From: a virus
Taxonomy: Duplodnaviria; Heunggongvirae; Uroviricota; Caudoviricetes
Length of the DNA: 34,445 bases
Direction: 5' to 3' (one strand)
Virus record (IMG/VR): IMGVR_UViG_2617271086_000002
Coordinates: 1-34,445 of that record
Shown here: in pieces, positions 1 to 34,445 of the stretch
Layout of the letters: each line of letters begins with the position of its first letter
Position numbering within the stretch: the stretch's first letter is position 1
Program-made: the position numbers and the translations under genes
The notes under the pieces: generated by a model
What the model saw: only the letters and a program-made list of their open reading frames with translations
Told to the model about the DNA's origin: nothing
The model's database searches: none

Positions 1-130
1 CGGCACATGCCGTCTGAACAATGTGGAGCCAGAAAAGTGGCTGCGTTACGTCATTGAACATATCCAGGACTGGCCGGCAAACCGGGTACGCGATCTGTTG
101 CCCTGGAAAGTTGATCTGAGCTCTCAGTAA
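1..130 (+). mobile_element. 3' end of an IS66-family insertion sequence: last 42 codons of a TnpC-type transposase (frame 2, stop TAA 128-130). The terminal inverted repeat and element boundary are not resolved.
   Basis: Translation of 2-127 gives GTCRLNNVEPEKWLRYVIEHIQDWPANRVRDLLPWKVDLSSQ, which matches the conserved C-terminal pattern of IS66-family TnpC. The ORF is open to the window edge. Confidence 0.55.
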
Positions 131-328
131 ATATCAATACGGTTCTGACGAGTCGCTTACTGATAGTGAGGCATCTGCCACGATAAGCGCAGAGAAATGA
201 TGCAGTGGTGGGCGGACTGGATTGATGAAAAGGTGGAGTGATCCACCTTAACCACTATCGAAGAGCACAAAGTCTTGCAATCCAGTGCAAAGCTTTGTGT
301 GTATCAGTTTTGTCCTGTGCGCCGGATA

Positions 329-763
329 TCAATTGGCCTGCTCCCCCGGAGGCGTAGGCCAGACGATATCGGGTGCAGTGACGGCTTTAGTCTTCGCTAC
401 TTCGTCAATATAGTCCATCCAGGCATTAAGGCTGGCTGATTCATCATCCGTTAACTTACGCCCCATGAGAAGCTTGGTTTGCCAGATAGTAATCCTTTGC
501 GTAGCTTCATCCAGCAAGAATTGTTTATGCACCTCAGCCTGAGCGATACGTTGCTCCTGCGTAGGCTCTGGTGCCGGGATAATAGTGACAACACCAGCAT
601 CATTGACCGTAAAAGTGCTTCCAGGTGCGCGGCTCATGGCTTTTATATACTCCTCGCTCGATACTTCTATCGCACTATCTGGAATAGACTCATAATTCAG
701 GTCCGGTGGGTAAAATAAGCCATCATGAAACTTATAAACATTTTTCATCTTTATCCCCCTCAA
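329..763 (-). CDS. Tail fibre assembly protein (Tfa-like chaperone)
   Basis: 144 aa ORF immediately downstream of the tail fibre gene, with ATGA start/stop overlap at 760-763. The C-terminal DIVWPTPPG motif resembles lambda Tfa-type proteins. Confidence 0.65.
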   Translation of the reverse strand: MRGIKMKNVYKFHDGLFYPPDLNYESIPDSAIEVSSEEYIKAMSRAPGSTFTVNDAGVVTIIPAPEPTQEQRIAQAEVHKQFLLDEATQRITIWQTKLLMGRKLTDDESASLNAWMDYIDEVAKTKAVTAPDIVWPTPPGEQAN

Positions 764-1656
764 TAACCAATCGCAATCCAGAAGCAGTTTTCATTAGGGC
801 CGCTGGGTGCATAGTTCTGAATTCTAATTTGTTGAGTCCCTTCTGGACCGACATTCATCGATGCATTTGACCCAGGGGCACCGCGTCCCCCGGTAGCCCA
901 GAGTATCGAGTTAGGAAATGCTACAGCCAGATTGTAGGCAGCATTACTGCCAGGGGGAGTTGAATGCACTCCCCACTGAATGACAATGGTTTGCGCACCG
1001 CCTCCGGCACCGATAATGGGGATTTTAATGTAACCAGTTCCGGCTAATAAACCACGGAATGAGGACATGTCCGGAATGCCATTAATTAACCCGGCACCAA
1101 CATCTCGTGTTGCAGCGGTCCCTAACTGGAGCGCATTTCGGAAGGCTGATACATCAGAAATATCAGCTCCATTAGCCGATTTCTGCATAGCTCCGGAGGC
1201 TTTATTTATCGTTTCTCCCAAACCAAGGTATGTGAGAATGTCAGCAATAGTCTTTTTCCCGATAATGTCACGTCCAACAGAAGTCAAATCAGTCAGCGCA
1301 GCTGTATCATTTCCAGTGAAATACGGGAGTTTATTTGCACCGGTTTCCAGCCCAGCTAATGCCGTCAGCGTGGCATCAAGGGCCTGGAAATCCTTCCCAA
1401 AAGCGGTTCCCATTTTGGAGATAAACCCGTTCAGGTCACCATCATCAAGCACGTCCAGCCCACTTTTGTTGGCTGTGTACTGCGCAAGCGCTGCCGCAAT
1501 AAAGCTGGCCTGTCGAATAACCTTATTGACTTGCGCACTGGATGCTTTCCCTGCTGTAAATCCGGATAAAAGCGCAGGCAACGCTTCCCATTCCTCCTGC
1601 GACATAACATTGGCATTTCGATCCGTTGCAAACGCTTTAAAGTCATTTTTCGCCAT
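760..1656 (-). CDS. Tail fibre protein (short side fibre). Start chosen at the ATG overlapping the upstream stop; the ORF track extends to 1674.
   Basis: Gly/Ala/Thr/Asn-rich ORF between a Mu gp48-like tail protein and the tail fibre assembly gene. ATGA coupling at 1654-1658. Confidence 0.65.
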   Translation of the reverse strand: MAKNDFKAFATDRNANVMSQEEWEALPALLSGFTAGKASSAQVNKVIRQASFIAAALAQYTANKSGLDVLDDGDLNGFISKMGTAFGKDFQALDATLTALAGLETGANKLPYFTGNDTAALTDLTSVGRDIIGKKTIADILTYLGLGETINKASGAMQKSANGADISDVSAFRNALQLGTAATRDVGAGLINGIPDMSSFRGLLAGTGYIKIPIIGAGGGAQTIVIQWGVHSTPPGSNAAYNLAVAFPNSILWATGGRGAPGSNASMNVGPEGTQQIRIQNYAPSGPNENCFWIAIGY

Positions 1657-2336
1657 CAGAGTAATACTCCCCATGCCCCTACATCAAAACCACTGATGAA
1701 TTCGTTATCCATATCAAAACCAAAAAATTTTGAGCCTTCCGATGGGGTTTCCACCGAAGGCGTTTCAATGCCACCCGCCCACACCCCGGCGGCTTTTACT
1801 GTGAGATACCCCTGTTTAATTGCCGCAATTAACTCACGCGATACATCTGAAATATCAGTATCAGGAAAGACCCAGACCGATATCGTCATGTCCTGGTTAT
1901 CGACTATCTGCATTCGCAGCCCGGATCCTGCTGTTGCAGCGTCAAGAATTGCTGGAAGCGAATCATTCCGTCCGTCCCAGTTATTAATCGCAATCTTCGC
2001 TTTAAGAATGACATGATAAGTTTCATCGCTGAGATACATGTATCCAGAATCAGGATCATATGGCCCCTGCCATACCCCCTGATCATATCCAAGCCCGTCG
2101 GTATCCCAGCTGAAATAGACACCTGAGATAGGCTGGCTGACAACACGGCTACGTCCGATCCACAATCCCAGAATGTCAAGTTGCACACCAACCGCAGAGT
2201 CAATATCAAATGCAGTAATCAGCCCTCTGGTGGCAGCCGCAACATCAATAAGCGGCCGGGTCATCAGATCAACATGCGCAAGAAATTTAGGTTTGGTGGC
2301 GTGGTAGTTCGTGATTAGTTCGGTGTATTTGCTCAT
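1656..2336 (-). CDS. Baseplate/tail-fibre-associated tail protein (Mu gp48 / DUF2313-like)
   Basis: 226 aa ORF (MSKYTELITNYHATKPKF...) lying between the baseplate J-like gene and the tail fibre gene, coupled to both. Confidence 0.55.
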   Translation of the reverse strand: MSKYTELITNYHATKPKFLAHVDLMTRPLIDVAAATRGLITAFDIDSAVGVQLDILGLWIGRSRVVSQPISGVYFSWDTDGLGYDQGVWQGPYDPDSGYMYLSDETYHVILKAKIAINNWDGRNDSLPAILDAATAGSGLRMQIVDNQDMTISVWVFPDTDISDVSRELIAAIKQGYLTVKAAGVWAGGIETPSVETPSEGSKFFGFDMDNEFISGFDVGAWGVLL

Positions 2337-3532
2337 GACTCCACCGTTATAACGATATTTTCCGGGGTACAGGACGCAGATTCGTTGTATCTGATATCAA
2401 TGTTTGATGACGACAAAGCCCCCGGGGATTTCCCAATCGTCAGTTCCTGAATATCGTAATAGCGTGCATTCCCGCCACTCACCACGCCAAGATTCGCCGG
2501 TGAGTAAATGCGACTTAAAAGGACCGAATCACCAATCATCAGACTATTGATATAGTCGGAAATAGCCTGCTGGATCTGCTGCCCTATCTGTGAGGTATAA
2601 CCCGTAAAAACTTTTAATTTAATCCGGGCATAAACAGGCACATCACTGGAACGCGAGAATTTGATTACATGGGGATTGCCGTATTTATCCGGAACCGTAA
2701 CGGATGTTGTACCGTGAGTGGCTGTACCCTGGCCTTTATTCCCTCTGATAGCCTGAGCAATATCCGTCACATCACCGCCATCCACAATTACAGCAACAGA
2801 GTGTGGCGGTAACCCGTTACCGTCCTCCGAACCAGTATCGTTTTCATAGAGTTTGTGGCGGGTTACACCGGTAACATTAGAAACAGCACCATCCAGTGCT
2901 TCAAATGGGGTTATTGATGGCAACGCAACACTTTGCGACTGACGGATACGTAACTCCGCGTCAGTTTCTGCCGGAGAGCCAACAGTAGCCGCAGCAGGAT
3001 TAGTTACCGAAACCCAGCCACGGGTTGGCGTATTAATTTCAGTGATAGTTCCAGGCAGCGCCGCCACTGCACCACTGACGGAACATTTTGCGGTCGCCAT
3101 CACTGTACCATCCACGCCGACCACCACTGAAGCAGGCAAACGCCATATCACATTATTACTGTCTTTCACGCTGCCATTAATGATGGTTGTTCCGGCAGTT
3201 CCTGTAAGAAGCAAATCAACCGTAGAGTTCGTCGCGCCTTTACGTGAAATACCATTTATTTTCACGTTACTGGTCAGTGCAGCCCCATAGCCGGTTGCCG
3301 GTGAAAAACAGTTGTAGACAGTTATCGCCATATTATTGGCATCATGAATCGCCAGCGCCATCAGAGCCACCATCTGGCCGTCTTTGCTGTCCGGTTCGAG
3401 GTAGGCATCACTGCCATAAATCTGCTGAAAATAGCTAATCAGGGTGCTGAGTATCGTCTGATAATCAGGCGCACTGATCCCCTCTGCGGTTACCTTTGCA
3501 GATAAACCAAGAGAATCAAGGTTCAGAGCCAT
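2333..3532 (-). CDS. Baseplate J-like protein (Mu gp47 / P2 gpJ family)
   Basis: 399 aa ORF in the canonical position after the gp25/W-like gene; size and composition fit baseplate J. Confidence 0.7.
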   Translation of the reverse strand: MALNLDSLGLSAKVTAEGISAPDYQTILSTLISYFQQIYGSDAYLEPDSKDGQMVALMALAIHDANNMAITVYNCFSPATGYGAALTSNVKINGISRKGATNSTVDLLLTGTAGTTIINGSVKDSNNVIWRLPASVVVGVDGTVMATAKCSVSGAVAALPGTITEINTPTRGWVSVTNPAAATVGSPAETDAELRIRQSQSVALPSITPFEALDGAVSNVTGVTRHKLYENDTGSEDGNGLPPHSVAVIVDGGDVTDIAQAIRGNKGQGTATHGTTSVTVPDKYGNPHVIKFSRSSDVPVYARIKLKVFTGYTSQIGQQIQQAISDYINSLMIGDSVLLSRIYSPANLGVVSGGNARYYDIQELTIGKSPGALSSSNIDIRYNESASCTPENIVITVES

Positions 3533-3885
3533 TACGCCTCCGATGTAACAGTCGTTATTCCATAAAGAGTGTCGATTTCAGCGGAAAACATGACACGTCG
3601 GGTCGTGGTATCCACCGTAGTATTGAAAGAGAGGATTGATTTAACGCCCCGCGTTTCGAGGATGCGCTTACGGATCGCCAGGTTGTAGGTTTCCGGCTTC
3701 TGCTTACCGAGTACGGACTGGATCCACGGAGTCCCTTCGGTGGTATCGAGAAACCATTGCCCATACCACAATTCGAATCGCGTTTTTACCGCCTGCGCCA
3801 CGGCCTCCGGTGAGTTAATCAGCCAGGTGTCATCACCGCTGCCAAAGGTATAATCGCCATCGGCGTCTTCACGTCTGTATCGCAT
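3532..3885 (-). CDS. Baseplate wedge protein (gp25 / GPW-like)
   Basis: 117 aa ORF between the spike and J-like genes, translationally coupled on both sides. Confidence 0.5.
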   Translation of the reverse strand: MRYRREDADGDYTFGSGDDTWLINSPEAVAQAVKTRFELWYGQWFLDTTEGTPWIQSVLGKQKPETYNLAIRKRILETRGVKSILSFNTTVDTTTRRVMFSAEIDTLYGITTVTSEA

Positions 3886-4640
3886 CAGTTAGGCGCTCCT
3901 GTGTTACCGCCGCCGGTCTGTACTCCGCCGTGCGTGTGCGTCATCAGGCTCTTACCACCAGCTTTTACATCGTTAGTCACCGTGACAGGGCCAAGCATCG
4001 TCGCGGTGCCGCCGCTTTCGCCCATCCCCTGAGAGAGATTCCCGTTTATTGTCACGTTGCCGTTTAGCGTGATGGTGGGTGATGTGATCGTGGTTCCTCC
4101 TTCTGCTGTCGCCGTCAGCGCGCCGGGGGTTTTAACCGTGATGTTATGGCCTGCGGCAACTTCCACAAACGCAGCGCCATCATCAGTACGCAGTTGCGCG
4201 GCGCTGGTGCTGATTCCGCTGATTTTCTGCGCCTGAGACTGCGGACCGACGATACAGAACGCATCCGATAAATCATGCATTCTGTCATCGACAGGCTCCT
4301 GTACCCCGCCGTTCTGCCACCAGAAATCGATGCAGCGATCGGCAAAAATCACCAGACATTCATCGCCGGCTTTCACCGGGAAAGTTAACGTGCAGCCGCC
4401 GCCGCGCGGAAATATCACCGGCACATCCACCAGCAGGGGTAATGTCGTCGACTGGTTGATTCCATTTGAGTCCGGCTCATAGCCTTTAATCGCAGGTTGA
4501 ACAACCACTGTTACCGTGTCCGGATCAAATGACTGGACGATGCCGGGCATAGAAACACGCAGCGCCGACATGACAGAGCCAGCAAGTCTTACATCGGCCT
4601 GTTCTTTGCTACCAAGTTGAGCGCTTAAAGAAACGGGCAT
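3885..4640 (-). CDS. Baseplate central spike protein (Mu gp45 / P2 gpV-like)
   Basis: 251 aa ORF with a Gly/Thr-rich C-terminus (..HTHGGVQTGGGNTGAPN) typical of spike proteins. GGAG ribosome-binding site upstream of the ATG at 4640. Confidence 0.6.
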   Translation of the reverse strand: MPVSLSAQLGSKEQADVRLAGSVMSALRVSMPGIVQSFDPDTVTVVVQPAIKGYEPDSNGINQSTTLPLLVDVPVIFPRGGGCTLTFPVKAGDECLVIFADRCIDFWWQNGGVQEPVDDRMHDLSDAFCIVGPQSQAQKISGISTSAAQLRTDDGAAFVEVAAGHNITVKTPGALTATAEGGTTITSPTITLNGNVTINGNLSQGMGESGGTATMLGPVTVTNDVKAGGKSLMTHTHGGVQTGGGNTGAPN

Positions 4641-4659
4641 TCATATGTCTCCAGAAAGT

Positions 4660-4683
4660 AAAAAACCCGCCGGGTGGCGGGTT
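4660..4683 (-). terminator. Rho-independent terminator downstream of the DUF4282-like moron gene
   Basis: Minus-strand reading gives CCCGCC-ACCC-GGCGGG followed by a T6 run (plus strand: aaaaaacccgccgggtggcggg). It lies 17 nt after the stop at 4700. Confidence 0.7.
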
Positions 4684-4699
4684 CATTATTGAAGTTTCA

Positions 4700-4939
4700 T
4701 TACTGCTTGTTTGCTTCTAACGCTTCAGCTATTCGGCGAAGATACTCATTGTTTTTAAATGAAACCATGATGCACTCAAAGAATATTCGGCAAAATACAG
4801 CACATAACAAAAGCACTAAAGCGCCAGCAGCCTTCCCATTAACAAACGTTATAATGGCGGCAACAACCAGAAGTAACATTGTGATGCCATACAGAACGTT
4901 GATGATTTTTGGAGTTATTAATTTATCAAATCCGAACAT
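4700..4939 (-). CDS. Small inner-membrane protein (DUF4282-like) encoded by a moron
   Basis: 79 aa ORF (MFGFDKLITPKIINVLYGITMLLLVVAAIITF...) with two hydrophobic helices. It has its own AAGGA ribosome-binding site, a candidate promoter upstream (perfect TATAAT on minus = plus 4976-4981) and its own terminator. Sequence is AT-rich. Confidence 0.6.
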   Translation of the reverse strand: MFGFDKLITPKIINVLYGITMLLLVVAAIITFVNGKAAGALVLLLCAVFCRIFFECIMVSFKNNEYLRRIAEALEANKQ

Positions 4940-4975
4940 GTGACAAATTCCTTATCGTGAAAGTAGAAGTATCAC

Positions 4976-5003
4976 ATTATAATTACGAGTGATTAATCAA
5001 CAA
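4976..5003 (-). promoter_or_regulatory. Candidate sigma70 promoter for the DUF4282-like moron
   Basis: Minus-strand TATAAT (plus 4976-4981) with a TTGTTG -35-like hexamer 16 nt upstream, about 37 nt upstream of the ATG at 4939. Confidence 0.4.
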
Positions 5004-5078
5004 TCTTTTTGCATGGAAAGGAACCGATGATTTTCGGCGCATCCATGCTGTTCTGCAGAAGCTGGACGCCAATGTAAT

Positions 5079-5414
5079 TCACTTCACCTTCCGGCAATCG
5101 TACGTCCAAAATTCCCGAGGCTCGTCCATATTTTTGCGGATAACTTCAACGTTGAGGATCGCTTTTTTGTTTCGTTTGATGTAGTCCATACCTAACCAAC
5201 GTCCAGTATTAGGATCAGGTAACATCCATTGCATCATGACATTATCGAAATCGTCTTTTTGTTTCAAAAAGGTCATTTTTTGTGTTTCTGGCTTTTGACC
5301 ATTGATGTGCATGAGGCCATCATTACCAGCATCAAAGCGGAATGGTCCGCACTGCGTTGCCGCCGAAACGGTTAACGGCAGGGCCAAGAATAAACAAAAA
5401 AATACTTTTTTCAC
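5079..5414 (-). CDS. Secreted/periplasmic protein of unknown function (moron) with a cleavable signal peptide
   Basis: 111 aa ORF beginning MKKVFFCLFLALPLTVSA|ATQ (Sec-type signal peptide, AXA-like cleavage site). GTG start overlaps the hub gene stop (GTGA), with a GGAGA ribosome-binding site 6 nt upstream. AT-rich, unlike the flanking tail genes. Confidence 0.55.
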   Translation of the reverse strand: MKKVFFCLFLALPLTVSAATQCGPFRFDAGNDGLMHINGQKPETQKMTFLKQKDDFDNVMMQWMLPDPNTGRWLGMDYIKRNKKAILNVEVIRKNMDEPREFWTYDCRKVK

Positions 5415-6445
5415 TCTACATCTCCGACTTTGTCCAAAGTGCCTTTTGCCAATAGTTCTTTGCCACCTTTAGCCAGGCAAAGCAGGTCCATATACCACGC
5501 CTGACCTCGGGTGTCGCCAGTATAATCAATGCTGCCCACAATGTAATCACCGTCAGTATTAATGCTGGCAGGCTGTGACATGCCTGGCAGACCGTTAACG
5601 TAGAGATTACCGTCGCTTTCAGACTCATCCAGTCGTGCTGGCGATTTCGCTACCTGGTCATTACTCAAAGAGGCACGGTATACAGATGCCTGATCCAGAC
5701 GAATAAGCCCACCGAGCTTAATATTTGGATTAATCAGACATCTGACATTTACGCCAGCTCCCATCGTCTGCTGTGGCATACCGATAAGCCCGGTGTTAGC
5801 ATTCAACACCGTAGCAACACCAATATATTTATCTTCAGGAACAATATTTACCAGATTATTTTCATACCACCAGTTAGCTTTACACTGCCCTGCGATATGA
5901 TTCATCAACCTTGATGTGTTTTGATAAACAACGCGACCTCTGGGAAATACCGTTTCCGGCATGTCAGGAACTGCACCGGATTCGATGCCATATGGTTCGA
6001 ATGATTTCATACCCAGACTGAAAAGATCGCTGTACTTCCAGCCAGCTGCCACTGTGGTTTTCACACTTGCGTTCAGGTGACCTTCCCAGCTGTCAATACA
6101 CTGCAACATGATCCAACTGTCTGTGGCATTATCTTTACCAGTGACAGTAAAACGGATATCTCCATTGAATATCATACCAACGTTTTCATCAGGATAATTA
6201 CCTGCTGCATCCGGTTGCCCCTTGTATCCGGCAATAACCTGTATACGCGAAAACTCCTTTTGCATAATCCGGTTCTGAGTGGTAGGGGACAGGTTATAAA
6301 CCTTAAAATTTCCAACGAATCCATTAAATATGCTCGCAGGCATTTTCTGAATATTGAAAGTGACTTTAAGCTCAGAAATTTTTATCCCGTCGCCCTTATC
6401 ATCAACAAGCAATAATTCAAAGTGACGCATCCAGTTTTTCGACAT
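5411..6445 (-). CDS. Baseplate hub / tail protein (Mu gp44-like, putative)
   Basis: 344 aa ORF between the tape measure-proximal genes and the spike gene in a Mu-like tail gene order. Confidence 0.5.
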   Translation of the reverse strand: MSKNWMRHFELLLVDDKGDGIKISELKVTFNIQKMPASIFNGFVGNFKVYNLSPTTQNRIMQKEFSRIQVIAGYKGQPDAAGNYPDENVGMIFNGDIRFTVTGKDNATDSWIMLQCIDSWEGHLNASVKTTVAAGWKYSDLFSLGMKSFEPYGIESGAVPDMPETVFPRGRVVYQNTSRLMNHIAGQCKANWWYENNLVNIVPEDKYIGVATVLNANTGLIGMPQQTMGAGVNVRCLINPNIKLGGLIRLDQASVYRASLSNDQVAKSPARLDESESDGNLYVNGLPGMSQPASINTDGDYIVGSIDYTGDTRGQAWYMDLLCLAKGGKELLAKGTLDKVGDVE

Positions 6446-6746
6446 TGTTACTCCGTGAAAACATAGAGGTGTGAGAGCGTTCCAAGATCGAATTGCGTCT
6501 TTCCTGCCCTGCCACGTCGCAGAGTACCACCAGCGAAAACCCGAGATTCATATATCGATACTGCGCCAGCAGGTCAGCCCCCGTAATCATCGGAATGCCT
6601 GAGATAATGGCGGAACCATTGCTGTCAGCAAGATCCAGAACCCAATACTCTCCGCGCCAGATGACAGACAGCTGATAAACCGTACCGTTAATTGTGGTGG
6701 CAAAAGTCTGATTGTCAGCAACCAGTGGGATTTCTACGGCCTCCAT
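6417..6746 (-). CDS. Tail protein, hypothetical
   Basis: 109 aa ORF in the tail operon, co-oriented and tightly packed with its neighbours. Confidence 0.4.
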   Translation of the reverse strand: MEAVEIPLVADNQTFATTINGTVYQLSVIWRGEYWVLDLADSNGSAIISGIPMITGADLLAQYRYMNLGFSLVVLCDVAGQERRNSILERSHTSMFSRSNNVEKLDASL

Positions 6747-6749
6747 GAA

Positions 6750-7400
6750 TCACCTTCCCAGAAATAAATTGCTCAGATACCCATCGACAGTGGTGACACC
6801 TTTTTGCGCTATCTGTGGCAGCGATTTCAGAATGGAATTATTCGGCGGCACCGTTGTTTTGGTGCCTGTATTCTGCACAGCAGACGTTCCGACTCCCTCG
6901 GTCATATTGTTTTTCGAGGCAACCCTGATTGACTGCGTGGAGGTAATAATCACCTCCCTGAGGGTAAGGGTCGCCAGAAGCACATTTTCACTACTCTTAT
7001 CGGTCGTGACCTCCAGCGTTTTTATCAACATATTGTTGTAAATACGCTTGCCGGTTGTCACATCGAAAGGAATACGATTCCGCTGCAGGTTAAGCAGTTC
7101 CTGATACAGTTCTTTCGGGCTCAGACCCAGTAAACTGGTAGCCGTCAGGTTACTGGCAAAATCAAGCAGCGATCCGCCTCCGGAAAAACCGGTTTCCATC
7201 ACAACCTCAGAAGGGCGCCTGAATGCGTGTTCTGATATATAACCAGCGCCCTCACCACTGGCACCAGCATTCGTGGGCTGTTCAACCGGATGTTCCGTAA
7301 TTTCCAGGGCGTCAGTGTGCTTTTCGGTAATAACCACATCAGGAATAATGATTCCTATTGAGCGGGTTCGCTGCTGCAGTAAAACAGATAAAAAGTCCAT
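6750..7400 (-). CDS. Tail/baseplate assembly protein, hypothetical
   Basis: 216 aa ORF immediately downstream of the tape measure gene, with start/stop abutting it at 7400. Confidence 0.4.
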   Translation of the reverse strand: MDFLSVLLQQRTRSIGIIIPDVVITEKHTDALEITEHPVEQPTNAGASGEGAGYISEHAFRRPSEVVMETGFSGGGSLLDFASNLTATSLLGLSPKELYQELLNLQRNRIPFDVTTGKRIYNNMLIKTLEVTTDKSSENVLLATLTLREVIITSTQSIRVASKNNMTEGVGTSAVQNTGTKTTVPPNNSILKSLPQIAQKGVTTVDGYLSNLFLGR

Positions 7401-9406
7401 TACGCAGGTCCTTTCAATTGCTGTACCGCCCTGGCATTTACAGCCCCCTGCTTGTCAGCGATCAGATTAGCCGCCTCCTGAGGGTTGTTAACTCCATGAA
7501 CATTTATAACAGTCTGCTGGTTAAGGCTGCCAGCGGCGGCCTGATACGCCAGCGGGCTGTTCCAGTTTGAATAACCTTCTTTGCGCGCCATCGACTGCAT
7601 CAATGCTCCCATAGTCTGGGGATCTGTAAGATTCAATATTGCATTCGGTGATACTCCCATCCATTTCGCAACATCCTGTGCATACTTTTTCGGATCGTTG
7701 TTATCACCTGCCGGGGCCCAGGTACTGACAATATCCTGAATAGTCTGTAATGCCCGTCCGGTTGTTTTCCCGGTAAAGTAACGCATGAGCTGGTTTTTCA
7801 TCGCCTCCCAGCCCTCAAGAGCTGATTCGAAAAACCGGAACCCTTTACCGCTCACCGGGCGAATGTTCCCTGGGTTATTGTTGCGATCAGCAAGAGTACC
7901 GCCGCCGGGGATGTCGGGCTGGACGTTGGAGCCATGCACTACACCGTTACTCTGTCCCTGCCGGACAACTTTACCGGGTCCCCCGTGCAACCAGTCCATC
8001 CACGCAGGCCATTCACGGACCTCACTGACATCCCTGCGTCCGATATCTGTTTTTATACCAATAGCAGCCAGCGTGTCGCCGATAATTCGCTTCGTATACC
8101 TCAGTGAAGATTTTGCGCTATCGGCAATATTTTCTCTGTCACTAACAATATAGCCCGCGTAAAGCGCCCACAATTTAAGCCATGGTGGGACCGGTAAACC
8201 TGATATTTTTCCGAAAGCCCCCAGAACCTTGGATACCCAGACACCCGCGATGAATGTACCGAGGATTTCCAGTGCATTTTGCCAGCCGCCAACACCATCT
8301 TTTAGTTCCAGAAGGTGATCACGAAGCCAGGTGATCGCATCCTTCGCTTTATCTATTGCCGGTTGCCATTTTTCCCAGTCGATAAGACTGTTACCGCCTT
8401 CTTTCCATGTTTTGTAGTCTTCCCACAAGAGACCGAGAGCAACGATCAGACCGGTAATCAGCCCTATAGGTGACATCCAGAAAGTAGAGTTAAGTATCCG
8501 CATGGCGACAACCAGACCGCCGATAACCTCTATCAGGGTTTTCGTTTCGGCATCCAGTTTCCCCCACCACTCGATGATATCTCCGACACCATCGACTATC
8601 CGAAATGCTACCCGCCCGACTATCTCACCCAGCCAGAGGATCCCCTTTATGACCTTTGTGATGGTGACTTCAATTTTGGGAAAATTTTCAATTATCTTTT
8701 TGCGCAGGTTATCAATCTGCCCCGCCAGTCCGTCCGCAAGATTCGATCCGATTTTGTCCCGCGCCATCCCGGCCATTTCACCGAGCGATTTCAGCGAGGT
8801 CATAAACCGGTTTGACGATAAGGCAGCCTGATCGGCATTAAATCCGATCGCTTTCACCATTTCTGAATACTGAGCGCTGAACTGCCCCACTCCGCGACGC
8901 ATAGCCATCAGGGTATTTTCGTCAATGCCCAGCATCTGCGCATACTGGTTAGCCCGGTAATACGGCATGCTGCTGAGCTTCTGGCCGACGCCCGTAAAGA
9001 TAGCGGCCATGTCGCGCATGTTACCGCTGGCGTCACGGGTCTGTACCCCCAGACGATTCAGAAATCCCTCCGCCCCAGGATTATTACGAATAAACCGGGA
9101 GAGGTTTTCCAGAGAAGATCGCGCAGCGTCCACGCTGCCGCCAACCTGCGAAACCGCATAGCCAATAGACTGAATTCCCTGGACTGTCGCGCCGGTGCGC
9201 TGTGACGCCCAGTAAAGATTATCCAGGCCGGAGGCAATCTTAGCCGTAAAGGCCACCACGGACAGTGCAGCTCCTTCAACGGCCAACCCCATTTTGATGA
9301 CATTTGCAGTTGTACCGGCGAGGACAGAACAGAACTTTTTCGCGCCTGCCTCATCCACACTGAAGCCAAGCGAGACGAGGAAATCTTTAATAGTTTCAGC
9401 GTTCAT
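7400..9406 (-). CDS. Tail tape measure protein. Start set at the ATG at 9404-9406, which has a GGAGAGAGG ribosome-binding site; the ORF track uses an upstream TTG at 9427.
   Basis: 668-675 aa ORF with an Ala/Gly-rich helical N-terminus and hydrophobic central segments, located after the tail chaperone. Confidence 0.8.
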   Translation of the reverse strand: MNAETIKDFLVSLGFSVDEAGAKKFCSVLAGTTANVIKMGLAVEGAALSVVAFTAKIASGLDNLYWASQRTGATVQGIQSIGYAVSQVGGSVDAARSSLENLSRFIRNNPGAEGFLNRLGVQTRDASGNMRDMAAIFTGVGQKLSSMPYYRANQYAQMLGIDENTLMAMRRGVGQFSAQYSEMVKAIGFNADQAALSSNRFMTSLKSLGEMAGMARDKIGSNLADGLAGQIDNLRKKIIENFPKIEVTITKVIKGILWLGEIVGRVAFRIVDGVGDIIEWWGKLDAETKTLIEVIGGLVVAMRILNSTFWMSPIGLITGLIVALGLLWEDYKTWKEGGNSLIDWEKWQPAIDKAKDAITWLRDHLLELKDGVGGWQNALEILGTFIAGVWVSKVLGAFGKISGLPVPPWLKLWALYAGYIVSDRENIADSAKSSLRYTKRIIGDTLAAIGIKTDIGRRDVSEVREWPAWMDWLHGGPGKVVRQGQSNGVVHGSNVQPDIPGGGTLADRNNNPGNIRPVSGKGFRFFESALEGWEAMKNQLMRYFTGKTTGRALQTIQDIVSTWAPAGDNNDPKKYAQDVAKWMGVSPNAILNLTDPQTMGALMQSMARKEGYSNWNSPLAYQAAAGSLNQQTVINVHGVNNPQEAANLIADKQGAVNARAVQQLKGPA

Positions 9407-9635
9407 TATCCTCTCTCCATTTCTCAATGCGCCGCTGGTTATCCGCTTTTACCGCCAGATGGTCATTCAAGAGAGCAATGTCGTACAAATCGACAGAGCC
9501 ATCTTTAAGTGCTGTATAAGGAATTAACCCGGCGTCAACCGGATTGAGAAGGTAAGACAGCCCGTCCGGCAGGCTGTTAAACGTCAGCCCTGTTGCAGGC
9601 TCTGCGCCGTGCTGGTAAGGGGTGTAGGCAAAAAA
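9396..9635 (-). other. Programmed -1 ribosomal frameshift site and GT-type extension of the tail assembly chaperone
   Basis: The mRNA heptamer U_UUU_UUG (plus 9629-9635) is in the zero frame as AAU UUU UUG, 15 codons before the stop. The -1 frame is then open for 77 codons (AYTPYQHGAEPATGLTFNSLPDGLSYLLNPVDAGLIPYTALKDGSVDLYDIALLNDHLAVKADNQRRIEKWREDNER) and stops at 9396-9398, just past the tape measure ATG. Confidence 0.6.
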
Positions 9636-10036
9636 TTTCCCAGCGAATCGGCGACCACCCGCGCCACCAGCTGCAGCATGGTTAGCAGGTCGATATCATC
9701 GAACATCAGCTGACCGCTGTTGAATACCGGCGTCCATCCGTCCATGTGCTTACGTGACACTACGGCCAGGCAAGGATGAATAATCGCACTGGTGTCATCT
9801 TCGGTCAGGGAAGACAGTTCCTCAGCGATACGCGGGAGCATGGTTTCAAACACCGGTTTTAACTGCTCGAATTTCACGGTGTCGATTTTGCCATCAGCAG
9901 GCAAACGGGAGCGAATGCTCCCGAAATCTGACATCATTCCTGCCAGCACAGGCAGAAGTTTGCGGGTCACTTTCAGCTGATCAAAAACGCTGAGTTTTGC
10001 CGCGCGATATTTCACGCCTTTGATTTCGAATTCCAT
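9584..10036 (-). CDS. Tail assembly chaperone (G-like product, zero frame)
   Basis: 150 aa ORF between the tail tube and tape measure genes. It contains the slippery heptamer near its 3' end. Confidence 0.65.
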   Translation of the reverse strand: MEFEIKGVKYRAAKLSVFDQLKVTRKLLPVLAGMMSDFGSIRSRLPADGKIDTVKFEQLKPVFETMLPRIAEELSSLTEDDTSAIIHPCLAVVSRKHMDGWTPVFNSGQLMFDDIDLLTMLQLVARVVADSLGNFLPTPLTSTAQSLQQG

Positions 10037-10039
10037 GTA

Positions 10040-10480
10040 TTAAAACTCCCCGAGAACCTGGTCAATCTTGCCGCAGTCAAACACCCACGGCATCGTATTA
10101 CCGGTTTTAGCGTTGGCATTATCCGGTTGTTTCTGGAACGCAACACTACGTGCCGTGATGATGTCGCCGCTGACCTTGTTTCGGATCACAATAACGTTAT
10201 TCCCCCATGTGGCAGAAGACTGGCTCTGTGCGTTATACGCCAGCGACAATTTTTTATTTGTCGGTGATGTCTTCAGAAGGTTAACGGTAATCGTCCCGCT
10301 TTTATCTGCATGGAGACTGTGCATCACTTCGCCATCAGCACCGATGGTCATGGTGTTTTTAGGGCCGCCCATCGCAACCACAATCCCCTCTTCAGAACTT
10401 GCAGAACCGTACCCGAGGTCAATCGAACCGGTCGGCCCGGTCAGCGTCGCAGTGACATCCATAAAAGAATAGGTAGACAT
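10040..10480 (-). CDS. Tail tube protein
   Basis: 146 aa ORF immediately downstream of the sheath gene. Confidence 0.65.
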   Translation of the reverse strand: MSTYSFMDVTATLTGPTGSIDLGYGSASSEEGIVVAMGGPKNTMTIGADGEVMHSLHADKSGTITVNLLKTSPTNKKLSLAYNAQSQSSATWGNNVIVIRNKVSGDIITARSVAFQKQPDNANAKTGNTMPWVFDCGKIDQVLGEF

Positions 10481-10490
10481 TCACTTCCCC

Positions 10491-11636
10491 TTAGCGAACA
10501 ACGTTAATCTGTACGTCAGCGTAATGAACCGCGCCTGCAAGTTTTATTGCAGCCTGAATCACCGGAGCCTTACGGGCTTCACGTTCTGATTGTGCCTGTT
10601 CATCCAGCGGCTGGGCGTATACGTAATAACCTTTGGGCAGCGTGTCACCTGATGACAACTGGCCAAGGTCGCCCCCGTTCCATACGCCCGGAGCAATCAG
10701 TCCATTCTGAACGGCCTGATCCAGTGATTTTTCAACATTTGATAACAGTCGGGTAATACCGGCTTCAGTCTGGGGAACTTTCGTGGCGCTGGTATAAAGC
10801 AGGTTATAGAGGTTGGTCTGCACATAATTCTGTAACCAGTCCAGGCCGTGGCGTTCATCAAAGAAATCGCCGTTAGCCATCACTCCCTGCTGGAGGATAG
10901 CTGTATCATTCTGGTAGTACACGAACACATTGCAGTTTTTTGCATCAAGTGCCGATGCCTGGCTGACTGTCAGTGTTTCATACCCGACACCCGGCTCCTG
11001 CTTAAACTTGAGCGTAATCGCGGTATTACTGCCATTGAAATTAACCGTGAATGCCCGGCCAAATGCAGATAACGCAGCGTATTTATTACCCGATGAATAC
11101 TGAATAAAACTGCGTGAATATCCGGCGGTTTTCAGTTTTGATGCCAAATCATCGCTGGATGCAGTCTGCAGGCATTTCTCATCGCTTGTCGTAATCGCCA
11201 GAATACGGCTTACAGAAGAGGATTCGATCGCCGCAGCCACTTTCAGCCAGTCTGCATCCGGAATATCTTCATCGTCTGCAATCCCCAGCCCATACCATGA
11301 AGTATAATCGAGCATGGCATTCACAGCCTGCTCCAGCGTCTCAGTCGTGGCCTGTTCGCTGTCTCCCTTCGTTTTCACCCAACGACCAACAAAAACCTCC
11401 TGAGGTTTCGGTGATTGTGAGAAAAACACCTGCGCAGCCTTATATTCTGGTGATTCCACGCCAAAATCTTTTCCAATATCTTCCGCGGCAGAATAACGAC
11501 GAATGCGCTCACTTACCGGAATGATTGTGGACGGGCCGAGAATGAGTAATGCACCAAAATTTCGCCCTGATGCTGCACGCGGCGACATGATCACATCAAC
11601 ATTAACAACGTTTGATACAGGCAAGCCCTGTGCCAT
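10491..11636 (-). CDS. Tail sheath protein (contractile tail)
   Basis: 381 aa ORF upstream of the tube gene; size and position fit a myovirus sheath. Confidence 0.7.
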
Positions 11637-11639
11637 AGC

Positions 11640-12206
11640 TTAATCTCCGAAAAAGATGACTGGTGCTTCCACCAGCGATTTAATACCGTACTCGCGCACA
11701 ACCTTCCGGCGCAGACGCACCGTCATATCGTAGCGGCGGACCCATTGCTGATTAATAAGTTCAGGGAAGGGAGTCAGACCTGTGTAATCGCCAAGAGACA
11801 GCCCCAGCGCATTCAGTGCTGCATTGTTCTGCGGCACAGATATACCGTCACGAAACCGGGACGCATACACCATCCCCGCCGGTCCATAAAACGAAGCCAT
11901 ACACTCAATCGTTTCATGCCGCCAGAGCTGAGAGCCATCATCGGTCTGTCTGGTGAATGCCGGACTGTCATCACCTGACCATCCGATAACCCCAAACGCA
12001 CACCAGTTCGTTTCAACCGGTAGCAGTGGCGGCTGCTCTTTCTGCCAGCGCGGGCGAACCATCCCGGCAGACAGACCGGAAACGTTACGCATCCACTGGC
12101 TTAACAGCCTGTCGAGCGCTTCGTCATAATCCGGATCGCCACTGGTTGGTATTAACCATCCGCGCTCTGTACTGGTGTTATTGCTCAACCGGAGTTCCCC
12201 CATCAA
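11640..12206 (-). CDS. Virion protein (neck / tail completion, putative)
   Basis: 188 aa ORF between the head-tail joining genes and the sheath gene. Confidence 0.4.
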   Translation of the reverse strand: MMGELRLSNNTSTERGWLIPTSGDPDYDEALDRLLSQWMRNVSGLSAGMVRPRWQKEQPPLLPVETNWCAFGVIGWSGDDSPAFTRQTDDGSQLWRHETIECMASFYGPAGMVYASRFRDGISVPQNNAALNALGLSLGDYTGLTPFPELINQQWVRRYDMTVRLRRKVVREYGIKSLVEAPVIFFGD

Positions 12207-12567
12207 ACGGCATCAACTCACAATGCGCCTGAACGAATCCGGCCCCATAAGCTGTATACGGGTCGACGAAGGTCACACGATAATCACGGCCCTGATACGT
12301 CACGATATCGGCATCACGCCCAGTCTGTCCCTGCGTCAGTCGCTCAGTCGTCACAATCAGAATTGCACCGCTGATTACCTGCCCTGCCTGCATACGGCGG
12401 TTTTCCAGAGAGCGATCAACAGTTACGACTCCGGCAAACTGCTTTTTAACTTCACTGTCGCTACCGATCCCGTCCTCATCCACCGTTTGCACACGCCGTG
12501 TTACCCACAAATTGAAGTCGCAAAAATCGGGGTCAAAAAGCACATCTGTTACATCAAGAGTCGGCAT
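12178..12567 (-). CDS. Head-tail joining protein, putative
   Basis: 129 aa ORF in the head-tail connector block. Confidence 0.4.
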   Translation of the reverse strand: MPTLDVTDVLFDPDFCDFNLWVTRRVQTVDEDGIGSDSEVKKQFAGVVTVDRSLENRRMQAGQVISGAILIVTTERLTQGQTGRDADIVTYQGRDYRVTFVDPYTAYGAGFVQAHCELMPFDGGTPVEQ

Positions 12568-13108
12568 CTTTATTCCTCACAACATGGGTAATGGCTCTGC
12601 GATATTGCCCGGTGTCGATTAGCGGTTTCACCAGATCGGTTCCGGGGGACTCGCCAGCAGCGCGTCGGGCAAGCTCCGCTTTCGCCCCTTTACGCCCTCG
12701 ACGCGCGCGGGCTTCAACGGTGCTATCAGCAAGCGGTGTAAAGCCGGTAATAGTCATGTAACGCCTGACGCCATTAGCGGCCAGCGTTCCGGCACGGTTG
12801 AGCGCTCTTTCCGCACCCGCCGCATTACCATCAAGCGCAGCCTGCGCCGCTGCTTTGAGCTGCGGCACTGTCTGTTCTTCTACCGATTTAACGCCGGGGA
12901 CCAGGTGAGGTCGTGGCGGGATGTTTTGCGCCGGTGAGCCGTATTCGTTGAGGTAACCGATCCCGGCATTACCAAACGGAACATCCTCACGCTCGCTGTC
13001 TGCTTCCGGGATACCCACCAGCACTTCTTTTTTACTGATGGATTTGAGCGCATCCAGAATGGCCTGAGCGTTATCCACCCTCGTTGTTACACCGCTTTTG
13101 AAACTCAT
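12554..13108 (-). CDS. Head-tail connector / head completion protein, putative
   Basis: 184 aa ORF in the same block. Confidence 0.4.
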
Positions 13109-13512
13109 AGCTGGCGACCACCTGCACCGAACATCGTGATCAACTGATAAAATTCAGCGCCATATCGGGTGTTATTCCAGAAACCTGCATCAGGATTCAG
13201 CGTCGCGCTGGTGTCATAGCTGACGCTTACCTTGTCAACAGACTTGGAGGATTGAACACCATTGGTTGAACCGCCCGGGCCGCCAACCAGCATTGCCCGA
13301 CTATCTGCCGCCCATAGCGTCATGTAGTGAGCCACGAACAACTCGGCAAAGTACGGAAACAACTTTTTTCCGGTGACGTTTTCGCTCAGCAGTTCATCGG
13401 CCAGATTCAGACGAAACTGGATTTGCGCTTCGGGATATTTGGCAGGGTCAGCAAACTGCGGGAAGTCGCGGCGAAAATCACTTACCGCTGGCAGACTTTG
13501 ATTCTTTGGCAT
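13105..13512 (-). CDS. Head-associated protein (DUF4054-like), putative
   Basis: 135 aa ORF downstream of the major capsid gene. Confidence 0.4.
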
Positions 13513-13699
13513 TTTTTACCTCGTTACGCGCGTCTGTGGCTTTGCCAACGGATACTTCCGCGTGCGCACGAGTGAACCAGTGCGTGGCAACTTCTTCCTC
13601 CACAGCATGACGGCCTTTAACAAACTCGCGCCGTGAACCGTCGGGAAGCGTGAGCACAAACGGGGTATGTACGTGTATTACTGCATTATTTTTTGCCAT
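13478..13699 (-). CDS. Small hypothetical protein
   Basis: 73 aa ORF with an AAGGA ribosome-binding site 8 nt upstream of the ATG at 13697-13699. It overlaps the downstream gene by 35 nt. Confidence 0.4.
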
Positions 13700-13714
13700 C
13701 GGGTCATCCTTAAT

Positions 13715-13732
13715 GGCCCCCGCCAGGGGGCC
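13715..13732 (-). other. Strong GC hairpin immediately 3' of the major capsid gene (no U-tract)
   Basis: GGCCCCC-gcca-GGGGGCC, a perfect 7 bp stem beginning 10 nt after the capsid stop codon. Confidence 0.5.
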
Positions 13733-13741
13733 ATGTGGCTG

Positions 13742-14683
13742 TTAAATGCCATCAACGTACGAAATGGTTTCTTTGTACACTGGCTCAACCGCACCCAGCT
13801 TGCCGTAGTAAGTGACGATCTGATACAGACTGCGATACTGCACCGGCACGCTCTGAAGCGGAACCAGCGGGTAGCGGACGTATTTTTTATCGTTGGTATA
13901 CGCAACCATGCGATCCTTTTTCCCCACACCACGGCCTTTCAGCCATTTAACCGCGCGGATATTCAGCGGAACACCGTTCTGGTGATAGCTGATGGTGTTG
14001 GTCTGAAGGTACGTCAACAGGGACTGGTTACCCGCAGATGAAACGATGATGCTGGACAACAGAGCAAACTGCTCAGGTGGGATCAGCAAATCACTCGGAA
14101 CCACAGAGTAACCGGAAGCGGCCCACGCATCAGACAGCACCTGGTTAATGCTTGCGCGGATTTCGTCCGGTGTTGAGGTTGCCCACGTTTTGGCAGCGTT
14201 GTTGACAGGCACGCCGTCCAGGGTAACAAGGCCTTTCAGGTTTAATGCTGAATCGCCAACATATACCTGTTCATCGTTATCCATCTGCCATTTCAGTTGC
14301 ATCCCGTCATACTTCTGCGTATCGATCGGGCGTCCGACCTGCTGAGCAGCCTGCAATTCTATGACCGTCCAGCCAAGTTCCATCCCCCACAGGTTCAGCG
14401 GGTTACCGGATTTGCCGATATCCACGTTCACGCCAGCAATAGCGGTTGAGTCTTTGCCTACCCAGTTTTTGCCATTCGGATTTGCGCCAGTACCCGCAGC
14501 GGCGAAGCTGGTATTCGTCCAGCTGGAAATGTCATCTGCGATGGAGACATCTTCACGCAGTTGGATATCGCGGGTCCAGGTGTACCCCACTAGTGGCAGG
14601 TTCAGCGTCTGGTCTAGTCGTTCCAGCTCCCCGATGAGAAAGGCACCAGAGCTGTCAACGGTTGCCTGATCAAAAGTAATCAT
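13742..14683 (-). CDS. Major capsid protein
   Basis: 313 aa ORF following the scaffold and decoration-like genes. Confidence 0.7.
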   Translation of the reverse strand: MITFDQATVDSSGAFLIGELERLDQTLNLPLVGYTWTRDIQLREDVSIADDISSWTNTSFAAAGTGANPNGKNWVGKDSTAIAGVNVDIGKSGNPLNLWGMELGWTVIELQAAQQVGRPIDTQKYDGMQLKWQMDNDEQVYVGDSALNLKGLVTLDGVPVNNAAKTWATSTPDEIRASINQVLSDAWAASGYSVVPSDLLIPPEQFALLSSIIVSSAGNQSLLTYLQTNTISYHQNGVPLNIRAVKWLKGRGVGKKDRMVAYTNDKKYVRYPLVPLQSVPVQYRSLYQIVTYYGKLGAVEPVYKETISYVDGI

Positions 14684-14694
14684 TCGTCTGTTCC

Positions 14695-15198
14695 TTAAAT
14701 CTTCCAGGAAATTTCTGCATTGCCGTTAGCATCACCGGCACCTGTGAATTCAGCGTTGGTCAGCACCACGTTTTTGCCACTGACTGACGTGGCCATGAAT
14801 CCACCCAGCGGCACTTTGATGGATCCATCAGTGGAGACGACAACGTATACCGGGTCGCCTTTTTTGATGGTGCTGGCATCAAAATCAGAACCGAGATTAA
14901 CGGTCACGTAGCCACGCTTCATGGCGTCGCCCGGGAAGTTCTTGCCACTCCCCACCTGGCGAACCATGTCCGGCTGCGACGTGGTCGGATAAGGGCGCAC
15001 ATAGATCCCCTTCACCTTGTCTGCGGTATCACCATCTGCCAGCGGTACGAAAAAACCGTCAGCATCGTATTTACCAGCCAGCCCATAGGCAGCAAAGGCG
15101 TTATCGGATTTAAGGACCACCGGTTCGACGGTTAAGTCCTGCGGGCGAGAGATAGCCCCGGCAATGCCAACAGGCATCCGGTACAGATATGCAGTCAT
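14695..15198 (-). CDS. Head structural / decoration-like protein (DUF2190-like)
   Basis: 167 aa ORF immediately upstream of the major capsid gene. Confidence 0.5.
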   Translation of the reverse strand: MTAYLYRMPVGIAGAISRPQDLTVEPVVLKSDNAFAAYGLAGKYDADGFFVPLADGDTADKVKGIYVRPYPTTSQPDMVRQVGSGKNFPGDAMKRGYVTVNLGSDFDASTIKKGDPVYVVVSTDGSIKVPLGGFMATSVSGKNVVLTNAEFTGAGDANGNAEISWKI

Positions 15199-15202
15199 TG
15201 GA

Positions 15203-16423
15203 TTATCCTTTGCGGTTAGACCAGAATTCGGCGTTTTGTTTGTTCAGGGAAGCGATGCTGGTCATGCCCATATTTTGGCGTTGTGCATCGCCCATGGTGG
15301 TACGGGTGTTTCGCCCTTTGGCAATCTCTGACACGGCATTAAACGCCATGTTGACCGATTGTTTCGGTAATTTGCGGATATCCGCATCACCGACTATCTG
15401 GCGAACCAGCGTTTTGTCAGCAGAAGCCAGAACCTCGCGTTTGAACGCGGTCGGTTTCATCTTACGGCTCAGATCGATACCCGGAACGATAACTTCGGCA
15501 CGCCAGGCTGAGTCACCAGTAATCGTGGTTTCCTCTTCATCGTCCTCGCCGTCACCGGTCGGATTATCGTCAGGCTTATTGTCGTTATCGCCCGTCGCAT
15601 TTCCTTCCAGCTTAGCCAGCAGGGCTTTCAGTAATGTTTTGAGGTCATCATCACTGTCGCCGGTTGGACCTCCACCCATCTCTGGTGCTTTGTCCGGTAG
15701 TGGTTGCTGCGGGGACAGGTTGATGTTGAGATTAACGCCCTGCGGCAAATCCCCCTCATCTCCTGTAACCGATGCGGGAGCCGACTCCACCAGTTCGTTC
15801 ATGGTGTCGGCATCTCCTGTCTTGATGGCTGCACGCATGCGGTTCCACCAGTTTTTCTTTTGATTTGCCATTGTGTCTCTGTCTCCAATTGCACAACGAT
15901 TTCCGGCTCTGCCTTTGGGGACAAGAGCCACATGGTTTCCGGTAATATCGACCTGCTCGGCTTTACCTGGTTCGGTCTGCTCGTACTCCGCGTCATAGCC
16001 GCACGACACTTCACGCAGGCCATCTTCGATAAGCTGAATGGCGTTTTCGTCTTTGACGATAAGGTCAGCCAGCATCAAATCAGACTGCTCACCCGTCCCG
16101 CGCCGGACATTCTGGAGGTGCCCGACCGCAAGCTCTTTCCAGTTCTCGGGATTTACCAGCCGCACATTCCCGTTTTCATCTTCAGGATGCAGGATCGTGA
16201 TGCTCATCCCTTCGAATGAGGCGAGCGTGGCCGGATGGAATACCTGCTCAGGAGAACGCGTTACGACTATCTCACCGAGCTTGTCGGGTTTGAGGTTTGG
16301 CAGATCGGCAGCGCCGTAGAGCTGCTTACCCGTTCGACCTATCGGCACGTCTTTGCACAGCAGCGAGCCGTCAGCCAGCTGATAGCGGGTTTCCCCCAGC
16401 CGGGTATTGAAAAAATATTTCAT
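15203..16423 (-). CDS. Head scaffold / maturation protease (DUF2213-like) with an acidic low-complexity linker
   Basis: 406 aa ORF with an internal Asp/Glu/Gly-rich segment (..TGDNDNKPDDNPTGDGEDDEEETT..), located between the head-morphogenesis and capsid genes. Confidence 0.55.
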   Translation of the reverse strand: MKYFFNTRLGETRYQLADGSLLCKDVPIGRTGKQLYGAADLPNLKPDKLGEIVVTRSPEQVFHPATLASFEGMSITILHPEDENGNVRLVNPENWKELAVGHLQNVRRGTGEQSDLMLADLIVKDENAIQLIEDGLREVSCGYDAEYEQTEPGKAEQVDITGNHVALVPKGRAGNRCAIGDRDTMANQKKNWWNRMRAAIKTGDADTMNELVESAPASVTGDEGDLPQGVNLNINLSPQQPLPDKAPEMGGGPTGDSDDDLKTLLKALLAKLEGNATGDNDNKPDDNPTGDGEDDEEETTITGDSAWRAEVIVPGIDLSRKMKPTAFKREVLASADKTLVRQIVGDADIRKLPKQSVNMAFNAVSEIAKGRNTRTTMGDAQRQNMGMTSIASLNKQNAEFWSNRKG

Positions 16424-16437
16424 GGTTTACCTGCGAT

Positions 16438-17211
16438 TCAGGCGAGATAAGAATGAGGGTTGGGAAAAACGATTTCTTTATAACAGCGACAATTCGGGAG
16501 CTCGCCAGCGTGACCGGTCATGCCATCAAGCGTTGGAGGTTTGCCCCATTCGACAAACTTACCTTCCATCTCCCGATGAGAATGCCGGACGTCGCCATCT
16601 TCGGCTGTACGCCAGATATAACCATTCGAGCCGATTGACAGCGCACGCGCCTGATCCAGCGCGCCGGTTGCACGTCCAAGCTCGGTACGGGCGATAAGGT
16701 TCGCTCGTGAGCGTGACACGTCACCGGACGCTGCTATCTCTTTCGCGAATGGTTCAGCGCGGCCACCAGACACAACGGCCTCGATGGCCTTGTTCTGAAT
16801 GTCATACACCCGATCGGCGGCCTCAAGAGGCAGTGACTTGATGTACTTAATTTGCTCGGCGACGATGGATTTCATCACCTGGCCTACCGGGGCGCGGTCG
16901 ACCATGTTGCGCAGCTCTGCGCTGATGTTCCGGCTATGCTGACGCCACTGCTTTTCATTCTGGCGTGCAATGTCGGCGGTAAAGTTCTCAGCAACCTTCG
17001 TCGCCCAGGGGGTGATGATTTCGCTGTAGCGCTCCAGCGCATCCATTATTTCGGTGACACTGTCATTTGAACCATCGTAGCGACCATTTACGATATCCCC
17101 GACCGCCCGCGCTATCTGCCGTAGGCTCGTTCGATATCGGATTTCCGCCTGGCGACTCTGGCGGTTTGTCGCCAAGTTCGCCGATGCCTGGCGGCGCTTC
17201 GTCTTCGGCAT
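16438..17211 (-). CDS. Head morphogenesis protein (Mu gpF / SPP1 gp7 family). The true start may be the ATG near 17046.
   Basis: 257 aa ORF downstream of the portal gene, with a conserved C-terminal region (..HSHREMEGKFVEW..PNCRC). Confidence 0.65.
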   Translation of the reverse strand: MPKTKRRQASANLATNRQSRQAEIRYRTSLRQIARAVGDIVNGRYDGSNDSVTEIMDALERYSEIITPWATKVAENFTADIARQNEKQWRQHSRNISAELRNMVDRAPVGQVMKSIVAEQIKYIKSLPLEAADRVYDIQNKAIEAVVSGGRAEPFAKEIAASGDVSRSRANLIARTELGRATGALDQARALSIGSNGYIWRTAEDGDVRHSHREMEGKFVEWGKPPTLDGMTGHAGELPNCRCYKEIVFPNPHSYLA

Positions 17212-18529
17212 TCTCTATGTCCTCGTCGGTAATGGATGCCCCGATGCCGGTTACGTCAGAATTTTCGCGCAAATCGGTCATAGCGGCTTTCAGTGTCATC
17301 AGACCATCACCCAGCGCCGTACTGATTGCGTTAGTAGTGTTTAACGCCACCGTTGAGCGATCGACATCAGACATTTGCCAGAGCGGGTTAAACTCAAACG
17401 TGAAATCGTCCGGCAGCGGCTTACCGAGTTCCGAGCGGTGCATAATGTCCAGTATCCGGCGCATCGGCATCCGTAAGCGGCGCTCCTGCAATGAACTCAC
17501 CCGGTCATAATAGTTGGCGAGGTCTGCGTCACCAGTTGAGAAGCCTTTCGGGGATTGACCAAACAGGCGTACCAGCGGGATGCCGACGGCACCGCTGATC
17601 TGCTCAGCGAACTGCGAAAGAATGTCATCCAGACCACTGAAGCTGTACTGGTGGGTTTCGAAAGTATCTTCTGAATCCATCAGCGTCATGCCTTCATTGC
17701 TCTGGAACTGGCGGATCAGATCGATGTTCTTCAGCAGCGCTTCGAACGCGGGACCACCCAGCGCAATAAGTTCACGGAGTTTTTTCACTTTGTAGGTACG
17801 CAGATGCGCTTTGTAGACCAGCTGCGCCGCGCCGACAGTGGCGCTGTCGAACGCAGTAAGCCGATCCCAGATTCGCTCTACAACCGACATTCCCCATTCG
17901 TTCTCGGTCATCTTCTGCTGGAATGGCAGCGTGACGCCATCGAAGCGAATCAGGCGGCTGTGATGGATGCGCCAGGCCGGGATGCCCGTTGCAGTGGTCA
18001 CCACGTCGTAAAACTCAGGTTTGCCGAGATCTGGCCCCATCTCTTTAATGCGGCGGGTCAGCACCGGGTTAATCATCCAGCGGTCGAGCGGGAGAATGCC
18101 CTTAAACTTGCCTTCTCCAATGGTTTCGAGCCGCAGCGGGGTCATTGGTGCCTGCCCCTCAATCATGATGAAGCCAACCGCACCGCCATAGAGACGCGAC
18201 CATTTCAGCACGTCATTCAGCGCATCCCAGATTTGCAACTCATCCAGTTGTGATTCGAGAATGCCGCGATCTTTTGCATCAATTTCCGAAGTGATGCGAA
18301 TGCCTTTGCGGGTCATATCATCCGGGATAGCGTCGACCGCTTCGCCGATAATCCAGGACGAACGATAGGACCATTCCACCAGCATGCGGTTACGACTGGT
18401 GAAATTAGCCCGGTAGGTGGATGCTGAGTGCTGGTTAGGTGTCTGCATCCCCACGCGGGCAACAAAGTTCTCATAGCCATCAGCGGTGGCCTGTGCCGTT
18501 CGCCGCGTGGCTTGTTTGTTTCGTGCCAT
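17063..18529 (-). CDS. Portal protein
   Basis: 488 aa ORF immediately downstream of TerL (start/stop abutting at 18529), with an acidic C-terminal tail. Confidence 0.7.
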   Translation of the reverse strand: MARNKQATRRTAQATADGYENFVARVGMQTPNQHSASTYRANFTSRNRMLVEWSYRSSWIIGEAVDAIPDDMTRKGIRITSEIDAKDRGILESQLDELQIWDALNDVLKWSRLYGGAVGFIMIEGQAPMTPLRLETIGEGKFKGILPLDRWMINPVLTRRIKEMGPDLGKPEFYDVVTTATGIPAWRIHHSRLIRFDGVTLPFQQKMTENEWGMSVVERIWDRLTAFDSATVGAAQLVYKAHLRTYKVKKLRELIALGGPAFEALLKNIDLIRQFQSNEGMTLMDSEDTFETHQYSFSGLDDILSQFAEQISGAVGIPLVRLFGQSPKGFSTGDADLANYYDRVSSLQERRLRMPMRRILDIMHRSELGKPLPDDFTFEFNPLWQMSDVDRSTVALNTTNAISTALGDGLMTLKAAMTDLRENSDVTGIGASITDEDIENAEDEAPPGIGELGDKPPESPGGNPISNEPTADSAGGRGYRKWSLRWFK

Positions 18530-20151
18530 CAGGCCTGTCTCCCTAGCAGCTCCCAGATGTTCAGGGCTGAATTCGTTGGCGCGTAGCTGATCATCACCGA
18601 GTCGGCAAGGTTTGGCGACCGGGTTCCATCAGGCTGTTTATCAATAACGATTTTTCCCACACCATTAATGGAATAGGTCGGCTGCGAAAGCTCGATGATG
18701 AGTTTATCTTTGAGTGCCATGCTACTGCTGATTGAGATGATTTCGTCCGGGTTGTAGGCCATGCCCTCAACCACGGCGCGATAGGTGTTCTGGAAAAGCT
18801 TGCGTAGCCACCACCAGCTCTGGGCCTTGGCGTTGGCGAAGAAGTCCTTGTTCAGGCGTGCGGCCTGTCCGTTGTCCCCGCGCACCGCTTCATCGTCCGG
18901 ATCAAATACCGCGCCACTACCTCGAAACGGTGTGGCGAGTATTGACGGTCGGCGCGCAGCGTTACGCAGTTCGTTGATAGCGCGTGCATCGCCGCGAACG
19001 CCAGCGCCCAGCCCGTCCTCGTCAAAGCGAAACTCTTCGAGGTTGTCCTGTTCGCAAAAACCGAAGACCTTCTCGACGGACTGATAAATGTCGCTGCCCA
19101 CACCAGACCATTCCCGCACATTTTCCAGGAGGAAGCCATGACGGGTGGAAAAGGCATTTTTGTCCCTGCCTTCATCAGCGACATCCATCGCGCCAAGTCG
19201 TTTGCCTGTTGGCTGGATACCCAGTTTGATATGCGCATCAACGGCAGCCTGTACCCATTCGGATGGAATCAGGACGCCTTCCGCTGATGCGCTGTAGTTC
19301 AGATCAAGTTCCTGTGCCACCACCACCGGATTATCGATTTTCTCGCATTCCCTGCGATACCACTCTTCATCCTTGCGAGGATCATCCCGCCAGTGGAATG
19401 TGAATACCGGTATCTTCCCGCCGTGACGCTTCTGCGCGAACGGGTTCGCCATGCCGTTAACCGAACTCAGGTCGATACGGCAACGCGTCGTTTGTGACAA
19501 CGCCGCATCAATCAGCAGAGGACGCTGAAGGAATGCAGCCTCATCAACCAGATAAAGCGTGGTACGGTCACCACGACCAATATTATCGCCAGCCTCGCCT
19601 TTGATAACGGCACCAGTTTCAGGAAACTCAACACGCATATATGGCGCGTGCTTCTTCTCGCTCCACGAACCGCGAAACTCTACAGGCAGTGTTTCCACGA
19701 ACTTGCGCGCCTTCCAGAACAATGCTTTCGGGTCACCGGTGCTGTCGACGTATTCCTCTTTACGGGAGCCGAAACCGATAACCATTTCTTTGTTGAAGAG
19801 ACAAAGCGAGCAGGCCAGTCCGATCGCGGTCCAACTGAGCCCCATTTCACGGGATTTTTCGGTAATACCATTCTCCCGATTGCCCCAGCGTTCCATAATC
19901 CAGTGGATCCACTCCTCCTGCTTAGGGAATAGTAAAAACGGAATGGTCACCGGCAGGCCATAATCAATATTACGCGGGTCCGTTGTCATGCCCCAGTCGA
20001 TGATGAACTGAGCCGGATTGGTTCGGTAAAACTGTTTTAGTGCAGGCAATATTTCAGGATTCTGGCGAATGCGCTGTAGGCGTTCCATCCGCCATTCAAA
20101 AACCATCTGGTAATCAGGATGTTTAAAATCGAAGGGGAATGGTAACGGCAT
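18529..20151 (-). CDS. Terminase large subunit (TerL)
   Basis: 540 aa ORF following TerS, with ATPase-like and nuclease-like regions. Confidence 0.85.
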
Positions 20152-20153
20152 AC

Positions 20154-20759
20154 TTAGCCCATCATTTTTCTATACGCCTCTGCAGCCTGCTCCGGCGTTA
20201 AGTTGGTAATTTCTGTTCTGACTGGTCCTCCATCAGCGCCAGTCACTTCATTTTTGACGTTGTCTTTAAACGCCTGAACAGAAACATGACGCCCAAGCAA
20301 CTCAAGGTTTTTAACCTTATCAGGCCATTTGATTTTCTTCAGAAGTGCGGCGCTATCTGCGGATACCATCTCCACGACATCCATTCCTGATAGCGTTGTG
20401 CGCCATACCTTAGGCCAGTCTTTAATCGGCTTCAGTTCGCCATTGGCAAGCAGAATGTCAAGCACGTCCATCTGATCGATTTCAGTCAGCCGTCGCAATA
20501 CATAGGCAGCGTCTATACCTACCTCTTCATTGCGTTCAGCCTTTAGCTCAGCAATGCGATCTGCTATGTCAGGTTTTGACAGGTTCTCGCTACCAGTGGC
20601 GCGAGCAGTTTTCTCGCTGTAACCCGCCCTGATAGCTGCCTGAGTGGCGTTTAAATCTTTTAAATATTCCCTGCAGAACAGTTCCTGCTTAGGTGTGAGC
20701 TGTTTCAAATCACACCTCCGAAACATTGCTCCAATTTCTATGATTAACGATGTCAGCAA
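20154..20759 (-). CDS. Terminase small subunit (TerS). Likely start at an internal ATG near 20726.
   Basis: Roughly 190-201 aa ORF directly upstream of TerL, with an N-terminal HTH-like motif ([25 protein letters not shown]). Confidence 0.7.
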
Positions 20760-21207
20760 TCATGGTAGTGGATACGCCATATCTCTTTGCTAAAGACCTA
20801 AGCCCATTACCTACACTCCCGCGCACATACTCGCGGCGAATGCAGATGACATCGCACTCTTTTAATTTCGCCATTCCGTTCTTTTCACCTGAACGGTCAG
20901 GGTATGAGTTTCTGCCTCGCCTTGACCTGTCACGATTATTGTCAGCGACAGTACCTATAATCAGATGGTCAGGATTCACGCATGATGGATTATCGCATTT
21001 ATGCCTAACAACCAGGTCCTTGATGCTATCTAGCGAAATTCCGTTAGCTTCGCAGTATGCGATTCGATGTGCGTAGTGCGGCTTTCGTGAAATGTGCTTC
21101 TGCCCATACCCTCGCTTATTTATGTAGCCGGTATAAATCACACACTCTCCGACATACACATCATCCGGATGGGAAAACAGCTCTTGTTTGTCTGTGAGCT
21201 TTGCCAT
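20710..21207 (-). CDS. HNH endonuclease (packaging-associated)
   Basis: 165 aa ORF with an H-N-H / Cys-rich motif (HRIAYCEANG...RHKCDNPSCVNPDHLIIGTVADNNRDR), immediately upstream of TerS. Confidence 0.75.
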   Translation of the reverse strand: MAKLTDKQELFSHPDDVYVGECVIYTGYINKRGYGQKHISRKPHYAHRIAYCEANGISLDSIKDLVVRHKCDNPSCVNPDHLIIGTVADNNRDRSRRGRNSYPDRSGEKNGMAKLKECDVICIRREYVRGSVGNGLRSLAKRYGVSTTMIADIVNHRNWSNVSEV

Positions 21208-21228
21208 TGTTGGCTCCGTTTATCCGTT

Positions 21229-21254
21229 AAAAGGGATATCAGTTAAGTTATCCC
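21229..21254 (-). terminator. Terminator-like stem-loop between the Rha-family gene and the HNH gene
   Basis: Minus strand GGGATA-(10 nt loop)-TATCCC followed by TTTT. The stem and U-tract are modest. Confidence 0.35.
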
Positions 21255-21434
21255 GTGTAGGGTATAAGCCATTGTCGAGACCACTCATTGAATGGCCTCT
21301 GCAATAACCGATGTCTTTCCATCAGTCCGCCACCACAAAGAATCTTTTTTGCCATCAGGCAGGAGGTTCATCTTTCAGTGGCTGCCAGTGTTATTTCCCC
21401 ACTTACTGGCTTGGGTTGTTTCGTGGTACTGCTG

Positions 21435-21977
21435 TTAATTAGTGAGTCCGGGGATTACGGTTTGCCCGTGCTGTTCAAGGCGTTCAATTCTCGCCAGTAG
21501 CTGAGGCTTCTTAATTTTTCCCCAGCGATTTAGCAGGCGACCTGACATGCTGGCAACATCCTTCTCTTTCATGTACTCCAGCATTACGGCATTTCGCTCT
21601 TCTTCAAATTGACGATTACCAACCTGAAGCATGGCGTACATCCAGTTGAATGCGTTGATGTAAGCAATTTTGATACGCATTGCTTCTTTTTTGGTGTAGG
21701 ACATAACCAAAAGCATCAACCCATCCTTGCGGAGACGGTAGAATTTTTGCGGCTTACCATTCTGTAACTCATTGTTTTTATAGCAAAGCTCAAAGTTGAG
21801 CTTTGTATCAAACTCAGGAGGGCAAGCTTCTATGGTTCGTTCAATGTCACGAACCACGTTCTTCGGCAGCTTTCCAAATGCTTTTGCCACCATAAAAGAA
21901 TCTGTAACCGGATCGTTGTTTGCTACAAAAATTAGGTCTCTGAAATCTATATCGTTAACAACGGTTGGGTAGTTCAT
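21435..21977 (-). CDS. Rha-family phage regulatory protein. Start at the internal ATG 21975-21977; the longer track ORF is rejected.
   Basis: 180 aa from MNYPTVVNDIDFRDLIFVANNDPVTDSFMVAKAFGKLPKNVVRDIERTIE..., with an AAGG ribosome-binding site upstream of this ATG. Confidence 0.65.
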   Translation of the reverse strand: MNYPTVVNDIDFRDLIFVANNDPVTDSFMVAKAFGKLPKNVVRDIERTIEACPPEFDTKLNFELCYKNNELQNGKPQKFYRLRKDGLMLLVMSYTKKEAMRIKIAYINAFNWMYAMLQVGNRQFEEERNAVMLEYMKEKDVASMSGRLLNRWGKIKKPQLLARIERLEQHGQTVIPGLTN

Positions 21978-22124
21978 TGCGTCTTTACCTTTTAGAAAGA
22001 TGAGCCTGTTCGCACAGAAAAGCCGTCCCCGAGATGGTCGCCACCATATACGGCAATTCTCAGGCTCAGCTTTCTGAAAGACTCGGGGTTTATATGCGCT
22101 GCGATGCGCGTTTACTGAGGACAC

Positions 22125-22148
22125 AAAAAAGCCCCGCAAATGCGAGGC
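22125..22148 (-). terminator. Rho-independent terminator downstream of Rz
   Basis: Minus strand GCCUCGC-AUUU-GCGGGGC (7 bp stem with one G-U pair) followed by a U6-7 run (plus 22125-22130 aaaaaa). Confidence 0.6.
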
Positions 22149-22322
22149 TAAATCCTGGTGTTTGTGATGACTGTCTCTTATCTCAACGCAGCCCCTTACC
22201 GCGCGCCAGATGCTCAATATCAAGCATCAGCAATGAGATGTTTAATCTGGATTCACTCCAGAAGTGATCACCACCCTGTCTACAGAGCCAGATGTGAAGG
22301 ATGATGAGTAAAATTATCGCTA

Positions 22323-22790
22323 TCATCGAAGGCATTGCGTCCTAATGTATTCCTGAAGCGCTCTCAGTGCTGTTTGGTCGCGGATAATTCCGTCCCGGAT
22401 ACCGAGAACGTTTCGTCCAGCAACTGGAGAGAGTTCGACGGTGGCATCATTGCCCATGCCGGAGGCGCCGGAGGTTTCGGCCGAGGATGGCACAGGGGAT
22501 TTTCCTTTGACGAGCACCCTGCCACCATTATCAAGCTTGCGCCGAAGAGCATCATTTTCAGCTTTCGCATCAGCTAACTCCTTCGTGTATTTAGCATCGA
22601 GTGCATCAGCAGTACGCTGACGCTGCTGCATGTCAGTAATGGTGGCAGTCGCCTGCTTCAGCTCACTGACTTTTTTATCGCGCTGCTCTTTGTAGGCGAT
22701 GGCGTTATCACGGTAGTGATTAACAGCCCATGACAGGCAAACGATGATGCAGATAACCAGAGCGGAGATAATCGCGGTTACTCTTCTCAT
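22323..22790 (-). CDS. Rz: Rz i-spanin
   Basis: 155 aa ORF closely similar to lambda Rz ([31 protein letters not shown]...). ATGA overlap with the R stop. Confidence 0.9.
22364..22570 (-). CDS. Rz1: Rz1 o-spanin lipoprotein, embedded in the +1 frame of Rz
   Basis: [21 protein letters not shown]... has a lipobox and a Pro-rich segment, as in lambda Rz1. Confidence 0.8.
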
Positions 22791-23263
22791 ACCTCAATCT
22801 CTCTGACCGTTCCGCCTGCTTCTTTGAATTTTGCAATCAGGCTGTCAACCTTATGCTCGAACTGACCATAACCAGCGCCCGGCAGTGAAGCCCAGATATT
22901 GCTGCAACGGTCGATAGCCTGACGGATATCACCGCGATCAATCATCGACAAAGCGCCACGTTCCTTAATCTGCTGCAATGCCACAGCGTCCTGGCTTTTC
23001 GGAGAGAAATCTTTCAGGCCAAGCTGCTTACGGTAGGCATCCCACCAACGGGAAAGAAGCTGGTAACGTCCGGCTGCTGTTGATTTGAGTTTTGGGTTTA
23101 GCGTGACAAGTTTGCGAGGGTGATCGGAGTAATCAGTGAATAGCTCTCCGCCTACAATGACGTCATAACCATGATTTCTGGTTTTCTGACGTCCGTTATC
23201 TGTTCCCTCTGACCACGCCAGCATATCGAGGAACGCCTTACGTTGATTATTGATTTCCACCAT
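22787..23263 (-). CDS. R: Endolysin (lambda R-type lytic transglycosylase)
   Basis: 158 aa ORF that matches lambda R from memory, apart from a few substitutions ([35 protein letters not shown]...). Confidence 0.95.
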
Positions 23264-23570
23264 CTTCTACTCCGGCTTTTTTAGCAGCGAAGCGTTTGAT
23301 AAGCGAACCAATCGAGTCAGTACCGATGTAGCCGATAAACACGCTCGTTATATAAGCGAGATTGCTACTTAGTCCGGCGAGGTCGAGAAGATCACGAATG
23401 AACCAGGCGATAATGGCGCACATCGTTGCGTCGATTACTGTTTTTGTAAACGCACCGCCATTATATCTGCCGCGAAGGTACGCCATTGCAAACGCAAGGA
23501 TTGCCCCGATGCCTTGTTCCTTTGCCGCGAGAATGGCGGCTAACAGGTCATTTTTTTCTGGCATCTTCAT
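23247..23570 (-). CDS. S: Holin (lambda S-type, dual-start MKM motif)
   Basis: 107 aa ORF that matches lambda S107 from memory, apart from a few substitutions ([43 protein letters not shown]...). Confidence 0.95.
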
Positions 23571-23812
23571 GTCTTACCCCCAATAAGGGGATTTGCTCTA
23601 TTTAATTAGGAATATGGTCGGTTACTGATAGAACAAATCCAGGCTACTGTGTTTAGTAATCAGATTTGTTCGTGACCGATATGCACGGGCAAAACGGCAG
23701 GAGGTTGTTAGGGCAACCTCATGCCACCCGCTTTCACGAAGGTCATGCGTAGAATGCCGCAGCGTAACTATCACTGATGAATTCAGGATAGCCAGTGGCT
23801 ACGGCTCAGTTA

Positions 23813-23888
23813 TGGTGCTGGTTAACGGACTTGAACCGCTACCCATTCGCTTACAAGGCGACTGCTCTACCATTGGAGCTAAACCAGC
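23813..23888 (-). tRNA. tRNA with anticodon UGU (tRNA-Thr), 76 nt including encoded CCA
   Basis: Minus-strand sense sequence GCTGGTTTAGCTCCAATGGTAGAGCAGTCGCCTTGTAAGCGAATGGGTAGCGGTTCAAGTCCGTTAACCAGCACCA. It has a 7 bp acceptor stem, GG in the D-loop, anticodon loop CTTGTAA, T-loop TTCAAGT and a 3' CCA. Confidence 0.7.
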
Positions 23889-23893
23889 ATATT

Positions 23894-23968
23894 TGGCGGG
23901 ACAGCGTGGACTCGAACCACGATAAGAAGGTTAACAGCCTTCCGTAATGACCTTTATACGACTGACCC
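23894..23968 (-). tRNA. tRNA-like gene with anticodon GUU (tRNA-Asn), 75 nt. It has two U-U mismatches and could be a degenerate copy.
   Basis: Minus-strand sense sequence GGGTCAGTCGTATAAAGGTCATTACGGAAGGCTGTTAACCTTCTTATCGTGGTTCGAGTCCACGCTGTCCCGCCA. It has a perfect anticodon stem (GAAGG/CCTTC), loop CTGTTAA, T-arm CGTGG-TTCGAGT-CCACG and CCA; acceptor pair 4-68 and D-stem pair 13-22 are U-U. Confidence 0.5.
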
Positions 23969-24031
23969 AAATAAAAAAAGCCACCGTTGCAACTTAAGAG
24001 TCACTAACGGCAGCTTACCCTCTAATTATGG

Positions 24032-24550
24032 CTAAATGGCTAATTGCATGTCAAGGCTTTTAACGGCAACATGCTTAACTTTCTCAACACGTTTACGCAT
24101 TTTGAAAGCATTTTGCATTGGCTGGTATAAAACAAATAATGACGCTTTCAGGATGTCGTCAATTTCGTTTCTACAGGTTGCCAGTGAAGGTTTTCTCCAT
24201 CCCTCGCCACCACGTCCACACATCTTGCGTGGCTTTGCAGTCGCGTGATAGTAGGATGCAATTGCTCGCTTAGATGAACCATGAGCGTAGTAGCTGAGGA
24301 GGATGCCAAAGGCTTTCTTGTCAATGTACATGACGGAATCGACGACCTGAGAAATCAACATTCCATCATCATCATTGCACATTGGCCTTGTCATAACTCT
24401 TCCCGGCTCTACGCTCTCCATGAACTTCGCTATTACGCTGCTCATGCGCTTTTCCAGACGACCTGAATAAACCCATGCGCCCCACAGTTCAAGCCAGCCA
24501 TTCAGCCACTCGTGCTGCTCTTTGGTGAGGTTTAGTTCTCTTATGCCCAT
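24032..24550 (-). CDS. Q: Late-gene antiterminator Q (Phage_antitermQ-type family)
   Basis: 172 aa ORF in the canonical position between the nin region and the lysis cassette. It carries WGAW and C-N-DDDGMLI motifs recalled for this family. Confidence 0.65.
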   Translation of the reverse strand: MGIRELNLTKEQHEWLNGWLELWGAWVYSGRLEKRMSSVIAKFMESVEPGRVMTRPMCNDDDGMLISQVVDSVMYIDKKAFGILLSYYAHGSSKRAIASYYHATAKPRKMCGRGGEGWRKPSLATCRNEIDDILKASLFVLYQPMQNAFKMRKRVEKVKHVAVKSLDMQLAI

Positions 24551-24735
24551 CGTCTTCCCCTCTTGCCCTGTTTGACCATCAGGACGCCGTTAACTATTAC
24601 GTGACGCTCGCCTTTGCTGTCTCGGTTGTACTTGAGCACTGTTCCTCTTGCGCAGGAAAGCATCCTTGCCACTTCGGTCTGATTGCCTCGTGTCTGGATA
24701 AGAAGCTCTGGTATCGTTTGAATTGTGGCGTTCAT
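24541..24735 (-). CDS. ninH: NinH-like small DNA-binding protein
   Basis: 64 aa ORF similar to lambda NinH (..GNQTEVARMLSCARGTVLKY..). ATGA coupled to rusA. Confidence 0.7.
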   Translation of the reverse strand: MNATIQTIPELLIQTRGNQTEVARMLSCARGTVLKYNRDSKGERHVIVNGVLMVKQGKRGRRWA

Positions 24736-25094
24736 ACGTTCTCCAGTTCGGTGATTTTTATTCCAAGCCGTCCGCCTGGTACTTTCACGCCACGAATTAC
24801 GCGAATGTCATCGAATTGCTCGTCGTCTTCCGCAAATCCGGCGTGGATAAGGGAGTCGAGTAAACCTTTCAGGATGTTGTCGAGGTCGCGGCGGCGGGAG
24901 TCTGGAACGTCTGCGATGACTTTGATGCGGAGTCGTGATTTGGTGAAAATGTCTAACTTAAGTTGGCGGATGATTTGCTGAACGTCTTTTCGGTATTTCT
25001 GGCCTTTATCGCTGATGTAGTATTGGCTTCCCCGTCTTCGCCAGTAGGTATTCACCGACGGCGGGTATGGAAGCACAAACTGATATTCGTTCAT
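24732..25094 (-). CDS. rusA: RusA Holliday-junction resolvase
   Basis: 120 aa ORF with RusA motifs (..LPYPPSVNTYW...DVPDSRRRDLDNILKGLLDSL..). Confidence 0.85.
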   Translation of the reverse strand: MNEYQFVLPYPPSVNTYWRRRGSQYYISDKGQKYRKDVQQIIRQLKLDIFTKSRLRIKVIADVPDSRRRDLDNILKGLLDSLIHAGFAEDDEQFDDIRVIRGVKVPGGRLGIKITELENV

Positions 25095-25381
25095 GACTTA
25101 ATCTTCCCCTCCTTCAGCAGTATCGCCTGCGTCCTGATCACGCCTTCGAGGTGGTAAAGCCTGGCGTCTTTGTTGTCGAGATTATGGGTGCGTCGGTCGA
25201 TTTCATCGTGACACGCGCTACAAGCCCATGCGCCGATCAGGTCGTCAGGCTTCATTCCCGTTCCGCAAATTCCAGCCATCCGGTAATGTGCCAGAACTGT
25301 AGTTTCAGGGTTGCCATTGCATACGCCGTAAATACGTACCTGGCATTCTCTGCCGCGTGCTTCTTTGCGTAGGTTAGCCAT
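25091..25381 (-). CDS. YbcO-like (DUF1364) Cys-rich putative nuclease
   Basis: 96 aa ORF closely resembling the DLP12 YbcO pattern (MANLRKEARGRECQVRIYGVCNGNPETTVLAH...CSACHDEIDRR). Confidence 0.65.
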   Translation of the reverse strand: MANLRKEARGRECQVRIYGVCNGNPETTVLAHYRMAGICGTGMKPDDLIGAWACSACHDEIDRRTHNLDNKDARLYHLEGVIRTQAILLKEGKIKS

Positions 25382-26103
25382 TAAGCAGCCTCCCCGGTTA
25401 CTTTCAGCATTCCGTTATCGAGAAGCTTTCTGGTCAGCCACTGTTGACCACGCCCGGTGATTTTTGTGGTGAACGATATCTGTATCCCGTGATTTGTGTT
25501 GACCGCTGTTTCTTTCACTGTGAAATAGCCGCGATCCATATATTCCTGCATTGGCACATTGCGCCGGGAACCTGAAGCAATAAGGATTTTGTGATCGCGC
25601 ATCCACGCAAACAGTTTGTTTGGACCAATTCCAACAACCTTTGCAAAGTTTCCAATCAAAATTCCGCTGGCCTCGCCAACGCGATCGGCAAACTCAACTT
25701 TAGGTGCGGCAATTGCGAGCTGGTTTTCCAGTTGCATTTTCTGCTCAGCAAGATCAGCAGCAAGGCGCAACGCTTCCGGTAGCGTTTTGGGGATATTAAC
25801 CGCAGCTTCTTCAAGCTCTCGCCAGCGGTCAACAAGGCGGGCGGTGAACTCTGGCGACAACTGGGCAACAACAACAATACTGTCTCGCTTACCTTGTTCG
25901 CCTTCGAAGACGTAATGCTCGTACTGAACATTGAACCCTAAGTTATTGATTCTTCCGGAAACCTCAATTTGAGGAAGCCGGATAACACCATTTTTAGCCA
26001 GCGTTTCGATGGTACGTTTCACATTGTCATGACGCTTACCCACCAACTCAGCGATTTCAATGCTTGTCATTTTGATGGCATTGCCATTTATTAACTCATT
26101 CAT
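25381..26103 (-). CDS. Antirepressor-like protein (Rha-type N-terminal domain plus KilA-C / Ant C-terminal domain)
   Basis: 240 aa ORF. The N-terminus (MTSIEIAELVGKRHDNVKRTIETL) is Rha-like and the C-terminus (..LFAWMRDHKILIASGSRRNVPMQEYMDRGYFTVKE..) is KilAC-like. Its ATG overlaps the ninF stop. Confidence 0.65.
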   Translation of the reverse strand: MNELINGNAIKMTSIEIAELVGKRHDNVKRTIETLAKNGVIRLPQIEVSGRINNLGFNVQYEHYVFEGEQGKRDSIVVVAQLSPEFTARLVDRWRELEEAAVNIPKTLPEALRLAADLAEQKMQLENQLAIAAPKVEFADRVGEASGILIGNFAKVVGIGPNKLFAWMRDHKILIASGSRRNVPMQEYMDRGYFTVKETAVNTNHGIQISFTTKITGRGQQWLTRKLLDNGMLKVTGEAA

Positions 26104-26272
26104 CGTCTTCTTCCTCGTACATTGAGCTATTCGGATCGCTCATCAGTTCTGCGCAGCAATCGGAGCACACGTGAACTTCCAGCACATGCAGCTTCTGACC
26201 GCAGTTAGCGCACGTTAAAGCTCGCTCGACGCTTTCTTTCTGGTATTGAAGGGATTGGGATGGGCTAAGCAT
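26096..26272 (-). CDS. ninF: NinF (58 aa; below the ORF-track cutoff)
   Basis: Manual translation gives [58 protein letters not shown], which fits lambda NinF. It is coupled at both ends. Confidence 0.7.
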   Translation of the reverse strand: MLSPSQSLQYQKESVERALTCANCGQKLHVLEVHVCSDCCAELMSDPNSSMYEEEDDE

Positions 26273-26630
26273 TATTGGCGTCCTGCATCATGAGAAAGAC
26301 AATCATGGCGGCGCGGAGTGGGTTTTCATCTTGAGTCATATGATATGGGGTACTATCACTGCCAACTTTTCTATGCGCTGCCTTCCATAATCCATTTTCT
26401 GGCGCTGGAATAATGCCAATTCTGTTCTCTACGATAATCGGCTCTGCGTCTGATGGGCTTTTATAGTAATCAACCGTTTTTATTGCATAACCAGTTTCGT
26501 CATCCCACTCAACACCAACGATTGATGTTCCCAACTTTGCGATTTCGCAATCTTCGGGAGCAAATCCACAGCAAATTGCCACTCGCTTGTTAATTTCAAA
26601 ATCACTTAACTGTGAATAATCCATTGTCAT
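26265..26630 (-). CDS. Nin-region protein (NinX / DUF2591-like, putative). Start at the ATG overlapping the ninE stop.
   Basis: About 121 aa ([34 protein letters not shown]...). ATGA-type overlap at 26627-26630. Confidence 0.5.
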
Positions 26631-26803
26631 TTCCTCGCACGATGTCTTAGCCACCGGATATCCCACAGGTGAGCCGTGTAATTGAAGGTTTTTACGTCAG
26701 ATTCTTTTGGGATTGGCTTGCGTTTATTTCTGGAGCGTTTCGTTGGAAGGCATTTGCAGTTTTCGCAGATTATGTCGGTGAAACTTCGTCGCTGTCGTCT
26801 CAT
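26627..26803 (-). CDS. ninE: NinE
   Basis: [58 protein letters not shown] resembles lambda NinE. ATGA overlap with ninB. Confidence 0.7.
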
Positions 26804-27210
26804 TCGTACCTCCTGTCGGTAAATCTGACACCCTGACCAATAGCCCATGCTGTTGTGTACTCGATCAGACTTGCCATACGCTTCACGCTCATCTGCGCGC
26901 TGCTTTCGCGAATGTTGACGTATTCGCCTTCAAGGCCGGGTAAAACATCAGCTTCCTGTTTTGTTGCCACTGCATGACCGCTGATCAACAAAACCTTCCA
27001 TTGTTCTGGTTTTAGCCATTTATCGCACCATTGAACCTGACGAGCGATATCCGCCAGCATCGCGTGAAATTTTGCGTTCTGGTCAAGGTTGCGCTTGTAG
27101 TCAGTAATGCGGATGGTGACTGGCTTGTCTTTATCGAGTGGTGTTGCGAGGATGGCATTTATTGCGGCTTGCTGTTGTTGCTTAGTTCGGAGGAAGATTG
27201 TTTGCTTCAT
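26800..27210 (-). CDS. ninB: NinB (Orf-family recombination mediator)
   Basis: 136 aa ORF with a NinB-like pattern (..[22 protein letters not shown]..) at the start of the nin block. Confidence 0.7.
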
Positions 27211-27212
27211 CG

Positions 27213-27551
27213 TTACTCCTTCACTTTGACTCCAGCAGCGCGGATGTTTTCCTCATAAGCATCCATTGCATCACCGAAGCCATTGGAATAATCAACAGTA
27301 AACCCTTTGGCTAATGCTTCTCTGCTGTCGATAAACTTTGGCGCGGTTATTTCAATAGCTGCTCGCGATGCCTGCCATAAAGCCCACCACTCATTTAAGG
27401 AGTGACGAATATCCATGCTTGAAAATGCGAAGTACCTATCACCATTTCTTGCCTCGGTTATCATCTCGAATGGTAATCTCAATTTTTTGGCAACGTATTC
27501 CTCAAACTGCTTTCTTGATTCGCCCATATCAATCCCCGTTAGTCGTTTCAC
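27213..27551 (-). CDS. Hypothetical early protein
   Basis: 112 aa ORF co-oriented between the replication and nin genes. Confidence 0.4.
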   Translation of the reverse strand: MKRLTGIDMGESRKQFEEYVAKKLRLPFEMITEARNGDRYFAFSSMDIRHSLNEWWALWQASRAAIEITAPKFIDSREALAKGFTVDYSNGFGDAMDAYEENIRAAGVKVKE

Positions 27552-27744
27552 TCACGAATCTGACAAAACCAGCCATGTTAATTTGCATGAGTTTTTTCAA
27601 CACTTTGTCTCGCCGGCTACGTTTTGGTTTTGGCCTGTGGTTGAATCTTTCACAAACTGGAAGGCTTGATGATTTCCAGTACCTATTACGCCTTGCTCCA
27701 TCTTCCGCCATATCGGCATGAATAAGGTCTGCGAGTGTGCTCAT
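27529..27744 (-). CDS. Hypothetical small basic protein. Start at the ATG at 27742-27744, which has a GGAGAGG ribosome-binding site.
   Basis: 71 aa ORF with a Lys/Arg-rich centre. Confidence 0.35.
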   Translation of the reverse strand: MSTLADLIHADMAEDGARRNRYWKSSSLPVCERFNHRPKPKRSRRDKVLKKLMQINMAGFVRFVSETTNGD

Positions 27745-27758
27745 ATTCACCTCTCCAG

Positions 27759-27941
27759 TTACATTGGTTTTGTAATGTTGCTAGTCATCTTACGAATAAA
27801 AAAATGCGTACGTAGCTTTGCTTCCCACATGTAAATCTCCTCAAGGCGAGATAAATCTACGAATACCGGACCTTTGTAATCTGGTCTTGATGCCCTTATG
27901 TATGAGCTAATAGTTTGTGCATCTTGCTCGTCAAGATTCAT
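27759..27941 (-). CDS. Hypothetical small protein
   Basis: 60 aa ORF, co-oriented and tightly packed. Confidence 0.3.
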   Translation of the reverse strand: MNLDEQDAQTISSYIRASRPDYKGPVFVDLSRLEEIYMWEAKLRTHFFIRKMTSNITKPM

Positions 27942-28134
27942 GACTTCCCTCTCTAACAGATTTCAGGTTATTCCACTCCGTTACCGCACTGCGATAATTC
28001 GCGGCCGCCACAGCGGCGTGGTTAGCACAGTAGATTTGGCACACGTTCTCCATGTCGAATATTGTCGGTGATTTTCCGCATTTACATTTTTTGGCACGCG
28101 GTGCGTCTGAACACATTCCGTTAACGGTGTCCAT
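27931..28134 (-). CDS. Hypothetical small Cys-rich (zinc-ribbon-like) protein
   Basis: 67 aa ORF with C-x-C ... C-x3-C spacing. Confidence 0.35.
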   Translation of the reverse strand: MDTVNGMCSDAPRAKKCKCGKSPTIFDMENVCQIYCANHAAVAAANYRSAVTEWNNLKSVREGSHES

Positions 28135-28161
28135 CAGGATCCCCCTCGTTCTTAATCCAAT

Positions 28162-28188
28162 AAAAAAGGGCTACTGTGTAAATAGCCC
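28162..28188 (-). terminator. Rho-independent terminator after the helicase gene (position analogous to lambda tR2)
   Basis: Minus strand GGGCTA-(9 nt loop)-TAGCCC followed by a U6 run (plus 28162-28167 aaaaaa). Confidence 0.55.
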
Positions 28189-28215
28189 CTGTTATTAGCT
28201 CAGTGATGTAGATGG

Positions 28216-29592
28216 TCATACGTCAGCCCCTTGTGCATATCGTCTGCCACGCGCAGCAGGTGCATTTGATGCTGTGCAAATCTGTCTGGCTTCATCCTGG
28301 TCACATGCAACAAAGTGTCCGTTGCAGAACCGCTGGTAAACCGTACCAAGCGAGCCAAAACGGTTTTTCGTCACAATGATTTCAGCAAATGGCGCGGCGC
28401 TACTGTTCTCGTCATATACCGCTTCCCGATAGAGCATGATGATTGAGTCTGCGTCCTGTTCAATGCTTCCTGAATCACGCAAATCTGCGTTTGTCGGGCG
28501 TTTGTTTGGTCGCTTCTCAACATCGCGCGAAAGCTGACTCAGGGAGATAACGGGCGTTTTCAGGTCTTTCGCCATCGCCTTCAGGCTTCCGGAGATGTGA
28601 GCAATTGCGAGGTCGTTGCGATCTGCTTTCGGCTTCTCAATCAGGCCAAGATAATCCGCCATGATGAGTGACAGGTTTGGATTTTCCTGTTTGTGCCGTT
28701 CTGCGATTGAGCGAATTTCTTCGACCGATAACCGCGAGGCATCGACTACCCATACATCCAAATCTGCAAGCTGACTCATGCCTTTAGCAACACGTGCCCA
28801 GCCCTCGTCATCCATCGATGCAGGATTTCGCAGTACGCTAACCGACATCCTCCCGGCGTTGGCAATGCTTCGCTCTGCGATCTGCAATGCGCTCATTTCC
28901 ATCGAGAAAATCAACACTCCGCGCCGGACGTCAGAACCAGGAATAACGCGGCTTGCAACGCCTTCGGCAATCTTCAGCGCCAGCTCGGTTTTCCCCATAC
29001 CCGGACGAGCAGCGATAATCACCAAGTCTTCCGAGTTCATCCCTCCGGTGATGACATCAAGTTCTTCGATTCCGGTCTTCAGGGTATCTGACTCTTCTCC
29101 GTTCCTCAGACGCCTGTCAAGCGTGTCAGTGTAGTCAGTGATGATTTCCCCTAACCGTACAGGTTTAACCTCGTCACGGGGCTTTCTGATGGCTGAAAGA
29201 CGCTTTACAAGCTCATCCATCGCCTGACTCGATGCGTCGATGGTTCCGCTCTGAATTGGTTCACGCATTTCATCCATGATTTCCAGCACCAGACGGCGGT
29301 GATAGTTATCCGCGACCATTCCGGCATATCCCTTCAGGTTTGCGGCACTCGGGCAGTTTTTGCTGGTCATCAGGATTGACGTGAAATGCTCCTCTCCGCA
29401 CGCCTCGGCAACCATCAGCGCGTCGATTAGGTTTCTGTTTCTCGCCTGCTTGCGGATAACTTCGAAGGCTTTCCGGTAGAGCGGAATTGAAAACGCTTCC
29501 GGCTCCAGCGTTGCCAGAACGTCGCTGGCGGTTGGTGTTAATCCACCAATCAGCAAGCCACCGATAACGCTCGCTTCGATATCCTGTCTCAT
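28216..29592 (-). CDS. Replicative DNA helicase (DnaB family; P22 gene 12-like)
   Basis: 458 aa ORF with Walker A (ARPGMGKTE) and other DnaB-like motifs. ATGA coupled to the O-like gene. Confidence 0.85.
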
Positions 29593-30410
29593 GCAATCCC
29601 CCTGTCTGCAAACTTCCCTTCCCGTACTCCCGTTAACGAATCTTCCCTCAGCAGGTAATCAAAATCTGCCGTCCAGCCAGTGTCGTTGTCTCCGAAGTAA
29701 AACGGCTTGGCCTGATGCACAAACGCCCTGACATACGCTCTGAAACCGTCCACGTTTGGCGTTTTCAGTTGCGGGATGATTTTCTTCAGGCGGCGTTTTC
29801 GTTTCTCGTTGACCGCAACAGCGTGTGGAAGTCTGTCACCGACTTCGGTGTTGTAGGCGTTCAGGAAGGATTCGTAGTCGATTCGTTCTGCCTTGCGACG
29901 TTCAGGTTTAACCTGCCCATCGCCGCCCCCGTTAGGGGGTAAGGGGGTATTTGTATTTATTGTCTTTTGTATATTGTCTTTTGTGTTTAGCCGACTTGGC
30001 TTATACCCATTAGCCGACTTGGCTAATGTTTTATTAGCTGTTTTAGCTAATGTTAAGCTGTCCTGGCTAATCCACTGCGAAACCACCTTGTTCACTCCGA
30101 TTTTCACGCCATCAGCAATGAGGAATTTACGCTCAATAAGCTGGCGCTTGGCAGCGCAAACATGAGTGTGATGAATACCTGTCATGGCTGCTATCTGCGT
30201 GTTTGTGAGTCGATCCATCGGCTTATTGAATCCGTATGTCTTGCGCATGATAGCGAGCATCACCTTCAACTGCCGGACGGTTAAATCAGCCATCAGCAGA
30301 CTGTCGGTAATCTCGTTAGCAACGCGCATGAAACCATCTTCGGTATCTGCCACGCGATGCTCCACGACCTCCAGTTGAGGCCTGTAATCAGCTAACTTAA
30401 CGACGCCCAT
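29589..30410 (-). CDS. Replication initiator (lambda O / P22 gene 18-like) with internal origin iterons
   Basis: 273 aa ORF with an N-terminal HTH-like region and a low-complexity central linker encoded by the iteron repeats. Confidence 0.75.
29935..30090. repeat. Candidate replication origin: direct repeats (iterons) and an AT-rich stretch inside the O-like gene
   Basis: TAGCCGACTTGGCT occurs twice (29988-30001 and 30011-30024), followed by TTAGCT-type degenerate repeats, and preceded by ttgtcttttgt twice. Confidence 0.6.
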
Positions 30411-30558
30411 GTTTCACTCCTGCTTTGGCTAGTCTGTAAACACCAACAAGGCGCTCTGCGAACGCCCTGTTATTTGCTGCGGCTACCACTAATCCCTCAG
30501 GTGAATCAGGGTGTCGAATCTCTTCTTTTTCCTGGTATTTCTTACGACGTTTTGTCAT
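30397..30558 (-). CDS. Small hypothetical protein between cII-like and O-like genes (53 aa; below the ORF-track cutoff)
   Basis: [53 protein letters not shown], with a strong AGGAG ribosome-binding site 5 nt upstream of the ATG at 30556-30558. Its 3' end overlaps the O start. Confidence 0.4.
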   Translation of the reverse strand: MTKRRKKYQEKEEIRHPDSPEGLVVAAANNRAFAERLVGVYRLAKAGVKHGRR

Positions 30559-30590
30559 AATTACTCCTGTGGATTGATCCAGGAATTCCC

Positions 30591-30887
30591 TCAGAATTGC
30601 ATATCAATTTGCTTAAAATCCTCGGTGGCGGCCGGGGATTTTTTCTTTGTGATTTCATCAAGCGCATACTTAAAAGCCCTGCTAATCGGACTGATGTCTG
30701 ATGCCATTCCGAAAGCACACAAGACCGAAGCAATAAATCTCCAGTCCGTTCTGCTTATCTTCGATTCATGACAGCCAATCATCTTTGCCAGACCGCGCTG
30801 GGTAAGCGTTGACAGGTTGATGAGTAAATCAGTTTCAGCGCGATCAATTTCTCGCTGTGTTGGCTTGCTGTAGCTTGCTTGTGCCAT
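30591..30887 (-). CDS. cII-like transcriptional activator (P22 c1 / lambda cII family)
   Basis: 98 aa ORF downstream of cro. Its C-terminus (..ATEDFKQIDMQF) parallels lambda cII (..ATERSEQIQMEF). Confidence 0.7.
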   Translation of the reverse strand: MAQASYSKPTQREIDRAETDLLINLSTLTQRGLAKMIGCHESKISRTDWRFIASVLCAFGMASDISPISRAFKYALDEITKKKSPAATEDFKQIDMQF

Positions 30888-30954
30888 TTGTTAATTTTCC
30901 TATATTGATATTGAGTTATAGCGGCACACCCAATGGATTTGCCGCTGATGTTTG

Positions 30955-30995
30955 CTCACCCGGTTAGAGGTGAAAGGCCAGAACTGTTAAAGAGC
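30955..30995 (-). promoter_or_regulatory. Candidate nutR (boxA plus boxB-like hairpin) between cro and cII
   Basis: Minus strand GCTCTTTAACAG (boxA-like) followed by a hairpin TTCACC-UCUAACCG-GGUGAG. Confidence 0.45.
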
Positions 30996-31002
30996 AATTT
31001 GC

Positions 31003-31188
31003 TTATGCCGCTTGGCGGTAAGCACTTTCTTGATACTTCAGGGCGCCAGCTGTAACGATTTCCAATCGATAGGCGTCTTTCTCTGGGATAACTTCTTTCC
31101 ACTGAGAGACTGCTGCATCGCTAATGCCTAGTGCTTTAGCAACAGCACGCTGGGTTCCGAAGTGGTCAATAACATCTTTTTTGTACAT
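31003..31188 (-). CDS. cro: Cro repressor (P22-type)
   Basis: 61 aa ORF (MYKKDVIDHFGTQRAVAKALGISDAAVSQWKEVIPEKDAYRLEIVTAGALKYQESAYRQAA) matching P22 Cro from memory. GGAG ribosome-binding site upstream. Confidence 0.85.
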   Translation of the reverse strand: MYKKDVIDHFGTQRAVAKALGISDAAVSQWKEVIPEKDAYRLEIVTAGALKYQESAYRQAA

Positions 31189-31199
31189 AGACTCGCTCC

Positions 31200-31268
31200 G
31201 AAATTAAAGAACACTTAAATTATCCACCAAAGGAATCTTAAGTCAAGTTTATTTAAGATGTCTTAACT
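31200..31268. promoter_or_regulatory. OR operator region with divergent PR/PRM (P22-type 18 bp operators)
   Basis: Near-palindromic 18-mers ATTAAAGAACACTTAAAT (31203-31220) and ATTTAAGATGTCTTAACT (31251-31268), plus a CTTAAG-centred site between them. The second operator abuts the c2 ATG. Confidence 0.65.
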
Positions 31269-31919
31269 ATGAATACACAACTGATGGGTGAGCGTATTCG
31301 CGCTCGCAGAAAAGAACTCAAGATTAGGCAGGCTGCCCTTGGCAAGATGGTTGGCGTGTCTAATGTTGCTATTTCCCAATGGGAGCGATCTGAAACTGAG
31401 CCCAATGGCGAAAACCTATTGGCCTTAGCCAAGGCTTTGCAGTGCTCCCCTGATTACCTGTTGAAAGGAGAGGATAGTCTTTCAAACATTGCCTATCACA
31501 GCAGGCATGATCCAAGAGGTTCGTATCCTCTAATTAGTTGGGTAAGCGCAGGATGTTGGATGGAAGCTGTAGAGCCATATCATAGGCGTGCAATAGATAA
31601 CTGGTACGACACAACGGTAGATTGTTCTGAAGACTCTTTTTGGCTCGACGTTAAAGGCGATTCAATGACTGCCCCGGCAGGACTGAGTATTCCTGAGGGG
31701 ATGATTATTCTCGTCGACCCAGAAGTCGAGCCACGTAATGGAAAGTTGGTAGTCGCCAAACTTGAAGGAGAAAACGAGGCGACATTCAAAAAGTTAGTTA
31801 TTGATGCCGGTAGAAAATTCCTGAAACCACTCAATCCACAATACCCAATGATTGAAATCAATGGGAACTGTAAAATCATTGGCGTTGTCGTTGATGCCAA
31901 GCTAGCAAACCTTCCTTAA
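31269..31919 (+). CDS. c2: C2 repressor (P22 c2 / lambda cI family, LexA-like autocleaving repressor)
   Basis: 216 aa ORF matching P22 C2 from memory, with an N-terminal HTH (QAALGKMVGVSNVAISQWERS) and a C-terminal S24 peptidase-like domain (..GDSM..). Confidence 0.9.
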   Translation: MNTQLMGERIRARRKELKIRQAALGKMVGVSNVAISQWERSETEPNGENLLALAKALQCSPDYLLKGEDSLSNIAYHSRHDPRGSYPLISWVSAGCWMEAVEPYHRRAIDNWYDTTVDCSEDSFWLDVKGDSMTAPAGLSIPEGMIILVDPEVEPRNGKLVVAKLEGENEATFKKLVIDAGRKFLKPLNPQYPMIEINGNCKIIGVVVDAKLANLP

Positions 31920-31940
31920 GGGGCTTTCGCCCCTTTTTTA
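31920..31940 (+). terminator. Rho-independent terminator of the repressor transcript
   Basis: GGGGC-TTTC-GCCCC followed by TTTTTTATTT, immediately after the c2 stop. Confidence 0.7.
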
Positions 31941-31945
31941 TTTCC

Positions 31946-32060
31946 CGTTAAAAATCAAAGACAAACTAAATTCACGCCCATAAAATTAAGTTTTCTTCAA
32001 AAATGAACTTGACCAATAAATTAAGAAGTCTTAAATTTAAGCCATCAGCAGGACGCTGGA
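31946..32060 (+). promoter_or_regulatory. OL/PL region (operator-like sites upstream of the N-like gene)
   Basis: AT-rich region containing the operator-like sequence ATTAAGAAGTCTTAAATT and related half-sites, between the c2 terminator and nutL. Confidence 0.45.
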
Positions 32061-32083
32061 AGCCAAACGGAACAGATTGGCAG

Positions 32084-32123
32084 GCTCTTTAACATCGACG
32101 GACTCTCAACCTAACCGTTGAGA
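32084..32123 (+). promoter_or_regulatory. Candidate nutL (boxA plus boxB-like hairpin)
   Basis: GCTCTTTAACA (boxA-like, 32084-32094) followed by a hairpin TCTCAAC-CTAACC-GTTGAGA (32104-32123). The loop motif CTAACC is shared with the nutR candidate. Confidence 0.5.
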
Positions 32124-32233
32124 CCAGAACTTGAGTGGTTTTGGGGATGGCGCGAATTGCAGCTGCAAGACAGCGATCGAGAAGATAAGCACCTCGACGC
32201 GTCATGCGCCAAAGCCACTTAAAGGAGACCATC

Positions 32234-32506
32234 ATGGTAACCATTGTCTGGAAAGAATCCAAAGGTACGGCAAAAAGCCGCTACAAAGCTCGCAGAGCAG
32301 AACTTATTGCCGAGCGACGCAGTAATGAAGCACTGGCGCGAAAAATTGCGCTAAAGCTCTCTGGTTGCGTCAGGGCAGATAAAGCAGCATCACTCGGAAG
32401 CCTTCGCTGCAAGAAGGTAGATGAATGCAGTGGAAGTATTTGCCTGCCAAACGTAGCCATTTACGCGGCAGGCTACCGGAAATCAAAACAACTGACAGCG
32501 AGGTAA
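32234..32506 (+). CDS. N-like early antiterminator (P22 gp24 family). Start at the ATG at 32234, which has an AAAGGAG ribosome-binding site.
   Basis: 90 aa ORF with an N-terminal Arg-rich motif (GTAKSRYKARRAELIAERR) and a C-terminus LPNVAIYAAGYRKSKQLTAR resembling P22 gp24. Confidence 0.7.
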   Translation: MVTIVWKESKGTAKSRYKARRAELIAERRSNEALARKIALKLSGCVRADKAASLGSLRCKKVDECSGSICLPNVAIYAAGYRKSKQLTAR

Positions 32507-32509
32507 GTG

Positions 32510-32734
32510 ATGAATCAGACATACATTCCATCATGCTTGAGAAATCTGCCAAAGCAGAAAGCAAAGCCCCGCAAGCAAGCCATAAAGGACGCTAAGGCAG
32601 AAGTTATCGATAAGGCCATTAACCTGCTTAGAGAGGAGTTAAGGAGTGAAAAGCTCAACGGAATGCTGATGCCTTATCAGCGCGGATATCTTTCGGCGAT
32701 TAGTAAGCTGGAAGTATTGAAGAGTGAATTATGA
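32510..32734 (+). CDS. Hypothetical Lys-rich small protein (first gene of the accessory cassette)
   Basis: 74 aa ORF with a GAGG ribosome-binding site, starting 4 nt after the N stop. Confidence 0.45.
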   Translation: MNQTYIPSCLRNLPKQKAKPRKQAIKDAKAEVIDKAINLLREELRSEKLNGMLMPYQRGYLSAISKLEVLKSEL

Positions 32735-33423
32735 ACTATCTGGAATTTCCGGATGGTTCATTGTTTTGGCAGCAAACCACTTATTTGAGAGGAATTAATA
32801 TGTCATCAATCCGCTTAACTACGAGAATGAAAGAGGAAATCGCTCGTAACGCTTTAATTAAGCCTGGGGTTTTCACTGAACTTGAAGAAGTAACAAAGTT
32901 AAAGAACCAGCTTGCACTTGACGCCAGAGTTATTGCGTTTGGCGGTAAAAAGAAAACTGAGGAAGTGGATCAGTTATCATCCAAGTTGGTAGCTATAAGT
33001 GAAGAACTTGAAAAGATGGGATGTTCATTTTACTCATACGATGTTAGTTCTACTTCAATTTATCTTACTGTATCTGGCAGAAGGGTTGGATGGCTTTCAT
33101 ATGGGGAAGACGGCAACGGCGAAGATATATTGCTCCCTACTCCGACCAAAGATAAATGCATGTTTGACGCAGAACACGAAATAACAAAAAGGTTTGATGA
33201 AATCTGCGCATTGCAACAAAAACTTGAAGCCAAGAAAAAGGATATCGAATCAAATGTATGGGCTGCTTTGAACTCAGTCACAACAGTTAAGCGACTTATT
33301 GAAGTTTGGCCTGAAAGCAAAGAATTGCTACCAAAAGAAGCAGATAAAGCAAGTACAGCACTTCCTGCTTTACGGGTAGAAGATTTGAATAAGATGATTG
33401 GACTTCCTTCCGAGGCCGCATAG
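32731..33423 (+). CDS. Hypothetical AT-rich accessory protein (230 aa), predicted soluble with helical/coiled-coil character; function unknown
   Basis: Long ORF with ATGA coupling to the upstream gene. An alternative start at 32800 has a GAGAGGA ribosome-binding site. Sequence is visibly more AT-rich than the flanking N and c2 genes. The stop codon lies inside a terminator hairpin. Confidence 0.55.
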   Translation: MNYLEFPDGSLFWQQTTYLRGINMSSIRLTTRMKEEIARNALIKPGVFTELEEVTKLKNQLALDARVIAFGGKKKTEEVDQLSSKLVAISEELEKMGCSFYSYDVSSTSIYLTVSGRRVGWLSYGEDGNGEDILLPTPTKDKCMFDAEHEITKRFDEICALQQKLEAKKKDIESNVWAALNSVTTVKRLIEVWPESKELLPKEADKASTALPALRVEDLNKMIGLPSEAA

Positions 33424-33438
33424 TCGGCCTTTATTTTT
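33413..33438 (+). terminator. Rho-independent terminator overlapping the stop codon of the 230 aa gene
   Basis: AGGCCG-CATAGT-CGGCCT followed by TTATTTTT. Confidence 0.6.
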
Positions 33439-33462
33439 GGCATAAATACACAGAGGTGAATA

Positions 33463-33714
33463 ATGACAGTAGGAAGAATGAAAAGGCCATGGAATGTTGT
33501 TGGCGCTGGATTTAACGATGATGGGGTTTATTTCACGTTTGACGATACAACCATCCATCGAGGTGATGTGAGATTGATGGAGGCAGCTCCTGATTTGCTC
33601 GAAGCTCTGCAAGCGATGCTAAACAAGGCATACAAGCAAAACTGGAATGACCATTATCCTGATGAAGTATCGAAAGCACAGTCAGCGATCAGCAAAGCTC
33701 TTGGAGGTGAGTGA
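33463..33714 (+). CDS. Hypothetical protein (83 aa)
   Basis: ORF in the early-left operon between the 230 aa gene and the cIII-like gene. Confidence 0.4.
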   Translation: MTVGRMKRPWNVVGAGFNDDGVYFTFDDTTIHRGDVRLMEAAPDLLEALQAMLNKAYKQNWNDHYPDEVSKAQSAISKALGGE

Positions 33715-33960
33715 CGCGACATTACGTGATTACTTCGCAGCAAAGGCTAGGCAAGCAATGATTAGCAATCCATCGATTATCGATAATGATTCTGATTGAG
33801 ATGTTAATTATGCAGCAAGCGCTGCATATAAGTTTGCAGACGCAACGCTCAAAGCTCGCGAATAAGCACTGTGTATTCATTCCAACGAGTGAATACACGG
33901 AGCAATGTCGCTCGTAACTAAACAGGAGCCGACTTGTTCTGATTATTGGAAATCTTCTTT

Positions 33961-33986
33961 GCCCTCCAATGTGAGGGCCTTTTTAT
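33961..33986 (+). terminator. Rho-independent terminator upstream of the cIII-like gene
   Basis: GCCCTC-CAATGT-GAGGGC followed by CTTTTTAT. Confidence 0.6.
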
Positions 33987-34050
33987 ATGCATACCAATAA
34001 CGCTTCACTTGAGGCGTTTTCGTTATGCAATCAAATATAAGGAGTTACCC

Positions 34051-34185
34051 ATGATGCACTTTCAGCTCGCGGGTAGCGGCGTCATGTCCGCTTTCTACCC
34101 GCACGAATCTGAATTATCACGCCGAGTTAAACAATTAATCAGAGCAGCAAAGAAACAACTGGAGGCGTTATGCGCAATGAAATAG
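34051..34185 (+). CDS. cIII-like small protein (putative FtsH inhibitor), 44 aa
   Basis: MMHFQLAGSGVMSAFYPHESELSRRVKQLIRAAKKQLEAL parallels lambda CIII (..IAGWPVAGCPSESLLERITRKLRDGWKRLIDIL). AAGGAG ribosome-binding site 6 nt upstream. Confidence 0.5.
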   Translation: MMHFQLAGSGVMSAFYPHESELSRRVKQLIRAAKKQLEALCAMK

Positions 34186-34322
34186 TCATTAATCACCAGA
34201 TGCTTCGTGCTGCACAGAACAAAGCAGTAATAGCCAGATTTATTGGTGATTCCAAAATGTGGCTTGAAGCAAATAAAGCGATGAAATCAGCTATCAACCT
34301 TCCGTGGTATCGCAGGAAATGA
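34170..34322 (+). CDS. Kil-like small protein (putative host division inhibitor), 50 aa
   Basis: MRNEIVINHQMLRAAQNKAVIARFIGDSKMWLEANKAMKSAINLPWYRRK. The IARFIGDSKMW segment resembles the lambda Kil core as recalled. GGAGG ribosome-binding site upstream. Confidence 0.4.
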   Translation: MRNEIVINHQMLRAAQNKAVIARFIGDSKMWLEANKAMKSAINLPWYRRK

Positions 34323-34445
34323 GTTTTACAGATAACTGGTCAGACGAAGAATTCATTCGTCAGATGAAAGAATTAATCGGTAACGAAGGAGATATTCATG
34401 TCACTTGCAACCACAGTGAAGGAGAGCAAGTTACAGAGACGCATG
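34319..34445 (+). CDS. Partial ORF continuing beyond the window (early-left operon gene, unknown)
   Basis: ATG at 34319 overlapping the kil-like stop (ATGA); reads MSFTDNWSDEEFIRQMKELIGNEGDIHVTCNHSEGEQVTETH... with no stop before the window end. Confidence 0.3.
   Translation, partial: MSFTDNWSDEEFIRQMKELIGNEGDIHVTCNHSEGEQVTETH

Follow-up and report, generated by a model that had tools for sequence, protein, structure and literature searches.

An Nmad5-family gene in a patchwork of early modules between N and cIII of a lambdoid prophage

The region between the N-like antiterminator gene and cIII of the prophage studied here is largely an ordinary, common and already catalogued arrangement of known sequences, not a new system. 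Judged by how related loci cover it, the interval is pieced together from early-gene modules that are exchanged separately, one of which carries a gene of the Nmad5 family. At roughly even odds (about 0.5), we consider that the Nmad5 protein is a PL/N-dependent, non-catalytic accessory factor of early DNA metabolism that is exposed to host defence. Hereafter, the window refers to the whole stretch of DNA that was analyzed (34,445 nucleotides); the features of the interval are collected in Table 1.

An initial annotation described an AT-rich interval holding three co-oriented open reading frames (ORFs) that could not be assigned to any family. Its limits, the end of N at 32506 and the start of cIII at 34051, are borne out by profile matches; N itself probably starts at ATG 32234, where the start of mEp235 gp39 and its AAGGAG Shine-Dalgarno sequence align. 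The AT-richness is equally real, as the G+C content of 32507-33990 is 0.419 vs. 0.497 for the whole window (0.6% of equal-size windows are that low), and that of the Nmad5 gene is 0.402. Three co-oriented ORFs do lie in the interval (32507/32510-32734, 32731-33423 and 33463-33714), but the second, of 230 aa, had been over-extended and a fourth, decayed gene overlooked. Moreover, all three have known relatives: the 230-aa ORF corresponds to Nmad5, orf83 probably to XkdD/Y8K6 (PF27050) and orf74 to phrog_5305. The encoded proteins are soluble, with a top 19-residue hydropathy of at most 0.6 and no membrane segment, in agreement with the earlier description of the 230-aa protein as hydrophilic and unlike SieB. 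Similarity to Ral, SieB or Nun was sought for the interval ORFs in Pfam and PHROGs, and no match was found. A search of the interval proteins against NCBIfam returned nothing useful, and Rfam searched on 31800-34445 gave sub-threshold chance matches only.

Table 1. Features of the N-to-cIII interval and its flanks in the window.
Feature	Position	Strand	Evidence and remarks
nutL, upstream of N: boxA GCTCTTTAA and boxB-like hairpin	32084..32124	+	Identical to the mEp235 site annotated 'putative Nut boxA site'
N-like antiterminator	32204..32506	+	PF25694 E = 5.9e-17; phrog_271
orf74, small basic protein (pI 9.8)	32510..32734	+	phrog_5305 E = 4.8e-37
Strong hairpin, then UGUUUUGG	32731..32761	+	3' spacer of the orf74 module; -20.3 kcal/mol, z = -5.0; terminator-like in scan
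Nmad5-family gene, 207 aa	32800..33423	+	PF18757 E = 8.2e-71; phrog_1965 E = 1.7e-82
Terminator-like hairpin and U-run, 3' end of the Nmad5 module	33412..33441	+	Stem-loop 33412-33431, stop codon in loop; -11.0 kcal/mol
orf83, small acidic protein, probable XkdD/Y8K6 (PF27050)	33463..33714	+	phrog_1273 E = 5.5e-18
Remnant of a 67-aa gene	33707..33862	+	5'-truncated; in-frame TGA 33797-33799
Long hairpin opening the conserved non-coding segment upstream of cIII	33866..33903	+	-21.7 kcal/mol, z = -7.0; nearly invariant across loci
Two terminator-like hairpins ahead of cIII	33961-33978, 33999-34018	+	-10.7 and -9.9 kcal/mol
cIII	34051-34185	+	PF08134 E = 2e-30; downstream boundary with kil
kil	34170-34322	+	PF06301 E = 1.7e-20

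Instead of the single three-gene cassette first proposed, three independently assorting modules emerge from the coverage of the window by 86 related lambdoid loci, among which the universality of Nmad5 is by selection, since they were chosen for carrying it: 32775-33445 is found in 84-86 of them, 32507-32750 in 7, 33475-33850 in 2-3 and 33875-33975 in about 78. The interval consists of orf74 with its hairpin-bearing spacer (32501-32789, in 7 of the 86 loci), Nmad5 together with a ribosome-binding site and a terminator-like hairpin of its own, orf83 plus the decayed 67-aa gene (2-3 of 86) and a conserved hairpin/terminator segment (33860-34020, in about 78 of 86). Module junctions were mapped at 32765-32789, and the hairpin at 33412-33441 is retained with the Nmad5 module in 80 of the 86 loci. 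Nmad5 is 93-99% identical across the loci, vs. 34-99% for the flanking N and 29-100% for the repressors. The slot is also variable on a larger scale, as had been anticipated: 211 of 5426 complete E. coli genomes (about 4%) contain the Nmad5 gene, the neighbours of which change between prophages; downstream of it, at least four types of recombinase were encountered. A fixed recombinase partner was ruled out, as Erf/Rad52-like, ERF, RecT and Sak4-like modules all occur. The N-to-cIII slot is assembled from small modules, each with its own hairpin.

The first of these modules accounts for the over-extension of the 230-aa ORF. orf74 is translationally coupled to N and has 41 homologues in Enterobacteriaceae (58-96% identity), which lack Pfam domains; its identification as a Nun analogue was rejected, as it does not align with the Nun-like protein of mEp235. 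In APC_JM3.2, 20 codons of the orf74 spacer can be read before a stop codon intervenes; in P0139, the spacer is fused to an orf83 homologue. Most likely, the first 23 codons of the 230-aa ORF are spurious and contributed by this hairpin-bearing spacer, and the true start of the Nmad5 gene is most likely ATG 32800, yielding a protein of 207 aa. This ATG is preceded 6 nt upstream by an AGGA Shine-Dalgarno sequence, Nmad5 homologues of 190-220 aa start at the residues that match it, and PGAP annotates a gene of 624 nt. For annotation purposes, the 230-aa call would be an artefact created where two modules join.

The assignment to Nmad5 itself is robust, with a PF18757 match of 238.8 bits vs. a cut-off of 27 in which residues 27-226 of the 230-aa ORF correspond to positions 1-206 of the 206-position profile. 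The 207-aa protein contains the N-terminal RLT and the C-terminal T-x-K-[KR]-L-x3-W-P-E ... L-N-x2-I-G-L-P motifs typical of the family. The 71 close homologues range from 197 to 251 aa, and nearly all of the 2294 cluster representatives at 50% identity are single-domain proteins of about 200 aa. The gene is under constraint (pN/pS = 0.33) and intact in 78 of 80 copies. Its product is mildly acidic (net charge -4), with a pI of 5.3 that is untypical of DNA binders and, as such, runs against our main reading. Weak Pfam matches to YfjL_C, SKA2 and P4Ha_N fell below cut-offs in the coiled-coil region and were dismissed as noise. Named relatives include mEp235 gp37 and HK244 HK24401 (both 97% identical in amino acids to the protein encoded here), Kapi1_018, YuA gp15 and Dhillonvirus SM_S22 CDS6 / BF9 gp17. 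We found nothing about this gene in the literature on mEp235 and on anti-defence genes of the N-to-cIII slot.

In the third gene, orf83, the encoded protein bears the conserved motif W10...AAPDLLEAL...AISKA, the last two elements of which are common to the XkdD/Y8K6 family, and its N-terminal half is one of several alternatives joined to the same C-terminal half. Precomputed PF27050 assignments stand on 212 homologues, including 98%-identical ones, and orf83 is 98% identical to its homologue in a parallel ST131-type prophage locus; the PGAP family name XkdD/Y8K6 is attached to the homologue WP_128357223.1, and an NCBIfam search with orf83 itself gave no match at E <= 0.1. Its structural model, a beta-hairpin and two helices, has no informative fold match. 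The adjacent remnant is 92% identical to residues 17-67 of WP_230894805.1 (strain PD7, L004 3748-3951), with the in-frame stop replacing a Gly.

Expression of the interval from PL, as suggested earlier, agrees with the position of nutL and with a promoter signal that does not exceed chance: a consensus scan found 5 promoter-like sites vs. 4.6 in shuffled sequences. The same scan, applied to the 35 bp of the Nmad5 module upstream of ATG 32800, found no promoter-like site, and the sole strong one (33437-33464) overlaps the start codon of orf83. nutL would render transcription from PL N-antiterminated, allowing PL to read all of the modules as N-modified RNA polymerase passes the internal terminator-like hairpins. 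Transcribed in this manner, the modules would be silent in the lysogen and turned on early after induction or infection. The hairpins predicted by the initial annotation are present at 33412-33431 and 33961-33978, but they do not bracket the three genes: the former lies between the second and third genes, a stronger one (32731-32761) lies between the first and second, the latter is followed by another at 33999-34018, and the very strong hairpin at 33866-33903 also falls within the interval. Overall, 7 terminator-like sites were scored vs. 2.8 +/- 1.6 in shuffled sequences. A stem-loop with a U-run is found at 33412-33441, 33961-33986 and 33999-34024, as a prediction of modest energy (-10 to -11 kcal/mol, z -1.8 to -2.8). 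The hairpin sequences are nearly invariant across loci, which makes covariation uninformative.

The N-to-cIII slot houses sieB in lambda and P22. A module expressed by the prophage, dedicated to superinfection exclusion or anti-phage defence like lambda sieB or rexAB and shielding the lysogen, could be suspected from this position, and from a low G+C content and terminators reminiscent of morons. The Nmad5 module does combine a deviant G+C content (0.40 vs. 0.50) with its own terminator-like hairpin, but the consensus scan found no promoter-like site within it ahead of the gene. We nonetheless find such a module very improbable. The genes follow nutL and N inside the repressed PL operon, the promoter signal remains at chance level with its one strong site on the orf83 start, and none of the proteins has a membrane segment. 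PADLOC-DB profiles matched neither Nmad5, orf83 nor the small ORFs, and matched orf74 at chance level over 15 residues (E = 0.012). Furthermore, the Nmad5 family occurs in both temperate and strictly virulent phages. An exclusion system expressed in lysogens is thus not our best reading of Nmad5.

The name given by PGAP, 'Nmad5 family putative nucleotide modification protein', echoes that of Pfam and implies a place in a pathway that modifies DNA bases or nucleotides. In line with this name, Nmad5 belongs to the thymidine hypermodification cluster of phages YuA, M6 and SN1, and a thymidylate-synthase homologue adjoins it in Pollock and lies near it in YuA. Such a function is nevertheless unlikely here. 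Hydroxymethylase, kinase, aGPT-Pplase, glycosyltransferase and methylase genes are all absent from the complete genome of mEp235, which carries the 97% identical Nmad5, as they are from the non-structural genes of the window. Modification enzymes were found near Nmad5 only in YuA-type and N4-type relatives, the association on which the family name is based. Reconstitution of the M6 pathway for thymidine hypermodification used gp51-gp55 (PMC8989533), five proteins that, by synteny with YuA gp10-gp14, would exclude the Nmad5 homologue. In addition, the AlphaFold2 model of Nmad5 (pLDDT 84.6) is helical and resembles no enzyme. It matched no solved structure and, in a viral structure library, only other Nmad5 proteins; a profile search against PDB sequences yielded nothing below E = 0.2, and no invariant cluster of catalytic-type residues was found across the family. 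On this model, Nmad5 does not look like an enzyme, and the name 'nucleotide modification protein' is unsupported by the context of lambdoid phages. By inspection of the sequence and of the secondary structure of the model, residues 155-176 look like a helix-turn-helix, which does not amount to a fold match. The 'NMAD' domain of a validated defence system in the DefensePredictor paper is Nmad2 (PF18753) and is irrelevant to Nmad5.

The gene neighbourhoods of about a dozen lineages point elsewhere. In most of them, Nmad5 sits in early replication or recombination operons. It stands between thymidylate synthase and exonuclease in Pollock (in the order DNA polymerase, thymidylate synthase, Nmad5, exonuclease, primase), directly ahead of DNA polymerase A in Scuro, between helicase-primase and a group of exonuclease, SSB and polymerase genes in VLCpiS11a, after helicase/primase in eiAU, and before replication protein O in Athena1. 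In Providencia, Serratia and metagenomic prophages (42-46% identity), it lies from a few hundred bases to about 1 kb past the repressor, and in two of these it is the first called gene downstream of the repressor; in Providencia, it leads an operon that also includes DUF2800, Enc34 ssDNA-binding and Pol A genes. As for homology to a routine replication or recombination protein, on which the initial annotation had staked its proposal, the family is found within such modules in most other lineages examined, but is not itself such an enzyme. Gene neighbourhood, the sole basis for this role, suggests that Nmad5 may be a non-catalytic helical partner of the early replication or recombination machinery of the phage. 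Contact with DNA or with a protein partner could involve the C-terminal T-V-K-R-L-I-x-x-W-P-E motif and the LP...DLN..IGLP tail. Two observations fit this reading poorly: in Dhillonviruses, Nmad5 is an opposite-strand insertion within the head module, ill-suited to a replication-module role, and carriage by about 4% of E. coli genomes is less expected of a core replication factor than of a gene with an accessory or conflict role.

The one functional clue to this large family comes from a defence system. A mutation of Dhillonvirus SM_S22 that escapes Tmn defence, K296E, lies in Nmad5 (PMC11846954), and in our alignment it falls on R165, a conserved residue within the most conserved motif of the protein encoded here. 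Whereas the missense change escapes Tmn, deletion of nmad5 neither kills SM_S22 nor removes its sensitivity to Tmn (PMC11846954); Nmad5 is therefore non-essential and is not the sole trigger of Tmn. In phage T2, the direct trigger is RIIB, described in a preprint as an early replisome factor (PMC13001434). Host defences such as Tmn may likewise respond to the C-terminal surface of Nmad5. A bolder version, which we advance tentatively and would not bet on, is that Nmad5 has no part in nucleotide modification and is a widespread non-enzymatic early factor of phage replication or recombination complexes. Membrane NTPase defences of the Tmn type would directly read its conserved C-terminal surface (R165), much as they do RIIB in T2, or one change could convert that surface into a blocker of Tmn. 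If so, the lambdoid prophages that bear Nmad5, in about 4% of E. coli genomes, should differ predictably in their sensitivity to Tmn-type defences. Conservation of the escape residue in this prophage means that mEp235 and Kapi1, which are easily handled coliphages, could be used to learn the role of Nmad5.

The same data could be read differently. Following the idea of the initial annotation, Nmad5, with or without its small neighbours, could be dedicated to counter-defence or host takeover, being produced early to block a host immune system or nuclease, a possibility that we take seriously yet deem rather doubtful. The Dhillonvirus gene could not be cloned, apparently owing to toxicity, and the authors interpreted the escape missense as a gain of function (PMC11846954); both this toxicity and the escape by missense, not deletion, are compatible with an inhibitor. 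So are the position as first gene after N in the ral/sieB slot, the patchy spread (211/5426 genomes), the low G+C (0.40), the moron-like opposite-strand insertion in Dhillonviruses and the lack of an enzyme fold, which is common among inhibitor proteins. However, wild-type Dhillonvirus Nmad5 gives no protection against Tmn (PMC11846954), and Pfam, PHROGs and NCBIfam placed the 207-aa protein in no family other than Nmad5, with no similarity to Ral or Ocr. Its net charge of -4 falls short of that of a strongly acidic DNA mimic, and an anti-defence gene that can be swapped would not usually keep so steady a place within replication modules in virulent phages. An accessory role in early DNA metabolism, with exposure to host defence, remains the reading that we prefer.

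Several known systems help to situate this locus. Its lambdoid relatives carry Nmad5 in the same slot after N; what sets this locus apart is the orf74 module in front, the spacer of which opens the artificial 23-codon extension. Modification enzymes adjoin the YuA and M6 copies, whereas none do so here, and the Dhillonvirus protein has an enlarged central beta insertion that is absent here, where the gene is co-oriented with its operon. T2/T4 RIIB and Nmad5 share no homology. Both are early phage proteins tied to the replication machinery, presumably so in the case of Nmad5, and single missense changes abolish Tmn restriction in both RIIB and the Dhillonvirus Nmad5; RIIB is a direct trigger, whereas deletion of nmad5 leaves restriction in place. 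Finally, ral, sieB, ea10, P22 gene 17 and HK022 nun likewise lie between N and cIII in lambda, P22 and HK022; they have no sequence similarity to the genes of the interval, and the membrane segment of SieB has no counterpart here. The early-left accessory genes of lambda and P22 are PL/N-dependent, non-essential and variable between lambdoid phages, as we propose for the modules described here.

The stretch between N and cIII (positions 32507-33990) shows the mosaic make-up typical of lambdoid phages; its genes were all catalogued before, and two fall in named families. The three ORFs that the initial annotation placed there are present, and the reported AT-richness is real: G+C content is 41.9% in the interval, a value that low being reached by only 0.6% of windows of equal length, vs. 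49.7% in the contig; that of the middle gene is 40.2%. The ORFs had, however, been described as unassignable to any family. The 230-aa ORF (32731-33423) is Nmad5, matching the whole length of Pfam profile PF18757 (E = 8.2e-71; 238.8 bits for a cut-off of 27) as well as PHROG 1965 (E = 1.7e-82), and the name 'Nmad5 family putative nucleotide modification protein' is already in place in the NCBI pipeline. The third ORF, orf83 (33463-33714), probably belongs to the XkdD/Y8K6 family.

The real length of Nmad5 is most likely 207 aa, with a start at ATG 32800. The Nmad5 domain begins at residue 27 of the 230-aa ORF, homologues both near and remote span 190-220 aa and have an M-S/T-x-R-L-T N-terminus, an AGGA Shine-Dalgarno lies 6 nt upstream of this ATG, and RefSeq gives the gene 624 nt. 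The extra 23 codons match another PHROG at its positions 1-23, and mapping resolves 32501-32789 as a single module comprising orf74 (32510-32734) and a spacer that contains a hairpin. In phage APC_JM3.2, this spacer runs for 20 codons up to a stop codon, with an unrelated gene behind it; in the 109-aa protein P0139, it is fused to an orf83 homologue. Since the spacer ends or fuses differently elsewhere, the 230-aa frame is an accident of joining two modules, and the extra codons a non-coding junction. The spacer (32731-32799) precedes unrelated genes in other phages, and the gene behind it is sometimes called with a start inside the spacer. A 127-aa antisense ORF (33060-33443, minus strand) lying entirely within the Nmad5 gene is probably a mere consequence of A+T-richness; nothing supports it as a gene. 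Stx1a-converting phages carry full-length copies, and in about 48 records of Stx2a-converting phages (e.g., LC616058.1, 11132-11653) the match is limited to residues 34-207, pointing to a copy truncated at its 5' end in this lineage.

Features framing or composing the N-to-cIII interval of the prophage, which is carried by one entire 34,445-bp contig (the window)
Feature	Position	Description	Loci sharing it (of 86)
Late, lysis, nin and replication genes (Q, RusA, YbcO, NinX, NinB, DnaB-like helicase, replication protein O)		minus strand	
Two Rha-domain genes	21435-22223; 25381-26103	minus strand	
Leftward early operon		plus strand	
P22-type c2 repressor	31269-31919	followed by a terminator-like hairpin	
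PL-like promoter matches	31958-32037	after the c2 hairpin	
nutL	32084-32124	identical to the site annotated in phage mEp235	
N		PF25694; after nutL, ahead of the interval	
orf74 module	32507-32750		7
Hairpin between genes 1 and 2	32731-32761	-20.3 kcal/mol, z = -5	
Nmad5, ribosome-binding site and putative terminator	32775-33445		84-86 (all chosen for Nmad5)
Intrinsic-terminator-like hairpin	33412-33431	U-run follows; stop codon in loop; -11.0 kcal/mol	
orf83 and remnant gene	33475-33850		2-3
Invariant hairpin	33866-33903	-21.7 kcal/mol, z = -7	
Non-coding hairpin and putative-terminator segment	33875-33975		~78
Intrinsic-terminator-like hairpin	33961-33978	-10.7 kcal/mol	
Further terminator-like site	33999-34018		
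cIII		PF08134, E = 2e-30; 3' of the interval	
kil		PF06301; after cIII	

Both hairpins previously proposed to bracket the genes match the intrinsic-terminator pattern. Three more had been overlooked, including the much stronger one between genes 1 and 2, and with extra hairpins inside the interval, the putative terminators punctuate rather than bracket it; terminator-like sites in the region number 7 vs. 2.8 +/- 1.6 in shuffles. The almost invariant hairpin has a 14-bp stem and starts a non-coding segment upstream of cIII (33860-34020) that matched no Rfam family; RNA processing at this site, or membership of a terminator cluster, would be possible roles. The top promoter-like match of the region (33437-33464; TTGGCA, 16 nt, AATAAT; 10/12) overlaps the start codon of orf83, so it would not express this gene, and is probably a chance match. 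Upstream, the N ORF is listed from ATG 32204; the annotation of mEp235 and an AAGGAG Shine-Dalgarno favour ATG 32234 (a protein of ~90 aa). The two separate Rha-domain genes are of regulatory or antirepressor type, one pairing Rha with ORF11CD3 and the other with the KilAC ANT domain.

Mapping of 86 lambdoid Nmad5 loci, drawn from phage records, E. coli genomes and IMG/VR, onto the window revealed pieces of very different spread: the three genes are not a single cassette. In most relatives, N lies directly 5' of Nmad5 and the non-coding segment directly 3'. Identity is 93-99% for Nmad5, 34-99% for the flanking N proteins and 29-100% for the repressors; purifying selection acts on Nmad5 (pN/pS = 0.33), which is intact in 78 of 80 copies. 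The 74-aa basic protein encoded by orf74 is conserved (phrog_5305) and has no Pfam domain; the Nun-like protein holding the same position in mEp235 is unrelated to it. The product of orf83 (phrog_1273; 212 homologues with precomputed PF27050) is 98% identical to WP_128357223.1 of an ST131-type prophage locus, named 'XkdD/Y8K6 family phage-associated protein' by PGAP. Alignment of its family displays a shared C-terminal half (AAPDLLEAL ... AISKALG) and several unrelated N-terminal halves, suggesting recombination inside the gene. A fourth gene persists as a remnant (33707-33862) matching residues 17-67 of the 67-aa protein WP_230894805.1, intact in strain PD7; its first 16 codons are gone and an in-frame TGA occurs at 33797-33799. 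The interval is matched in 2240 of 5426 E. coli genomes, probably mainly through the non-coding segment ahead of cIII; Nmad5 occurs in 211 of the 5426 complete genomes, and at least 80% of the interval is covered in only one. The exact gene combination is rare and its separate pieces are common. Overall, the initial annotation had pointed to real features in the right biological neighbourhood, but not to a discrete cassette. Nearly identical carriers of Nmad5 number several hundred, this prophage among them.

The family owes its name to its presence in thymidine hypermodification clusters, e.g., YuA gp15. A true modification role is nonetheless unlikely here, as partner enzymes are missing: no nucleotide-modifying enzyme was found in the complete genome of mEp235, whose Nmad5 copy is 97% identical, or among the non-structural genes of the window. 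The fold also contradicts it. The AlphaFold2 model (pLDDT 84.6) starts with a helix, continues with a long helical hairpin, a small beta element, a long helix and two short ones, and closes with a short C-terminal helix behind a disordered linker. In 145 diverse members of the family, conservation involves R-L-T...I..A..K.G in the N-terminal part and a G-G turn, is strongest in the C-terminal part (T-V-K-K-L-x-x-x-W-P-E-x-x-E-L-x-P ... L-P-x5-L-N-x2-I-G-L-P), and includes no prominent cluster of catalytic-type residues. The M6 thymidine hypermodification pathway was reconstituted with five proteins (PMC8989533), which appear to include no Nmad5 homologue. Expression from the lysogen as an exclusion system is very unlikely, given that the genes lie within a repressed, probably N-dependent PL operon with promoter signal not above chance, membrane segments and defence-profile matches are lacking, and the family is also present in virulent phages.

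The recurring feature of Nmad5 across the sampled lineages is its position. It lies between thymidylate synthase and exonuclease/primase in an N4-like phage, adjoins DNA polymerase A in Acinetobacter phage Scuro, is next to helicase-primase in a Jersey-like Klebsiella phage and in eiAU, and precedes replication protein O in Vibrio phage Athena1. In Providencia, Serratia and metagenomic prophages (42-46% identity), it is found shortly downstream of the repressor, with no called gene ahead of it there in two of them; in one such prophage it is the leading gene of an operon that also encodes a DUF2800 nuclease, a ssDNA-binding protein and Pol A. Dhillonviruses are the exception, with Nmad5 inserted in the head module on the opposite strand. 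In these phages, escape from the Tmn defence maps to one nmad5 missense change, K296E in SM_S22 and K216E in SMA8, deletion of nmad5 gives no escape, and attempts at cloning the gene failed, apparently owing to toxicity (Yamashita et al., PMC11846954). A dedicated counter-defence protein would fit this toxicity, the slot and the patchy distribution, but this reading is doubtful considering that the wild-type Dhillonvirus protein gives no protection from Tmn. Aligned with the window protein, K296 of SM_S22 CDS6 falls on R165, which is the second of the two basic residues in T-V-K-R-L. Combining the Tmn and RIIB evidence with the neighbourhood pattern, the most economical reading, to which we assign a probability of about 0.5, is that Nmad5 is made early and assists the DNA-metabolism machinery of the phage as a non-catalytic accessory protein, with a conserved surface exposed to host surveillance. 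In phage T2, Tmn is directly triggered by RIIB, which is described as an early replisome factor (2026 preprint, PMC13001434).
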